From positions 33,576-97,575 of the forward strand of contig CAVIFQ010000001.1 of assembly GCA_963642055.1 (NCBI GenBank): DNA of 64,000 nucleotides, given 5' to 3'. This document shows, piece after piece, positions 1 to 64,000 of the stretch. Below the pieces are notes generated by a model, which did no database searches, was not told the origin of the DNA, and was given only the letters and a program-made list of their open reading frames with translations. The position numbers were made by a program, and so were the translations under genes. Origin of the DNA: Roseburia hominis. GTDB taxonomy: Bacteria; Bacillota_I; Bacilli_A; RFN20; CAG-826. Numbering within the stretch: the first letter of the stretch is position 1; each line of letters begins with the position of its first letter.

Positions 1-2271
1 CATCGCGCGTCCATAATAGGCTTTTGTCTTCTTATCCAAATAGGTTCCTGGATAATAAGGGCAGGCATTTCCTAAGCCGAGCAGCTCGGCGTTTTCGATG
101 CTTGTTACCGATATCTCGCTATTCTCGAGAGGTTTCTGCATTCCGTTTTCATCAGTGAAGGAGAGATTGATGAAGACAGTCTCATCGCTCCTTATTTCTT
201 CTTTCTCGGCTACAGCGAGGAAAATGGTGGTATTTCCGCCAGTCTTCAAGGAAGTGCTCGCCATCTCCTTGCCGTCTTTATCGTAAGATACGGCTTTAAG
301 GGTTCCAGGGACGTATTTGAGCTTGAAATAGGCTCTTCCGTCTTTCGTCCGCTTCTTCTTTCCGACTATTTTCTCATTCTGGAAAAGAGCGACATATGGG
401 GCAAGAGAATAGATCTCAGCTTCCATCTTTTTGCCTTCGTATCCTTCATAACTATAGGAACGGTGGGCCCACGAGAGTTTCCAAGCCGAAGGGCTATGGC
501 CGTATTGAAGGTCTCTCGGAGAGACGGTCGATAAAGCGATATCCTTGAGGGAGAAAGCGACTTTCGTATAGTCCATTTCGGAAGAAGGATGACCCAAAAT
601 GTCGATACGGCCTGAGCCAGCGAGGAGCCAATTGACTTTATCCATTTTGATGCTCTTGTTTGTAAGAGCGACCCAGCTTCCGATGCCGGCTTCCCCTAGA
701 TAATCCCAACCCGACCAGACGAAATCGCCGATGATGCGTGGATTATCTTTCGCCAATTCCATGAAAGAAGAGGCATCGGCGCAGAAAGTCTCTGAGCCGA
801 GGATGAAGCGGTTTGGATAATGCTTCAAATCCTTCTTGTAGCGGCTTATCCCGTAATTGTAGCCAGCCACATCGAGCACTTCGAAAACGTCTTTTGTTTT
901 GACGTCGGCTAAACGCATTTTCGTGCCGATTTTCATGGAGGTGGCCCCAATGCGACTCACGAGGTCATTGAAGAACTGCGAGCCGACGGAAGTGCGTTTC
1001 GCCGTTGGTTTCCTTTTGGCTTCCTTTTCCGCTTTTTTGTCGCTGTAGATGCCAAATCCGAGACTATAGAGGGCGTTGAAGAAGATATTCACACCGCAGG
1101 TGATGGGGCGCGTTGCATCGATCTCCTTGATGGTTTTGACCATCTCTTTGACGAAGGCGATGCCTTTCTCTTCGCTTGTCTCAGCCACCTCATTCCCCAA
1201 GGAATACATGATGACGGATGGGTGGTTATAGTCTTTTTCGACCATATCGGACAAATCGTCTTTATAGGTTTGCGTAACGAAAGAAGCGCAGTCGTATCTT
1301 GTTTTATGGATATACCATTCATCGGCGTATTCATCGAGGACGAGTAACCCCAATCTATCGGCCTCATCGAGGAAATATCTGGAAATTGGGTTATGGGCAG
1401 AGCGGATGGCATTATACCCGCTTTCAAAAAGGATGCGGGCTCTCCGCTTTTCGGCATCCTCATCGCATATGGCGCCGAGTAAGCCGTTATCGTGGTGGAT
1501 GCAAGCGCCTTTGAGGATCACTCGCTCCCCGTTTATGAGGAATCCTCTTTCCTTATCGAGCTTTATTTCCCTGATTCCGAAAGGAAGCTTTGCTACATCT
1601 TGCTCAAAAGAGAGCTCAAGCTCATAAAGATTCCCTTCGCCGACGTTCCATAATTTCGGGTTTTCGATGACGATGTTCGTAGAGAGCGAACTGCCTTCGA
1701 ATTCTTTTGTGTAGACTGCCTTTTCACCGTCCTTGATTACGATTTTTCCTTTGCCAACGCCAGAGAAAGCGGCTTTTAGATTGATTTTGCCTTTTATAGC
1801 AGAAACGGTGGTTATTTTGATAGAGCGAGGAAGGATGTGGAGCTTAGGCAAAACCCACATATGGACGGGTCGATATATCCCTGAGCCCGTGTACCAGCGG
1901 GAATTGGGCTGAGATGAGTTATCGGCGATGACTTTGATGGTGTTTTTCCCGTTTTTTAGCTTATCCGTCGCCTCAAAAATGAAAGATGTATAGCCATATT
2001 CGCGGTGAGCGGCCTCGATGTCATTTATATAGACGGTAGGATGGCGGTAGACGCCCTCGAATTCGAAATAGACGCGCTCGCCTTCTTTTAGCGATAAATC
2101 GAATTCCTTTGTATAGACGTATTTCCCGCCTTCGTGATAGGAGATATTAACCGCGCCGGGATTGGAAAGTTTCCTCTCCGTATGGATCATCCGATCATCT
2201 GGCAAATTGACCTTGATGGCCTCTTGCTCTTTTCCTTCTTCGTATACCGTCCATCCATCATTAAATAGCAT
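1..2271 (-). CDS. Glycoside hydrolase family 2 (beta-galactosidase/beta-glucuronidase-like); 3' end lies outside the window
   Basis: Absent from the ORF track because it runs off the left edge. Own translation from the ATG at 2271-2269 gives MLFNDGWTVYEEGKEQ... Spot checks (1-300, 1621-1680) show no in-frame stop. The GH2 acid/base motif NHPSVIMYSLGNE is encoded at about 1190-1230 in the same frame. Confidence 0.8.
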   Translation of the reverse strand, partial: MLFNDGWTVYEEGKEQEAIKVNLPDDRMIHTERKLSNPGAVNISYHEGGKYVYTKEFDLSLKEGERVYFEFEGVYRHPTVYINDIEAAHREYGYTSFIFEATDKLKNGKNTIKVIADNSSQPNSRWYTGSGIYRPVHMWVLPKLHILPRSIKITTVSAIKGKINLKAAFSGVGKGKIVIKDGEKAVYTKEFEGSSLSTNIVIENPKLWNVGEGNLYELELSFEQDVAKLPFGIREIKLDKERGFLINGERVILKGACIHHDNGLLGAICDEDAEKRRARILFESGYNAIRSAHNPISRYFLDEADRLGLLVLDEYADEWYIHKTRYDCASFVTQTYKDDLSDMVEKDYNHPSVIMYSLGNEVAETSEEKGIAFVKEMVKTIKEIDATRPITCGVNIFFNALYSLGFGIYSDKKAEKEAKRKPTAKRTSVGSQFFNDLVSRIGATSMKIGTKMRLADVKTKDVFEVLDVAGYNYGISRYKKDLKHYPNRFILGSETFCADASSFMELAKDNPRIIGDFVWSGWDYLGEAGIGSWVALTNKSIKMDKVNWLLAGSGRIDILGHPSSEMDYTKVAFSLKDIALSTVSPRDLQYGHSPSAWKLSWAHRSYSYEGYEGKKMEAEIYSLAPYVALFQNEKIVGKKKRTKDGRAYFKLKYVPGTLKAVSYDKDGKEMASTSLKTGGNTTIFLAVAEKEEIRSDETVFINLSFTDENGMQKPLENSEISVTSIENAELLGLGNACPYYPGTYLDKKTKAYYGRAM

Positions 2272-2324
2272 AGTCTGTTACCTTTTTTCGCTTTCTTTGC
2301 CCTTAATTATGTTAGAAGCGTGCG

Positions 2325-2339
2325 CCCTCTTCTAGAGCG
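2325..2339 (-). promoter_or_regulatory. Palindromic element CGCTCTAGAAGAGGG (minus-strand reading), 13 nt upstream of a CATAAT -10 box for the GH2 gene
   Basis: The 13-mer ctcttctagagcg (2327-2339) is identical to 58187-58199. The CATAAT -10 candidate is at 2306-2311 (minus), and the gap between element and -10 is the same as at the mgtC locus. Confidence 0.45.
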
Positions 2340-2418
2340 AAAATAGGGAAAGAAGAGGAAAGTGTGGTAAGCGATGAAAACGCTTCCTTCTTTTTTCTCC
2401 CTTTTTCTTATCTACCTA

Positions 2419-2427
2419 TGGTAGAAT
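2419..2427 (+). promoter_or_regulatory. Extended -10 promoter (TGgTAGAAT) for nusB operon
   Basis: TG-n-TAGAAT lies 33 nt upstream of the nusB ATG. No good -35 is present. SD AAGGAAG is at 2444-2450. Confidence 0.45.
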
Positions 2428-2459
2428 GTGGCGCTTAAATTTTAAGGAAGCATTGTTCT

Positions 2460-2885
2460 ATGTCCAAATCGATCACCTCACGCAACCAACAACAGCTTAT
2501 CGCCATGAACGCCATCTATGATGTACTGACCTACAAATCGATGGGTGAGAGTATCGATGTCGAGGGCATTATCAGCGACCTTACCGATCTCCCATACGAA
2601 GAGGCTCCTATCTACGTGAAGGCCATTGTTTTGGCGATGATTCGCCATTACAGTGAGGAAGTGGAGCTGCTAGAAAAGAACATGATCAAATGGAAGTTCA
2701 GCCGTCTCAACAGGGTTGAGCAAGCCATTCTATTATTATCGTTGTCCCATTTTTTCTACGTGGATAAAGAAGTCGACAAAGGGGTTGTCATCAATATTGC
2801 CGTCAATATGGCCAAAAACTATCTGGACGGGAAGGACTACCGCTTCGTGAACGCGATTCTCGACAAGGTGCTCGTCCGTGAATAA
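2460..2885 (+). CDS. nusB: Transcription antitermination factor NusB
   Basis: 141-aa ORF with a NusB-like C-terminal region (...YRFVNAILDKV). It sits in the nusB-xseA-xseB-dxs order seen in Bacillus. Confidence 0.8.
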   Translation: MSKSITSRNQQQLIAMNAIYDVLTYKSMGESIDVEGIISDLTDLPYEEAPIYVKAIVLAMIRHYSEEVELLEKNMIKWKFSRLNRVEQAILLLSLSHFFYVDKEVDKGVVINIAVNMAKNYLDGKDYRFVNAILDKVLVRE

Positions 2886-4083
2886 AGAAGAGAAGGATTA
2901 TCTTTCCGTCACCGAGACGAATGAGCTCGTCAAAAGCGTCCTTGAGGGGACGATGGCGTATTCATTACGGATAAGAGGGGAGATTTCTTCTTGGAAAAGA
3001 TATCCGACTGCGGTTTATTTCGACATCAAAGACGAAAAAAGCGTCCTCAACTGCATCATGTGGGATTCTTCCTATACGAATCTCTCTTTTCAGCCCAAAG
3101 TCGGAGATTTAGTAGACCTCATCGGCAAAATCAACGTTTATGTCGCCAGAGGCAAATACAATTTCATCGCAAGAAGCATGACGATGGCGGGCCAAGGAGA
3201 CGCGCTTCTGCGCTTAGAGGCCTTGAAAAAGAAATTGGCGAGCGAAGGCTTATTCGATGAAAGCAGGAAAAGGCCGATCGAGCCTTATCCGTTGCGTATT
3301 GGCATCATCTGCGCGAGAGGCAGCGCCGCCTTAAGCGACCTTATCAAGAACATTTCGATTCGCTGGCCGCTCGCCGAGATTCTCTTTTTCCCGAGTCTCG
3401 TGCAAGGGGAAGAGGCGCCCGCTTCCTTACTTAAAGCCTTCAAGAAGAGCCAGGAATACGATCTCGATACGCTGATTATCGCTCGCGGGGGCGGATCCAA
3501 TGAGGATTTAAGCGCCTTCAATGACGAAACGCTCGTCAGGGCGGTAGCCACAAGCAAAATGCCGGTGATTTCGGCCGTAGGGCATGAAATCGACGTCACG
3601 CTCATCGATTATGTGAGCGATTTAAGAGTCTCTACACCGACTGGCGCCGCGACGGCAGGAACGCCCAATCAAGACGATGTTTTTGCCTTTTTATCCGATA
3701 GCGCCTTAAGAATGGCATCATCAATTGATAAGATTATTTCGCGATACGAAGAAAAAGTGCGTCTATTATCTTCGCGTTCTTTCTTCTCTAACCCGAGCGA
3801 GATGTATGATTCTCTCCTAGAGAAAGTCGAAACTCTCGATAAGAGACTTACTCTCTCTAGCAAGAACGCACTCGGGAAGAAAAGCGATTATCTTTCCTCC
3901 TTGTCGAATCACCTTGCGGCCGTTAGCCCGTATAACGTCATCAAGCGCGGCTATTCGCTTGTCGAGAATGAAGAAGGGAAGATCATCAAGAGCGCCAAAG
4001 AGGCGAAAGCCGGAGATAAATTAAAGACCATCATGAAGGATGGTATAATCGTATCGATTGTGGAGGAAAGAATAGATGAGTGA
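2878..4083 (+). CDS. xseA: Exodeoxyribonuclease VII large subunit
   Basis: 401-aa ORF with a GTG start, preceded by AGGTG 7 nt upstream. Has an OB-fold N-terminus and catalytic core (ARGGGS, GHE.D). Overlaps nusB by 8 nt and is followed by xseB. Confidence 0.9.
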   Translation: MNKEEKDYLSVTETNELVKSVLEGTMAYSLRIRGEISSWKRYPTAVYFDIKDEKSVLNCIMWDSSYTNLSFQPKVGDLVDLIGKINVYVARGKYNFIARSMTMAGQGDALLRLEALKKKLASEGLFDESRKRPIEPYPLRIGIICARGSAALSDLIKNISIRWPLAEILFFPSLVQGEEAPASLLKAFKKSQEYDLDTLIIARGGGSNEDLSAFNDETLVRAVATSKMPVISAVGHEIDVTLIDYVSDLRVSTPTGAATAGTPNQDDVFAFLSDSALRMASSIDKIISRYEEKVRLLSSRSFFSNPSEMYDSLLEKVETLDKRLTLSSKNALGKKSDYLSSLSNHLAAVSPYNVIKRGYSLVENEEGKIIKSAKEAKAGDKLKTIMKDGIIVSIVEERIDE

Positions 4084-4279
4084 GAAGAAGGAAATGAAGT
4101 TCGCCGATAAGCTTGCTCGCTTAGAGGAGATCGTGAATAAAATCGAGAGTGGGGAACTCTCCTTAGAGGAGTCCATGACTCTTTTTGAGGAAGGTAAAAA
4201 GCTTATCGAAGAACTCAATAAGACGCTTTCCGAAGCCAAGAAAAAGATGGGGGAATATCAAACAATCGAAAGCAAATAA
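4076..4279 (+). CDS. xseB: Exodeoxyribonuclease VII small subunit
   Basis: 67-aa helical ORF (FEEKLARLEEIV-type N-terminus). Overlaps xseA by 8 nt. GGAGGAAAG SD. Confidence 0.9.
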   Translation: MSEKKEMKFADKLARLEEIVNKIESGELSLEESMTLFEEGKKLIEELNKTLSEAKKKMGEYQTIESK

Positions 4280-4297
4280 AGTAGATTATTAGTAGAT
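4280..4297 (+). repeat. AATTAGTAG-family intergenic motif (AGTAGAT + TATTAGTAGAT)
   Basis: Begins directly after the xseB TAA stop and lies 17 nt before the dxs ATG. One mismatch to the 9-mer core. Confidence 0.5.
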
Positions 4298-4313
4298 ATT
4301 TAGTTGTTTCACG

Positions 4314-6194
4314 ATGAAAGAAAAGCCAGTAAGAATCGACATGAATTCCATAAAAGACCCCAACTTTGTCAAAACGCTTTCTTACAAGCAGTTGGAGATG
4401 CTTTGCGCTGATATTCGCCGCGAGATAATTTTAAAGACCTCAATATATGGCGGGCATCTATCAAGCAACCTCGGAATCGTTGAGCTGACGGTCGCTTTAT
4501 GCCGCAGTTTCGACTTCGACAAAGACAAAGTCGTTTTCGATGTCGGGCATCAATCCTATACCTATAAGATCCTCACTGGCCGTTCGCTCGACCATTTGAA
4601 CGAAAAAGGCCACGTCTGCGGCTTCCAGAAGATGGCCGAATCCCCTTACGACTATTATGAGGCTGGTCATAGCTCGACTTCCTTAAGCGCGATCGAGGGT
4701 TTTGCGATCGCCCGCGACCTCAAATACGAGAATTACGACATCGTCAGCGTGATTGGCGATGCCAGCATCGTCAATGGCCTTGCTTTCGAAGCCTTAAACG
4801 ACATTGGCTCGAGAAATCACAAAGTCATCGTCGTCTTGAACGATAACGAGATGAGCATCTCTTCGCCAACCGGATCAGTAGGGAAACTCTTCCGAAAAGT
4901 CTCGGTCAATAAGCTCTATAACGACATCAAACGCAGCTACCGCAAATCGATGGTTTCCAAGACTGGCGCGGGAAAAAGAATAGGATCCGTCATGCATTTC
5001 ATCAAATCGAAGGTGAAAAGCGTGCTCGTCCCTAATACCATTTTCGATAACATGGGCTTCACATATCTAGGCCCAGTGAACGGGCACGATATCAAGGCTC
5101 TTGAAAAAGCCTTCAAGGAGGCCAAAACGGCGACAAAATCCGTCCTTATCCATGTCAGAACCAAAAAAGGAAAAGGTTATGAGATGGCGGAGAATGACAA
5201 AGTCGGTTATTGGCATGGCGTCACGCCTTTCGATATCGCCACGGGCAAGCCGAGCAATCTCCATGATGGACTCAATTCCTGGAGCCATCATGTCGGCGAT
5301 TTAGTGCATCGCCTCATGGCTACGCGTCACGACTGCGAACTCATCGTTCCCGCGATGGTGCGCGGAAGCGGATTAGAGGCTTGCTTTGACGATTACCCAC
5401 TCCGTTCTCTCGATGTCGGCATCGCCGAAGAGCACGCCGCGACTCTATCTGGGGCGATGTCTATCGCGGGTCTTCACCCGATTTTGACCGTCTATTCGAC
5501 GTTTTTGCAGAGGGCGTATGATGAGATTTTTCATGACTGCGCCCGCATGAAGACCGATATGACTTTGCTCATCGATAGGGCAGGGCTAGTGGGCAAAAAC
5601 GGGGAAACGCATCAAGGAATCTACGATGTGGCCTATTTAAAAAGCATCCCGAATGTCACGATCACGATGCCAAGCACTTATTCTTCGCTTGAGGGGTTGC
5701 TCTTGCAATCTCTAGAAAAAGGACATGGGGTCTACGCCATCCGTTACCCTCACGAAATCATGAGAGCGGAAGAAAAAGAGGCGAGCAAAGACGAAATCGT
5801 CTTCGGAAAATGGATAAAACGCAAAGAGATAGTGGAAGGCGGAACCAACATTTTGGGTGTCGGCCCGCTCGGCCATGAGCTTTATATAAATATCAAAGAT
5901 AAACCCGTTGGTTTCATCGACCCCATCTTCCTTTCGCCACTAGACGAAGAGACTCTTAATGAACTACTGAGCAGTAAAAACATCGTCATTTATGATCCTT
6001 ACAGCACGAAAGGCGGATTCGCCGAATCGGTGCTCTCGAGCCTTATGGAGAAGGGGTATAAGGGCAAAGTCATCGTCCGTGCCTTGCCAGTCGCTTTCAT
6101 CCAACACGCCTCTAACAAAGAGCAACTAAGCGATTCATCCTTGCTTATAGAGCAAGTGACGGAACTCATCGATAGCCTAATAGACGCCGAGTAA
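4314..6194 (+). CDS. dxs: 1-deoxy-D-xylulose-5-phosphate synthase
   Basis: 626-aa ORF with the typical Dxs N-terminus (GGHLSSNLG..EL, FDVGHQSYTYKILTGR) and a transketolase-like layout. No SD upstream. Confidence 0.95.
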   Translation: MKEKPVRIDMNSIKDPNFVKTLSYKQLEMLCADIRREIILKTSIYGGHLSSNLGIVELTVALCRSFDFDKDKVVFDVGHQSYTYKILTGRSLDHLNEKGHVCGFQKMAESPYDYYEAGHSSTSLSAIEGFAIARDLKYENYDIVSVIGDASIVNGLAFEALNDIGSRNHKVIVVLNDNEMSISSPTGSVGKLFRKVSVNKLYNDIKRSYRKSMVSKTGAGKRIGSVMHFIKSKVKSVLVPNTIFDNMGFTYLGPVNGHDIKALEKAFKEAKTATKSVLIHVRTKKGKGYEMAENDKVGYWHGVTPFDIATGKPSNLHDGLNSWSHHVGDLVHRLMATRHDCELIVPAMVRGSGLEACFDDYPLRSLDVGIAEEHAATLSGAMSIAGLHPILTVYSTFLQRAYDEIFHDCARMKTDMTLLIDRAGLVGKNGETHQGIYDVAYLKSIPNVTITMPSTYSSLEGLLLQSLEKGHGVYAIRYPHEIMRAEEKEASKDEIVFGKWIKRKEIVEGGTNILGVGPLGHELYINIKDKPVGFIDPIFLSPLDEETLNELLSSKNIVIYDPYSTKGGFAESVLSSLMEKGYKGKVIVRALPVAFIQHASNKEQLSDSSLLIEQVTELIDSLIDAE

Positions 6195-6205
6195 TCGGCG
6201 TTTTT
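6185..6205 (+). terminator. Rho-independent terminator after dxs
   Basis: Stem CGCCGA / TCGGCG with loop GTAA, followed by TTTTT. Confidence 0.7.
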
Positions 6206-6217
6206 ACTTAACATAAT
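6204..6217 (+). other. Isolated XerD-arm-like half site (TTACTTAACATAAT), identical to the XerD arm of the dif site at 11757-11770
   Basis: Exact 14-mer shared with the dif locus, in the same orientation. The adjacent 17 nt do not resemble a central region plus XerC arm. Confidence 0.4.
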
Positions 6218-6242
6218 CTTCTTAGGAAGATAGACTTTCCTC

Positions 6243-7436
6243 ATGAGCAAAATCATCATGCACATCGATCTGAACGCTTTCTTCGCCACCGCGGAAGAAG
6301 CGAGAAATCCCTCGCTCCGTGGGAAACCGATCGTTGTAGGGCATCCAGGGAGAAGAGGGGTTGTCTCAACCGCCAATTACGAGGCCCGCAAATACGGCGT
6401 TCATAGCGCAATGCCGACGTATGAAGCCGTCAATAAATGTCCTTCATTAATAGTGGTTCCCTGCGATTTTTCTTATTACGAGATGCTCTCGAATTCCTTT
6501 TTTGCCTTTTTGCGACGAATCTCGCCACTCGTTGAGCCCGCGAGCATCGATGAAGGATACGTCGATATGACCTCGGTTCTCAAAAACGAGAAGAACCCTT
6601 TGCTGTATCTCCAAAAACTCCAGAAATCCATTTACGATGAGCTTGATCTCAAATGTTCCATCGGCATCGCGCCGAGCAAATTCCTCGCGAAAATGTCGAG
6701 CGACCTCAAAAAACCGATGGGCATCACCGTTTGTCGAAGGAAAGATATGGAGACGCTCATCTATCCTCTCCCGATTTCCTCTTTTTGGGGCATTGGAAAG
6801 AAGACCGCGCCTAAACTAGAGGCCCTCGGCATAGCAACCATCGGCGATTTCAAGAAGAGGTGCGATGAGAATGACCCTGCAGTCGCCGAACTCCTTGGCA
6901 AATTCTTCTTCACCGCCAAAGAGTGGGTGAACGGCTATGGAGACGATACGGTGAATCCCGAGCCTTTCGATCCGAAAAGCATCGGCAGGATGGAGACTTT
7001 CTCTAGCGATACCAATGATTACGAGGAAATATCCTATAAAATTCAGGAATTAGCGAGAGAAGTCGCAACCGCCGCCCAAAGGGAAGGGAAAAAGGGCAAA
7101 ACGGTCTCGCTCGTCGTCAAAGACACCTCTTTCAAAAGCCACGACAAAAGCTCGACGAGCAAAAGCGCCACGAATGACTTCGAGGATATTTACGCGAAGG
7201 CCCTTTCTTTATATGAGCACAATTTCCTCGGCCAAGTCATTAGGCTAGTCGGCGTCTCTCTTTCCTCTTTAATTGACCCCAAGGAAGAGACGGTGCAGCT
7301 CTCTTTTTGGAATTACGAGGAATACGAGGAGATGGATAAGACGAAGCTCCTCATCAATGACTTCAATCGGAAACTCAAGGGGGAATACCTTTCTACGCTC
7401 AGGGAGAAAAAAGAACATGGAAATAAAAAAAGCTGA
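6243..7436 (+). CDS. dinB: DNA polymerase IV (Y-family)
   Basis: 397-aa ORF with N-terminal IMHIDLNAFFATAE and SIDEGYVD motifs characteristic of DinB/UmuC polymerases. Confidence 0.9.
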   Translation: MSKIIMHIDLNAFFATAEEARNPSLRGKPIVVGHPGRRGVVSTANYEARKYGVHSAMPTYEAVNKCPSLIVVPCDFSYYEMLSNSFFAFLRRISPLVEPASIDEGYVDMTSVLKNEKNPLLYLQKLQKSIYDELDLKCSIGIAPSKFLAKMSSDLKKPMGITVCRRKDMETLIYPLPISSFWGIGKKTAPKLEALGIATIGDFKKRCDENDPAVAELLGKFFFTAKEWVNGYGDDTVNPEPFDPKSIGRMETFSSDTNDYEEISYKIQELAREVATAAQREGKKGKTVSLVVKDTSFKSHDKSSTSKSATNDFEDIYAKALSLYEHNFLGQVIRLVGVSLSSLIDPKEETVQLSFWNYEEYEEMDKTKLLINDFNRKLKGEYLSTLREKKEHGNKKS

Positions 7437-8304
7437 AGAGCTCTTTTATCAGTATCTCTCGGTCGAAAAGGGTTTAGCGAAAGAGACCGTCCAAAGCTAC
7501 CGCGATGACCTTAAGAAATTCCATAGTTACAAGGAATTCGCCTCTCGACTTGACACTTCCGATCTTTTGCCAAGCGATCTCACCGATTTCTTGATGCTTC
7601 AGTCAAAAGACGGATTGAGCGTGCCGACGATTCTCCGCCGCCTTTCCTCAACCCGCGGCTTTTTCGAGTTCCTGAACGATGAGAAGATAACTTCCATCGA
7701 AATCCCGCATATCGATGCGCCGAAAGAGAGCAAAAGAATCCCGGTCGTCTTAAGCGAAGAGCAGGTTGAGGCTTTGCTAGAGGAACCCGACATGAAAACC
7801 GATGCCGGGATAAGAGATAGAGCGATGCTTGAGGTGATGTATGGAAGCGGCTTACGTGTCAGCGAGCTACTAAAGCTCGAGAAAAAAGACGTGAATCTCG
7901 TGAATAAAATCATCACGGTGCGAGGGAAAGGTGATAAAGAGAGAAGCGTGCCGATCAGCGAGTTTGCTCTCGCATATCTCGAGAAATACATGAACGGGCC
8001 GCGGAAAAGGCACGAGAAGAAGCCTTCTCCGTATTTATTCCTCAACCGCGAAGGTAAGCCTCTTTCGCGCATCTATTTCTTCGAGCAGGTCCAGAAATAC
8101 GCAAGAAACATCGGCATCGAGGCCCCAGTCTCTCCCCATACCCTCAGGCACTGCTTCGCCACGCATTTATTGGAACATGGGGCGGATCTAAGGATGGTTC
8201 AGGAAATGCTGGGGCACAGCAATATCGTGACCACGGAAATCTATACCTCGGTCTCGAGTCAAAGAATCATGAGCGCCTACGAGCAATACGCGAAGCGAAA
8301 GTAG
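7417..8304 (+). CDS. xerD: Tyrosine site-specific recombinase, XerD/XerC family
   Basis: ORF track starts at 7273. The ATG at 7417 (MEIKKAEELFYQYL...) matches the Xer N-terminus and avoids a 164-nt overlap with dinB. The C-terminal catalytic region HTLRHCFATHLLEHGADLRMVQEMLGHSNIVTTEIYT is present. xerD-deoB adjacency matches Bacillus. Confidence 0.85.
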   Translation: MEIKKAEELFYQYLSVEKGLAKETVQSYRDDLKKFHSYKEFASRLDTSDLLPSDLTDFLMLQSKDGLSVPTILRRLSSTRGFFEFLNDEKITSIEIPHIDAPKESKRIPVVLSEEQVEALLEEPDMKTDAGIRDRAMLEVMYGSGLRVSELLKLEKKDVNLVNKIITVRGKGDKERSVPISEFALAYLEKYMNGPRKRHEKKPSPYLFLNREGKPLSRIYFFEQVQKYARNIGIEAPVSPHTLRHCFATHLLEHGADLRMVQEMLGHSNIVTTEIYTSVSSQRIMSAYEQYAKRK

Positions 8305-8373
8305 TATAATCCGGATAGAAAATCCATCGCCTTCATATGCATGAAGACGAGAATGCAAATAGGAGTCAACGTT

Positions 8374-9579
8374 ATGGAATATAGGAAATACAAACGCATC
8401 TTCCTCATCGTCGCCGACAGCGCCGGCATCGGGGAAGAGCCAGATGCCGATAAATTCGGCGATAAAGGCACGAATACCTGGGTGCATGCGGCTGCTTCCG
8501 TCGGCGGACTCAACGTCCCCAATATGGAAAAACTCGGTATCGGCGAGCTCGCCGATATCCCTGGCGTAAAAGCAGTAAGCGATCATCCACACGCTTTCTC
8601 TTTGCGTTTACGCGAAAGAAGCAACGGCAAAGACACGATGACAGGGCACTGGGAGATGATGGGGGTGCTCACCGAAAAACCCTTCAAGACTTTCACCGAT
8701 ACCGGCTTCCCCAAAGAGCTAATCGACGAATTAGAGAGAAGAACCGGCCATAAAATCATCGGCAACTGCGCCGCCAGCGGCACCGAGATCATCAAAGAGC
8801 TCGGGGAAGAGCAGATGCGCGACAATTCACTCATCGTCTATACTTCCGCCGACAGCGTTCTCCAAATCGCGGCCCATGAAGAAGTCACCGGGTTAGAGGA
8901 GCTATATCGTTGCTGTTCCATCGCCCGCGAACTCTGCATGAAAGAGGAATGGCGCGTAGGGCGCGTCATCGCTCGCCCGTATTTGGGGAGCGATCCAAGC
9001 AATTTCAAGCGCACGAGCAACCGCCACGATTATGCTTTGAAACCCCCTTATACAACCGATATGAACGCTTTGATGGACCATGGCTATATGACTTCATGCG
9101 TAGGCAAAATCTGCGATATTTTCGATGAGTATGGCGTAACGAAAACCGTGCATACCGTCAGCAACGAAGACGGAATGGATAAAACGATCGAGCAACTTAA
9201 AAATGACGATTATACCGGCTTATGCTTCGTGAACCTCGTCGAATTCGACAGCGAGTTCGGCCATCGCCGCAATCCCGTTGGCTACGCCCGCGCCTTAGAA
9301 AGATTCGATATTCGGGTAGGGGAATTCATCGCCAATATGAAAGATGATGATCTCCTCCTCATCACGGCAGATCACGGCAATGACCCAACGCACACAGGCA
9401 CCGACCATACGCGCGAGAAAGTGCCGCTTCTAGCCTATAGCAAGTCCATCGATAATGGCGGCTATCTCGAAGAAAGAGATAGTTTCGCCGATATCGGGGC
9501 GAGCATCCTCTATAATTTCAAAGTCGAGAAACCGAGCCATTTGATTGGCACAAACATCGAAGAGTTCTTCAAGGAGTAA
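8374..9579 (+). CDS. deoB: Phosphopentomutase
   Basis: The ATG at 8374 has AGGAG 8 nt upstream, and a TATAAT lies at 8306-8311. N-terminus [11 protein letters not shown] and the metal-binding [10 protein letters not shown] motif are present. The ORF track start at 8341 is probably too early. Confidence 0.9.
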
Positions 9580-9582
9580 GCT

Positions 9583-10569
9583 ATGAAAAAGAAAGTATCG
9601 ATATTCGCTGCGCTTTTACCGATGGTATTTTTGGCGAGTTGCGCAACATCCAAAGCCTCTTCCTCCTCAAGCGTCGCTGCTTACGAAGTTAAATGGGTGA
9701 GCCCTACAGGCACCCCAGCCCTGGCTTTCTACCGCGATGGCTATAACTCCAACTGGGTCTCCAGTTCCTCGCCAGCCGAGGTGGTGGTGCCAGAGTTAAA
9801 GAAAAGCGATTACGATGCCGTGGTGTTTGACGGCATCTCCGGGCTCAACGTCATCAAGAAATCGAACGGGACCTCCAAATACAGACTCGCGGAATGGATC
9901 ACGGGCGGCTCTTTCTACGTCGTGAGCAGCAAGCATAAAAGCGATGAGGCTTTTTTAGCCACAGGAAGCGTTGAAAGCTTCGCGCAAGGCGGCATCGCCT
10001 CAACGGTTTTTGAGAAAATCGCGAAGGAAAAGTGGGGCTTCACTGGGACTATCAACTACGAAGCTGGCGTGGCGGGGGTCAAAAGCACCCTTTTAAAGAA
10101 CAGCGATGCCTATGATTATTACGTCATTGCCGAGCCTTCTTTATACGAAGTCCAAAGCCAAATGGACAATCTCAACATCATCTGCTCTTTGCAGGATGAA
10201 TGGAAAGAGGCAGGATATGGGAATATTCCCGGTGGGGCGCTTTTCATCAACAAGGATAGATATGACGTCTATAAAGACAAAATCGATGCTTTCTGGACGA
10301 GAATGAAGGTGGCAAAAGATAATCTCATCTCCAATCCGTCTGATGCCATCCGTTATCTAAATTCATACGAGAATAACGACAACCACGCGAAAAAACTCGC
10401 CGCTAGATTCGGAATCAGCGATGTTTCTTCTATCGAGTCGTTACAGAAAGACGGCGCGAATAAGCTCAATTTCGTCGCTTCTTCGGAAGTGAGCAACAAA
10501 AAAGCGGTGGCCAATGACTTTGCTGCGGCTTTGGGGTTAGATTCCTACAGTGATGAGCTATTCCTATAA
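9583..10569 (+). CDS. Lipoprotein, probable ABC-transporter substrate-binding protein
   Basis: Signal peptide with lipobox (VFLASC). 328 aa. AAGGAG SD. Immediately followed by an ABC permease. Confidence 0.55.
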   Translation: MKKKVSIFAALLPMVFLASCATSKASSSSSVAAYEVKWVSPTGTPALAFYRDGYNSNWVSSSSPAEVVVPELKKSDYDAVVFDGISGLNVIKKSNGTSKYRLAEWITGGSFYVVSSKHKSDEAFLATGSVESFAQGGIASTVFEKIAKEKWGFTGTINYEAGVAGVKSTLLKNSDAYDYYVIAEPSLYEVQSQMDNLNIICSLQDEWKEAGYGNIPGGALFINKDRYDVYKDKIDAFWTRMKVAKDNLISNPSDAIRYLNSYENNDNHAKKLAARFGISDVSSIESLQKDGANKLNFVASSEVSNKKAVANDFAAALGLDSYSDELFL

Positions 10570-10591
10570 ATAAAAGAAAGAAAAGACGATT

Positions 10592-11425
10592 ATGCGGAGA
10601 AGTAGGCGAAATCGTTACCTCGAAAGCTTGTTTGAGGCGCTCGGTTTCGTCTTTCTTTTGCTTATTTGGCTACTCATTTCGCGTTCTTTGGAGCATCAAG
10701 GAAATTACTTATTCCCAGGTCCCATCGAGGTTTTAAGGAAATTATGGTATCTAGTGAGCGAAGAAGCTTCGCTTACTTTCTCCGCCTTAGGATGGACGAT
10801 TTCAAGGGTTCTCATCGGTTGGAGCATTTCCTTCCTTTTAGGGATGATTTTCGGCACGTTATCGGGGTTATATGAAGGAGCAAGGCGTTTCTTTAAGCCT
10901 TTTATCGTCTTCACGAGGGCGATGCCGACGGCCGCGGTTGCGATTATTGTGATTGCCATCGTCTTCCAAAAAGGTCCTTTACCGGATTTTGTGCCGTCAT
11001 TCCTCGTCTTTTTCGTGGCCTTTCCGCTTATTTATGAGGCTTTCCGTTCTGGTATCGAGAATGAGCCAATCGAAATCATCAATGCGCTTGATCTTGATGG
11101 CGGAGGCCATACGAGTCTTCATTCGATCGTGCGCGTTCTCTGGCCTGATTCATTTCCATACGTCTTATTATCGATTACCCAGAGTTTTGGATTGTCTTTC
11201 AAAGTCGCCATCATGAGCGAAATCATTTCTAACTCGAGCGCGACGCATTTAGGAATCGGTAATCTCATAACGATTTCTAAATCCTATGTCGAGATGGACG
11301 CCGTGATCGCATATTCATTAATTGCCGTCATCTTAGTGCTCTTGATCGACATTCCGCTCAACGCCTTGAATAAGAGATTCGGAGACGATAATCGCTCAGC
11401 GAGCAAAAAGACTGAGTCGAAATAA
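10592..11425 (+). CDS. ABC transporter permease (binding-protein-dependent, NitT/TauT-like)
   Basis: 277-aa polytopic membrane ORF with multiple hydrophobic segments and a permease-type cytoplasmic loop. No ATPase gene is adjacent. Confidence 0.65.
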   Translation: MRRSRRNRYLESLFEALGFVFLLLIWLLISRSLEHQGNYLFPGPIEVLRKLWYLVSEEASLTFSALGWTISRVLIGWSISFLLGMIFGTLSGLYEGARRFFKPFIVFTRAMPTAAVAIIVIAIVFQKGPLPDFVPSFLVFFVAFPLIYEAFRSGIENEPIEIINALDLDGGGHTSLHSIVRVLWPDSFPYVLLSITQSFGLSFKVAIMSEIISNSSATHLGIGNLITISKSYVEMDAVIAYSLIAVILVLLIDIPLNALNKRFGDDNRSASKKTESK

Positions 11426-11488
11426 AATCAGTCTTATAAATAGTCATTCATAGACGTTCATTAATTTAATGGATTTATCTAATTAAGG

Positions 11489-11522
11489 AAAAAGGCCATT
11501 ATATGCATGGAACGCCTTTTTT
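11489..11522. terminator. Terminator after the permease gene (A-tract / hairpin / T-tract, bidirectional shape)
   Basis: AAAAAGGC...GCCTTTTTT with an inner CCAT/ATGG pairing, followed by TTGTTTTT. Confidence 0.55.
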
Positions 11523-11632
11523 GTTTTTGATGATGATATAAATGCCTTGAAATCAGGTATCTGTTTTTGCTTAGATCAATCGGATTTATAGGAGTAAGAA
11601 ACAAGAGAAAATCATAACGAAATCGCATAATA

Positions 11633-11654
11633 GATTAGTAATTAATTAGTAGAT
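11633..11654 (+). repeat. AATTAGTAG-family intergenic motif (GATTAGTAAT + TAATTAGTAGAT)
   Basis: Exact 9-mer AATTAGTAG at 11644-11652, with a degenerate copy 11 nt upstream. Confidence 0.5.
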
Positions 11655-11758
11655 TTTAAAAATGTGTGGAAAAAGGCGAGTTTTCCACAAAAAGGCATTG
11701 TGAATTGTTGTTATGCGATTGGCAAAACACTAGGAAATATCGCGAAACCACTATTATT

Positions 11759-11786
11759 ACTTAACATAATATACATTATGCGAAGT
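11759..11786 (-). other. dif: dif site (XerC/XerD chromosome-dimer resolution site)
   Basis: Minus-strand reading is ACTTCGCATAA TGTATA TTATGTTAAGT. That is 24/28 identical to the E. coli dif as I recall it, with 22 contiguous matches. It lies in the AT-rich gap where the plus- and minus-strand gene blocks converge. Confidence 0.85.
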
Positions 11787-11813
11787 TGTGAATAGAGCCG
11801 TTGTTTTTGTCGA

Positions 11814-11823
11814 AATTAGTAGT
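11814..11823 (+). repeat. AATTAGTAG-family intergenic motif (AATTAGTAGT)
   Basis: Exact 9-mer core followed by a T-rich run, 28 nt from the dif site. Confidence 0.45.
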
Positions 11824-11920
11824 TTTTGTTTTGCGATTTTTCCTATTCGATTTTTCTCTGCGTTTTTTGTGTGGGGTGTGCCGCTATCCCTACTTCCGCT
11901 TTCTGATAACTGCTAAAGGC

Positions 11921-11953
11921 AAACGAAAAGGCTTACCGGATTGTCGGTAAGCC
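11921..11953 (-). terminator. Rho-independent terminator of the rsfS operon
   Basis: Perfect 9-bp stem GGCTTACCG / CGGTAAGCC, followed on the minus strand by TTTTCGTTT. Confidence 0.75.
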
Positions 11954-11984
11954 AACGCCTTCAAATTAATTTAATGAATCAGCC

Positions 11985-12320
11985 CTACTTCAATTTGAGC
12001 TTTTCCTTCGTCTTTTCAATGAGCCCCTCAAGATTGATTTCGTTTCTGATCGAGTCTAAAAAGAGATGGATTATCGTCTCTCCGCAGTCATAGACGATCC
12101 ACCCGGATTCCCCATTCCCGTCTTTTCTTTTGAGCTCCCCACCGTTTTTGATGAGAGTCTCTTCGATATACTCTTCCATTGAGGCGAGCTGTCTCTCATT
12201 CATCGCTGTGCCGAGCAAATAATAATCGGCATAGGGATTGATGTTCTTGAGCGATACGATGCTGACGTCCTCTATTTTGTGCTCCTCGAGCGTTTTCTTC
12301 AGTTCTTCCACCATTTCCAT
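11985..12320 (-). CDS. rsfS: Ribosomal silencing factor RsfS (iojap family)
   Basis: 111-aa ORF with an RsfS-like core (DYYLLGTA.NERQ...WIVYDCGETIIHLF). It is the last gene of the yqeG..yqeL-type operon. Confidence 0.85.
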   Translation of the reverse strand: MEMVEELKKTLEEHKIEDVSIVSLKNINPYADYYLLGTAMNERQLASMEEYIEETLIKNGGELKRKDGNGESGWIVYDCGETIIHLFLDSIRNEINLEGLIEKTKEKLKLK

Positions 12321-12348
12321 GATTCTACTTCCTTTTTCCTTTATATAT

Positions 12349-13341
12349 TTATAGATATGCTTCGTAGCATTCTTGTGACAATAGGCACTTATCCGCTTCT
12401 TCCCCCGCTTTCTCGTGCAAGAATTCGCGGTTGGCCCTTAAGACGCTTATGAATCCTTTCTCGTAGTCCTTTTTGCATTCCTCGATGTAGGAGGCACTGT
12501 CCCATCCGCGCAACGGGTCGATTTTATCGGCGCTGTAGATAATCTGCGCTAAAGGGGGCATCGTCGCATTGCCTGAGCAATGATAACGTATGGCGAAGAG
12601 GATTTCATCGTCATCTATATGGAAATCCCTTTCAGCGTAAATGGCCCCAACGAACTGGTGATAGGCCCAGTTTGGGCAAGAGATAGCTTCTTTTACGCCT
12701 TCTTTTTCTAAAAGCGCTTTACCCTCCTCATCCTTCACGTATTTCCCGATATCGTGGAGAAGCCCCGCGATATAGGCTCGCCCTGGGTTAGAGAGATTAT
12801 TGCTGAGCGCTATCTCATAAGAGAGCAGCGCGACCGATTCGCTGTGACGCAGGCGCTTATCCGTCAGGTATGACGCCACTTTTTGGACATAATAAAGCTT
12901 TTTCTCGTGGATGAGCTTAAGCGCTTCTTTCGATAGCTCGATATAACGCAGCGTGCGGTTATCTTCTTCCGAAGAGAGGAAAGATACCCCCGCTTCCTCG
13001 GGCTTGATGGTCTTAAGGGAAGCGCAATTCACGAAAACCTCTTCTAGCGGCTTCTCGTTATCGGGGCTCACAAGTAGATGTATATCTTCTTCGTTATGCT
13101 TCTTCAGATATTCTTCCAAAGACATATCAAAAAGCGATTTATCGATCTTTAAGGTCGGATTTTCGCTTCCGATTGATGAGGACAATAAATCGATGCGTTC
13201 ATCAAACGAGGCACTAGACGCCTCTTTGAATGGCAAAAAGACGACAGGCGAAGATAAAAGCTTGCCTACGCGCTTCGCATAAGCTAACTCTGAATTAGTG
13301 ACTGGCGAGAATTCGCCTGGATAAAGAAGAAGCTTGTTCAT
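12349..13341 (-). CDS. Fusion of a degenerate NadD-like nucleotidyltransferase domain with a YqeK HD-domain hydrolase
   Basis: 330 aa. The N-terminus YPGEFSPVTNSEL aligns to NadD GGTFDPxHxGHL but lacks the GH residues. The C-terminal half has the HD motif (RLRHS...LLHDIGK) typical of YqeK. Confidence 0.7.
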   Translation of the reverse strand: MNKLLLYPGEFSPVTNSELAYAKRVGKLLSSPVVFLPFKEASSASFDERIDLLSSSIGSENPTLKIDKSLFDMSLEEYLKKHNEEDIHLLVSPDNEKPLEEVFVNCASLKTIKPEEAGVSFLSSEEDNRTLRYIELSKEALKLIHEKKLYYVQKVASYLTDKRLRHSESVALLSYEIALSNNLSNPGRAYIAGLLHDIGKYVKDEEGKALLEKEGVKEAISCPNWAYHQFVGAIYAERDFHIDDDEILFAIRYHCSGNATMPPLAQIIYSADKIDPLRGWDSASYIEECKKDYEKGFISVLRANREFLHEKAGEEADKCLLSQECYEAYL

Positions 13342-13628
13342 CGAGGGAGAGAGATAAGCGGTTTTTCCTCGTTCCGCTTATATAGGAGGATGGTTTTCCC
13401 GGTGATCGCGACAAGCTCGCTTCCGGTTTTCTCGGATATTGCTTCTGCCAAAGAGGAAATTTCCTCCTCACTATTCTGGAGAACCCTTATCTTGATGAGC
13501 TCATGGGCCTTCAAGGCATTATTGAGGGCTTTGATAATCGCTTCATCTATTTCGCCCTTTCCTAGGTTTAACGATGGCTTTAATTTGGCTCCGAGCCCCC
13601 GGAGATACGCTCTATTTTTTGCTAACAT
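13338..13628 (-). CDS. yhbY: RNA-binding protein YhbY (CRM domain)
   Basis: 96-aa ORF (LRGLG..LKP.LNLGK.G......AL..HELIKI) at the yqeI position of the operon. Confidence 0.8.
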   Translation of the reverse strand: MLAKNRAYLRGLGAKLKPSLNLGKGEIDEAIIKALNNALKAHELIKIRVLQNSEEEISSLAEAISEKTGSELVAITGKTILLYKRNEEKPLISLPR

Positions 13629-14793
13629 GGTTATTGATGCTTACTTTGCTCCTGCTTGTGTAGACTGAGACTCCTTTTGGGACATAAAGGCGATAAGTCT
13701 GCCCTTTCCCTTCGAAAGAGAAGAAACCAAGACCTTCGATGCCAATCGATCTTTCTCCTCTTTCCTCGATTTCGATATCGTAGGCGGATAGATCCTTGAT
13801 GCTTCGTATGGCGGCGCTTTTCGGGAGGAATCCTTTCTTATCGATGACTCTCTGAATCGTCTTTTCGACGCCTTTCCCGGCTTTGTTCCGCTTCAATAAG
13901 ACCGAAGGCGGGAAATATAGATGCAGCTCTTCCTCTTCTTTGGGATTCCCTTTCTTTTCAAGAAGTTCCACGAAGGAAATGGCTCCTAAAGAGAGGATAT
14001 CCCCTTTCTCGAGCGTCATTTTCTTATCCGCCAGAGAAGAGAAAGCGAGCAAATCGTCGATGACGCTCTTCTCGATTCGCGCGCCGATATCGTTCCCGCT
14101 TTCTAAAGCCGGGGTATCGTAAAGAGTCGAAGAGGCATCAAGCGGTATCTTGAGGACCGGCGTTTTGCTGCCATGGTAGACGCTTGTTTGCACCGCACGC
14201 GAAGAATTGTTCGTGAAATTATAGAGGAAACTCGAGAAGAAGGCGCTTTTCCCTGCGCCATGCGAGGAAATAACGTAGACGTCGTGCCCTTTTCTCCGCT
14301 TATCGATCTCTTCGCTCAAGCGGCTGCTGTCGGAGAAAAAAGCCAAAGAAACAAGCATCACATCCTCTTTCTTCACGGGGAGGCCCGAGATCCGGAAACG
14401 GTGCGCCACGTATTCCTCTAGTTCCTCATCGCTGCTTAATCCTTTGAACAAGTCGCGCTTATTGGCCAAGACGAGGATCGGATTGCTCTTGATGATCTCA
14501 TTGACCTCTTTGATGAAGGAAGCCTCGAAAGAGAAAGTGTTCACGATATAGACGATGAGAGAGTCGCTCGCTGCGGCATCTTTCATCATGGTGAGAAGAT
14601 CTTCGCTTGCTCCTAAAGACTCATGCCCCAAGGAAAAACCAGCCTCTTTGTAGCATTTGTCGCAGAAAAGGACGCGGTCGAGCGGAGCTTCCAAGAGGCT
14701 CTTGCTTTCGATGTAGCCTTCTTCTTCCTTATGCTCGGCTTGCAGAATCGATCCGCAGTTGGAGCATCTCCTTACGATGTTTACTTTGCTCAT
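13612..14793 (-). CDS. yqeH: Ribosome-biogenesis GTPase YqeH (circularly permuted, N-terminal zinc ribbon)
   Basis: The start at the ATG 14793 (MSKVNIVRRCSNCGS...) forms an ATGA overlap with the yqeG stop. CxxC...CxxC zinc ribbon, NKRDL (G4) before GAGKS (G1). The ORF track start at 14877 lies inside yqeG. Confidence 0.8.
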   Translation of the reverse strand: MSKVNIVRRCSNCGSILQAEHKEEEGYIESKSLLEAPLDRVLFCDKCYKEAGFSLGHESLGASEDLLTMMKDAAASDSLIVYIVNTFSFEASFIKEVNEIIKSNPILVLANKRDLFKGLSSDEELEEYVAHRFRISGLPVKKEDVMLVSLAFFSDSSRLSEEIDKRRKGHDVYVISSHGAGKSAFFSSFLYNFTNNSSRAVQTSVYHGSKTPVLKIPLDASSTLYDTPALESGNDIGARIEKSVIDDLLAFSSLADKKMTLEKGDILSLGAISFVELLEKKGNPKEEEELHLYFPPSVLLKRNKAGKGVEKTIQRVIDKKGFLPKSAAIRSIKDLSAYDIEIEERGERSIGIEGLGFFSFEGKGQTYRLYVPKGVSVYTSRSKVSINNHVSKK

Positions 14794-15320
14794 TTTTCTT
14801 TTCTCTCCGCTTGTTCGCAGAGCCCCCTGTTCTTGATTTTCTTTCGTATCGGCTTTTCCATCTTGCGGTTCAACCAAGTGAAGACGCTGTCCTTTTTCGA
14901 GATTGGCTCAGTCAAGATGACATCGATCCCCGCGCCTTTGGCGGCGATGACGTCGGTGAAAATCTGATCGCCGACGAGGATTATCTCCTCTTTATCATAA
15001 CCGTTTTTCCTGATCCATTTCCTCAATTTGAAGGAAAAAGGCTTCATAAGGCCGCTTGTGGCCTTTATTCCAAGCTTATCGCAATACCTGCTCACCCTTT
15101 TCCCGGTGTTGTTGCTTGCCACATACACCTTGATGCCCTCTTTTTTGAGGGATTCGATAAAGGCGACGGTCTCGCTTGTAGGCTCAGCCACATCCACGGG
15201 ATCAAGCGTATTGTCGAGATCGAAGAGGACGATTTTCTTGCCGATGGCTTTATAAAAGGACGGCGTGATGCTTTTGGCGCTACTCGCGATATAAGTCGGG
15301 AGAAAGAGCTTCTTCATCAT
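14790..15320 (-). CDS. yqeG: HAD-superfamily phosphatase YqeG
   Basis: 176 aa with an HAD motif I DLDNTL and the later GDQIFTD motif. First gene of the yqeG-yqeH cluster. Confidence 0.8.
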   Translation of the reverse strand: MMKKLFLPTYIASSAKSITPSFYKAIGKKIVLFDLDNTLDPVDVAEPTSETVAFIESLKKEGIKVYVASNNTGKRVSRYCDKLGIKATSGLMKPFSFKLRKWIRKNGYDKEEIILVGDQIFTDVIAAKGAGIDVILTEPISKKDSVFTWLNRKMEKPIRKKIKNRGLCEQAERKEK

Positions 15321-17980
15321 TCATCCTCATCGAGCGGATTGAGGGAAATCGCTTCATTTGCGCTTCCTTCTTCGCTCGCTTTGTCTGTTTCCTCTTCTTC
15401 GTCGAAGAGCGAGATCTGCTCGAAATCGTCTTCTTCGCTTTTGATGGATTCGACTGGATCAGTCGCTTCTTCCTCTTTGACGGGCGGAGCGTAACTCACA
15501 ATCGACTCATCGACTCTATCATCATCTTCGCGCCCAAGCGAGACGATACGGTCTTTGACGAGGAATTTATCCGGACGTTTCGCGTATTTCTCGGCTGGGG
15601 TCAAATAGAGGTCAGCAAAGGTAGCGACATAGGATTCGCCACTCGATAAGACGGCATTATAGGAGATAGGCGCTTCTTTGTTTCCGACTTTGAAGGCGGA
15701 GAAAAGAGCGTGTGGCTCGTTTTTGAAGCTATTGAAGAGAGTCGTGGCTTTCTTTAAGCGCGCAGAAAGCGGGATACGTGAGATATCGCTTACGCAGGTA
15801 TAGGCACGGTCGGTGATAAGGAGGATTTTGCTCTTCTCTTCCGGAGCGAAGGCTAGTAAGCAAGAAGCGTCGGCCCCTTTGAAGTTACCGGCTTTGATGC
15901 CACCGCTTCTCGGATTAGTGACCGGGATCTCGTTTTCGTTATAGAAGACCGCCAAACCATTATTGCCCATCACGAGGAGATTGCTGTTGCCACTGGTTAA
16001 GGCGACATCGACCAAAGAATCGGTGAGACCTGATAATTTCATCGCCGAAACGGGCTTGGAGTTTCTCACGAGCGGGAAAGAGGAAAGGCGGATGCGCTTG
16101 ATTTGGCCGCGTTTAGAGAGGAGAGCGATAAATAGATCATCGCGGAACTTCTTCACCGCGAAGCAGCGGACGATTTTCTCGTCTGGCGAAATCGAAACCA
16201 TGGCATTGATATGCCCGCCGATATCGTTCCATTTGACTTCCTTGACTTCGTTAATCGGGATATAGACATAGTTCCCTTTGCTCGTGAAGCCGAGCAAATA
16301 ATCGGTCGTTTTCACTAAAGCGTGATAAACGATGACGTCGCCTGGCTTCGTGCCGGGTTTGGCTCCGTTATTGCCACCGCTTCCAACGAAGCTCTTCACC
16401 GTGCTCCGCTTGATGTAGCCGTCTTTGCTGACGACTAAATGCGTATCTTCTTCGGCAATGAGGTCGCGCTTATCGACGGAGAGATCAAGCCCTGAGGCGC
16501 TTTCGATCTTCGTTCTTCTCTCATCTCCGTATTTCTTCGATATTTCCTTGAGATTCGCGATAATGACATCAAGGATCGCGGAGTGATCTGAAAGGAGCGA
16601 TTTAAGGTAATCGATGTCTTTTTTAAGGGTGTCGCGCTCATTTTCAAGCGTCACTATATCGGTATGGGAGAGTTTATATAAAGGCATCATGACGATAGCC
16701 TCGGCCTGCGGTTCAGAGAAACCAAAGGTGGCTTCCAAATTCGTCTTGCTGTCGGCCTTATCGCGGCTCTTCCTGATGATAGCCACCACTTCGTCTAAGA
16801 TCGAGACGGCTTTGATGAGCCCTTCGACGATTGAGAGGCGGCTCTCTTCTTTGTTCAAAAGGAAGCGGCTTCTTCGCGTGATGACATCGCTTTGATGAGA
16901 GATATAGCAATCGCAATAGGAAAGGAGAGTCATCGTCTGCGGGCGGCGGTCGACGATGGCCACCATATTGGCACTATATCCGCATCGCATATCGGTCTTG
17001 CTCATGAGGTATTTGAGCAAAGACTCTGGTTTGGCGTTGTCTTTGAGGTCAATCGCGATCCTTAAGCCGGTTTTATCGGTCTCGTCGCGCACTTCCTCAA
17101 TCCCCGCCACCGTCTTATCGTGACGGAGCTTATCGATCTGGAAAACGAGTTTGCTTTTGATGACACCATACGGGATTTCGGTGATGATGATCTGCTTCCC
17201 GTCTTCCCCATCGACGATTTCGGCTTTCGAGGAGATGTCGATATGCCCTCTTCCTGTTAGATAAATCGATTTGAGACCATCCGACTCATAAACGATGCCG
17301 CCGGTCGGGAAATCCGGACCCGGGACATAGGAAAGAAGATCTTCCGCCGAGCAAGTTGGATGCTTGATACGGTAGATGATCGCGTTGTTGATTTCTTTGA
17401 GGTTATGCGGAGGGATTTCCGTCGCAATACCGACCGCGATGCCGGTTGAGCCATTGGCGAAAAGATTTGGAAAATAGCTCGGAAGGACGGTCGGCTCTTT
17501 CGAGGAGTCATCGTAAGTGAGCTCCATATCGACCGTTTCCATGTCGAGATCGCGCACGAGTTCATTGGAAATCGCGCTTAATCTGGCTTCGGTATAACGC
17601 GGAGCGGCTGGCTCATCGCCGTCCATCGAGCCGTTGTTGCCCTGGAAATCGACGAGCGGGTAACGTAAGCGCCAATTCTGGGAGAGGTGCGCTAAAGCGT
17701 CGTATATTGAGGCATCGCCATGCGGATGGTATTTACCCATGACGTCACCGACGATATGAGCACTTTTCTTCGTTGGCTTATCAATGGTGTTGCCAGTGAT
17801 CGCCATATCGAAAACGATGCGGCGTTGGACGGGTTTTAAGCCATCTCGAGCGTCTGGTATGGCGCGTTCCTGGATGACGTCTTTGGCGTAAATCCCAAAG
17901 CGCTCGCCCATCAATTCATCCATCGCGGTCAAACTGATATTCTCTATGATTGGGGCTTCTTCTACTTTCTTCTTGGCCAT
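15317..17980 (-). CDS. parC: DNA topoisomerase IV subunit A
   Basis: 887 aa with GLKPVQRRI, YHPHGD and the catalytic AAPRYTEARL Tyr motif. No GyrA-box. The parE-parC pair lies next to plsY as in Bacillus. Acidic C-terminal tail. Confidence 0.85.
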   Translation of the reverse strand: MAKKKVEEAPIIENISLTAMDELMGERFGIYAKDVIQERAIPDARDGLKPVQRRIVFDMAITGNTIDKPTKKSAHIVGDVMGKYHPHGDASIYDALAHLSQNWRLRYPLVDFQGNNGSMDGDEPAAPRYTEARLSAISNELVRDLDMETVDMELTYDDSSKEPTVLPSYFPNLFANGSTGIAVGIATEIPPHNLKEINNAIIYRIKHPTCSAEDLLSYVPGPDFPTGGIVYESDGLKSIYLTGRGHIDISSKAEIVDGEDGKQIIITEIPYGVIKSKLVFQIDKLRHDKTVAGIEEVRDETDKTGLRIAIDLKDNAKPESLLKYLMSKTDMRCGYSANMVAIVDRRPQTMTLLSYCDCYISHQSDVITRRSRFLLNKEESRLSIVEGLIKAVSILDEVVAIIRKSRDKADSKTNLEATFGFSEPQAEAIVMMPLYKLSHTDIVTLENERDTLKKDIDYLKSLLSDHSAILDVIIANLKEISKKYGDERRTKIESASGLDLSVDKRDLIAEEDTHLVVSKDGYIKRSTVKSFVGSGGNNGAKPGTKPGDVIVYHALVKTTDYLLGFTSKGNYVYIPINEVKEVKWNDIGGHINAMVSISPDEKIVRCFAVKKFRDDLFIALLSKRGQIKRIRLSSFPLVRNSKPVSAMKLSGLTDSLVDVALTSGNSNLLVMGNNGLAVFYNENEIPVTNPRSGGIKAGNFKGADASCLLAFAPEEKSKILLITDRAYTCVSDISRIPLSARLKKATTLFNSFKNEPHALFSAFKVGNKEAPISYNAVLSSGESYVATFADLYLTPAEKYAKRPDKFLVKDRIVSLGREDDDRVDESIVSYAPPVKEEEATDPVESIKSEEDDFEQISLFDEEEETDKASEEGSANEAISLNPLDEDE

Positions 17981-17981
17981 C

Positions 17982-19964
17982 TTATTTCGCCCCTTTCTGC
18001 TTATCGACTTCCTTCATGAAGGAATCTTCGTCATTGAAGGTGATGTTCTCGTTGATCCAATCTCTACGCAAGGCCGCATCTTTTCCCATGAGGATGGAGA
18101 TGCGCTTCTCCACCACGAGCGGATCTTGGATATCGACGCGGAGCAAAAGGCGCGTTTTCTTATTCATGGTCGTAGAGGCTAGCTGATCAGCGTTCATCTC
18201 GCCGAGACCTTTGTAGCGGTTGATGCCGTATCCAGGTCCGATTTTGGCTTTCGCCTCATCGAGCTTGCTTTCATCCCAGACGTAGACAAATTTCTTCACA
18301 TCGCTCTTTTTGTAGACGCGATAAAGCGGCGGACAAGCGATATAGACCATGCCGTTATCGATGAGGGGCTTCATGTAGTTGTAGAAGAAAGTGAGCAAGA
18401 GAATCTGGATGTGGGCGCCGTCGACATCGGCATCGGTCATGATGATGATTTTGCCGTAGTGTGACTCTTTGACGTCGAAATCTTGCCCTACCCCAGCTCC
18501 GATTGTCTGGATAAGAGTCGAGAATTCCTCATTCTGGAGCATGCGTTCCATCGTGATGGAATCGGTATTGAGCGGTTTGCCGCGTAATGGCAATATCGCT
18601 TGATGGATCCTGTCGCGCCCGTTTTTGGCGCTGCCTCCAGCGGAGTTACCCTCAACGATAAAGAGCTCATTTTGGGCATAATCTTTCGATTGGGCCTGGG
18701 CCAATTTATCGGAGATGATGAAATCCTGGCTCTTCTTTTTCGCGGCGTTCCCTCTAGCGGCTTCTCTAGCCTTTCTCGCCGCTTCCCTAGCTTCTTTGGC
18801 TGCCTGGCACTTCTTGATGAGGTTGATCGCGAACTCTTTATGCTCGGTGATGTAATAGGTGAACTGGTCGCACGTGAAGCTGGAGCAAGCCTGAAAAGCG
18901 TCGGGCGTGCCGAGCTTTCCTTTCGTTTGCCCTTCGTATTCGAGCTTATTCTCGGGGATTTTGACCGCGATGACATACGTCAAACCTTCGCGGAGGTCAT
19001 TGCCGTCGATTCTCTCTTTCTCTTTGATGACGCCGGTTGAGATGCCCCAGTCATTGATGGCTTTGGTGAGACCGCTTTTGAAGCCGTCTTCGTGGGTGCC
19101 GCCTGCGGCGGTCCGTACGCCATTAGCGTAACTAAGCGGGTGGTCACTGTAGTCACTTTGGCACCACTGCATCGCGATTTCGATTTTGATGGGCGAATTC
19201 TTGTCCTCGAAATCGATGATCTCGCCGAGCGGCGTCTTATTCGAAGTCAGATTCTCGACGTATTCGCGTAAACCGTTTTCGTAATAGAACTCGTGGCTTA
19301 AGCCCGTGCGCTCGTCTTTTAAAACGAAACGCACTTTCTTGCAGAGGAAAGCGTCTTCCTGAAGGTGGTTATAGATGGTGTCCCATTTGAATTCGGTGGT
19401 CGAGAAAATCTTGCCGTCTGGCTTAAAACGTATCGATGAGCCGTGCTTTTTGGTGTCGCCGATTTTCTCTAATGGAGTTTCGAGCTCGCCGCCATTATGG
19501 AAGCGGATATGGTAGATCCCGCCTTCACGGCACACTGTGATATCTAGCCACTCGGAAAGAGCGTTTGTGACCGTGGCGCCGACGCCATGTAGTCCAGCGC
19601 TCGTCGAATAAACCTTGCTATTGAACTTGCCGCCTGAATGGAGCGTCGTGAAAATGAGCTGCACCGCCGGCATATGGCTAGCCTCGTGCATGTCGACGGG
19701 GAGCCCACGCCCCTCATCGTCCACTTGGACGGAGCCATCCTTGTGGATGGTCACCGTTATCTTGCTGCCGAAGCCATTCGCGGCCTCATCGACCGCATTA
19801 TCGACGATTTCCCATACCAAATGGTGCAAACCGGTGGCATTCGTGGAGCCGATATACATGCCAGGTCTTTTCCTGACACCTTCCATCTCGCTTAGAAGCT
19901 CAATGTCCTTCGCGCGATAGTCTTGTTCCGCTTTCTCAAAATCAACCATGATGATGTTTTCCAA
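17982..19964 (-). CDS. parE: DNA topoisomerase IV subunit B
   Basis: 660 aa with a GHKL ATPase N-terminus (GLHHLVWEIVDNAVDE), a Toprim EGNSAGG motif and PLRGK. TTG start at 19964 with GGAAG upstream; an alternative ATG is at 19949. Confidence 0.85.
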   Translation of the reverse strand: MENIIMVDFEKAEQDYRAKDIELLSEMEGVRKRPGMYIGSTNATGLHHLVWEIVDNAVDEAANGFGSKITVTIHKDGSVQVDDEGRGLPVDMHEASHMPAVQLIFTTLHSGGKFNSKVYSTSAGLHGVGATVTNALSEWLDITVCREGGIYHIRFHNGGELETPLEKIGDTKKHGSSIRFKPDGKIFSTTEFKWDTIYNHLQEDAFLCKKVRFVLKDERTGLSHEFYYENGLREYVENLTSNKTPLGEIIDFEDKNSPIKIEIAMQWCQSDYSDHPLSYANGVRTAAGGTHEDGFKSGLTKAINDWGISTGVIKEKERIDGNDLREGLTYVIAVKIPENKLEYEGQTKGKLGTPDAFQACSSFTCDQFTYYITEHKEFAINLIKKCQAAKEAREAARKAREAARGNAAKKKSQDFIISDKLAQAQSKDYAQNELFIVEGNSAGGSAKNGRDRIHQAILPLRGKPLNTDSITMERMLQNEEFSTLIQTIGAGVGQDFDVKESHYGKIIIMTDADVDGAHIQILLLTFFYNYMKPLIDNGMVYIACPPLYRVYKKSDVKKFVYVWDESKLDEAKAKIGPGYGINRYKGLGEMNADQLASTTMNKKTRLLLRVDIQDPLVVEKRISILMGKDAALRRDWINENITFNDEDSFMKEVDKQKGAK

Positions 19965-20008
19965 AAATATACTTCCGCATTATACTCTCAAACGCGAAAA
20001 TTTGCACA

Positions 20009-20032
20009 CCCTATTAATTCATTAATAGAGGG
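20009..20032. promoter_or_regulatory. Imperfect palindrome CCCTATTAAT-TC-ATTAATAGAGGG in the divergent parE/plsY control region
   Basis: Core TATTAAT-TC-ATTAATA has perfect 7-bp arms. It lies between the parE -10 candidate (TATAAT, 19979-19984 minus) and the plsY start. Confidence 0.35.
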
Positions 20033-20129
20033 ATTTATCCGCGTTTCTTCGGGTTTTTTTCTCTTCGCTTGTCCCTAGTTGCAAGAAAAGGCTCTCTAAT
20101 CGATAATGGAGCCCGGGAAAGGAAAATAG

Positions 20130-20861
20130 ATGAACGCATTTTATAACGTCTTGCTGGCTCTTTCTTTGGGGGTCATGGGCTATTTAATAGGAGCCATTCC
20201 GACGGGTGTTATCATCGGGAAGGTCTTTTTCCACAAGGACCCGCGAAAAGAGGGATCGCACGGCTCAGGCGGCACCAATTCCTCCCGCGTTTTGGGCAAA
20301 AAGGTAGGCGTCATCGTCATTACGCTCGATATTCTGAAGACTGTTGCGGTGCTTTGGATAGCCTACACCATCACCGCTTTCTCGCCGATAAAAGAGGCGA
20401 TTTCCATCTGGGATAACGGCGTTTTCTATATTTGGTTTGCGGTCTTTTGCTGCGCGATCGGGCACTGCTATCCAGTCTATATCGGCTTTAAGGGCGGGAA
20501 GGCCGTGGCATGCTTCATGGGGAGCTCGGGCGGAGCGAGTTACGTTCTCTTCGCTCTCGATTTCATCGTCTTCTTCACGGTCTATAAAATCGGCAAGAAA
20601 AAGAACATCGTCTCTTTCGCGAGCATCATCTCTTCACTCATTCTCGTCCTTTTGACTTGGGCACTCATCATTATCGATGCCTTTGGCTGCGATTTGTCGG
20701 TTCTATCCTGGAACCTTGGTTTTGCGATAGATCTTTGCCCATCCTGGGAAGAGGGCATATTCAATACTCTGATTGCGCTTCTGCTCATTTATAGGCACCG
20801 CGAGAACATCGTTAGATTAAAGAGCCACAAAGAGAAGCCCTATAATTTATTTGGTAAATAA
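20130..20861 (+). CDS. plsY: Glycerol-3-phosphate acyltransferase PlsY
   Basis: 243-aa membrane ORF with GSGGTNSSRVLG and a PlsY-type TM pattern, divergent from parE as in Bacillus. Has a C-terminal extension relative to typical versions of about 200 aa. Confidence 0.85.
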   Translation: MNAFYNVLLALSLGVMGYLIGAIPTGVIIGKVFFHKDPRKEGSHGSGGTNSSRVLGKKVGVIVITLDILKTVAVLWIAYTITAFSPIKEAISIWDNGVFYIWFAVFCCAIGHCYPVYIGFKGGKAVACFMGSSGGASYVLFALDFIVFFTVYKIGKKKNIVSFASIISSLILVLLTWALIIIDAFGCDLSVLSWNLGFAIDLCPSWEEGIFNTLIALLLIYRHRENIVRLKSHKEKPYNLFGK

Positions 20862-20870
20862 TTAGTAGAT
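20860..20870 (+). repeat. AATTAGTAG-family intergenic motif (AATTAGTAGAT)
   Basis: Exact copy overlapping the plsY TAA stop codon, followed by TTTTAAG as at 11655. Confidence 0.5.
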
Positions 20871-20960
20871 TTTAAGTATATTCACCACTTTTCGATTGTT
20901 TCGATGTGGCCTAGACATTTTTGAGATTGTTCAGAAACGTCATCAATAAACACGCGAATA

Positions 20961-20994
20961 AAAAAAATAACGGCCTTTGCAAGCCGTTATTTTT
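20961..20994. terminator. Bidirectional terminator between plsY (+) and the yneF-like gene (-)
   Basis: A-tract, stem ATAACGGC / GCCGTTAT, T-tract. Confidence 0.75.
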
Positions 20995-21002
20995 AGCGTG
21001 TC

Positions 21003-21230
21003 TTATTGATTGTCCATGTTCTTTCGGACGGAGTTCATGACGGCGCGGATTTGAGCCTCAGATGGCTTCCGCCCCATTTGCATGTACATCGCCCTGATCA
21101 TGTTCTCATTGATCGGCGGGTTCTTTTTGAGTTGGCTCTTGATGAGTTTTCTCGCTCCGAAGAAGCCAACCACGAGTCCGATGACGAGAGCCGCGATAAC
21201 GATGCCGAACCAGTTTGGGTCCCAAGTCAT
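21003..21230 (-). CDS. UPF0154 (YneF-family) small membrane protein
   Basis: 75 aa with one N-terminal TM helix, then KKNPPINENMIRAMYMQMGRKPSEAQI, which is typical of the family. Close to the plsY-parE cluster, as yneF is in Bacillus. Confidence 0.75.
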   Translation of the reverse strand: MTWDPNWFGIVIAALVIGLVVGFFGARKLIKSQLKKNPPINENMIRAMYMQMGRKPSEAQIRAVMNSVRKNMDNQ

Positions 21231-21232
21231 TA

Positions 21233-21790
21233 TTAGGCTCTCCCGTCGTATTTGCCAGTCGTGGTGTCAACTGAGATCTTATCGCCAGGATTGATGAAGA
21301 GAGGAACGCGGATTTTCATACCGGTCTCGAGAGTCGCATCTTTGCTGCCGCCATTGGTGATGGTATCGCCTCTCACCCCTGGCTCGCAGTCGCTCACGGT
21401 GATGGCGACTTTCGCTGGGAGCTGGACTCCGAGGATTTCCTCATCGAAGCTCATGATGATGACTTCGAGGTTCGGTACGAGATATGGGGCCTCGTGCTCG
21501 AGGTTTTGGTGGCCGATCTCGACTTGATCGTAGGTTTTCGGATCCATGAAGACATAGGTGGTGCCGGAATCATAGAGATATTGCATCGTCTTTTTGTCGA
21601 GACGCGCTTCCTCCACGTCGTAGCCGCTGTTTCTCGCTAATTCGGTGATGGCTCCGGTGCGGACATTCTGGACTTTGATTTTCGCGACCATCTTCCTCAT
21701 CGCGGTTTTGTTGAGGAGGATATCGATGACGCGATAGAGGATCTTCTCGTCAATAAAGTAATTCCCTGGGCGTAATTCGGTGACGTTCAT
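21233..21790 (-). CDS. efp: Elongation factor P
   Basis: 185 aa with an EF-P three-domain pattern (KTMQYLY...VFMD, ETGMKIRVPLFIN). AAAGGAG SD and a TAGAAT -10 upstream. The loop that is normally KPGKG reads KTAMRK. Confidence 0.9.
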   Translation of the reverse strand: MNVTELRPGNYFIDEKILYRVIDILLNKTAMRKMVAKIKVQNVRTGAITELARNSGYDVEEARLDKKTMQYLYDSGTTYVFMDPKTYDQVEIGHQNLEHEAPYLVPNLEVIIMSFDEEILGVQLPAKVAITVSDCEPGVRGDTITNGGSKDATLETGMKIRVPLFINPGDKISVDTTTGKYDGRA

Positions 21791-21870
21791 AAATAAAAAA
21801 CTCCTTTAACTCTGTAACGCGTGAATATTCTACTCCTCCTCTTCTAAAGAAGGTACCCCCATTTTCGCGG

Positions 21871-22485
21871 TCAAAGGAGGTAAAAAGCCGGGTTGAAGCG
21901 GAGTTCGTTCCCGATATTCGTGCTTTCCCCGTGCCCTGGGTAGACTTTCGTCTCAGTTGGGAGCTTCTTGAGCTTAGAAAGGCTCGACGATACGAGGCTT
22001 TCGTCCCCAGAAGGGAGGTCGCATCTCCCATAAGAAAGATGGAAGAGAGTATCGCCACTGAGTAACGCGTTTTCCTTCGGCAGGTAATAACAAACGCTTC
22101 CCTCGGTATGAAAAGGCGTGGTGATGACTTTTATCTCACTGATTCCAGGGAAAAGGAGCTTTTCGCCATCACTTACTGTCTTTATATCGTCCCAATCAAT
22201 CTCTAAGCCGCGCAGAAGGTTGTATTTGCTGTCACTTAAGCATTTCAAATCCTCTTCGCTCACGTAAAGAGGCGCTTTATGGGTGAGATTGAGGAGTCCA
22301 AGGATATGGTCATAATGCCCATGCGTGAGAAGGATGCCTTCCAAAGAGGAATAATGGGCATCGATATAGTGATCGAGGCGGTTATTGGTGTTATCGCCGG
22401 GGTCCACTAAAAGGCAGCTTCCGCCTTTTTCGCCGATAAAATAAGTGTTGCAGAGAGAGGGACTACCAACGAGTTTATTGATCAT
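21871..22485 (-). CDS. MBL-fold metallo-hydrolase
   Basis: 204 aa with the HxHxDH motif (THGHYDH) and downstream His/Asp ligands. Confidence 0.75.
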   Translation of the reverse strand: MINKLVGSPSLCNTYFIGEKGGSCLLVDPGDNTNNRLDHYIDAHYSSLEGILLTHGHYDHILGLLNLTHKAPLYVSEEDLKCLSDSKYNLLRGLEIDWDDIKTVSDGEKLLFPGISEIKVITTPFHTEGSVCYYLPKENALLSGDTLFHLSYGRCDLPSGDESLVSSSLSKLKKLPTETKVYPGHGESTNIGNELRFNPAFYLL

Positions 22486-22493
22486 AAGTTAAG

Positions 22494-22514
22494 AAAAAAG
22501 GCCCGTGAGGGGCC
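22494..22514 (-). terminator. Rho-independent terminator after rpmG
   Basis: Stem GGCCC / GGGCC (loop CUCAC on the minus strand), followed by TTTTTT. Confidence 0.7.
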
Positions 22515-22519
22515 ACTTT

Positions 22520-22678
22520 TTATTTGCCTTCTTTATGAAGCGTCTCTTTATTGCAGCGGGAGCAATATTTTTTGATCTCCATTTTGTTAGGATGGGTCTT
22601 TTTGTTGCGTGTGGTGATGTAATTGTGCTCACCGCATTCGCTGCATTTTAAGATTACTTGATCACGTTTGCTTGCCAT
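22520..22678 (-). CDS. rpmG: 50S ribosomal protein L33
   Basis: Absent from the ORF track (52 aa). Own translation: MASKRDQVILKCSECGEHNYITTRNKKTHPNKMEIKKYCSRCNKETLHKEGK, with the CxxC...CxxC zinc-ribbon pattern of L33. Confidence 0.85.
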   Translation of the reverse strand: MASKRDQVILKCSECGEHNYITTRNKKTHPNKMEIKKYCSRCNKETLHKEGK

Positions 22679-22810
22679 ATCTACTCACTCTTCTTTCTTT
22701 TCGCGAGCGTTATAGTAGCACAACGAAAAATCTAAATCTATCTTTTTAAGCGCAATCGCTTTCTTTTTAGACTCGTCTCCATTTTGGGCTATACTTAAAG
22801 GCAGAAAATT

Positions 22811-23863
22811 ATGATTACACGCGATAAAACCAAGCAAATTCAGGTTGGCCCCATTACCATCGGAGGGTCTAACCATATCATCATCCAATCGATGGCCAAC
22901 ATCAAAACGAGCCGCGTCGAGGAAGTCGCTAGGCAGATTAACGAATGCGAGCGCTATGGGGCGGAGCTTTTTAGGGTCTCCGTGCTAGATGAAGAAGACG
23001 CAAGAGCCATAAAGGAACTCAAGAAACTCATCCATATACCGCTCGTGGCGGATATCCATATCGATTACCGTTTGGCTCTATTATCCATTGAAAGCGGAGT
23101 CGATGCCATCAGGATAAACCCAGGCAATATCGGCGATATTAGTAAAATCGAGAAGGTCGTCTCCGCTTGCAAAGAAAAGCATATTCCAATCAGAGTCGGC
23201 GTGAATTCGGGTTCCCTCGATAAAGCGATTTACTGCGGCCGAGAGACCATCAAAGCCCAGTATCTTGTCGACAGCGCCAAAAAGCACGTGAAGATCCTCG
23301 AGGATCTTGATTTTCATGATATTGTCATCAGTTTGAAGGGTTCGAACGTCTTAGAGACCATCGCGGCATATCGCCTGGCCGCCGACACTTTTATTTATCC
23401 TCTCCATTTAGGCATCACGGAAGCTGGGCCAAAGGATATAGGGTTAATAAGAAGCGCCGCCGGCTTATCCCCGCTTTTGCTAGACGGGATCGGCGATACC
23501 ATCCGTATCTCTTTGAGCGATGAGCCGAAAGAGGAAGTCAAGGCCGCTTCGCGCTTGCTCCACGATTTATCGCTTAAAGACGACTATCCCACCTTCATCT
23601 CTTGCCCAACATGCGGGAGGACCGAAGTCGAGCTCATTCCTCTTGCAAGCAAAGTAAAAGACTATCTTGAGAGCAATCACATCAACAAAGTCGTGGCCAT
23701 CATGGGCTGCATCGTCAACGGGCCAGGCGAAGCGCGCCACGCCGATTTAGGCGCCGCGGGAGGAAACGGAGTCTGGGTCATCTTCAAAAAAGGCGAAGTC
23801 ATCAGAAAAGTCAAAGACGAGGATGTCTTTGAAGTATTGAAAGAAGAAATCGACCGCTTATAA
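22811..23863 (+). CDS. ispG: 4-hydroxy-3-methylbut-2-enyl diphosphate synthase
   Basis: 350 aa with an IspG/GcpE TIM-barrel N-terminus (IQSM.N..T) and C-terminal Fe-S ligands (CPTCGR...GC.VNGPGE). Confidence 0.95.
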   Translation: MITRDKTKQIQVGPITIGGSNHIIIQSMANIKTSRVEEVARQINECERYGAELFRVSVLDEEDARAIKELKKLIHIPLVADIHIDYRLALLSIESGVDAIRINPGNIGDISKIEKVVSACKEKHIPIRVGVNSGSLDKAIYCGRETIKAQYLVDSAKKHVKILEDLDFHDIVISLKGSNVLETIAAYRLAADTFIYPLHLGITEAGPKDIGLIRSAAGLSPLLLDGIGDTIRISLSDEPKEEVKAASRLLHDLSLKDDYPTFISCPTCGRTEVELIPLASKVKDYLESNHINKVVAIMGCIVNGPGEARHADLGAAGGNGVWVIFKKGEVIRKVKDEDVFEVLKEEIDRL

Positions 23864-24760
23864 GGAAAGCTTTTCTTTCCAGTTCTCCTCATAGATGCCG
23901 CTTTGTAGCATCTCGATTTCCTTTTTGTAAGGATATATCGTATCTTTTCCGTCACTTATTACGGGCGTCTCGAGTATTTTCGGAACGCTAGAAAGAGCTG
24001 GCTCCACCACCCATTTATGGAGTTTTTCAAAGCCGATCGTGCCATAGCCTATATTCGCGTGACGGTCTTTATGGGAAGAAGGCGGATTGAGGGAATCATT
24101 GAGATGGACGGCCTTGATTAAAGAAATGGGCAAATAGGAGGAGAATTCCTCTAAAAGTGCTTTTGGATCGCTCACATCATACCCGGCATCGGACAAGTGG
24201 CAGGTATCTAGGCAGATACCAATGCGGTCTTTCTTTTCGATGCCTTCATATATCGCTTTTAGCTCTTCAAAGGAGGAGCCGATCTCACTCCCTTTCCCAG
24301 CCATTGTCTCTAGAAGTATCTTCACTCCGCTTTCATCATGAGAAAAAACCTCATTGAGCCCTTCAATGATGTAACGGATGCCGCTTTCTTTGCTCTCTCC
24401 GACCGAGCTCCCGGGATGGAGGACGAGCTTATCGAGCTTAAAGGCCGCGACTCTTTTTAATTCATCGAGCAAGAAACGCTTCGAAAGCTCGCGGGTCTCT
24501 TCTTTCAAGGGATTGGCGAGATTGATGATATAGGGGGCATGGACGATGATGGCGTCTTTAGAAAAAGAAACCGAATCAAGGAGCGAATTGCCTTCCTCAA
24601 TCTTCAATGATTCGACGGGGAGGCGGCGCGTATTTTGCGGAGCGCCAGTATAAAACATAAAGGCGCTTTCGCCCCATTCGAGGGCTTTTTGGACGGTCGA
24701 AAGGTAAAAAAGCGGCGAAGAAAGAGAGATATGGCTCCCTAAAAGGATCTTCTCGCTCAT
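23858..24760 (-). CDS. nfo: Endonuclease IV
   Basis: 300 aa with a TIM-barrel AP endonuclease pattern (HAPYIINL, LHPGS, ETMAGKG, CLDTCH, HLNDS). Overlaps the cshB-like gene by 4 nt, as in Bacillus yqfR-yqfS. Confidence 0.9.
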   Translation of the reverse strand: MSEKILLGSHISLSSPLFYLSTVQKALEWGESAFMFYTGAPQNTRRLPVESLKIEEGNSLLDSVSFSKDAIIVHAPYIINLANPLKEETRELSKRFLLDELKRVAAFKLDKLVLHPGSSVGESKESGIRYIIEGLNEVFSHDESGVKILLETMAGKGSEIGSSFEELKAIYEGIEKKDRIGICLDTCHLSDAGYDVSDPKALLEEFSSYLPISLIKAVHLNDSLNPPSSHKDRHANIGYGTIGFEKLHKWVVEPALSSVPKILETPVISDGKDTIYPYKKEIEMLQSGIYEENWKEKLSL

Positions 24761-26136
24761 TCTTCTCCCCTCCCTTTCTTGGCTTCGGCCTTGAATTTCT
24801 TGGTCAGCTCTTTCCTTACGCTTTTTTGGATGGCTTTCCTTCGGTATTTCCGTTTGACCTTCTCAATCGCGTATTTCTCTTTCTTCTTATACCCGGGCTT
24901 CACCTCGTTTTTCCGGTGACGGGCTTTGGTTATCTTGATCTCGGTGGCCTCTTCTTCGTTCAAAAAGGCCTTTTTCTTGCGGAGCTTGTTCTTTGGGAGG
25001 AGCCCCACCGGGTCTTTCTTGAGCTCGCCGTTACGGAGCGAGTAGAAATCGAACTTCACGCCTTCTTCGATCAAAGCGAGCGGCAAAGCGGTCGTATCGT
25101 CATTGTAGAATACCCAGGAATCGCCTTCTTTTCCGAATCTCCCAGTCCGCCCAGCGCGATGATGATAGAATTCGAGATCATTTGGGAGATCGATGGAGAT
25201 GACATCGCTCACATCTTCGATATCCATGCCGCGGCTGAGGAGATCGCTCGAGACGATGAGCGGCACTTCATTCTCTCTGATCGCCCTTAAGGCCTTTTTC
25301 CGGCTTCTTTCGTCAAGATCGCCCGTGAAATAGATGGCTTCTTTGCCTTGAGAAGAGAGATAACGATGGATTTCCCCCACTTTTTCCTTGGTGCTAGCAA
25401 AAACGATGCACAAGTAAGGTTTGATGATATTGAGTAACGATAAGAGCGCTTCCCCATCATTTTGGTGCTTATTGTCCACGAGGTGATGACGGACCGAACT
25501 TGCGGTATTCGTGTTCTCGCTTTTGTATTCGAAATCGCTTCCGACAAAGCGCGCGAGCTCGTTTTTGAGATTCTCTTTGAGAGTGGCCGAAAATACTAGG
25601 ATCTGTGGCTCCTTCAAAATGGAGAAAAGCTCGACGATATCTTCGAAATACCCTAAATCGAGGAGCATATCGGCTTCGTCTAACACCACGGTTCTGACGC
25701 TTTGTAGCGATAAAGCATGCTCCTTCACGAGGATCTCATGGATTCTCCCAGGGGTCCCAATCACGATATGCGGGGCACTCGAGAGCCCTTCAAGGTTATC
25801 GCTAGAAGAGGTTTCGCTCGTGAATAGACGCACCTTGAGCTTTGGGAAGAAACGAGTGAAGGCGCGCGCAAAATCATAGGTTTGCCGGGCAAGTTCGCGC
25901 GTAGGGCAAATCACGATATCCTGTAAACGCGATAGATTCAGATCGAGTTTAGCGAGCAGCGGGATCAAATAAGCGTGCGTCTTCCCACTCCCCGTCGCGC
26001 TTTGGGCAAGGAGTGATTTGCCTGCAAGCGCCTTCGGTATCACTTGCTCTTGGACTTTCGATGGCTCTTTGTAGCCGAGCTTATTGAGCGCATTCACGAG
26101 TTCGCTCGATAGATTGTATGCTTTAAAGGATCCCAT
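24757..26136 (-). CDS. DEAD-box ATP-dependent RNA helicase (CshB-like) with basic C-terminal tail
   Basis: Q-motif, AQSATGSGKT, DEAD (VLDEAD), SAT and HRAGRTGR motifs. The ATG at 26136 (MGSFKAYNL...) fits the family N-terminus. An alternative TTG is at 26178 (the ORF track start). Confidence 0.85.
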   Translation of the reverse strand: MGSFKAYNLSSELVNALNKLGYKEPSKVQEQVIPKALAGKSLLAQSATGSGKTHAYLIPLLAKLDLNLSRLQDIVICPTRELARQTYDFARAFTRFFPKLKVRLFTSETSSSDNLEGLSSAPHIVIGTPGRIHEILVKEHALSLQSVRTVVLDEADMLLDLGYFEDIVELFSILKEPQILVFSATLKENLKNELARFVGSDFEYKSENTNTASSVRHHLVDNKHQNDGEALLSLLNIIKPYLCIVFASTKEKVGEIHRYLSSQGKEAIYFTGDLDERSRKKALRAIRENEVPLIVSSDLLSRGMDIEDVSDVISIDLPNDLEFYHHRAGRTGRFGKEGDSWVFYNDDTTALPLALIEEGVKFDFYSLRNGELKKDPVGLLPKNKLRKKKAFLNEEEATEIKITKARHRKNEVKPGYKKKEKYAIEKVKRKYRRKAIQKSVRKELTKKFKAEAKKGRGEE

Positions 26137-26201
26137 AAGTAGGCAAATTATAGAGGTTTCGCGCGTAAAAGACCACAATTTAGGATATAATCCTCCTCGT
26201 T

Positions 26202-27077
26202 ATGAAAGTCTATTCAGCTGAACCGCATTCTTATTGCTCGGGCGTCGTGAACGCCTTCCTTTTGGCCAAAAAAGCCAAGAAGGAGAATCCGAATAAAGAC
26301 ATATATCTCCTCGGCTCTTTGGTGCACAACGAAGAGGCGATAAAAGAACTCAAAGAGGAGGGATTTATCCTGCTTGACGAAAGAGAGAAAGACCTTTTAT
26401 CGTCTCTTTCGGAATTACCTATCGGCTCCGTCGTCGTTTTCTCGGCCCATGGGCACCCCGCGACCTACGAAGATGTAGCCAAAGAAAGAGAACTCAAGGT
26501 GTATGATGCGAGCTGCGAGAAAGTCAAAAAGAACCTCGAGGCCATCGCTTATTTCCTTCATGCCGGAAGAGAAGTCATCTTCTTGGGCGAGAAAGGCCAT
26601 CAAGAGGCCGTTGCCTCTCTTTCCGTCGGCGAAAAAGTATTCTTCCTCGATAGCAAAAGGCTGAATGAGTTCGATTTCTCGCTCGTGAAGGATAAAGCCC
26701 CGGCTTTCCTTTGTCAGACCACGATGGGAGAAGAGGAAGTAAGAGCTGCCTCTCGCCTCGTCTTAGACCATATTCCGGGGGCTTTTATCCTCGATAGCCG
26801 CTGCGAAAGCACCAAAAAGCGCCAATTCGCTCTCCGTTTAGCCCCGAAAGAAGCTGACCTCATCGTCATTCTAGGCTCGCTCACGAGCAACAACACGATG
26901 AAACTCGTCTCAATCGCGAAAGATAGTCATCCGGACGCTAGAGTTATCCGCGCCCTGGACTTGGATGAGCTCAAAAAAAGGGACCTACGCCCCTATCATT
27001 ACTGTGTTCTTGCAAGCGGAGCCTCCACTTCGCCCCGCGTCTATAAAGAGTGCCTCGACTATTTGTCTTCGCTTTGA
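26202..27077 (+). CDS. ispH: 4-hydroxy-3-methylbut-2-enyl diphosphate reductase
   Basis: 291 aa with an IspH/LytB pattern (HSYCSGV, VHN, SAHG, three conserved Cys). No SD. A TATAAT lies 10 nt upstream of the ATG. Confidence 0.9.
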   Translation: MKVYSAEPHSYCSGVVNAFLLAKKAKKENPNKDIYLLGSLVHNEEAIKELKEEGFILLDEREKDLLSSLSELPIGSVVVFSAHGHPATYEDVAKERELKVYDASCEKVKKNLEAIAYFLHAGREVIFLGEKGHQEAVASLSVGEKVFFLDSKRLNEFDFSLVKDKAPAFLCQTTMGEEEVRAASRLVLDHIPGAFILDSRCESTKKRQFALRLAPKEADLIVILGSLTSNNTMKLVSIAKDSHPDARVIRALDLDELKKRDLRPYHYCVLASGASTSPRVYKECLDYLSSL

Positions 27078-27754
27078 GTAGCGAAGGCTTTTTCGATGGC
27101 TTCGATTTCCTTTCGGAGTTCTTTTTGCTTTGCTTCTCCGATTGAAGGATAAGCGAGGATATTTTTATCTCTTTCTAAAGCTGCCTTCCAATACCGTTTC
27201 CACTCCTCGCTCTGCCTTTTTATCTCGATAGGGCCAAAGAAAAGCTCCTCTTCGTTATAAGAGATAGGCTTTTTGCTCTTCTCGAAAAGATAGACGCAGT
27301 ACGGTTTCCCTTTGTCGTAAAGGAAAATATCGTCTTTCGCGTAAAAGGAATGCTCCATCAGCCATTTGAGCAATACTGGGTATTCAGAATGGGCGTCAAT
27401 GACCATATAGTCGATATTTCCTAGCTTATTCTGCCCATCTTCTAAGATATCGCGAATGAGTAATCCACCCATCCCAGCGATGATCAAGGCGTTGACCCAA
27501 CTTGGGATATCGCTTAAGCCGGAAGAAAGAGAGACGCCGATTTGCTTCTCATATCCTTCCTTATTGATCCGCTCCTTCATGATTTTGTAGGGGCCGATTT
27601 TATTATCGACGGCAAAAACTTTCGTTACGATTCCGCGAGAGACTAGAGCAAGCGGGACATAAGCGTGATCGCTCCCGATATCGGCGGGATAGCTATCCTT
27701 TTTGACAAAGGAGATGATGGCTTCTAGCCGCTTAGAGCACTTTCCTGTTTCCAT
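27059..27754 (-). CDS. trmK: tRNA (adenine22-N1)-methyltransferase TrmK
   Basis: 231 aa with N-terminal RLEAI..FV......ADIGSDHAYVP and IAGMGG, which are typical of TrmK/YqfN. Converges on ispH with a 19-nt overlap. Confidence 0.8.
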   Translation of the reverse strand: METGKCSKRLEAIISFVKKDSYPADIGSDHAYVPLALVSRGIVTKVFAVDNKIGPYKIMKERINKEGYEKQIGVSLSSGLSDIPSWVNALIIAGMGGLLIRDILEDGQNKLGNIDYMVIDAHSEYPVLLKWLMEHSFYAKDDIFLYDKGKPYCVYLFEKSKKPISYNEEELFFGPIEIKRQSEEWKRYWKAALERDKNILAYPSIGEAKQKELRKEIEAIEKAFATQSEDK

Positions 27755-28826
27755 TATTCAAAACTTTCTTCATTTTGAAAAGCGCCCGTTCCTTCTTCTG
27801 ACGGATCCTCTCCCGGGTGAGATTATAGCTTTTCCCGATCTCTTCGGCTGATTCGGCTCTCCTCCCGTTTAGCCCGTAATAACGGCAGATGATGTCGCTT
27901 TCTTGAGGGCTAAGTTGCTTTAAGCAACGCGCAATTTGCCGCATATCATCCTCGAATTCGATGGTCTTCTTGATGTCGCGCTCGCTCCCCTCATCCGCCT
28001 CGAAATCCCCGATCTCGCCTTCATTTTCCTCATTTATCTTCTCGTTGAGCGAGATGGCGTGAGTTTTCGAAAAGGAATCGAGCTCTTTAATTTTCGATTC
28101 ATCGAGAGTCGGGAAAAAAGACATAAGTTCATCATCGCTTGGCTCTTTGCCTAAGCGGGCCGCAAGTTCGCCTCTGTGCCTTTTTAAGCGCGCGATTTCC
28201 TGCTCTTTGTAAGTAGGGATGCGGAGGACGTTTTTCCCTTCGTCAATCCCGCGCGTGATGCTTTGGCGGATCCACCAGGTGGCGTAAGTCGAGAATTTGA
28301 AGCCTTTTCGGTAATCGAAGCGGTCGACGGCTTTGATGAGACCCTCATTCCCGCTTTGGATGAGATCGGCAAAAGGGACGTCGTTCCGCCGATATTGGGA
28401 GGCGATATCGATGACGAGGCGGAGATTGGAGGTGATGAGGGTATCGCGGGCCTTTTTCCCTTCTTCCACCGCCTTTTTCAGTTCGTTTTCGTTTGCGGAG
28501 CCAAGAGAAAGCGCCTTTTCGGCCTCTTTCCCTTTTTCCATTCTTTTCCCGAGCTCTTGTTCCTGCTCTTTCTCAAGAACGGGGTATTTCCCCATTTCGT
28601 TGAAATAAAAAGAAAGGCCGGAAGAGGAGAAAGAGGAAGAAGGAAGAACCTCCTCTTTCTCGTTATAGATGCCTTTCTTGGATAAAAGGGAAGATAAAGC
28701 CTCGTAGTCCTCTTCGCTTAAAGAGAGCTCATCGATGATGGATAAGAGGTCGGCTCGCGAAAAAGAGCCTTTCTTTTTCCTAAGCGTTTCCGCCTTTTTG
28801 AGAGCTTTCTCTAAGGTAGATGTCAA
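27732..28826 (-). CDS. Sigma-70 family factor, RpoD paralog (regions 1.2-4 present)
   Basis: 364 aa. TTG start with GGAGG 7 nt upstream, 18 nt after the rpoD stop. Region 2 reads [20 protein letters not shown]. Region 4.2 reads LTRERIRQKKERALFKMK. Overlaps trmK by 23 nt. Confidence 0.8.
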   Translation of the reverse strand: MTSTLEKALKKAETLRKKKGSFSRADLLSIIDELSLSEEDYEALSSLLSKKGIYNEKEEVLPSSSFSSSGLSFYFNEMGKYPVLEKEQEQELGKRMEKGKEAEKALSLGSANENELKKAVEEGKKARDTLITSNLRLVIDIASQYRRNDVPFADLIQSGNEGLIKAVDRFDYRKGFKFSTYATWWIRQSITRGIDEGKNVLRIPTYKEQEIARLKRHRGELAARLGKEPSDDELMSFFPTLDESKIKELDSFSKTHAISLNEKINEENEGEIGDFEADEGSERDIKKTIEFEDDMRQIARCLKQLSPQESDIICRYYGLNGRRAESAEEIGKSYNLTRERIRQKKERALFKMKKVLNNGNRKVL

Positions 28827-28844
28827 ATTTCTTCCTCCGAATTG

Positions 28845-30290
28845 TTATTTCTTGTTGGTGTCAGGTCCAGTCTGGACGAAGGTGTCGCGGTAATCGCCGA
28901 GCTTTTTTGCGCGGGTCGGATGGCGAAGCTTCCTGATGGCTTTGGCTTCGATCTGACGGATTCTCTCGCGAGTGACGCCGAATTCGCGACCCACTTCTTC
29001 TAGGGTTCTTGGGCGGTTGTCGTCTAAGCCATAACGGAGTCTCAATACTTTCTCCTCGCGCTCAGTGAGGTCTTTCATGATCTCGTAGAGCTCGTCTTTA
29101 AGGAGCGACTTCGTCGTGTATTCTTCCGGCGATTGAGCCTCTTTATCCTCGATGAAGTCCCCTAAATGGCTATCATCCTCTTCGCCGATCGGGGTCTCTA
29201 AGGAGACAGGCTCCATCGCGATGCGCTGAATCTCGCGAATACGCTCTGGGGAAAGAGTGCCATCCATCTTCTTGCTGATTTCTTCCGCGGTTGGATCGCG
29301 CCCAAGCTCTTGGACGAGCTGGCGCTGAACGCGGGTCATTTTGTTGATGGTCTCCACCATATGGACCGGAATACGGATGGTGCGGGCTTGATCGGCGATT
29401 GCCCTAGTGATGGCTTGACGGATCCACCAGGTGGCGTAAGTCGAGAACTTGAAGCCTTTGGTGTAGTCGAATTTCTCGACGGCCTTGATTAAGCCCATAT
29501 TCCCTTCTTGGATGAGGTCAAGGAAATGCATGCCGCGCCCGACGTAGTGCTTCGCGATCGAGATGACGAGACGCAAATTGGCGGTGATGAGCTTGTTTTT
29601 GGCGTTTTGCCCATCATCGACCGTGCACTTGGTGAGGAAGATGTCTTTGGAAGGGTAATTGAAACGGATGGCTTTGCACCACTGCTCATAAGTCAGCTCG
29701 CCATGGTCATTTTTGTATTCGTCGTAATAAGCGCGGAGCTTTTTCGCCGCTTCTTCCCCTTCGACGATTCTTTTGGCAAGTTCCGTTTCCTCTTTCGCGG
29801 TGAGAAGGTCGACTTTCCCGATTTCCTTCAGATACATCTTCACCGAGTCATTGACTTTGACCTCGCCTGACTGGAGTTTGCTGAAATCGTCGATGGATTC
29901 GACTTCCTCTTTCTCTTCGCTCTCTTCGCTCAGCTCTTCATCGGCTTCCATCTCCTCGTTCTGCTTCTCGAGGTCGATTTCGCCGACATCGGCATCATCT
30001 AAAGAGGTCTCTTCGTCTTCATCCGAGACCACTTTGATGCCGCTCGAGACGAAGAAGTTGATGAGGTTCTCGTAATCGTCTTCGCTCAGATCATATTTGC
30101 TCGTGATATCCATGATCTCGCCTTGGTTGAGTTCGCCTTTCTCTTTGCCTAAAGCGAGCAGATCCTTCTTGAGCTTCGCGATCAGATTCTCCTGCTCTTC
30201 GCCTTCATCATCGATGATCACGTCATCGAGTTCGTTCTCTTCGTCGAGTTCTTTCTTTTCTTCGACTTTCTTGCTTTTTTTCGTTGCCAT
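28845..30290 (-). CDS. rpoD: RNA polymerase primary sigma factor
   Basis: 481 aa with canonical [33 protein letters not shown] and [20 protein letters not shown]. Long acidic N-terminal region. Directly downstream of dnaG. Confidence 0.95.
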
Positions 30291-30313
30291 GGTGTTTCTC
30301 CTTTGCTTTCTCC

Positions 30314-32137
30314 TCAGCTTTTATTCGAATTTGCTTGGTGTTTGTTCACGATATCTTGGCTCCGTTTGAGGGCGATGCTGATTTTATCTTCATCGCTAGA
30401 GGCGCTTCGGTACTCCTTTTCCCGCTCGCGCTTCGCGTTATAGTCTTCCCTCGCCTTTTTGATGGCTTTCCCTATTTCTTCATAGGAAGAGGCGCTCAAG
30501 GGGATATCGTAGGCGTCCTCATCGATATTGAGGAGCTCATCCTCGAGCTCTTTTTTGTTGGATGAATTCAAGGCCTCGATGAAGGCGATGATCTTCGAGA
30601 CGGAGACGGAGCCAGGTTCCATCTCGTTGATGATATTCGCAAGCTCATTGAGCACCGGATCGAAGAAGTTATCGATGTTTTTCGTGAAATAGTCGATGGC
30701 TTCCTCGCTCTCAATCATGCAGATGAGCATCTGGCGCTCCGCGTTATATAAACGCCGGTAATCCCGCCTTTCTTTGTCCGTTTTCAGACTTTTCTCCGCT
30801 TTTTTCGGACGCATCAGCCCGAATTCCTCGACTTCGTTTGCTTCTTCTAGGCTATAGGCGCGGAGCTGCTCGCGGATGGTATCGGAGAGATAGCCGGTGG
30901 CTTTTGCTAGCTTATTGATGTAGTCGTCGCGAGTTACTCCGGCTGGGGTTCGAGCGAGGAAGGGCAAGAAGTGATTGAGCGCTTTTTGCTTCTCCTCAAT
31001 CGTGGAGAGCGTCTTCACGTGCAGATAATAGGAGAGCTGGAATTCGAAGGGATCGACGAGCGAATCCATCTTCTTTTTGAGGGCTTCCGCCCCATCCTCT
31101 TGATAAATATCATCGGGATCGCGCTCATCGGAGGCGTTGAGGACTAAACGGAAGGACAGGCCGCTTTTTTGGAGCGAGCCGATAGCCTTCATCATTCCCA
31201 TCTGCCCTGGATCATCACCGTCTAGGCATAGACGCACTTCGGCGCCGAGCTTTCTAAGTAAGCCGATATGCTCCTTTGTGAGGTTCGTGCCCATGAGAGC
31301 GACGGCGCTCCCGATGCCGGCTTTATTGAGGGCGATCGTGTCCATGAAACCTTCTAAAACGTAGACATAACCATCATGCCGCGCGTTTTTCTTCGCATTG
31401 TGGTAGTTATAGAGGACTTCGCCTTTATGGAAGATCTTCGTCTCGGGCGTATTCACGTATTTAGGAGAATCGTCGTCTTTGAGCCGGCGGGCCGAGAAGC
31501 CGACGACTTGTCCGTTAGAGTCAAAGAGCGGGAAGATGAGGCGCGAGGCGTTGTTATCGCTACTTCCGGTAGCTTTCGCAAGCGTAATTCCGATATCTTC
31601 AATCGCTTTGAGCGAATGGCCCTTGGCTTGAAGATACTGGATGGTCTTTTTCCCATCGCTTGGGGCGTAGCCGAGTCCATATTTTTCGATATCTTCCTCG
31701 TTGAGTCCGCGTTTAGCTAGATAATTCCGGGCTTCTTCCCCTTCTTTCGTAGAAAGAGAGTAACGGTAATAGGCTTGAAGGTCATTGATGCACTTATAGA
31801 GACTATCGAGGGCGGGGTCGACCTTTTTGATGTAGGTGGGCTTTGCCAAGCGGGGATCATAATAACCGACCAAATCGGCGAGTTTTCGCACCGCTTCCTC
31901 AAAGCCGATTTTCTCGTAGTTCTGGATGAAGGTGATGGCGTTGCCCCCTTCTCCGCACGAGAAGCACTTGTATATTTGCTTTTCTCTCGAGATATGGAGG
32001 GAGGGATGCTTGTCATCGTGAAAAGGGCAGATAGCCACATAGCTCCTCCCTTTCTTGATGACGTGGATATACGAGGAAATGACATTCACGATATCGCATG
32101 ACTTCAAGAGATTCTCAATGACGCCGTATTCAATCAT
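30314..32137 (-). CDS. dnaG: DNA primase
   Basis: 607 aa with a zinc finger ([11 protein letters not shown]...CFSCGEGG) and a Toprim domain (EGFMD). dnaG-rpoD order. Confidence 0.95.
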
Positions 32138-32175
32138 TTATGTCCAATTCTCTCCTCATATTATAAATAATATGT

Positions 32176-32208
32176 ATCTACTAATTATTGACTTAATCTT
32201 TACTAATT
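32176..32208 (-). repeat. Two AATTAGTAG-family motif copies (AATTAGTAAAG at 32198-32208 and AATTAGTAGAT at 32176-32186, minus-strand reading)
   Basis: The first copy starts immediately after the glyQS TAA stop. The second lies 22 nt further on, upstream of the dnaG TATAAT/SD region. Confidence 0.5.
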
Positions 32209-33588
32209 TTAGAAGAAGCACTTCTCGGTGAAATAAGGAATGAGCTCATCAATCGATAGTCTCACCTGTTTCATCGAATCGCGTTCTCTGACGGTCACGC
32301 AGTTATCTTTCTCGGTGTCGAAATCGATGGTGACGCAATAGGGAGTGCCAATCGCATCTTGCCTTCTATAACGTTTTCCAATCGAAGCTGTGACATCATA
32401 CACGCAAGAGAAATGCTTATTGAGAGTAGAGAGGATTTCGTTCCCCTTCTCCTCGAGTTTCTTCGAAAGCGGCAAAACCGCGATCTTATAAGGGGCAAGA
32501 GGGGTCGCTAAATGCATCACGATGCGGCTATCGCCACCTTCTAAAGCCTCTTCGTCGTAAGCGTCCACCATCGCCATGAGCATCAGGCGGTCAAGCCCCA
32601 TGCTTGGTTCAATGACATACGGCAAATAACGCTCATTGGTATCAGGATCAAAATATGTCAGATCCTGCTTGCTGTAATTTTGATGACGCGAGAGGTCATA
32701 ATCGGTGCGGTCGGCCACACCGAGTATCTCACCCCAACCTAAAGAGGGGAAATCATACTCAACATCGGTCGTGGCCTTGGAATAGAAGGCTAATTCGGCT
32801 GGCTCATGGTCGCGGAAACGGAGGTTTTCGGCCTTGATGCCAAGCGATTCGACGAATTTGAGGCAATAATCCTTCCAGTAGGCAAACCATTCAAGGTCAG
32901 TGCCTGGCTTACAGAAGAACTCCATTTCCATTTGCTCGAATTCGCGAGTGCGGAAAGTGAAATTCCCTGGGGTGATCTCGTTACGGAAGCTCTTGCCAGC
33001 ATTGCAAATGCCAAACGGAATCTTCTTCCTGGCTGCGCGCTGCACCGCTTTAAAGTCCACGAAGACGCCTTGAGCGGTTTCCGGGCGGAGATAGACGGTG
33101 CTGCTGCTATCTTCAGTGACCCCGATATGGGTTTTGAACATCATATTGAACTTTCTGATCGGCGTGAATTCGCTTTTGCCGCAGCTAGGGCACTTCAGCG
33201 TGTGCTCTTTCATGAATTTATCCATGTCTTCGAAACTCATTCCCTCGACATCGACATCCGGATATTGCTCGTGGATAAGGGAATCGGCGCGGTGACGGGC
33301 ATGGCAGTATTTGCAGTCCACCATCGGATCATTGAAAGTCGAGACGTGGCCAGTGGCTTCCCATACTTTCGGGTTCATGAGGATTGCGGCATCGATACCG
33401 ACGTTCGTCGGGCTTTCCTGGACGAACTTCTTCCACCACATCGCCTTGACGTTCTTCTTTAATTCCGCTCCCAAAGGGCCATAGTCCCATGTATTGGACA
33501 AGCCACCATAAATCTCGCTGCCTGGGAAGACGTAGCCAGAGGTGATTAAATGCGAGGTGATTTTCTCGAAATCGAATTTATTTGCCAT
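32209..33588 (-). CDS. glyQS: Glycine--tRNA ligase (homodimeric GlyQS type)
   Basis: 459 aa with a class II aaRS core (FRNEI.P..GLFR.REF.Q.E.E.F) and a C-terminal anticodon-binding domain. Confidence 0.95.
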   Translation of the reverse strand: MANKFDFEKITSHLITSGYVFPGSEIYGGLSNTWDYGPLGAELKKNVKAMWWKKFVQESPTNVGIDAAILMNPKVWEATGHVSTFNDPMVDCKYCHARHRADSLIHEQYPDVDVEGMSFEDMDKFMKEHTLKCPSCGKSEFTPIRKFNMMFKTHIGVTEDSSSTVYLRPETAQGVFVDFKAVQRAARKKIPFGICNAGKSFRNEITPGNFTFRTREFEQMEMEFFCKPGTDLEWFAYWKDYCLKFVESLGIKAENLRFRDHEPAELAFYSKATTDVEYDFPSLGWGEILGVADRTDYDLSRHQNYSKQDLTYFDPDTNERYLPYVIEPSMGLDRLMLMAMVDAYDEEALEGGDSRIVMHLATPLAPYKIAVLPLSKKLEEKGNEILSTLNKHFSCVYDVTASIGKRYRRQDAIGTPYCVTIDFDTEKDNCVTVRERDSMKQVRLSIDELIPYFTEKCFF

Positions 33589-33624
33589 AATAAAAAATGA
33601 AGTACCTTTCCTTTAGACGCGTGT

Positions 33625-33652
33625 ATTGTATGTTTGTTAGATAGTGCGTCAA
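33625..33652 (-). promoter_or_regulatory. Sigma-A-type promoter for glyQS (TTGACG-16 nt-TACAAT)
   Basis: The -35 lies at 33647-33652 and the -10 at 33625-33630 on the minus strand. AAAGGAAAGG SD lies further downstream. Confidence 0.6.
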
Positions 33653-33669
33653 CCCTATATAAGTGAATT

Positions 33670-34395
33670 TTATACGCTCGATGCGAGCATTTTCAAGCTT
33701 TTGAAGCTGGTCGAGAGATTGCTTTTGACGTATTTGCACAAGCTCTCGATGATGGGTAAACATTCTTTGTCTTCAAAACTGACGCGCGATAAGTCAGTGG
33801 GTGCGCAGCGGAAGATGTAACGAAGGATCTCAAGGGTGCGTTTGCCTGGATAAGTTGCCCCGGGGCTTCTTTCCTCGTTTTCGCAGACGAATCCCCCCGC
33901 TTCATAATCGATCCCGACGATTTTGCGTTTATTCCCGCAGATGACGCAACTATCGACATTGAGCCCGTATCCTTCAAGTTCGATGAGCTGAGCGAAATAA
34001 ATGAGCGTGGCTGTAAAGGGCGAAAAGCCCTTATCGATGGCTTCCAGTGCCGCTTTTAGCCATAAATACGCGCTTTTGGCGTCCTCTTCCATGATGAGTT
34101 TAGAGGAAACTTCCTCGATGAAAGAAAGAGAGGCCATGCTCTTCAGATCATCTTTATAAGGAGGAGCCTTCAATAAAGCCCCCTCTTTCAAGGTGTATAA
34201 ACCGTTTTTCTCGGTCAATAAAAAGGAAGAATAAGCGAGCGGCAAAAGCGAAGAAGCGTTCCTGCTCGTTATTTTCTTGACCCCGTAAGCATGGAAAGAG
34301 ATTAAGCCTTCTGCTCCCACAATACTCACGATGCGGTCTTTGTCTTTGAAATCGGAGAGACGAATGATGTAGCCTTCAGCTTTCTTATCCTTCAT
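33670..34395 (-). CDS. recO: DNA repair protein RecO
   Basis: The start at the ATG 34395 (MKDKKAEGYIIRLSDFKDKDRIV...) fits the RecO OB-fold N-terminus. C-terminal Cys cluster (CVICG...C). The ORF track start at 34455 lies inside era. Confidence 0.8.
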   Translation of the reverse strand: MKDKKAEGYIIRLSDFKDKDRIVSIVGAEGLISFHAYGVKKITSRNASSLLPLAYSSFLLTEKNGLYTLKEGALLKAPPYKDDLKSMASLSFIEEVSSKLIMEEDAKSAYLWLKAALEAIDKGFSPFTATLIYFAQLIELEGYGLNVDSCVICGNKRKIVGIDYEAGGFVCENEERSPGATYPGKRTLEILRYIFRCAPTDLSRVSFEDKECLPIIESLCKYVKSNLSTSFKSLKMLASSV

Positions 34396-35272
34396 CCTCT
34401 TCCCCGTAGCCGAAATTCTTGAGTTTATCCGGCCTATTCCGCCAGTTGGCTTCATGACGCACTTTCACGACGAGCTCGACTCTCTTTTTCCATTCTTTCT
34501 GGAGATTTCTTCTCGCCGTCATCGAGATGCGTTTGATCATCTCTCCGCCTTTACCGATCAAAATGGCGACTTGCCCTTCTTTCTCGACGTAAATAGAAGC
34601 AACGATTTTCACGATATCCTTGCTCTCTTTGAAGGAATCGATGGTGACGGCGGACTGGTGAGGCACCTCATCCTTGCAGAAATGGAGGATTTCGCTCCTG
34701 ATCATCTCTTTGGCGGCGAAAACCTCGTCTTTGTCGGTATATGTATCGGATGAGAAATAGGATGGTCCTTCCGGAATGACGCTTTTGACGGCCTCTTTCA
34801 CTTCCTTGAGGCCGAAATTGGTGAGGGCGCTCATCTGAAGAATCGTCGCCTCCGGATAAGTCGAGACGTAATGCTTTAATAAAGCCTCCATTTCGGGGGC
34901 TCTCGCCAGATCAATCTTATTGATCACGATGAAAAGAGGGCAATCCATCTTAAGAGAAGAAAGGATCTTATCGTCTTTGCTCGTGTCCTTATTCTCGGCG
35001 CTGACGATATAAATGGCGGCATCCGCCCCGCTTAAGGAGCTTTTGGCTTCCTTATTCATGTATTTGTCGAGATTGCCTTCTCCCTCAAATAGCCCCGGTG
35101 TATCGATAAAAACCATCTGGGCGTCTTTGTTTTGGAGAATGCCGTCGATATTATCGCGCGTGGTCTGGGGTTTCGGAGAGACAATGGAGACGCGCTTAGA
35201 GAGAAGAGCGTTCAAGAACGTGCTCTTCCCGACATTGGGTTGGCCTAAAATGGCGATGAATCCGCTTTTCAT
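34385..35272 (-). CDS. era: GTPase Era
   Basis: 295 aa with GQPNVGKST, DTPG, NKID and a C-terminal KH domain. Confidence 0.95.
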   Translation of the reverse strand: MKSGFIAILGQPNVGKSTFLNALLSKRVSIVSPKPQTTRDNIDGILQNKDAQMVFIDTPGLFEGEGNLDKYMNKEAKSSLSGADAAIYIVSAENKDTSKDDKILSSLKMDCPLFIVINKIDLARAPEMEALLKHYVSTYPEATILQMSALTNFGLKEVKEAVKSVIPEGPSYFSSDTYTDKDEVFAAKEMIRSEILHFCKDEVPHQSAVTIDSFKESKDIVKIVASIYVEKEGQVAILIGKGGEMIKRISMTARRNLQKEWKKRVELVVKVRHEANWRNRPDKLKNFGYGEEDEG

Positions 35273-35670
35273 AAATCGTCGCTCGTGAAGGCGAAAGGAA
35301 GGAGCTCTTCCACGTTCGTCTCATAGATATCGCCTAGAAGATTCCCTAGATAAATCGGGGCGGAAGAAGGGAATAATTCGCTGATGACTTGCCGGCAGGC
35401 GCCGCATGGCGAACACGGGCCCTCCGTATCGCCGACAATGGCAAGCGCCGCGAAATCATCGATCGTCTTCCCTTCCATCATCGCGTGGTATAAGGCGTTT
35501 CTTTCCGCGCACATCGAAAGGCCATAGCTGCTATTTTCGATATTCGCTCCGAGATATACCTCACCATCATGCGTAAGGAGCGCCGCTCCCACCGCGAAAT
35601 GGCTATAAGGGCTATAGGAGAGCTTGCGCGCCTCCTTTGCTCTTTCGATAAGTTCCTCTTTACTCAGCAT
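35269..35670 (-). CDS. cdd: Cytidine deaminase
   Basis: 133 aa with CAER and PCGACRQ zinc-binding motifs. Confidence 0.9.
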   Translation of the reverse strand: MLSKEELIERAKEARKLSYSPYSHFAVGAALLTHDGEVYLGANIENSSYGLSMCAERNALYHAMMEGKTIDDFAALAIVGDTEGPCSPCGACRQVISELFPSSAPIYLGNLLGDIYETNVEELLPFAFTSDDL

Positions 35671-36124
35671 CTTTCACCCTTTCTAGGATTTTATCCTGTA
35701 GTGGAAACATTATTTCCTCGTCTTCTTTTTTCATATGGTCGTAGCCTAAGAGATGCAGCAAGCCATGCGTAAAGAGGAAAGAGAGCTCGCGGAGCTCGCT
35801 GTTCCCTATTTCCTTGGCTTGCTTTTGGGCGACGGGGAGACAGATGAGTATCTCTCCTAGCATCCGCAAAACCGTTGGATCGTTTATCTGGTCTTTCGGG
35901 TCTTTATCGTCATTGAAGGCGAAAGAGATGACATCGGTTGGCCGGTCGACGTGCCGGTAATCGCGATTGATCTGGTGAATCGTCTCTTCATCGACCAGCG
36001 ATACATCGATCTCGTAATTGGTCGTAATGTCTAGCAAACTGAAAGCCTCTTCCGCGATTTTGTTGTAACGCGCTTCCAAGGCGTCGTATTTTTCCCCAAA
36101 GGGGTTATCAAAAAGTATTTCCAT
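35660..36124 (-). CDS. ybeY: rRNA maturation endoribonuclease YbeY
   Basis: 154 aa with the HGLLHLLGYDH metal-binding motif. Confidence 0.9.
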   Translation of the reverse strand: MEILFDNPFGEKYDALEARYNKIAEEAFSLLDITTNYEIDVSLVDEETIHQINRDYRHVDRPTDVISFAFNDDKDPKDQINDPTVLRMLGEILICLPVAQKQAKEIGNSELRELSFLFTHGLLHLLGYDHMKKEDEEIMFPLQDKILERVKDAE

Positions 36125-36159
36125 CGCCGAAATTGTAGCACAATCGGCTCTTTTTGTGG

Positions 36160-37374
36160 CTATTTCATCGCTTGATTTGCTGGTGAAGACAGATATTCGA
36201 CGTAATGGCCTCGCGCAACTAGGAAATCCTTCTTATTGAAGAGCGGCTCAAGCGTTTTCTTGAAGAGCAAATATATGCCAAAGAGCGCGAAAAGATGGAA
36301 GAGATAAAAATTGAGCGTCACCTCATTCTGGAAAAGGAGAGACAAGAGATTGCTCGAGAGTAGTCCCACCGCGATCACGATCCTCTCATACTCGATATCG
36401 CGGCTCAAAGAAGATGAGATATCCCCTATTTCTTGGAGGGAGGAGATGCTTTTCTCTTTGTCGCTTTCTTCTTTCACCTCTTTTTCTAGTCTCTCCAAAT
36501 CGCCCCTTTTGCTTTCAAAGCGCTTTTTGAAGAAGAAGGATGAGAAAAGGCATAAAAAGATCGAGAAAGCGACAGGGAGGAGGAAAAAGGGATTATTGAA
36601 AGAGACCAAGAAAGTCAAAATCAAAGCGCCGATCAAAGAGGAGATGGCGTTAGGGACATCGGCAAGCAAATACCGCTTATAAAAGTAGTAACGGCGATAT
36701 GATTCCTCCATTTTTCCTTTGTCTTCATCGTAAGTGCGCTCCAAATATCTTTTATCGAGCTTCTTGGATACCTTCATCATGAACATCCTGGAAGCGAGCG
36801 AAGATAGGCCAAAGGCAATGAAAGAGAGCATGGGGAGTAAGATATTGCCCTCCTTGGAAAAGAAATAGAAACCCACCAATAAGGCTAGTTCCGATATAAC
36901 GGTCAATAAGCAAATGCAGAAAGAAAGCCACCAGCTCATGAAGGGAGGAGCGAATGTAGCTCCCTCTTCTTCATAGATATCTTTCTCAAGAACCCCGAAG
37001 ATGCCAGAGAAGAGCTCCTCGAATTCCTTTTTCTCGTAACGCTTCTTCCCTCTAGCGGGATCAAAAACATAAACAAAGCGTTTGCTTATCTTCCTGATAT
37101 AGACCATATGACCGTTTTTCTGCTCGCCCATCACGGCGAGAAAGGGCTGCTTCTCATTAAAAGGGTAGCCGATATGCTCATCTCCGGCATCATAAAAGGC
37201 CAGCTTATGCCCGTAGCGTCTTGCCCCTTCTTCCAAATCTAGCAGAGAAAAAGGTGGATGAAGGGGCAATTTCGCCCTTTTGTAACGGTTTTTGCCCGTG
37301 CGATTGACAAGAAGCATCTGGAAGCACGCCAAGGAGCAAGCTTCATCGTTAATTTGATAAGTGAGATATCCCAT
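36160..37374 (-). CDS. Peptidase C39-like domain fused to an ABC-exporter-type transmembrane domain, with no nucleotide-binding domain
   Basis: 404 aa. The N-terminus has the Q/C pattern (YQINDEACSLACFQMLL) and GHMVYI...VYVFDPARG..., like bacteriocin-processing C39 domains. It is followed by about 5-6 hydrophobic helices. The ORF ends without Walker motifs. Confidence 0.55.
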   Translation of the reverse strand: MGYLTYQINDEACSLACFQMLLVNRTGKNRYKRAKLPLHPPFSLLDLEEGARRYGHKLAFYDAGDEHIGYPFNEKQPFLAVMGEQKNGHMVYIRKISKRFVYVFDPARGKKRYEKKEFEELFSGIFGVLEKDIYEEEGATFAPPFMSWWLSFCICLLTVISELALLVGFYFFSKEGNILLPMLSFIAFGLSSLASRMFMMKVSKKLDKRYLERTYDEDKGKMEESYRRYYFYKRYLLADVPNAISSLIGALILTFLVSFNNPFFLLPVAFSIFLCLFSSFFFKKRFESKRGDLERLEKEVKEESDKEKSISSLQEIGDISSSLSRDIEYERIVIAVGLLSSNLLSLLFQNEVTLNFYLFHLFALFGIYLLFKKTLEPLFNKKDFLVARGHYVEYLSSPANQAMK

Positions 37375-37421
37375 ACACCCATTTCTAGGAGGGAAAAAGG
37401 CGTTTTACCAAAAAAACAAAT

Positions 37422-37447
37422 AAAAAAGCCTCCGTTTGAGGGGAGGC
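37422..37447 (-). terminator. Rho-independent terminator after rpsU
   Basis: Stem GCCTCC / GGAGGC, followed on the minus strand by TTTTTT. Confidence 0.7.
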
Positions 37448-37453
37448 TAGGGC

Positions 37454-37630
37454 TTACCATTTCTTGCGGCGGGCCATTTCGCTCTTCATCTTGCGACGGA
37501 GACCGGTTTTCAAATAGAATTCGCGTTTGCGGCTTTCCATCAAGATACCGCTTTTGTTGACGCTGCGTTTGAAGCGACGAAGCGCGTCATCGAGTGATTC
37601 ACCTTCGCGAACGACTGTTTTAACTGCCAT
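37454..37630 (-). CDS. rpsU: 30S ribosomal protein S21
   Basis: Absent from the ORF track (58 aa). Own translation: [67 protein letters not shown]. Confidence 0.9.
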
Positions 37631-37808
37631 GAACTATCACCTCGTCTTTCTTAACCTGCGTCATTTTACGCCAAAAAGAGGGAAAAACAAGCCGAATATC
37701 ACTCTTTTATGGCCTTTCGCGGGCCTTTTTGCCCTTGGATTCGCTTTATATCCTTATATATAAAGGAAGTCCCCTCCGGGAAGGGAGGGGAGAATCATGG
37801 AAGTCTTC

Positions 37809-38822
37809 TTATTTGTTCTTGCTCTTCAAGAGGTCTTCGTAAGCCTTTTTAAGCTCGATTCCGATCTTGTCTAAGCTTCTTTCTTCAGCCGTCTTATAGC
37901 CGTTTTCGAGTATTTCCTGATTGTCCCCCATCTCGAGTAACGAAGAGAGAATAGAGGCAAACTCGTCGACGTTTTTGCCCATGTGGCAGTTATATCCATC
38001 CTTAAGCCAAGGATCATAAACCCCGATGGAGCGGACTAGAAGCGGCGTCTTGCAGGCGAGAGCTTCAAGCGTCACGATGCCCTCGGTCTCTTCGCGCGAA
38101 GGGAAGAACATACAGCTCGCTAAATGGTAGGAGGCTTTGATAAGGCCGCCGGAGATATAGCCAGGCATAAGCACATTATCGGGCTTATGACGGATCTCGC
38201 GACGTATATCAAGCGACTGGGCGATCGCCGGGAGATGCCCAAACCAGATGAATTTGATGTCGGGGAATCTTCTCGCGACTTCAAAGAAATCGTCGAGCCC
38301 TTTCCTGATGAAGGGGAAACCAACGCCCATCACAAAGCGCTCTTTATCAGCGATATGGAACCTCTCCTTGAAGAGTTTGATATCTTCCTCGTTCCTCTCG
38401 TATTCCTTGGGGTTTATGCCGTTGGATATCGAAATAACGGGAGCTCCGAGATTATAGCCTTCGATGAGTTTCTTCGAATACGGGGTTGGAGTGATGATTA
38501 AATCCGCCAAAGAGTACATCGTATCGAGTTGACGGTCAAAGTACGGCTCGATGATCTTCCAGCAGCGGAATGATTCTCTCCAGTCTTCGTGGGTGCTGTG
38601 CCCGTGCACAATCAAAGGGATGCCCTTTTTCTTGCAGGCTCTCGCTACCCTTTCGCTTTTGCTCCAGAGGGTATTCACGTGAGCGAGGTCATAAGTGTCG
38701 CTCGGGTCATAAGTGATCTCGACCCCCGCTCTTTTTAAGGCTTCGGTTTGGTGCTTTTGGGCGCGACCGATGCCGCTGTTGTTTATTTTGTCGTAATCCT
38801 GGTAATAAAGAAGGACCTTCAT
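37809..38822 (-). CDS. GT4-family (GT-B) glycosyltransferase, diacylglycerol glycolipid-synthase-like
   Basis: 337 aa. The N-terminus MKVLLYYQDYDKINNSGIGRA... and the C-terminal E(x7)E-type region (SREETEGIVTLEALA) resemble membrane glycolipid synthases of Gram-positives and Acholeplasma. Confidence 0.7.
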   Translation of the reverse strand: MKVLLYYQDYDKINNSGIGRAQKHQTEALKRAGVEITYDPSDTYDLAHVNTLWSKSERVARACKKKGIPLIVHGHSTHEDWRESFRCWKIIEPYFDRQLDTMYSLADLIITPTPYSKKLIEGYNLGAPVISISNGINPKEYERNEEDIKLFKERFHIADKERFVMGVGFPFIRKGLDDFFEVARRFPDIKFIWFGHLPAIAQSLDIRREIRHKPDNVLMPGYISGGLIKASYHLASCMFFPSREETEGIVTLEALACKTPLLVRSIGVYDPWLKDGYNCHMGKNVDEFASILSSLLEMGDNQEILENGYKTAEERSLDKIGIELKKAYEDLLKSKNK

Positions 38823-38826
38823 AGGC

Positions 38827-39471
38827 TTATTTCTCTTCCATGATGGAGACGCTTGCGGAGCACCCGATTCTATTGGCGCCCGCCTTAATAAGCGCGAGCA
38901 TCTCTTCTTTCGTATGGATGCCGCCGGCCGCTTTCACGCCGATATAGGGCCCAACCGCTTTTCTCATGATGGCGACATCTTCAACGGTCGCTCCGCCTTT
39001 GCCAAAGCCCGTGGAGGTTTTCACGAAGTCCGCCCCACCTTTCGCGGCGGCTTTGGAGCATTCCTCGATTTCCTCTTTGCTCAAGTAGCAGTTCTCGAGG
39101 ATGACTTTGAGGGTTTTGCTGCCGATGGCCTTTTTGACCATCCTGACTTCTTCTTCGATGAAGGCGTAATCATGCTCTTTGGCCATCGAGATATTCTGGA
39201 CCATATCGACTTCATCTGCCCCATCGCTGACGGCGATCTTCGCTTCTTCGGCGATGGCTTTCGGGGAAGAGGCGCCAAGAGGGAAGCCCACGACCGTGCA
39301 GACTTTAACGTCGCTCCCCTCGAGGAGCTTTTTGGCGACTTTGACGTAGAAAGGGTTCACGCAGACGCTCATGAAATCGTATTTTTTGGCCTCTTTGCAG
39401 AGTTTCACGATATCGGCGATTTTCGCATCGGCGTGCAGATTTGTATGATCGAAAAATTTGTTGTATTGCAT
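38827..39471 (-). CDS. deoC: Deoxyribose-phosphate aldolase
   Basis: 214 aa with a class I aldolase pattern, including the Schiff-base Lys in FVKTSTGF. Confidence 0.9.
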   Translation of the reverse strand: MQYNKFFDHTNLHADAKIADIVKLCKEAKKYDFMSVCVNPFYVKVAKKLLEGSDVKVCTVVGFPLGASSPKAIAEEAKIAVSDGADEVDMVQNISMAKEHDYAFIEEEVRMVKKAIGSKTLKVILENCYLSKEEIEECSKAAAKGGADFVKTSTGFGKGGATVEDVAIMRKAVGPYIGVKAAGGIHTKEEMLALIKAGANRIGCSASVSIMEEK

Positions 39472-39526
39472 AAATTTATCTCCAAGCGTTATTTTACCGC
39501 TTCTCGCCTTTTCTTCCTAATAAAAG

Positions 39527-39545
39527 AAAAAAGGGCTTGCGCCCT
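39527..39545 (-). terminator. Rho-independent terminator after rpmF
   Basis: Short stem AGGGC / GCCCT, followed on the minus strand by TTTTTTC. Confidence 0.55.
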
Positions 39546-39553
39546 CTCTTCTT

Positions 39554-39739
39554 TTAGTCTTCTTTCTTGTGGTGAACGATTTCCTTGCCCTTGTAATATC
39601 CGCATTCCGGGCAAACGGTGTGGCTATCGATCAAGGCACCGCAGTGATTGCAGACGGTTTTGCCGGTCACTTCAAGCTTGAAGTGGGTTCTCCGCAATCT
39701 CTTTCTCGTTTTCGAAGTTCTTCTTTGTGGTACTGCCAT
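39554..39739 (-). CDS. rpmF: 50S ribosomal protein L32
   Basis: 61 aa: [19 protein letters not shown]... with a CxxC...CxxC zinc ribbon. Confidence 0.9.
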
Positions 39740-39766
39740 TGCTCTTTCCTCTCTTTCGACTCGGTA

Positions 39767-39794
39767 ATTATAGATAGAGAGGAGCCAGAGTCAA
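39767..39794 (-). promoter_or_regulatory. Strong sigma-A-type promoter for rpmF (TTGACT-16 nt-TATAAT)
   Basis: The -35 lies at 39789-39794 and the -10 at 39767-39772 on the minus strand. Confidence 0.65.
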
Positions 39795-39870
39795 TATTCG
39801 TTTAGACAATGTCAAAAGAATTCGCATTTTCTTTCGATTGCTCAGTTAAGCAATCCGCAATATCGGAATG

Positions 39871-41154
39871 TTAATCAGCCCGGTTATCTTTGGTATAGAC
39901 AATCTTGAGGACTTCACCTCTAAGAGGGCGATTGGAGGGGATACGGACATGGATATAGGATGAGGTGTGCCCATATGCGTAGCCATTCTTATCTTCCTCG
40001 AAAAGCACTTCCACTTCTTTGTTATAGAAAGAGGACTCATAACTTTCTTGGAGGTCTTTGGCTAGAGCGAGCAGTTCATGCACGCGGCGATTCTTCGTCG
40101 AAGGATCGATTTGATCTTTCATGGAAGCCGCGAGAGTCCCGGTTCTCGCGCTGAAAGGGAAGACATGGATTTGGCTGAAGCGCGCTTTCTTAACAAAAGA
40201 AAGAGTCTCTTGCCACTCCTCTTCGCTTTCCCCAGGGAAGCCGACGATGATGTCGGTAGTGATCGCAATATCGCTTTTACTTGCCCTTAAAGAAGAAATA
40301 GTGTTCAAGAAAGCCTCGGTATCGTAAGGCCGGTGCATTCTTTTTAGGACCGAGGAGCTCCCACTTTGAAGAGGGATATGGACGTGATTAGCGAGCGCAG
40401 GATAAGTGAGCAATAATTCATTCAATTTCGGGGTTATTTCGGAACTCTCGAGACTCCCTAAACGGAGGCGGTATAAAGATGGATTCTCTTTGAGAATATC
40501 TTCGGAGAGCTCAAAAAGATCGCATGGCTCCTCTAGATCGAGCCCGTATTTCCCGATATGGATGCCAGTCAGGACGATTTCTTTGTATCCTTTCTCGACG
40601 AGGTTTTTGCTCTCGAGCAGGACGCTTTCTTTGCTGCGGCTTCGGCTATTGCCGCGAAGTGAAGGAATAAGGCAATACGAGCAGAAATTGTCGCACCCGT
40701 CCTGGATTTTGAGGTACGCCCTAGTCTGGGAAGAAAGAGCGATTTGCCCCATTTCCTCGAACTCTCTTTTCCTATCGCCTTTTTTCACATCGACGATTGG
40801 CGAAACTTTCTCTCCGCTTTTTAAAGCCGAGATATAAGTGATGATGTTGTTTCTTGAGGAGGTGCCAACCACGATATCGGCGCCCATCGAGGCGACGTCA
40901 TTCGCATGCTCTTCGCTGTAGCAGCCCATGACCACAAGCGTGGCTTTTGGGTTCTCTCTTCTTAATTTCCTGATGTGCTGGCGGCTTTTTTGGTCAGCCA
41001 CATGCGTCACTCCGCACGTATTGATGACGATAATGTCGGCACTTTCTGGAGAATCAGCTTCCGAATAAGAGGAAAGAAGGAACTGCTCGCGGAGAGCGTT
41101 CGTCTCGTAGCCGTTCACCTTGCAGCCAAGGGAGAATAGATAGAACTTCATCAT
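39871..41154 (-). CDS. mtaB: tRNA t6A37 methylthiotransferase MtaB (radical SAM)
   Basis: 427 aa with an N-terminal UPF0004 domain (LGCKVNGYE), a radical-SAM CDNFCSYC motif and a C-terminal TRAM-like region. yqeV position next to rsmE. Confidence 0.85.
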   Translation of the reverse strand: MMKFYLFSLGCKVNGYETNALREQFLLSSYSEADSPESADIIVINTCGVTHVADQKSRQHIRKLRRENPKATLVVMGCYSEEHANDVASMGADIVVGTSSRNNIITYISALKSGEKVSPIVDVKKGDRKREFEEMGQIALSSQTRAYLKIQDGCDNFCSYCLIPSLRGNSRSRSKESVLLESKNLVEKGYKEIVLTGIHIGKYGLDLEEPCDLFELSEDILKENPSLYRLRLGSLESSEITPKLNELLLTYPALANHVHIPLQSGSSSVLKRMHRPYDTEAFLNTISSLRASKSDIAITTDIIVGFPGESEEEWQETLSFVKKARFSQIHVFPFSARTGTLAASMKDQIDPSTKNRRVHELLALAKDLQESYESSFYNKEVEVLFEEDKNGYAYGHTSSYIHVRIPSNRPLRGEVLKIVYTKDNRAD

Positions 41155-41915
41155 CTGCTCTCCTTTTTCCGGTATTCGGAGAGAAAACGGAGCGAGATGA
41201 AGCCGTTATCGAGCAAGGAGGAGATAAGGGCCTCTTTATCGCCGTAAAAATAAGCGTCCACCACTTTCTCAAGCCTTTTGCTCAAATGGGTTTTGACCAC
41301 TTTCTCGAGGTACTTATCGAATAAAGCGAGTTTGGCGTCCACTCGCCCCTGATCATTGATGAAATAGAGAGTATCCGCATCGTAATCGAAGAAGGCGGCT
41401 ACGCCATTTTCTTCCTTTATCTTCACGAGTTTCGTGAAATAGGAATCGTAGATTTTATAGCCATAGTAGTCGAAAGTGTCGATGAGGAGCGGCTCATAAG
41501 TCGAAAGCAGCTGCTTATAGGGCTGCTTCCCGAGTTTAGAGAAATCGTGGCCGTAGATTTTGTTTATCGAGACGGGGAAAGAAGGGATATAGATGCGTTC
41601 ATCTTCATATACCATATAAGGCAATTCGCTCATCCCGAGGCTCATGAATTCCTCAAGGGGCAGATAATCGTCCTTGTTCTTTTTCCGGCTCTTCTCGTAA
41701 TAAAGCTTCTCGATGGTCTTTTTGTTTAATAGACCCCTGATAAGGATATTCGCTCTCGCAATCAAAAAGGGATCGGAGGCTTTTAGGTATCTGCTGTAGC
41801 CTTCGATACCGGTAAGAAGGACGCGGTTTTCGATGAAAAAGCGCATCTCATCGCTTTGGAGGAAGGTCGTCTCTTTTTGCTTGGACCCTAAAAAATCATA
41901 AAATGACACGCTCAT
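41151..41915 (-). CDS. Hypothetical protein (no recognisable domain)
   Basis: 254-aa ORF translationally coupled on both sides (4-nt overlaps with rsmE and mtaB). Coding-like composition. Confidence 0.5.
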   Translation of the reverse strand: MSVSFYDFLGSKQKETTFLQSDEMRFFIENRVLLTGIEGYSRYLKASDPFLIARANILIRGLLNKKTIEKLYYEKSRKKNKDDYLPLEEFMSLGMSELPYMVYEDERIYIPSFPVSINKIYGHDFSKLGKQPYKQLLSTYEPLLIDTFDYYGYKIYDSYFTKLVKIKEENGVAAFFDYDADTLYFINDQGRVDAKLALFDKYLEKVVKTHLSKRLEKVVDAYFYGDKEALISSLLDNGFISLRFLSEYRKKESR

Positions 41916-42634
41916 TGCTCATCTCCGAAAGCGCCTAATAAAGCGGCAACATAGATACTCGCGCTTTCGGCGCGGAGGATCCTTTTCCCTAGGCTTATCG
42001 CCTTAAATCCGCTTTTTTCGGCCTCTTTCACTTCTTCTAGACTCCACCCTCCTTCAGGTCCCACGAGGACGATGACTTTTGCCCCTTTAGGTAGAGTCAT
42101 CGCTTCTTTAAGAAGGCTATTGCTCTTCATGGCCTCGCCTTCATAAGCGATGTATTTATAGGAGAAACCCTCTTTTAAGACGGAGGAAAAAGAGGAGACA
42201 TCATGGACGATGGGGCACTCTAGGCGCTTGCTTTGTTCCGAGGAAGAGAGAGCGATTTTCCGATATCGCTCGTTTTTCTTGGCTCTATCTTTCTCATTTG
42301 GCAAAGAGATGATCGAGTATCTAGAAAGAAGCGGATAGAACTCCTCTACCCCCATTTCCGTGCCTTTCATAACGACGAAATCATCGTGCCCACCTTTTAG
42401 GAGCGAGAAGCCGATGGCTAGATGGAAAGAACTTTCGCGGTCTTCGTTTTTGAGAGCGACATCGCTCAATAGAAAAGGGTCTAATGACGCGATTTTCGCT
42501 TCGTATAACGAGCCATCCGCCACCACTTGGATCACTTCGCCTTTCTTTAAACGTAAGACGGAACGGATATGGAAAAGGGTCTCATCCGAAAAAAGGAACC
42601 CCTTATCGTCTTTTTCGCAAAAGAAGCGGTTCAT
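41912..42634 (-). CDS. rsmE: 16S rRNA (uracil1498-N3)-methyltransferase RsmE
   Basis: 240 aa with an N-terminal PUA-like region (H..VLRLK.GE) and a C-terminal SPOUT knot (GPEGGWS..E...LG.RILRAE). Confidence 0.85.
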   Translation of the reverse strand: MNRFFCEKDDKGFLFSDETLFHIRSVLRLKKGEVIQVVADGSLYEAKIASLDPFLLSDVALKNEDRESSFHLAIGFSLLKGGHDDFVVMKGTEMGVEEFYPLLSRYSIISLPNEKDRAKKNERYRKIALSSSEQSKRLECPIVHDVSSFSSVLKEGFSYKYIAYEGEAMKSNSLLKEAMTLPKGAKVIVLVGPEGGWSLEEVKEAEKSGFKAISLGKRILRAESASIYVAALLGAFGDEQ

Positions 42635-43068
42635 TAATGGAGGAACTCCCCGTTGTTATCTTTAAGCGAATCATTGCCTTTAAGGACGAAGCCAAGAATC
42701 AAATAAAGAAGGTAAAGAGCAAAGAAAGGAATGAGAAAAGCCCAGGCGTTAGATAGACAAGTGAAAAATAGAAGGCAGCCTATTCCGCCGATAATGACGA
42801 GAGAAGAGAAAAGGGCGATAAAGCCTTCTTTTTTCTTCCCGATGTAGAAATAAGGAACCCCGAAAAGGCCGAGAGTCATCATGAGGATGACCATCGTCTT
42901 CTTCGATTTGCTCTTATATAGCTCGTATTCCCCGCTTAAGGGATCGACGAACTGGGTGACATCCTTCGTTTTATAGGAAGATTCGATGGGATCTTTCTCC
43001 CCGCAGTAGGGGCAGACGTCCGAATCGAATTTGGAGATATTGCGGTGACAGTTTTTGCAAGTTGGCAT
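42634..43068 (-). CDS. Zinc-ribbon plus TM2-domain membrane protein
   Basis: 144 aa with an N-terminal CxxC...CxxC followed by hydrophobic helices carrying the TM2-like GLFGVPYFYIGKKKEG motif. Confidence 0.55.
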   Translation of the reverse strand: MPTCKNCHRNISKFDSDVCPYCGEKDPIESSYKTKDVTQFVDPLSGEYELYKSKSKKTMVILMMTLGLFGVPYFYIGKKKEGFIALFSSLVIIGGIGCLLFFTCLSNAWAFLIPFFALYLLYLILGFVLKGNDSLKDNNGEFLH

Positions 43069-43106
43069 AGGAGTAGTATAAACGAGTCGATAGAGAAAGG
43101 AGAAAA

Positions 43107-43130
43107 GAAAAAGGAAGAATTCTTCCTTTT
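43107..43130. terminator. Perfect palindromic bidirectional terminator downstream of dnaJ
   Basis: AAAAAGGAAGAATTCTTCCTTTT: an A-tract and a T-tract flank a GGAAGA/TCTTCC stem. Confidence 0.6.
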
Positions 43131-43161
43131 AGAGAAGAAAGAGCCCTGCTTTCGCAGAGCC

Positions 43162-44298
43162 CTATTTCTTGAATTTGCCCCAGAAGCCTTTCTTTTTGTT
43201 GCCTTCCTCAGCCTGGAACTGCTTGAGGAGCTCTTTCTGGGTATCGGATAGATCCGTTGGAGTAGTCACCTTGATATGGAGATATTCGTCCCCTGGTTTC
43301 TTGCTTCTAAGATCTTTGACGCCATAGCCACGGAGCTTCAACACCTCATTGGGCTGGGTGCCAGCTGGAATCGAGGTTAGGGTTGGCCCATAGACCGTAT
43401 CCACATTGACTTTCACCCCGAGCGCGCAGTCGATGAAGGAGAGGGAGAGATCGATATGGATATCGTTCCCGTCTCTCCGGAATTTCTCGTCCGGTGCCAC
43501 CGCCACTTCGACATATAGGTCGCCATTCTCACCGCCGTTATATCCGCGGCCGCCTTTTCCGCTCACGCGGATTTGCTGGCCGTTATTGATGCCGGCGGGA
43601 ATATTGACCTCGAGGTCGCGATGGATGCGGTGATATCCGCTCCCTCCGCACTCGTGGCATTTGGTTTTGCAGATTTTGCCCTTGCCTCCGCAGCGCGAGC
43701 AGACGCTCTGCCCTTCCATCGGCCCGAAGATCGTGCTGGTGCGGGTTTTCACCACCCCGCTCCCATGGCAATCGGGGCAAGTCACAAGATCATTTGGATC
43801 TTCGGCGCCCGTTCCGTGGCAATGCGCACAAGGCTCATCATAAGTGACGGGAATTGTGATTTTCCGCCCATTGATGGCGTCCATGAAGGAGATCTTGACG
43901 CGATAAATCGCATCATCCCCTTTTCTTGGCCCGCTTCTCGCGCCTCTAGAAGAAGCCCTTCCGCCGCCGAAGAAGCTTTGGAAGATGTCATTCAAATCGA
44001 CATCGCCGAATCCTTCGCTCGTGAAGCCGCCCCCAAAGGGGTTGCCCGCTCCGCCGGTCGAGGAGCCATCGCCGAATCCGGCAAAGCCGAACTGGTCGTA
44101 TTGGCGGCGCTTATTATCGTCATAGAGGACGTCATAGGCCTCTTGGACCTCTTTGAATTTCTCCGGGGCGTCCGGAGAGTGGTTGATGTCAGGATGGTAT
44201 TTCTTCGCGAGTTTGCGGTAGGCGCTTTTGATTTCGTCTTTGGTCGCGGTTTTGTTTATGCCAAGAACCTCATAATAATCGCGTTTCTCTTTTGCCAT
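43162..44298 (-). CDS. dnaJ: Chaperone DnaJ
   Basis: 378 aa with a J-domain (HPD), a Gly-rich linker and four CxxCxGxG zinc-finger repeats. Confidence 0.95.
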
Positions 44299-44370
44299 AT
44301 TGACCTCCTTATTTACGCAAGATTAGGCGCCCCCAGAGGAGCGCCTAAAGATAATGATGGTATTTCTAGA

Positions 44371-46188
44371 TTAAGCTTTCTTGTCGGTGAAGTCGGCATC
44401 GACCACATCGTCTGGGCCTTCATTGCCCTCAGCTTTCGCGCCGGTTGAACCAGCGGAAGATTGAGCCGAATAAGCTTGCGCGGCCGCATCTTCGAGCTTT
44501 CCGACGATCTCGCGGAGCTTATCGATGTCGTTGGCCTCAATCGCTCCTTGCGCTTCATCGCGGAGCTTGGTGAGCTGATCTTTTTGCTCAGCGGAGAGTT
44601 TATCGCCGTTTTCCTGGAGCGTGCGGTTAATCTGGTCAACATAGCTTTGGGCTTTGTTCTTGACCTCGATATCGCCTTTGCGCTTCTCGTCGGCCGCCTT
44701 ATTCTCCTCAGCTTCCTTGACCATGCGGTCGATATCCTCTTTCGAGAGGCCGTTGCTGCCGCTGATCGTGATATCGCTCGCCTTATTGGTGTCGAGATCT
44801 TTCGCGCTGACTTTCACGATGCCGTTGACGTCGATGCTGAAGGTGACTTCGATTCTTGGCTCGCCTCTACGTGCCGGTTTGATGCCGGTGAGCTGGAAGT
44901 GACCAAGGAGTTTGTTATCGTGAGCCATTGGGCGCTCGCCTTGATAGATGACGATGTCGACGGCTGGCTGATTGTCTTCCGCGGTCGAGAAGATTTGGCT
45001 CTTCGTGGTCGGGATCGTGGTGTTTCTTGGGATGAGCGGAGTGAGCACGCCACCGAGCGTCTCAATACCTAAGGTAAGAGGCGTGACATCGAGAAGAACG
45101 ACGTCTTTGACGTCTCCGGCGATGACTCCGCCTTGGATGGCGGCGCCGATGGAGACGGCTTCATCTGGGTTGACGCTCATATTCGGCTTATGGCCGGTGA
45201 CTTTCTCCACCATCTCTTGGACGGCTGGCATACGGGTCGAGCCGCCGATGAGAAGGACGCTGCCTAGATCGCTGTAAGATAAGCCAGCGTCTTTGAGCGC
45301 TTTCTCCATCGGGAGTTTGCATCTCTCTAAGAGATTGCGGGTGAGATCCTGGAATTTGGCTCTTGTGAGTTTGCCTTCATAGGAGATAGGTCCATTCTTC
45401 CCCATGCCGATGAATGGGAGTGAGATCGTGGCCTCAAGCGAGCTAGAGAGCTCGATCTTGGCTTTCTCGGCCGCATCGAGGAAACGCTGTTGAGCCATTT
45501 TGTCGTTGAGATCAACGCCGGATTCGATCTGAATCTGGGCGTGGATCCAATCAGCGACGGCTTTATCCCAGTCATCGCCTCCTAGAAGCGTATCGCCGCT
45601 CGTGGAGAGGACTTCGAAGGTGCCATCGCCGATATCGAGGATGGAGACATCGAAGGTGCCGCCGCCTAAATCGAAGACGAGCACTTTCTCGCTCTTATCG
45701 CTCTCTAAGCCATAAGCAAGACAAGAGGCGGTTGGCTCATTGATGATACGGACGACATCTAATCCAGCGATGGTGCCGGCGTCTTTGGTCGCTTGACGCT
45801 GAGCGTCATTGAAGTAAGCTGGGACGGTGATGACGGCCTTTTTGACTTCGTGGCCGATCGATTTCTCGGCGTAAGATTTCATGTACGCGAGCACTTTCGC
45901 GCTGATTTCTTGCGGGGTGAAGTCCTTATTGATGCAGCCGATGTGGAACTTGTCCGAGGTGCCCATTTTGCGTTTGGCGCTTCTGACGGTATCGGGATTG
46001 GTGATCATTTGGCGTTTGGCCGCATTGCCGACGATTTCTTCTCCGCTCCCTTTGAAAGCCACGACCGATGGGGTGGTGTTGGTGCCCTCGGGGTTCGGGA
46101 TGACCTTGACTTTGCCGTCGTCCTGAACGTAGCTGATGACGCTGTTTGTGGTACCCAAATCGATACCTACGATGATTTCCTTTGCCAT
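44371..46188 (-). CDS. dnaK: Chaperone DnaK (Hsp70)
   Basis: 605 aa with [10 protein letters not shown] and DLGGGTFD motifs. Confidence 0.97.
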
Positions 46189-46203
46189 AATTAATTTTCC
46201 TCC

Positions 46204-46833
46204 TTAGGCCTTTTTGGCCTCTTCTTTGGTAGAATCGTCTTTCGTTTCTTCTGCTTTTTCCGCCTTCTTCTTGGTGACAGTCACCATGGCTGGGCGGATG
46301 AGCCTATCCTTCAAGTAGTAACCTTTTTGATGGATGATCGCTACTTTGTTAGGTTCTTCTTCGCTCTCCACTGTATCTATCGCGTGCATGAATTTCTCGT
46401 CGAAGGGGTCCCCCACTTTCACGGAGGCTTCTTTCACGCCTTCATTCACGAGCGCATTCACGAGCTGGTTATAGATATAGGAGAAGCCGATCTGATAGTT
46501 CTTCGCTTCCTCGCTGTTGGTTTTGGCGCCTAAAGCGATATAGAAGTTGTCGAGGGCTGGGATAATCTCCTCTAGGAAGCCCGCGGCGCGGTATTTGAGG
46601 GCCTCGGCGTGGTCTTTCTCGAGTGATTTCCGCAAGTTTGCCAAATCGGCATAAGCCTTATAGTATTCGTTTTTCCATTTGGCGCTTTCTTCTTGCGCCT
46701 CCTTCAAGTTTTTCTCGAGCTCTTCCTCTTTCGAGAGCTCTTTTTTATTCTCGGCTCCTTCTTTCACTTTTTCGTCGTGGTCGGCGAATTCTTTTTCGGA
46801 GCATTCGTTTTCTTTGTTTGCTGTTTCTGACAT
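46204..46833 (-). CDS. grpE: Nucleotide exchange factor GrpE
   Basis: 209 aa with a GrpE C-terminal pattern (GDPFDEKFMHAI, YYLKDRLIRPAMV). AAAGGAG SD 7 nt upstream of the ATG at 46833. Confidence 0.9.
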   Translation of the reverse strand: MSETANKENECSEKEFADHDEKVKEGAENKKELSKEEELEKNLKEAQEESAKWKNEYYKAYADLANLRKSLEKDHAEALKYRAAGFLEEIIPALDNFYIALGAKTNSEEAKNYQIGFSYIYNQLVNALVNEGVKEASVKVGDPFDEKFMHAIDTVESEEEPNKVAIIHQKGYYLKDRLIRPAMVTVTKKKAEKAEETKDDSTKEEAKKA

Positions 46834-47852
46834 TGACTATCTCCTTTCTTCGCGGTGCCGAAGTACTCATCGATCGCATCAGCGAAGTACTTGACGGTGG
46901 CCATCACTTTCTCGTAGTCCATCCGGGTAGGCCCTAAGACGGTGAGCGAGGGATTGCCTGGGAGATTCAAGTCGCAGCTAACCACGGCCATATCCCCGAT
47001 CCCTTCTTTCTTTCCGATGCGGACTTTGACTCCGCTTTCCGCTTCCTTTCCTCCTTTGATGGCCTCGCGGAAGGCTTTCGGATTCTCGATGAATTCGAGA
47101 AGCTTTCTTAATTTCGAGGCATCATCGGCGAATTCCGGCTGATTGAAGAGGGCGTCTTTCCCGTAGAGCTGGATCCTCTCGCCCGTGAATTTCACGAACG
47201 CCGAGAGGAGAGCCTCATACACCGCTTTCTCGCCGACGTAATAGTCTTTGAGGGCTGGCTTCATGGCCTCCATCTTGGGGACGATCTCGCTGATGCGGGT
47301 CCCAACGAGCCTGTCGTTGAGCTCTTTCACCATCTTCTGCACCTCTTCGAGCGGGAGCTTGTCCTCGACGATGAAGGTTTTGTTCTCGACATACCCTTTA
47401 TCGGTGACGAAGACCGCGGTTGCGCTGTTGGGAGAAAGAGGGATAAGCTGGACGGAGGCGAGTGATTCCTCGGCGCTTTCAGGTCCTAAGACGACGGAAG
47501 CGAGGTTAGTCATATGGGAGAGTATTTCGCAGCTCTCCTTCATCACTTCCTCAACGGATTTCGCTTTCTCGGTCAAGACGCTCGCTAGAGCGTATTTGAT
47601 CTTATCGTCAACGGAGTTTTCGCGCAGATGATCGACGTAATATTTGTATCCTTTTTCCGAGGGCACGCGTCCGCCCGAAGTATGCATCTTCTCGATCATT
47701 CCGTCTTTTTCAAGGGCGTTCATCTCGTTGCGGATGGTCGCGCTTGATACAGATAAGGAATAAACCTCAAGGAGCGTCTTCGATCCGACGGGCTCAGCGG
47801 TCCGGATGAAATATTCGACGATGTATTTCAGTATCTCATCGCGTCTAGTCAT
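46764..47852 (-). CDS. hrcA: Heat-inducible transcription repressor HrcA
   Basis: 362 aa with an N-terminal winged helix (R...IL..IV..Y....EPVGSK.L). CIRCE elements lie upstream. The 3' end overlaps grpE by 70 nt. Confidence 0.9.
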   Translation of the reverse strand: MTRRDEILKYIVEYFIRTAEPVGSKTLLEVYSLSVSSATIRNEMNALEKDGMIEKMHTSGGRVPSEKGYKYYVDHLRENSVDDKIKYALASVLTEKAKSVEEVMKESCEILSHMTNLASVVLGPESAEESLASVQLIPLSPNSATAVFVTDKGYVENKTFIVEDKLPLEEVQKMVKELNDRLVGTRISEIVPKMEAMKPALKDYYVGEKAVYEALLSAFVKFTGERIQLYGKDALFNQPEFADDASKLRKLLEFIENPKAFREAIKGGKEAESGVKVRIGKKEGIGDMAVVSCDLNLPGNPSLTVLGPTRMDYEKVMATVKYFADAIDEYFGTAKKGDSQCQKQQTKKTNAPKKNSPTTTKK

Positions 47853-47868
47853 CGCTTTTCTCCTTTCC

Positions 47869-47895
47869 TTAGCAATCTCGCTTTGCGGGTGCTAG
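47869..47895. promoter_or_regulatory. CIRCE operator, proximal and degenerate (TTAGCAATC-N9-GGGTGCTAG)
   Basis: 15/18 matches to the TTAGCACTC-N9-GAGTGCTAA consensus. It lies between the -10 box and the hrcA start. Confidence 0.6.
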
Positions 47896-47900
47896 GAAAC

Positions 47901-47928
47901 ATTATAGAGGCCCTTTTAGCACTGTCAA
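47901..47928 (-). promoter_or_regulatory. Sigma-A-type promoter of the hrcA-grpE-dnaK-dnaJ operon (TTGACA-16 nt-TATAAT)
   Basis: The -10 lies at 47901-47906 and the -35 at 47923-47928 on the minus strand. The -35 sits in the spacer of the distal CIRCE. Confidence 0.7.
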
Positions 47929-47942
47929 CATGGAAGTGCTAA
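47916..47942. promoter_or_regulatory. CIRCE operator, distal (TTAGCACTG-N9-AAGTGCTAA)
   Basis: 16/18 matches to the CIRCE consensus, with a correct 9-nt spacer. Confidence 0.85.
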
Positions 47943-47970
47943 ATTTTTGCGATTGGCAGAAAAAGGCCGT

Positions 47971-49056
47971 TCAGTCGAATAAAGATAGGAGGATCCTATC
48001 TAGCAAAAGAATGCCTTTATCGGTCGGTTTGACTCTCTCATCCTCGATTTTCAGTAACCCGTCTTTATGGCAGGAATCGTAGGCTTTCTCGTATTTTGAA
48101 AGAAAAGAGAAGCCGAAACGGGCGGAAAAATCAGTGAGCGAAAACCCCTTCTCGAGGCGGAGATTGGTCAAAAAATAATACTCGAGGTCGTCTTTTGGGG
48201 TGATTACCTCAGTTTCAGCGCGGTATTTGCCTTTAAGATATTTATCCAGGCTCAGCGTGTTTTTGTAACGGATTCCTCTGCTATATCCGCTTGCGCCTAG
48301 CCCCACGGCGTCGTATTCATTATCTTCCCAATAGGTGAGATTGTGCTTGCACTCATACCCTTCTAAGCAGAAATTGCTAACTTCGTATCGCTTATAGCCT
48401 TTAGAGCGGAAAGAAGAAAGGAGCAAATCATATTGAGCGGCGGCTTTTTCATCGTCCATCTCTTTATACCCTTTTAAATAGAGCTTGGTCCCCTTTTCTA
48501 AAATCAGGGTATAGGCGCTTAAATGAGGGAGATTAAGCGAAAGGAAGGCCTCGATATCCTCTTTTAGCTCCTCTTCGCTTTCGTTAGGCAAAGCGTAGAT
48601 AAGATCGGCGTTGATATTGGAAATCCCCGCCTCTTTCGCATTATTTATCGCTTCCTTGGCTTTAAGGAAGGTGTGTTTTCTCTCCATCAAGTTGAGCAAC
48701 CGCGGGAGGCTTGACTCGATGCCGATGGAGATCCGGTTCACGCCGTAAAAGGCACATAAAGCCGCTTTTTCTCTGCTAAGCGATTCAGGATTGCTCTCGA
48801 TGCTCCACTCGCATTCCTCTTTTTTATACGCGCTTAAGCGCGCAAGAAGGGCCCTGAAGCACTCATCATTCAATGATGTGGGCGTCCCCCCGCCGATATA
48901 GATGGTGTCGTATTTCTTGCTTTTGTATTGTTCTAATTCAGCAAAAAGCGCGGAAAGATAAGAAAACGCCCACTCTTCCTTGTAGAGGACTTTCGGGAAG
49001 TCGCAATAAGAGCAGATAGAACTGCAGAAAGGAATATGGACGTATAAAGAAGACAT
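47971..49056 (-). CDS. hemW: Radical SAM heme chaperone HemW (HemN-like, oxygen-independent coproporphyrinogen oxidase family)
   Basis: 361 aa with a CSSICSYCDF radical-SAM cluster motif. Sits at the lepA-hemW-hrcA position. Confidence 0.85.
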   Translation of the reverse strand: MSSLYVHIPFCSSICSYCDFPKVLYKEEWAFSYLSALFAELEQYKSKKYDTIYIGGGTPTSLNDECFRALLARLSAYKKEECEWSIESNPESLSREKAALCAFYGVNRISIGIESSLPRLLNLMERKHTFLKAKEAINNAKEAGISNINADLIYALPNESEEELKEDIEAFLSLNLPHLSAYTLILEKGTKLYLKGYKEMDDEKAAAQYDLLLSSFRSKGYKRYEVSNFCLEGYECKHNLTYWEDNEYDAVGLGASGYSRGIRYKNTLSLDKYLKGKYRAETEVITPKDDLEYYFLTNLRLEKGFSLTDFSARFGFSFLSKYEKAYDSCHKDGLLKIEDERVKPTDKGILLLDRILLSLFD

Positions 49057-49463
49057 TATTTATCGGAATTTTCGCCGAGGTCTTTCTTCGAGACCGCCAC
49101 TTCTTCCGGATGGTTTTTCGCGTATTCGTCCATTTGGCGCTGGAGGTCCTCGTCTCCTTCAACAGTGAGACGATGGGTCTCGTAATCGGCAGCCTCTTTC
49201 TCAGACGGGGCTTCCTCTTTCTTGAGGGAACGTCTTTCGTTTTTCACTTCTTCGAGGCTCTTATTCTCCTCTTCCATCGGGACGATGAGGCGCTCGACCT
49301 CTTCTTTGGCGATCTCTTCGTCGGTCTTCGGCTTATCGGTGTTCTTGAAGTGCGGCGAGTATTTCTTGATGAGGATGACCGTCAAGACGACGAGTCCGAA
49401 TATCGCCAAAAGGATCAAGACGATAAGCCAGGGGTTTTGGGTTATATAATCGAGAACGTACAT
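49056..49463 (-). CDS. Hypothetical membrane-anchored, highly charged protein
   Basis: 135 aa with one N-terminal TM helix followed by a Lys/Glu-rich region. 1-nt overlap with hemW. Confidence 0.45.
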   Translation of the reverse strand: MYVLDYITQNPWLIVLILLAIFGLVVLTVILIKKYSPHFKNTDKPKTDEEIAKEEVERLIVPMEEENKSLEEVKNERRSLKKEEAPSEKEAADYETHRLTVEGDEDLQRQMDEYAKNHPEEVAVSKKDLGENSDK

Positions 49464-49483
49464 TCTTTTAATCTCCTTGATGT

Positions 49484-51037
49484 TTATTCGTCTCCATTTT
49501 GCTTCACGGGCGTATAGACGAACTTGTTTTTGACCTGCAATTTCTTATAGTACCCCTCATTGACGAGTTTTTCCATAGACGTGCGCGCGGTTTCGTAGGC
49601 GCAGCGCATGCATTTTTTGTATTGCTGGATCGAATAATAATGGCCGATGGTGCAGTGATTGGCTAAGAAAGTGGCTTGGCTCTTATTGAGCGAGTAATTG
49701 CTTTCTAAGAGATAGGCGATATATTCCTTGATCTCCTTATCGCTTAAGGGCGAATCCTTCTTCTTGATGGCTATCTCCACCCCATTTGCCTTATTGACCT
49801 CTTCTTTGCTGATGGTCGGGATGGAGGAGGTCTTCTCAACCGGTTTCTTGTTTTCTATAGGCGCCACCGGCTCTTTTTTGATGGGCGCAGGCGCAGGCTT
49901 GCTTTCGACTTTTTCAACTTTAGGGAGCAAAGTGCTCGCCTTTGTTTCTTCGCTTGGCTGCTCGAAGAGGGATATCTGCTCAACCGAATGGCTGAGATCA
50001 GAAGCGGCTTGCTCTTTTTTCCGCTCCTCTTCCTCGGATAAGGCATTGGCCTCTTCCTCAAAACGTGAGAGGAGAATGGCGTCGAGCTCCTCTTTGAGCG
50101 AGGCGCAGGCTTCTTCGATTAATGCGAAGGAGCGCGTCAGGTAATAAGTGAGATCCCCCGCTTTCTGGGCGCCCACGAAGGTGATGTCATTCAAGACGGG
50201 TTCCACGATAAGCGCAAGGGAGAGCGGAAGGAAGAATCCTTCTTTCCCTAGTCCAGCCTCATACGATAAGCAGTCGAGGGCGAAAAGAGTCGCCACTTCC
50301 TCGTTTTTGGAGGAAAAGGGGCGCACGTAGATGATGTAAAACATCCCGATAAGCGCTTTTAGTAACGGACGCTCGCTAGAGGAGGCGAAAAGATAGAAAT
50401 CGTCCATCATTCCCTCAATCATAGAGGTTGGCGCATAAGGGAAGACGGCATCGGCATAATAGGTGTATTTGGAGGCGCGGTTATCGAAATCGCCTGGGCG
50501 GTAGTATTCACTTAGCTCATCTACCCCTAGAAGCGTCTGGTAGGCTTGGCCGATGAAACTGTCATCCGGTTTAGAAGGGATGATAGAGGAAAAGTAGCGG
50601 AGAGTCCGCAAATAGTCGCGGAGCTCGCTTTCTTTGCCGTCCCCACTATCTCTATAAGTGCCATTGATGATGGCTTTGATGGTGAGATCGTTGCTTTTCT
50701 CGCCATATGCTTTGTTCATGCCGGACAAAGAGCGGAAAAGAAGCGCGCGTTCCATCGATGTGGTATCACTCTGATGGACACCTTTTTTGTAGAGATTCAC
50801 GATTCTTCCCAAAGAAGATAGGCAATCGTCGGCTTTCTTCATGATGGGTTCGCTCTTCACATAGTAAAAGGGCTTGTTGCGGATGCTTTTCAAAGGCAAC
50901 GGGTTTTGATATTGCTTGCGGTAAGCAAGGACCTCTTTCCAGTACCCATCCACCAAAGAGGTCTTCAAGGCCGCGATGAGTTCGGACTTCGAGAGGTATT
51001 CGACGTCTGTGTAGCGTTTAGCGATTTCACTTTCCAT
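49484..51037 (-). CDS. Fic-fold protein with degenerate active-site motif and C-terminal winged-helix domain
   Basis: 517 aa. The segment LLKALIGMFYIIYVRPFSSKNEEVATLFALDCL aligns to the Fic core (....IHPFxDGNGRxxR.L), but H, G, N, G and R are all replaced. Has a Pro/Lys-rich linker and a wHTH-like C-terminus (ETARTSMEKLVNEGYYKK). Confidence 0.5.
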   Translation of the reverse strand: MESEIAKRYTDVEYLSKSELIAALKTSLVDGYWKEVLAYRKQYQNPLPLKSIRNKPFYYVKSEPIMKKADDCLSSLGRIVNLYKKGVHQSDTTSMERALLFRSLSGMNKAYGEKSNDLTIKAIINGTYRDSGDGKESELRDYLRTLRYFSSIIPSKPDDSFIGQAYQTLLGVDELSEYYRPGDFDNRASKYTYYADAVFPYAPTSMIEGMMDDFYLFASSSERPLLKALIGMFYIIYVRPFSSKNEEVATLFALDCLSYEAGLGKEGFFLPLSLALIVEPVLNDITFVGAQKAGDLTYYLTRSFALIEEACASLKEELDAILLSRFEEEANALSEEEERKKEQAASDLSHSVEQISLFEQPSEETKASTLLPKVEKVESKPAPAPIKKEPVAPIENKKPVEKTSSIPTISKEEVNKANGVEIAIKKKDSPLSDKEIKEYIAYLLESNYSLNKSQATFLANHCTIGHYYSIQQYKKCMRCAYETARTSMEKLVNEGYYKKLQVKNKFVYTPVKQNGDE

Positions 51038-51086
51038 GCCTCAATTTTATAGACGCGAAGAAAGGAAAACAACAAATAACCAAAAA

Positions 51087-51096
51087 ACTACTAATT
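51087..51096 (-). repeat. AATTAGTAG-family intergenic motif (AATTAGTAGT, minus-strand reading)
   Basis: Exact 9-mer core followed by TTTTTT, 35 nt downstream of the lepA stop. Confidence 0.45.
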
Positions 51097-51130
51097 AATG
51101 TGGGATTGTATAGATATGGCCGAAGCTTTT

Positions 51131-52942
51131 CTATTTATCGTCGTCGATGGAAAGAACGCTCATGAAGGCTTCCTGCGGGATTTCGATGGCACCGACCGCC
51201 TTCATCCTCTTCTTGCCTTCTTTCTGCTTCTCCAAAAGCTTCTTTTTGCGGGATATATCCCCGCCGTAGCACTTCGCCAAAACGTCTTTTCGGACCGCTT
51301 TTATATCCGCTCGAGCGATGATCTTGCCGTTTAAGGCGGCTTGGATAGGCACCTCGAACTGCTGACGAGGGATGATGTTCTTGAGTCTAGTGACGATCTT
51401 TAGGCTTCTGTTATAGGCACTGCCCTTAAAAACGATCGTTGAAAGAGCGTCCACCACTTTGCCGTTGAGTAAAATATCCATCTTCGCGAGGTCGCTTTTC
51501 TCGTAGCTAGATAGTTCATAGTCGAGCGAAGCGTAGCCTTTCGTCGCGCTTTTTAAGGTATCGAAGAAAGAATAGATGATCTCGCTTAAAGGGAGGCGGT
51601 ATTTGACCTCCACTCTCGTATCGTCGAGATAGACCATATCTTCGTAGATGCCTCTTCGATCTTGGCAAATAGCCATCACGCTTCCGACATATTCTTTCGG
51701 CGTCATGATGGAGGCTTTCACGAACGGCTCCCGTATTTCCTTGATTTTCGTCAAATCGGGAAGGGCGCTCGGGTTATCGAGATTGATGAGGGTACCATCG
51801 GTGAGAAGAACTTCATAATTGACGCTTGGGGCGGTCAAAATGAGGTTCAGTCCGTATTCTTCTTCTAAGCGTTCCTGCACCACATCCATATGGAGGAGCC
51901 CCAAAAAGCCGACGCGGAAGCCAAAACCGAGCGCTTCGCTCGACTCTGGTTCATATAATAGGGAAGAATCATTGAGCGAAAGCTTCTCCAAGGCGTCTTT
52001 GAGATCATGATAGTCATCACTGTAGACTGGGTAGAGGCCGCAATAGACCATCGGGGCCATTTTGCGGTAGCCAGGGAGAGGCTTATCCGCCGGATTATTC
52101 GCAAGAGTGATGGTTTCGCCAGGTATGACGTCTTTGATGTCTTTGATGGTGGCGGTCAAATAGCCAACCTCACCACTCGAGAGTGAGCCCACACTTACCT
52201 CATTCGGCGTCCTGATGCCGACTTCGGTGACCGTGTATCTCTTATTCGCGGCCATCAAAAGGATCTCATCTCCCACCTTCACGGTGCCGCTTTTGATGCG
52301 GATCAAAACGACGACGCCGCGATAGGAATCGTAGTAACTATCGAAAATAAGGGCCTTTAAAGGCGCGGATGGGTCTCCGCTTGGCGGAGGTATCATCTCG
52401 ACGACTCTCTCTAAGACATCTTCCACCCCTTCTCCGGTTTTCGCGCTGACGGGAAGAGCGTCATCTGCCCCGATCCCGATTCGTTCCTCTAGCTCCTTTT
52501 TGGCGAGAGAGACATTCGCGCTTGGAAGGTCAATTTTATTGATGACTGGGATTATCATGAGGTCGTTATCGACCGCGAGGTAGGCATTCGCAAGCGTTTG
52601 AGCTTGGACTCCTTGTGTGGCGTCAACAAGAAGAAGCGCCCCTTCGCAAGCCGCCAAAGAGCGCGATACTTCGTAAGAGAAATCGACGTGCCCTGGGGTG
52701 TCAATCAAATTGAAAATGTAATCACCGGAATTCTTCGAATGGTATTTCACGGTGACGGCGTTGAGCTTGATGGTGATGCCTCTTTCTCTTTCAAGCGGCA
52801 TATTGTCGAGCATCTGCGCTTTCAAATCGCGCTTTTCAACAGCGCCCGTGAGTTCCAAAATGCGGTCACAGAAGGTGCTTTTGCCGTGATCGATGTGGGC
52901 GATGACGGAGAAATTTCTGATCCTATCGATATCGAATGCCAT
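51131..52942 (-). CDS. lepA: Translation elongation factor 4 (LepA)
   Basis: 603 aa with [18 protein letters not shown] and a LepA-specific C-terminal domain. Confidence 0.95.
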
Positions 52943-52977
52943 AAATACCGGGCTATTATACCCTACTTTCCTTTTTT

Positions 52978-55332
52978 CTAGTCGTTCTTTTTATAGAGCT
53001 TATTTATCTCCCTTTCTATTTGCTCAGGGCGCGTGATCACCGAATATTTTCTCCATTTTTGAGCGAAAAGGTGACGGTATTCCTTTTCGAGGTAGCGCTC
53101 ATCGATCAGAAGCGCCACGCCTTTATCGCTTTCGCTTCTAATGAGTCGCCCCGCCGCCTGCATCACGTGATTTAAGCCGGGGTCAAGATAAGCGTATTCA
53201 AAGCCCTTACCCTCTTTTTCATCGAAATAGTCCCTGATTTTGTCGCGCTCATAGGAAAGGGTAGGAAGTCCAACCCCGACGATCGCTACGCCGGTCAACC
53301 GGTCGCCAATCAAATCGATACCCTCGCTGAAAGCCCCGCTTAAGGTGAGTAAGCCCACTGCGCTTACGGCAGGGTTCTCCTTGAATTGCGAGAGGAAAAT
53401 CTTCCGCTCATCCTCGTTCATCGAGCGCTCCTGGACGAATTTGGCCGCCCTAGCGAAGTGCAATTCGTCTTTGATGGACTCTAGATACTCGTAACTCGGG
53501 AAAAAGAGGAAATAATTGCCAACTCTGGCGTTCACGAAATGCTCTAAGTAGGAGACGACCTGCTTTAGGCTATTCTTTCTCTCTTTGTAACGTAGCGAGA
53601 CCATCGGCGCGAGAAGCAAGGAGAAATTCTCGCTGGGGAAGGGCGAAGGAAGAAGGAGATACGGCGCTTTTTCCCCGTATAGCGAGTCCATATAGAAAGA
53701 AATCGGGGAAAGAGTGGCCGAGAAAAGGACACGGGCTTTGACTTTATCTAGCGAAGCGCGGATATATTCGCTCGGATCGAGTGAGAAAAGATGGAGCGTC
53801 GGCTCTTCCTTATTCGAATAATAAAGGAGGGAATTGTCGCTGTAGTCTTCCAAAAGGGCGGAGAAACGGTATAGTTCGACGGAAAGATCCTCGAAATCGG
53901 GGCCAAGAGCCACTTTCTTCCCTATGCTTTCTTCCTTATTGATGTCTTTTTTGTGGTCAAGGAAAGAAGATATGGCGCTTTCCGCTTTCGCGGGCAAAGA
54001 AGCATAACTCACTTCGCCTTCAATCGCGTTATTCGTTTCCTCTTTGAGGAACTTCTCAAGCTTTGAAAGAGCGTTTTTTAGACCCTTGAACGGCGTCCCT
54101 TTAAGGGCTTTTTTGCCTTTTAAGACGGAGGAAAGAGAGATAGAAGCGCTGTACATATTGTGGGCGCGATCAACGAGATTATGCGCCTCATCCACGAGGA
54201 CGATGTCTTTGCTCGCATCCGCTTCTTCTCCGAAATAACGCTCTAAATAGACGAAAGGATCGAAGAAATAATTGAAATCGCCGATGATGATGTCGCTCAT
54301 CGTCGATAAATCGAGCTGAAGCTCAAAGGGACACATCTCCTTTTCTTGAGCGAGGGCTATCACGTAATCGATCGAGAAGCGGTTATTCTCCTTCGCTTCT
54401 TCCTCCATCACTTCGCGGAGTTTCTCGTAATACCCTTTGGCGAAGGGGCAATCATCAGGATTGCAGCTTTTATCGGGGCAAAAGCACATTTTGTCCTTTG
54501 CCCGAAGCATGGAATCGCGGATATATAGACCTTTATTTCGGAGTAAAGTTATGGCTTCGTAGGCGCTTTCTCGGCCCGTCGATTTGGCGGTCAAATAGAA
54601 AATGCGCTCGCTTGAAGAAGAGGCAAGGGCCTTGATCGCTGGAAAAAGGGCGCTCATCGTTTTGCCAATGCCCGTCGGGGCCTCGCAGAAAAAGGTTCCG
54701 CCGTCTCGACAGACCGAGTAGACGTATTTGGCCATTTCTCTTTGGCCAGCTCTGAAGGAAGAATAAGGAAAAGCGAGCGCTTTTGCGCTTTCTCGCACTT
54801 TCTCGCGGTGAGCTTTAATGCCTTCATAGAATTCAAGATAACGGTCAATATAGGAATTGACGTGCTGCTCGAGCTCTTCAACGGATAGGAGGAGTTCTTT
54901 TCTCATCTGCTCGTCTTTTATTTGGGAAATATAGGTCAAGCGGACCGTCATTTTCTTCGCCCCGCTTTTATGGGCGTACATGAGGGCGTAGCAAAAAGCC
55001 TGGCCGAAATGCCATTCGCCTTGAACCCGGTAGAACTCGGAAAGCGGCGAGACCGTCGATTTGATTTCATCGATGATCGGATATTCCTCGCCTAGGATGA
55101 TGCCATCCGCTCGTCCTTCTAGCTTGATCGAGCCTTTTTCGCGGATGAAGGTTTCGCTTAACGCCACCTCGGAAAGATACTTATTCCCCTGCTTTTTCTG
55201 GTAACTCGCGTGGATTTTACTGCCTATCGCCATTGTCTCATCGTTATAGATGCGCGAATCGATATCGCCTTTCCGCAACAAGAAGTCGACGAGTTCATGG
55301 ACGCTTAAGGTGAGGAACAGCTTTTTGCTCAT
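52978..55332 (-). CDS. PD-(D/E)XK nuclease domain fused to an XPD/DinG-family Fe-S helicase
   Basis: 784 aa. The N-terminus has GRADGII...IIDEIKS and Q...Y (RecB/Cas4-like nuclease motifs). It is followed by Walker A (APTGIGKT), a four-Cys cluster region ([15 protein letters not shown]...MCPFE), the DEAH box (VDEAHNL) and a helicase C-terminal domain. Confidence 0.75.
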
Positions 55333-55535
55333 GGAAGGTATTATACCTTTCTATCGTCTTTCTTGCTCCTTATTGATTGCCTCTTGCCTTTTTCTCGCCT
55401 CAAAAAGACGCTTTAAAAGACAAAAATGGAAAATATTCGATATTTCCTATTTTCTAGTGTTATCAAATGATACGAAAAAACGGCGATTGGGCAATTTTGA
55501 TGAAGGAAAGGGACATTCGTGATAGAGTAGACGCC

Positions 55536-56429
55536 ATGAAAATGAAAGATCATCTCGTGCGCGCCTATTCTTCGAACGGCGAAGTGCGCGCTTTTGCCTT
55601 AAATAGCCTCAATCTCGTGAAAGAGGCGGCCTCAATCCACTCTTTGAATCCTATCGCCACCATCGCTTTGGGACGAGCTTTAAGCGCTTCGTTATTAGTG
55701 AGTGAGACCTTAAAAGACGATGAGACCCTCACTCTCCGCTTCGAAGGGGATGGGGAAATGAAGGAAGTCATCGCCATCGTCGATGGGAAGCACGAATGCA
55801 AGGGTTACGTCAGGAATGGCTCTTTCGCAATAAACGAAAATACGTGCTCCGTGGGGAAAGCCCTAGGCAAAGGAACTCTCACCATCATCCGCGATATGCA
55901 TATGAAAGAGCCTTATATCTCTTCCGTTCCTTTATATAACGGGGAAATCGCCGAGGATCTGACGCATTATTTCGCTAACAGCGAGCAAACCGCCACCGCG
56001 CTTGGCTTAAGCGTGAATCTCGACAAAGATGCGAATATCGTATCCGCGGGCGGCTTCTTCGTGCAGCTGATGCCCAATGCGAGCGAAAACACGATCTCTC
56101 TCCTTGAGAGGAATATCAAAAACATCGGCTCAGTCGGCGTGCGACTAGAAGAAGGAAAAAGCGTCGAGGATATCATCGATATGCTCTTCCTTGACCTAGA
56201 GCCTGTCTTTATGACGGAACCCGTCGAAGTATCCTATCACTGCTCTTGCTCCAAAGAGCATTTCGATAAAGTGCTCATCGCTTTAGGGAGAAAAGAGCTC
56301 CGCGAGATGATGAATGACGATAAACCCGTCGAAATCAAATGCGAGTTCTGTGGCAAAACATACAGCTGGAGCAAAGAGGAGATAGCTTCGCTCTACTACT
56401 CCTTGTTCCCTAATAACGGAAAAGCCTAA
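55536..56429 (+). CDS. hslO: Redox-regulated chaperone Hsp33
   Basis: The start at the ATG 55536 (MKMKDHLVRAYSSNGEVRAFAL...) fits the Hsp33 N-terminus. C-terminal zinc centre CSCS...CEFCG. The ORF track start at 55467 is probably too early. Confidence 0.85.
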   Translation: MKMKDHLVRAYSSNGEVRAFALNSLNLVKEAASIHSLNPIATIALGRALSASLLVSETLKDDETLTLRFEGDGEMKEVIAIVDGKHECKGYVRNGSFAINENTCSVGKALGKGTLTIIRDMHMKEPYISSVPLYNGEIAEDLTHYFANSEQTATALGLSVNLDKDANIVSAGGFFVQLMPNASENTISLLERNIKNIGSVGVRLEEGKSVEDIIDMLFLDLEPVFMTEPVEVSYHCSCSKEHFDKVLIALGRKELREMMNDDKPVEIKCEFCGKTYSWSKEEIASLYYSLFPNNGKA

Positions 56430-56438
56430 AAGTACATC

Positions 56439-56712
56439 AAAAAAAACAAATGAAAAGAGATCCGGGAAATAGCGGGTCTTTTTTCGCTTTTCCACGGATC
56501 TCCGGTTCTCTCTTAGGGAAAGGAGGGTCTAAGAGAAACTCAGAGTTCTGAAAGATGATTGAGGAGGACTTTCAGAACGATAGATCGCCTAAGGGTCGAA
56601 AGGAGGTTGGTTCCCTTAAGAGGTACCTTTATGGTAGCGCTTTCATTCGCGTCTGTGAAGGGGGTAAATGAAAAATTTTTATGAGATTTTATCGAAGAAA
56701 ATCGGTAAGCCA
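56439..56712. ncRNA. Candidate structured small RNA: three stem-loops each displaying an SD-like (plus strand) or anti-SD-like (minus strand) sequence
   Basis: Hairpin A, 56509-56536: 8-bp stem, loop GGAAAGGAGGGT. Hairpin B, 56545-56578: perfect 10-bp stem, loop ATGATTGAGGAGGA. Hairpin C, 56590-56618: 6-bp stem, loop TCGAAAGGAGGTTGGTT. On the minus strand an 8-bp stem (56495-56502 / 56457-56464) precedes a long U-tract. No convincing promoter was found, so the strand is unresolved. Confidence 0.35.
56458..56484 (+). terminator. Rho-independent terminator after hslO
   Basis: Stem AGATCCG / CGGGTCT (one G-U pair), followed by TTTTTT. Confidence 0.65.
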
Positions 56713-56738
56713 GTAAAAAAGTCCCGATTAGGGGACTT
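56713..56738 (-). terminator. Rho-independent terminator after the 56763-57263 gene
   Basis: Stem AAGTCCC / GGGACTT, followed on the minus strand by TTTTTT. Confidence 0.65.
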
Positions 56739-56762
56739 CCTCAAACAAGATTCCAATTTTGT

Positions 56763-57263
56763 CTAGGCTTTTTCGCTCTCTTTTTCTTCCACTAGAGCGT
56801 AAGCGCAGCGCTTCTTCTCGCGGTAATCGGCGTAGAGAGTTGCGCCTTTTTTAAGAGTTAAATAGGTGAGATAGAGAAAACCAACGGTCAAAATGAGCAG
56901 CGCGTAATATCCGCCACCCCTTTTCATCCCAAAACCGACCGCGAAAAAGGCTGAGGCGATCGCCACCAGAAATACGAAAGAAGCCAGTAAAGCGTAGAGA
57001 TGAGCGTTCACCCGCACTTTCTCCGCTTTCTCGAGTTTATCCGCGGCCTTATGCCTATTCTCATTCGCTTTTAGGAATACGGATGTATCGATTTCGGAGT
57101 CGCTAGAAAGAACGAGCTCTGGCTCCTTTTTGAGCGGAACGAGAAGATAAGGGATATTGTTGTCCTCTTTGCTTGCTTTTTCAAAGCTTATTCCTTCATT
57201 TTTCCCGAGTTTTTTCAGGGCTTCCCCTTTATCGGAGATATTGATGCGGTAACGGTAATTCAT
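56763..57263 (-). CDS. Hypothetical membrane protein (two C-terminal TM helices)
   Basis: 166-aa ORF bracketed by its own terminator and the mgtC terminator. No SD. Confidence 0.45.
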   Translation of the reverse strand: MNYRYRINISDKGEALKKLGKNEGISFEKASKEDNNIPYLLVPLKKEPELVLSSDSEIDTSVFLKANENRHKAADKLEKAEKVRVNAHLYALLASFVFLVAIASAFFAVGFGMKRGGGYYALLILTVGFLYLTYLTLKKGATLYADYREKKRCAYALVEEKESEKA

Positions 57264-57291
57264 AAGGAGTATTTAACAACATCTGCTTGCT

Positions 57292-57325
57292 AAAAGAAAG
57301 GACGGGAAGAAGTTTCTCCCCGTCC
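57292..57325 (-). terminator. Rho-independent terminator after mgtC
   Basis: Stem GGACGGG / CCCGTCC, followed on the minus strand by TTTCTTTT. Confidence 0.7.
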
Positions 57326-57328
57326 CAA

Positions 57329-58099
57329 CTAATCGTCTTTTTGCGCCTCGAGATAATTGGAATAAATCCGATGAACCGCCGGCTTATCCTTGAAGCTGTC
57401 GATGAAGTCATTGACGTTCTCTTGCCGCGAATTGAAGGCGAAATAGACTTTGATGTCCACGGCATCGCTCCCATCTTCCTCTTTGATCTTCATCGTGCGG
57501 ATGTTTTTGACCACGAGCCAGTTAGACTGGGCCACTTCGTTTATCTCTTTGAGGATCGGCACGTTTTTATCTACCACGATGTGGACGCTTGGGGATCTCT
57601 TATATAGCCATTTCTCGACGAACTCGAGGCCGAAGAGGAAAAGGAGAGCCACCGCCGTCACCACGATGGCCTCTAAGATGAAGCCAACCCCGCACGCCAT
57701 GCCAATGCCCGTGCAGATCCATAAAGTCGCGGCGGTTGTTAAGCCTTTCACGGAAGCGCCGTTTTTGATGATGGTACCAGCGCTTAAGAAACCAATGCCG
57801 GCGATGATGCCAGCCGCTACGCGCGAAGTATCGTAATTGAGGAGCCCACGGTCAATGTCCCAGTTGCTGGTGTCATATCCTTGAGCAAGTCCGATCGCCC
57901 AAACCGAAAGAGCCATCATGAGGGCACATCCGACGCTTAGAAGAACATGCGTCCTTAAACCCGCCGCTTGCCCTTTGGCTTCGCGCTCAATGCCAATGCA
58001 GGTTGATAAAGCCCCAGCGATCAAAGTGACGATGAGCACATATAAGGCCATGCCCCAGCCATCGAATTTGTAGGCTATTGAGATTATTGCTTTATCCAT
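57329..58099 (-). CDS. mgtC: MgtC/SapB-family membrane protein with C-terminal ACT-like domain
   Basis: MgtC N-terminal pattern (IGIEREAKGQAAGLRTHVLL). The ATG at 58099 has AGGAGG 7 nt upstream and a TATAAT at 58127-58132. The ORF track start at 58153 lies upstream of that promoter. Confidence 0.8.
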   Translation of the reverse strand: MDKAIISIAYKFDGWGMALYVLIVTLIAGALSTCIGIEREAKGQAAGLRTHVLLSVGCALMMALSVWAIGLAQGYDTSNWDIDRGLLNYDTSRVAAGIIAGIGFLSAGTIIKNGASVKGLTTAATLWICTGIGMACGVGFILEAIVVTAVALLFLFGLEFVEKWLYKRSPSVHIVVDKNVPILKEINEVAQSNWLVVKNIRTMKIKEEDGSDAVDIKVYFAFNSRQENVNDFIDSFKDKPAVHRIYSNYLEAQKDD

Positions 58100-58126
58100 G
58101 CTCATTCCTCCTCTTTGAAGTAGGTC

Positions 58127-58155
58127 ATTATACGCGCTTATAAGCGCTTTCATAA
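58127..58155 (-). promoter_or_regulatory. mgtC promoter (TTATGA-17 nt-TATAAT) with a perfect 14-bp palindrome GCGCTTATAAGCGC filling the spacer
   Basis: The -10 lies at 58127-58132 and the palindrome at 58134-58147. A 12/14 second copy, GCGCTTATATTCGC, is at 58174-58187. Confidence 0.5.
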
Positions 58156-58184
58156 GCCCTTTTCAATTGTAAGGCGCTTATATT

Positions 58185-58199
58185 CGCTCTTCTAGAGCG
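58185..58199 (-). promoter_or_regulatory. Palindromic element CGCTCTAGAAGAGCG, 13 nt upstream of a TACAAT box
   Basis: Perfect 6-bp arms with a 3-nt spacer. The 13-mer is identical to 2327-2339. TACAAT lies at 58166-58171 (minus), with the same 13-nt gap as at the GH2 promoter. Confidence 0.45.
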
Positions 58200-58321
58200 T
58201 TCCCATCTTTTTGGCTAGAAAACGATGTTTCAATATCGTTACAAACGCAAAACAGTCTCGATGAAACCTATTAAATTGGCTCATATTTTAGACGTTTTAT
58301 GCCTTTTGTTTAATTTTCCGT

Positions 58322-58350
58322 TTGACACAAGGTGACGCCTTGCCTATCAT
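58322..58350 (+). promoter_or_regulatory. Candidate plus-strand promoter (TTGACA-17 nt-TATCAT) facing the 3' end of the SNF2 gene
   Basis: A consensus -35 with 17-nt spacing and an acceptable -10. No plus-strand gene is annotated downstream. Confidence 0.35.
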
Positions 58351-58356
58351 TTTAAA

Positions 58357-58422
58357 GGCCTTTTTAGGCCAGAAAATCGTCAGGAATACATTACCCCCTT
58401 TGCCTGACGGTTTTTCTTTTTT
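58357..58422 (+). ncRNA. Candidate short transcript of about 65 nt (two hairpins plus U-tract) from the 58322 promoter
   Basis: GGCC-TTTTTA-GGCC hairpin, then CGTCAGG...CCTGACG followed by GTTTTTCTTTTTT. The same hairpins probably also terminate the minus-strand SNF2 operon. Confidence 0.25.
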
Positions 58423-58426
58423 CTCC

Positions 58427-61400
58427 TTAAGAAAGGAGATACATGATGTCTTCTTCAGAAAGCAGCGATAAAGAGTCGCTCTTAGAAAGAATACTCGCCA
58501 GATCCTGCTTTTTCTCTTGGAGGGAGAGCACTTTCTCCTCGATCGTGTCTTTCGCGATCAATTTGAAGATGGTGACTTTCTTCTTTTGCCCCATGCGGTG
58601 GGCGCGGTCGCTCGCCTGGTTCTCCGCTGCCACATTCCACCACGGGTCAAGGTGATAGACGATATCGGCTCCTACGAGATTAAGCCCGGTTCCCCCGGCT
58701 TTTAAGGAAACAAGCATCACCTTCACTGGGTCATTCTCGTCATTGAAGCTATTTGCAAGAGCAATACGCTCTTTCGCGGATGTATCGCCATAAATCAAAT
58801 AACTATCGATGCCGTTTTCCCTTAATTCCGAAGCGAAATGCTTCAAGGCTTTGACGTAGCTAGAGAAAATGAGTACTTTATGGCCGCCGGAAATGGCGAT
58901 TTGGATATTGTCTAAGAGCGATTCGAATTTCGCGCCGGAAGCAGCGCCTTCGAGTATCATGCTCGGGTCGACGCAGATTTCCCGGAGCCTAGTAAGAGCC
59001 GCCAAAATCGCGATTTTGTCTTTGCCTTTGTCTTTGGCCTCGTGATGCTCTTTCGTGCCTTTGAGGAGTTCTCGCGTTTTCCGCAAATGCGCTTCGTAAA
59101 TCCGGCGCTGCTCATCGTCAAGAGCGATTGTAAGACGCTTTTCCTCTTTCGGGGGTAGCTCTTTTAAGACATCCATCTTCTTTCTTTGGAGATAGAAAGG
59201 AGCGACTTTTCTTGCTAGACGCATCTTGCTTTCATCATCTTGATAAGAGAGTTCGCCGTATTCGCCCTTAAAGTCTTTGTAAGATGGGAGATATCCCGGC
59301 AAAAGGAAATCGAAGATGCTCCATAGATCAAGGAGGTTATTCTGGATTGGGGTGCCCGTTAAAACGAAACGGTGCTTGCTCTTGAGCTCTTTCACCGCTT
59401 TGCTCTTTTTGGCGAAAGCATTCGCGATAAACTGGGCCTCATCGAGGAAAAGATAGGAGAATTCGATGCCTTTGAGCTTATCGATATCGTTCCTTAACGA
59501 ATCGTAGCTCATGATGAAGACCTCATTTTTGGCTTTTTTCATAAAGAGGATCATCTTCTCGCGGTCGGCCACCGAGCCATCCATCACGTGGACTTTCTTC
59601 CCTTTATCGAAGGTGAAGAATTCGCTCGCCCAGTTATAGATGAGCGATTTCGGGCTCACGATGAGGATGGGCCCATCCGCCTCTTTGAGCGAGAGGAAAG
59701 CGATGGTCTCCAAGGTTTTCCCTAAGCCCATCTCATCGGCGAGTAACCCCCCAAGCTCATATTTATCGTGCGCGAGTAGCCACCTCACCCCGTCTTTTTG
59801 GTAAGGGCGGAGCGTTTTCGCCAAAAACGGCGAAAGACCATCAAGCGGGAAATCCTTGTAATTCCCGATCGTAAGGAGCATTGAGCGGAGGGTTGAGGTG
59901 AGCGATTCGCTCTCCTTTTTGTAGTTTTCGAGCTTTAAAGCCTGATAAAGCGGGAGCTTCTTCCCGAAATCGTCGATGGAGAAATCGGAAGAGAGCTCTT
60001 TGACGATGCTATCGTCATCGAGCGTGATGAATGAGCCCTTGAAATGGACGAATTTCTTCTTCTTTTTGTAGGCATCGTAAATGGCTTCGAGCTCTTCGGT
60101 GGAATATTTATCGCTCTCGAGAGAAGCCGAGAACCAGTCTTCGCCGCTGCTAGTGACGATCTTGATATTCTCGAGCTTCTTCATCTTCCGATTCGCAAGG
60201 TTCTCGCTTAAAAGAAGTCTGCAGGAAGAAGAAAGAAGGGACAAATCGGCGGAAAGGAAAGCGACGATTTTCATTTCATCGCTCACCGTGCCATCTTTTG
60301 GCAAAGATAAGGTATCCAAAGCATTGAGGAAACGCTTTAAGCGGAGCGAATTGGCTTCGCCGCTTGTGGCGAAACTCTCTTCGCTCACTTCGTTTAAGGA
60401 CAATAGGTATTTGGTTTTGGCGAGCAAGGTGCCGTTTTCCTCATAGCTAAGGGAATACTCGATCTCGGCTTTCGAGGAAGGGTGCGAGATTTTGAAGCTC
60501 TCATCGACTTTCGTGCCCGAATCAAGTAACGGCACGATGTCTTCGCCGATCGAGGAAGCGAAGAACTCATAAGGGAAATCCTTGTTCTCGAGAGCGAACT
60601 TGAAGAGGGCGCAGGCGTTTTTGGAAGGGAAAAAGTGAAGAGAAAGCGCCTTTTTCTCGAGATTGAACGCCACCACTTTCTCTTTTGAGATGAAGCAAGC
60701 CGTTTTGCCTTCGACTTTCAAAGAAGAGACGATGGAGCCTTTCTCGTTTATCGAAACGCTCTCTTCGATGGGTTCCTCCACTAGATAGGTGCGGTCATCG
60801 ATATCGACGCTCTCCCCGATGAGAGTGAAGAGGAGCTCGACGAAATCGGAACTCGTGAGGTCCGCTTCGTTATAAGAGCAGTAGTAACGGTTGTTTTTAT
60901 GGTCAGCAAGCTCCAAGAAAGGAGCTTCGACTTTTTCGTCTAACTCATAGGAATCCTTTTGCCCCACTTGTTTCCCGTTCCCCAAAGAGAGGTAATTCCT
61001 GTCTTTGACGTTCCGCACGAAATTATCGATGTTGCTCACGGCATAGAGCTTGCTGAAGCCAGCCCGTAAACGCACCCGCACCGAGTCTCCCCGGTTTAAA
61101 TAAAAGCAAAAATAGATGTGCAGTTTGCTCTCTCCGCCCACTTTGTAGCTATTGAGCAGCTCTTTTTGGAGACTTTTCAAGGATTCGCGGGCCTCGTTGA
61201 TGCTTTCGGCTTCTTTCATGCTCAAAGAGGCATAAGGCAAGAGCGAAGAATAGTCATCGCCGTATCTTTCCTTCAATTTCTCCTCGCTCGCGTCTTTTTC
61301 TCGCTGGCCGAGATAATAGACGAAAGCGCAATACACAGAATCCCCATCGATAGAAAGAGGAGCATTGGAAAGGGAGACGTTCTTCGTGACGGATAGATCA

Positions 61401-61603
61401 AAAGTAAGGAAGGGGTGATCGAGGACGGCTTCTTTCGCGATGGCCACGTATCTCAATGTCCCATCCCCATTTTTGGAACGCGTCCAAAAGATATCGTATT
61501 TGTGATTACATAAGTCGGCATAGACTTGCTCACCGGCTTCAGTTTCCGCCATCATCGAGCAGTATTTGTCGAGGGAGGCCTTATCGATTTTGTAGAAATA
61601 CAT
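58427..61603 (-). CDS. SNF2-family DNA-dependent ATPase with a long N-terminal SNF2-associated region
   Basis: 1058 aa with LADEMGLGKT, DEAQ box (LDEAQFI), LTGTPIQNN and QASDRAHRMGQKK in the C-terminal half. The start lies 3 nt after the SWIM gene stop. Confidence 0.85.
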   Translation of the reverse strand: MYFYKIDKASLDKYCSMMAETEAGEQVYADLCNHKYDIFWTRSKNGDGTLRYVAIAKEAVLDHPFLTFDLSVTKNVSLSNAPLSIDGDSVYCAFVYYLGQREKDASEEKLKERYGDDYSSLLPYASLSMKEAESINEARESLKSLQKELLNSYKVGGESKLHIYFCFYLNRGDSVRVRLRAGFSKLYAVSNIDNFVRNVKDRNYLSLGNGKQVGQKDSYELDEKVEAPFLELADHKNNRYYCSYNEADLTSSDFVELLFTLIGESVDIDDRTYLVEEPIEESVSINEKGSIVSSLKVEGKTACFISKEKVVAFNLEKKALSLHFFPSKNACALFKFALENKDFPYEFFASSIGEDIVPLLDSGTKVDESFKISHPSSKAEIEYSLSYEENGTLLAKTKYLLSLNEVSEESFATSGEANSLRLKRFLNALDTLSLPKDGTVSDEMKIVAFLSADLSLLSSSCRLLLSENLANRKMKKLENIKIVTSSGEDWFSASLESDKYSTEELEAIYDAYKKKKKFVHFKGSFITLDDDSIVKELSSDFSIDDFGKKLPLYQALKLENYKKESESLTSTLRSMLLTIGNYKDFPLDGLSPFLAKTLRPYQKDGVRWLLAHDKYELGGLLADEMGLGKTLETIAFLSLKEADGPILIVSPKSLIYNWASEFFTFDKGKKVHVMDGSVADREKMILFMKKAKNEVFIMSYDSLRNDIDKLKGIEFSYLFLDEAQFIANAFAKKSKAVKELKSKHRFVLTGTPIQNNLLDLWSIFDFLLPGYLPSYKDFKGEYGELSYQDDESKMRLARKVAPFYLQRKKMDVLKELPPKEEKRLTIALDDEQRRIYEAHLRKTRELLKGTKEHHEAKDKGKDKIAILAALTRLREICVDPSMILEGAASGAKFESLLDNIQIAISGGHKVLIFSSYVKALKHFASELRENGIDSYLIYGDTSAKERIALANSFNDENDPVKVMLVSLKAGGTGLNLVGADIVYHLDPWWNVAAENQASDRAHRMGQKKKVTIFKLIAKDTIEEKVLSLQEKKQDLASILSKSDSLSLLSEEDIMYLLS

Positions 61604-61606
61604 CGC

Positions 61607-63067
61607 TCATTCCTCCCATTTACGATAATGCGCGCCTTCTAAAAGGCCGCGTTCATATAGCAAAGTGAAATAGGTTTTGTAATCGGACCTTGCTAGATAA
61701 TTTGTAACTCTCTCATCGAGATAGTAATGCTCGAAAACATCCTTCGGATAAGTTATGAAAATGATGAAAAGCGACAGCATCGACGGCTCTTTCATCTTCT
61801 CGCGCTTATTGAGGGCGACTTCAATCGCATGGAAGAGATATTTATCGTATTCTTCGCGCGGCAAAGAGGTTATTTCCGGGCTCATATAGGCAAAATGCGT
61901 CAGATTGAAGTACTTGATGAGCTTGCTGTCCTTGAGATAAAGGAAGGAGAAAGCCGAATCGAAGCCTTTGTTGAAGCTGAGCTTCGAAAACTCCTTTTTC
62001 TCCGCTTCTCTCTCCTCCTCATTCAAGAAATGATAATAAAAGAGGGCGTTGTCCAAAGTGATGTCGTAGGCATAAAGCATTTTTCGGTATAAAGCTTTGG
62101 CCGTCTCCCGGTCCTCTTTTTCCGCCACTTGGCCAAGCCGGTAATAATAATCCTGGCTCCGGGCATAATTGGCGTCGGTCCCAAGCGAAAGGAGGATTTT
62201 GTAGTTCTTCCGCCTCTTCGCTTCCTCGATGATATCGGCTTGCGAGAAACTGCTGCTCAAAGAAGTGGACAAAAGCGAGGATAGTTCCTGATCGGTGCAG
62301 GTCTCTAAGAGGCATTTGCTGAACCCGTTATCATAAAGATAAGAGCGGGTCTCGTAGGAACTATGTCTACAAGCGCTGTCAAAAAAGGAAGTAAAAGCCG
62401 CTTTATGGAAGGCGGGAGTAACAAATGCCGCCCGATAAAAATTCTCTTTGCTATTTCCGTAATAATTGGAGAGAAGCGCCCGGAAAATCTCTTTGGTGAG
62501 AGCCTCATCCAATGAGAAAGCCTCCCCGATTTTCGTGAGCTCATTCTTCATCGCCTCAAGCGAAGTGATATAAAAGCGGCCCTTTAGAGATCTATAAAGG
62601 TTTCCGAGCAAGGGAGGCAGATCCATATAGCCGCTCCTCCCGCTTTCGATATCGCTTTTGATGAAAGCGAAGCCTTCTTCCCTCGCTTCATCGAGCGTGG
62701 CGGCGCTTTTGGTCTTTTTGTTGGGCCCATTATTAAAAGAACTAGAGACTGAAACATCTTCATCAGGGGCTTGCTCAGCCACCGCGAGCAGCGTGGCGGC
62801 GATGTGCTTGCAGTCCCCGCTCCCTTGATAAGGGCAGTTGCAATAGGCTTTCTTGATGTCTTTGCTTATCGGATCAAGATCAAGCCGGACGTTATAGGTG
62901 GAGGTGCCGACCACATTCGCGTGGTATTCCCCGCTCAGATTGTCGACATAAGTTAGCCTTACTTTGTCATCGAGATAATAACGATTGCCCCGCCGATAGC
63001 TTTCGCTCGTGAAGTGGTTTATGTTTTTCCTTGAGAGGTATTTATGGAGAGTGTCATTCTGGTTCAT
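61607..63067 (-). CDS. SWIM zinc-finger protein
   Basis: 486 aa with the CxCx(n)CxH signature (CNCPYQGSGDCKH) near the N-terminus, followed by a helical repeat-like remainder. Confidence 0.75.
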   Translation of the reverse strand: MNQNDTLHKYLSRKNINHFTSESYRRGNRYYLDDKVRLTYVDNLSGEYHANVVGTSTYNVRLDLDPISKDIKKAYCNCPYQGSGDCKHIAATLLAVAEQAPDEDVSVSSSFNNGPNKKTKSAATLDEAREEGFAFIKSDIESGRSGYMDLPPLLGNLYRSLKGRFYITSLEAMKNELTKIGEAFSLDEALTKEIFRALLSNYYGNSKENFYRAAFVTPAFHKAAFTSFFDSACRHSSYETRSYLYDNGFSKCLLETCTDQELSSLLSTSLSSSFSQADIIEEAKRRKNYKILLSLGTDANYARSQDYYYRLGQVAEKEDRETAKALYRKMLYAYDITLDNALFYYHFLNEEEREAEKKEFSKLSFNKGFDSAFSFLYLKDSKLIKYFNLTHFAYMSPEITSLPREEYDKYLFHAIEVALNKREKMKEPSMLSLFIIFITYPKDVFEHYYLDERVTNYLARSDYKTYFTLLYERGLLEGAHYRKWEE

Positions 63068-63075
63068 GAACTTCC

Positions 63076-63084
63076 ATTATAGCA
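63076..63084 (-). promoter_or_regulatory. Extended -10 promoter (TGcTATAAT) for the SWIM-SNF2 operon
   Basis: Only 8 nt separate the -10 from the ATG at 63067. Confidence 0.5.
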
Positions 63085-63145
63085 TTTCTTATCAGAAACT
63101 TACTCGCCTTTTGCCGATTTCTCGGGCTTTTTTTCAAAGGAAATC

Positions 63146-64000
63146 TCAGCGCTTTCCCTTCCTATACCAGTCAATCGTCTCTTTTAAGCCGTCGAGGAAG
63201 TTTTTCTCCGCTTTCCAGGCAAGCTCTTTCTCGATTTTTGTCGTATTCAGGGAGTAACGCTCATCATGCCCTGGACGGTCAGCGACGAATCTCAATAAAC
63301 CATCGTCTTTCCCCATATAACTGAGAATCATTTTGACAATCTCGAGATTGCTCAATTCGTTATGGGCGGCAATGTTATATATCTCCCCTTCTTTACCACT
63401 TCTTGCGATCAAATCAATCGCGCGGCAATTATCCTCGACGTAGAGCCAATCTCGAATATTTTGCCCATCACCATATAAAGGCAACAGCTCATTTTTCGCG
63501 GCTTTTTTGATGAAAGAGGGTATCAGTTTCTCTTCGTGCTGGTATTTGCCGTAATTGTTGCTCGAGCGGCTGATCGAGATAGGAACGCCATACGTTCTTC
63601 GATAGGCAAGCGTCAATAAATCGCCGCTGGCTTTGGAAGCGCTGTAGGGGCTAGAAGGATTTAGCAAATCAGTTTCCTTGAAGGAAGAGCCAGAAAAAAG
63701 AGGCAAGCTGCCATACACTTCATCGGTCGAGACCTCGTGAAAACGCTTGACGCCATAAATTCGGCAGGCATCAAGAAGGACGGAAAGGCCGTAGATATTG
63801 GTTTTATAGAAGATTGAAGGATCAACGATACTTCTATCCACATGCGTCTCAGCGGCGAAATTGATGACGATATCGAAGTGATATTGCTCAAAAAGGCGAT
63901 AAACGAGCGCTCGGTCAGTGATATCGCCTTTCACGAAAGTTAGATTCTTCTCTTTAAGCAAAGGCTCAAGCTCCGAATAGGAACTCGCGTAAGTGAGAGC
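63146..64000 (-). CDS. rfbB: dTDP-glucose 4,6-dehydratase; 5' end lies outside the window
   Basis: The frame stays open upstream of the ORF-track TTG at 63961 (own translation ...LTYASSYSELEPLLKEKNLTFVKGDI...). SDR-extended motifs STDEVYG and YSASK are present. Confidence 0.85.
   Translation of the reverse strand, partial: ALTYASSYSELEPLLKEKNLTFVKGDITDRALVYRLFEQYHFDIVINFAAETHVDRSIVDPSIFYKTNIYGLSVLLDACRIYGVKRFHEVSTDEVYGSLPLFSGSSFKETDLLNPSSPYSASKASGDLLTLAYRRTYGVPISISRSSNNYGKYQHEEKLIPSFIKKAAKNELLPLYGDGQNIRDWLYVEDNCRAIDLIARSGKEGEIYNIAAHNELSNLEIVKMILSYMGKDDGLLRFVADRPGHDERYSLNTTKIEKELAWKAEKNFLDGLKETIDWYRKGKR

Follow-up and report, generated by a model that had tools for sequence, protein, structure and literature searches.

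The 333-nt gap between hslO and the convergent minus-strand gene for a 166-aa protein holds an element of about 180 nt, a probable sRNA gene that was previously uncatalogued and matches no Rfam family. What the data demonstrate are the hairpins, with their conservation and covariation, and the coding strand, which is minus. Beyond this, we consider it fairly likely that the gap encodes a stand-alone, trans-acting regulatory sRNA of about 180 nt, which masks Shine-Dalgarno (SD) sequences and is probably catabolite-repressed. The RNA would start at a sigma-A-type promoter (TTGnnn, 16-18 nt, TAnCAT) whose -10 box is set within a near-perfect CcpA-type cre operator (TGAAAGCGCTAnCA), and it would end with a long hairpin followed by UUUUCAUU. 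It is predicted to fold into the stem-loops H1, H2 and H3 plus the terminator, with a pyrimidine anti-SD motif in each loop. Through its loops, the RNA would anneal to GGAGG-type ribosome-binding sites in a number of mRNAs, so that 30S binding would be blocked, and decay of the mRNAs may follow; RsaI, LhrC, RoxS/RsaE and RNAIII act in this manner in other Bacillota. To our knowledge, no riboregulators have been described in this metagenome-only Bacilli-type lineage. Throughout the text, the window is the whole stretch of 64 kb of DNA that was analysed.

Locus, occurrence and conservation of the element

The gap extends from the stop of hslO (56429) to the stop of the 166-aa gene (56763). Its length, the places of three hairpins, the perfect 10-bp stem of H2 and the plus-strand loop letters were all confirmed as the preliminary description had given them (Table 1). 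Relatives were gathered by protein search, contig look-ups and one metagenome DNA-pattern scan, which gave four matches including a chance match (L028), and the sequence examined consisted of the window and flanks of about 5 kb. The element was found 3' of hslO in 11 distinct variants or lineages from metagenomes and MAGs, so that the lineages carrying it are metagenome-derived exclusively. The covariance model matched these 11 loci with 132-204 bits, and the gene order dinG, hslO, element, 166-aa gene, mgtC and SNF2 is kept. Both nhmmer and cmsearch found one copy in the 64-kb window and one in each relative locus, and searches of plasmid, phage and viral-contig collections gave zero matches to the element. 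It is absent beside hslO in the related lineage L034, and a contig scan based on HslO returned distant homologues alone (<=37% identity), all without the element. The upstream 166-aa gene has an intrinsic terminator of its own, which sets this gene apart from the sRNA promoter.

In distant loci, the element is 75-79% identical, whereas the third-codon positions of hslO, which are near saturation there, are 34-45% identical to the window. Between H3 and the terminator stem, both included, about 85 nt do not differ among the 11 variants. Neither strand carries a conserved ORF in these variants. A plus-strand MKRDPGN ORF was rejected: it is seen in 8 of 11 variants and missing from L016, L027 and L020, its frame changes past a variable loop (FPRISGSLLGKG vs STDLRFSLRERR) and it has no SD. 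A minus-strand GTG ORF, conserved in neither presence nor frame, was rejected as well. Judged by these comparisons, the element is a conserved non-coding block under purifying selection.

Table 1. Positions (window numbering) of the predicted features in and next to the hslO gap
Feature	Position	Strand	Remarks
Terminator of the upstream 166-aa gene (intrinsic)	56714..56737	minus	AGUCCC-CUAAUC-GGGACU-UUUUUA, in the minimum-free-energy fold
-35-like box	56654..56659	minus	TTCACA in the window; TTGATT/TTGCAT/TTGCAA in most relatives
cre-like palindromic operator	56632..56646	minus	ATGAAAGCGCTACCA; overlaps the -10 box
-10 box	56631..56636	minus	TACCAT in the window; TATCAT/TAACAT in relatives
Predicted sRNA transcript, ~180 nt	56447..56626	minus	Covariance-model matches at 11 loci
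Hairpin H1 (hairpin C of the preliminary description)	56588..56620	minus	Loop AACCAACCUCCUUUCGA at 56596-56612
Hairpin H2 (hairpin B of the preliminary description)	56545..56578	minus	Loop UCCUCCUCAAUCAU at 56555-56568
Hairpin H3 (hairpin A of the preliminary description)	56507..56538	minus	Loop ACCCUCCUUUCC at 56517-56528
Terminator hairpin T with U-rich tail	56439..56503	minus	Hairpin 56456-56503 with 18-nt arms; tail 56439-56455

Covariation, strand and loop motifs

The element is structured on comparative evidence. RNAalifold independently finds all four hairpins, and 94.8% of cells are paired in the covariance-model alignment, compared with 34-62% in slid controls. Changes on both sides affect 13 pairs, whereas shuffles gave 7.2 +/- 1.4 and none of 500 came up to that count; 10 such pairs were counted in the second analysis, by RNAalifold. 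Since the changes in the stems are compensatory, they argue for RNA structure rather than a repeat, a gene remnant or a protein gene.

H1, H2 and the tip of T covary. In the stem of H1 (CUUAAGGG/CCCUUAGG), the inner pairs alternate among GC, AU and GU, with a UA-to-CG change in L014, and one U.G pair of this stem on the minus strand is a C.A mismatch on the plus strand. In H2, the stem letters vary by lineage (GUUCUGAAAG, UUCUCGGAGG, CUCAAGA, CCCGAGAU) with pairing retained, and 8 of its 10 pairs are altered on both sides, with 12 G.U cells on the minus strand. The apical pairs of T interchange as AU/GC and GC/CG/UA (columns 161-162 with 175-176). The stem of H3, which has 8 bp on the plus strand and 10 bp on the minus strand counting one U.G, is invariant over these 10 bp across the 11 variants. 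An alternative long-range fold between the arms of H3 and H1 had also been suggested; their complementarity is real in the window, but the pairs are uncompensated where H1 varies. We rejected this pairing, as substitutions in H1 are balanced by partners inside that hairpin and not by the invariant arm of H3.

The folding z-score is -4.8 for the minus and -3.0 for the plus strand. Total folding energy did not separate the strands, whereas the pair-level count of G.U against A.C did. Because the 3' arm of H2 was misplaced in L016, L027 and L022 by MAFFT and in the first covariance-model alignments, H1 and H2 were additionally counted with manually defined arms. These gave 182 Watson-Crick pairs, 15 G.U pairs and 2 mismatches on the minus strand, against 182, 1 and 16 (A.C/C.A) on the plus strand; for all helices of the model alignment, the respective counts were 421, 37 and 25 on the minus and 421, 8 and 54 on the plus strand. 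Furthermore, a promoter-like site is conserved on the minus strand only, aligning at a fixed position across the variants, and the same holds for the terminator-like hairpin with its U-tract (UUUUCAUU), which reads UUUCAUUUGUUUUUUUU after T in the window and keeps a tail UUUUCA(U/A/G)U on this strand alone. Because the G.U/A.C asymmetry, the promoter-like site and the U-tract agree, the minus-strand reading is supported; the earlier description had leaned towards it, with an sRNA whose C/U-rich loops resemble an anti-SD sequence and which ends in a terminator on this strand.

On the minus strand, the loop motifs are CUCCUUUCC, CCUCCUC and CCUCCUUU. The core CUCCUUUCC of the H3 loop and the core UCCUC(R)A of the H2 loop occur in 11 of 11 variants, and the motif CUCCUUU of the H1 loop occurs in 9, being lost in L031 and L039. 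In several variants, the H3 loop is ACCUCCUUUC, and up to 10 nt of this loop are the same as what we take to be the Bacillus-type 16S rRNA 3' tail. By their letters, all three loops appear to copy the anti-SD 3' tail of 16S rRNA. The unpaired, SD-complementary C/U-rich motifs on which SD-masking sRNAs depend are thus conserved across the homologues.

Promoter, predicted function and rival explanations

Neither the promoter nor the cre-like operator had figured in the preliminary description. The promoter scan found TTCACA-17-TACCAT in the window and, at the corresponding position of L022, TTGATT-18-TATCAT. The promoter is weak, with 9 of 12 matches to the consensus in each of the two; L016 and L020 stayed under the scan threshold. 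In 10 of 11 variants, the -10 box is preceded at 16-18 nt by a TTG-type hexamer. A fourth C-run (56658-56669), which had been taken as favouring a minus-strand RNA, lost this role, for it lacks conservation and either coincides in part with the -35 box or sits 5' of it. The 5' end of the predicted transcript was placed by means of the -10 box, to within +/- 3 nt, and the 3' end by means of the U-tract.

The operator ATGAAAGCGCTACCA fits the cre consensus (WTGNAANCGNWNNCW / TGWAANCGNTNWCA), and its core TGAAAGCGCTAnCA stays the same across all 11 variants while the remaining promoter spacer varies. CcpA may therefore bind at ATGAAAGCGCTACCA and control the promoter; given the cre site, the RNA is predicted to be repressed with preferred sugar and to be produced once the sugar is exhausted. 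The window holds 5 matches to the cre pattern (1.2 expected), and the others are near nusB or inside genes, with none at catabolic or sugar genes. No ccpA, ptsH or hprK was found among the genes of the 64-kb window.

From the loops, we infer that the RNA acts by SD masking. When the three loops were scanned for duplexes with the translation-initiation regions of the window, 53 in number, pairing was not enriched over internal coding controls, and exact complements of the loop motifs were not over-represented in the window. The best candidates were the starts at 24760 (nfo-like), 26178 (DEAD helicase) and 47852 (hrcA; GGAAAGGAG). Many genes look leaderless, and the pool of SD-led targets is therefore limited. 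H3 and the greater part of T do not vary, even in their stems. Since pairing through the loops alone leaves this invariance unexplained, a further constraint is probably at work, for example a protein partner or the convergent hslO terminator. Hairpin T probably also terminates the convergent hslO transcript.

The same invariance bears on a different account, in which the element is a cis-antisense element and bidirectional hslO terminator, whose minus-strand RNA pairs with the 3' end of hslO and controls mRNA stability. The element is convergent with hslO in every case; in L020 and L021 the hslO stop TGA lies inside the terminator tail (TGAAAAGAG) and in L039 the element begins directly after the hslO stop codon, and therefore the hslO mRNA of these loci must enter the sRNA gene antisense. 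A dual function on one DNA stretch would also help to account for the invariant stems of T and H3. However, L031 has its own strong hslO terminator 5' of the element and still keeps the element, the plus-strand tail past T is U-poor (CGGUUCUC), and an antisense role requires neither three exposed anti-SD loops nor covarying H1 and H2, so we regard this account as unlikely. An antisense or terminator role can coexist with that of a trans-acting sRNA. Somewhat less likely again is a 16S 3'-tail decoy or protein-binding RNA, which would titrate a factor that recognises anti-SD or pyrimidine sequences, or compete globally for SD sites, and thereby move translation toward the many leaderless mRNAs of the organism. 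The H3 loop ACCUCCUUUC with its presumed match to the 16S tail, the whole-stem invariance of H3 and T, which suggests sequence-specific recognition by a protein, and the common leaderless-looking genes of the window are in line with it. Yet a decoy has no known partner here, stoichiometric competition for ribosomes is implausible for one sRNA gene with a modest promoter, and redundant seed sites account better than a fixed decoy architecture for the loss of the H1 motif in L031 and L039. We give still less weight to a narrower form of this idea, a triple mimic of the 16S tail that is made on carbon exhaustion and, rather than regulating a few mRNAs, either competes for SD sites globally or sequesters a protein that recognises the anti-SD sequence. 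Global competition would shift translation from SD-led mRNAs (e.g., hrcA-grpE-dnaK-dnaJ) to the many leaderless mRNAs of the lineage. On this idea, a dedicated protein partner would be the reason why the stems of H3 and the terminator are completely invariant.

The two remaining explanations dispense with a minus-strand RNA. The first is a plus-strand RNA, from the hslO 3' UTR or a separate sRNA, whose GGA/GGAGG loops would sequester CsrA, in the manner of the CsrB/RsmZ-type sponge that the preliminary description had considered, or 30S subunits. The plus-strand loops (GGAAAGGAGGGT, ATGATTGAGGAGGA and TCGAAAGGAGGTTGGTT) do each carry A(A/G)GGAGG, hslO transcription probably reaches the region, and several hairpins sharing one loop motif are likewise found in CsrB/RsmZ sponges, which carry many more GGA sites. 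But the structure is selected on the opposite strand, as the pair counts of H1 and H2 show, and the plus strand has no conserved promoter or U-tract. In addition, the Rfam models of CsrB/CsrC/RsmX/Y/Z gave zero matches even at E<=10 on 56300-56900, and neither csrA nor fliW is among the genes of the 64-kb window, which together make a plus-strand sponge very improbable. Nearly negligible, finally, is the chance that there is no RNA gene at all and that the gap holds the remnant of a decayed gene, a gene for a small protein, or a palindromic repeat of the dispersed, REP/MITE-like kind. Several palindromes do lie within one long gap and the MKRDPGN ORF does recur among the variants; however, that ORF is inconstant in presence and frame, and a dispersed repeat does not agree with the copy number, which is one for the window and one for every locus, or with the empty plasmid, phage and viral searches.

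Relation to known sRNAs

In Rfam, no family reached its gathering score across the 64-kb window, and a search of 56300-56900 at E<=10 gave chance matches alone (12-17 bits, unrelated families). The element would represent a new sRNA family with clear strand, structure and seed motifs, and it is a candidate for an Rfam seed alignment. The unusually strict conservation, with roughly 85 nt unchanged, and loops that repeat the anti-SD tail almost exactly make the hypothesis of an SD-masking sRNA readily testable.

A class of C-rich, SD-pairing motifs is conserved in low-GC Gram-positives (PMC2790875, PMC8216469). The RoxS/RsaE sRNAs (RF01820) and the C-rich hairpins of RNAIII share with the element C-rich SD-pairing loop motifs that are followed by an intrinsic terminator. 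The motif is CCCC/UCCC in RoxS/RsaE and CCUCC in the element, RoxS is under ResD/Rex control, and its genomic context is unlike that of the element. Because the Rfam models are unmatched, that of RsaE even at E<=10, the element is outside the RsaE/RoxS family; the resemblance that had been noted earlier is a likeness of mechanism.

The sRNAs LhrC1-5 of Listeria monocytogenes present a CU-rich site (UCCC) three times over, redundantly, in loops or single strands; each site can bind the G-rich SD of a target, and the RNAs are G-poor, a likeness shared with the element (PMC4132741). While LhrC is about 110 nt long, multicopy and induced through LisRK under envelope stress, the element is about 180 nt long and single-copy, and its motifs are CCUCC/CUCCUUU, without an Rfam match.

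RsaI (RsaOG) of Staphylococcus aureus is likewise a stand-alone Bacillota sRNA of 140-180 nt with a cre site at its promoter (10.1101/278127). It is repressed through CcpA and the cre site in glucose, and its unpaired CU-rich region masks SD sites and blocks initiation at ribosome-binding sites (10.1101/278127); CcpA control of the element would be the counterpart. The two have no sequence or covariance-model similarity, and they differ in layout, since RsaI has one CU-rich region and G-tracks that bind other sRNAs, whereas the element has three loop CUCC motifs and no G-tracks. The cre site of RsaI is at -45/-30, and that of the element overlaps the -10 box. The comparison suggests that CU-rich, SD-masking sRNAs under catabolite control, of which RsaI is an example, may have arisen independently in distant Bacillota.

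Locus, relatives and conservation

The 333-nt gap between hslO and the gene for a 166-aa protein contains the three hairpins of the preliminary description (A, B and C; H3, H2 and H1 on the RNA strand) and a long fourth hairpin, T. The plus-strand loops of A, B and C read GGAAAGGAGGGT, ATGATTGAGGAGGA and TCGAAAGGAGGTTGGTT. Compared with shuffled sequence, the folding was better on both strands, with z = -4.8 for the minus strand and z = -3.0 for the plus strand. The comparison with Rfam assigned the RNA to no family: none was matched at gathering thresholds across the whole window, and the relaxed search (E<=10) of 56300-56900 returned chance matches of 12-17 bits only.

Positions of the features in the window
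Feature	Position	Strand	Remark
hslO	55467-56429	plus	homologues carry Pfam HSP33
166-aa gene	56763-57263	minus	adjoins the predicted sRNA gene
Hairpin T	56456-56503		18-nt arms; between hslO and hairpin A
Hairpin A (H3)	56507-56538
Hairpin B (H2)	56545-56578		perfect 10-bp stem
Hairpin C (H1)	56588-56620
Predicted RNA	about 56626 to about 56447	minus	H1, H2, H3 and terminator T
cre pattern match	56632-56646	minus	in the putative promoter
Small hairpin GATTTTATCGAAGAAAATCGG	56684-56705		between the 166-aa-gene terminator and the putative sRNA promoter
cre-like TGAAAGCGCTTATA	58139-58152	minus	on the first mgtC codons (MKALI)
GGAAAGGAG of hrcA	47860-47868	minus	7 nt before ATG
Sigma-70-family gene, 364 aa	27732-28826	minus	downstream of dnaG
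Sigma-70-family gene, 481 aa	28845-30290	minus	downstream of dnaG

A scan of genome contigs with HslO found distant homologues only (<=37% identity). A large protein database supplied closer ones (96%, 76% and 57-60% identity), whose contigs were used; two more variants and one duplicate came from probing a metagenome collection with an invariant 22-mer. A further match of this probe, GGTTCTCTCTTAGGGAAAGGAG, in L028 (JAAUXU010099727.1, 8459-8480) has dissimilar flanks and was rejected as a chance match. The order dinG, hslO, gap, 164-178-aa gene, mgtC and SNF2 helicase is kept in the related contigs. The element lies in the gap of 11 distinct variants (the window, L013, L014, L015, L016, L027, L020, L025, L022, L031 and L039), with a single copy per locus and in the 64-kb window, while a partial copy in L036 is ended by the contig end. 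Nothing resembling it was detected in plasmid, phage and viral collections. One locus with a 57% identical HslO and the dinG-hslO neighbourhood (L034) has no element in the 560 nt after hslO (5904-6463), so that the element is either not universal in the clade or located elsewhere in that genome; a plain terminator directly follows hslO there. Beside hslO of the 46-48% identical homologues the element is absent, and the synteny is also missing.

The distant loci are 57-59% identical to the window in HslO protein and 34-45% in the third-codon positions of hslO, which is near saturation. The RNA region retains 75-79% identity. About 85 nt are invariant, leaving aside a single compensated change in L031 and the incomplete L036 copy; they begin shortly upstream of hairpin A and extend across both arms of the long hairpin, excluding its variable tip. 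The gap thus contains a functional non-coding element and not spacer DNA. Neither strand has an ORF conserved among the 11 variants; a plus-strand ORF (MKRDPGN) was discarded, being missing in three variants and shifting frame past the variable loop.

Several features of the surroundings were recorded. The 56684-56705 hairpin is kept only in the close relatives L013-L015. The longest hslO ORF encodes 320 aa from a start without a Shine-Dalgarno (SD) sequence; since near-identical cluster members are annotated as 297 aa, the true start is suggested to be the Met 23 codons downstream (region 55467-55538). The 166-aa gene matched no Pfam or NCBIfam family, is paired with mgtC in all relatives and has CUCCUU, not an SD, immediately before its ATG. 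The window also carries the gene orders lepA-hemW-hrcA-grpE-dnaK-dnaJ, yqeG-to-rsfS, era-cdd-ybeY and rpoD-dnaG. Its host belongs to the uncultured Bacillota and probably to the class Bacilli; among named DnaK homologues, the nearest come from MAGs labelled 'Bacilli bacterium' or 'Firmicutes bacterium'. Bacilli usually have one rpoD downstream of dnaG; here two adjacent sigma-70-family genes occur.

Strand and structure

For hairpins C and B with manually set arms, the minus strand gave 182 Watson-Crick, 15 G.U and 2 mismatched cells, and the plus strand 182, 1 and 16. When every helix in the model alignment was included, the minus strand gave 421/37/25 and the plus strand 421/8/54. All variants have UUUUCA(U)U after the long hairpin when the minus strand is read, and the plus-strand reading has CGGUUCUC after it. 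Furthermore, the minus strand has a promoter-like site upstream, at a constant distance. It reads TTCACA-17-TACCAT in the window, TTGATT-18-TATCAT at the corresponding position in L022, and a TTG-type hexamer, 16-18 nt and TAACAT or TATCAT in the remaining variants; those of L016 and L020 fell slightly under the scan threshold. As pair counts, U-tract and promoter-like site agree, a real, strongly conserved and structured RNA gene on the minus strand is very probable. The plus-strand CsrA sponge of the preliminary description is thereby placed on the wrong strand; it also matched no Rfam family, and neither csrA nor fliW is among the genes of the 64-kb window. A fourth C-run, proposed at 56658-56669, lacks conservation and falls outside the RNA, where it overlaps the -35 box or precedes it.

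A covariance model was built from a MAFFT alignment and a hand-drawn four-hairpin structure, and the 11 sequences were realigned with it. Standard pairs filled 94.8% of the pair cells, falling to 34-62% when partners were slid by 1-3 columns, and 13 pairs had changed on both sides, versus 7.2 +/- 1.4 in column shuffles (0/500). The same four hairpins were predicted independently by RNAalifold. Structural information comes from hairpin B, whose stem reads GUUCUGAAAG, UUCUCGGAGG, CUCAAGA or CCCGAGAU by lineage, from inner hairpin C and from the tip of the long hairpin. No variation occurs in hairpin A or in most of the long hairpin, which are therefore uninformative on structure, for or against. 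A long-range pairing between the arms of A and C, suggested earlier, is disfavored, as the H1 changes in L014, L016, L022, L031 and L039 have their compensating changes inside H1 and none in the H3 arm, which is invariant.

Loops, putative operator and invariant stems

Read on the RNA strand, the loops are rich in pyrimidines. The H3 loop is (A)CC-CUCCUUUCC with CUCCUUUCC invariant, the H2 loop is (U/C)CCUCCUC(A/G)AA with UCCUC(R)A in all variants, and the H1 loop is CCUCCUUU(C/G) in 9/11 variants and degraded in L031 and L039. These loops copy the 16S rRNA anti-SD tail (...CACCUCCUUUCU-3' in Bacillus-type rRNA), the identity reaching 10 consecutive nt in several variants. Strong GGAG/GGAGG sites are used by window genes such as hrcA, grpE, dnaK and dnaJ. 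Many other genes, including dinG, a SWIM-domain gene, ybeY, lepA and ispH, have no SD and a TATAAT-like box just 6-13 nt upstream of the start codon (starts 55332(-), 63067(-), 36124(-), 43068(-), 52942(-) and 26202(+)), so mRNAs with no leader or a very short one appear to be common in this organism.

Within the otherwise variable promoter spacer, (A)TGAAAGCGCTAnCAT is invariant in 11/11 variants and forms a near-palindrome around CG. The catabolite-responsive element (cre, the CcpA operator) has the consensus WTGNAANCGNWNNCW / TGWAANCGNTNWCA. The site matches this pattern, and its right half coincides with the -10 box. Binding of a LacI/CcpA-type repressor at this position would prevent transcription, from which we infer that the sRNA gene may be repressed by the preferred carbon source. 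A catabolite-control input is plausible; CcpA as the regulator is proposed tentatively. The window contains 5 matches to the pattern versus 1.2 expected, and none of the others lies at a catabolic gene. Another near-perfect cre-like sequence falls within mgtC, in the operon immediately upstream of the sRNA gene, and probably arises by coincidence from the coding sequence.

The H3 and T stems are completely invariant, which goes beyond the needs of loop-mediated pairing. Hairpin T may be a bidirectional terminator whose flank supplies the 3' end of the convergently transcribed hslO mRNA: in L020/L021 (5946-5951) the hslO stop TGA is located within the tail of the sRNA terminator, and in L039 (1451) the element starts directly past the stop codon, so that the hslO mRNA must enter the sRNA gene in antisense. 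However, L031 has a separate strong hslO terminator (AGCGCTT..AAGCGCTTTTTTT, about 5925-5960) ahead of the element. Another idea is that a sequence-specific protein partner explains both stems.

Proposed action and known counterparts

A trans-acting sRNA that masks SD sites through exposed CU-rich loops is the best-supported reading, and we slightly favor it. Made once the preferred carbon source is exhausted, the sRNA would pair with ribosome-binding sites and block initiation. When the three loops were scanned for duplexes with 53 start regions of the window, no enrichment over coding controls emerged, and exact complements of the loop motifs were not over-represented in the window. Among gene starts in the window, only that of hrcA carries GGAAAGGAG, which is exactly complementary to the invariant H3 loop CUCCUUUCC. 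As a candidate target, hrcA would connect the heat-shock regulon with the sRNA, whose gene adjoins that of the chaperone HslO.

The RNA has no counterpart in Rfam 15, and its kind is already known from Bacillota, in the CU-rich sRNAs that mask SD sites. It adds a clean new sRNA family from an uncultured lineage, not a new principle. Its literal copies of the anti-SD tail and its strict conservation are unusual. The same SD-masking mode is used by the UCCC/C-rich class including RsaE/RoxS and RNAIII (PMC2790875, PMC8216469). The RsaI of S. aureus is repressed via CcpA and a cre site and masks SD sites with a CU-rich region (10.1101/278127), and it resembles our sRNA in catabolite repression and CU-rich SD masking, both proposed for the latter. 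The LhrC of Listeria has three redundant CU-rich sites (PMC4132741), to which the three CU-rich loops of the sRNA may be compared.
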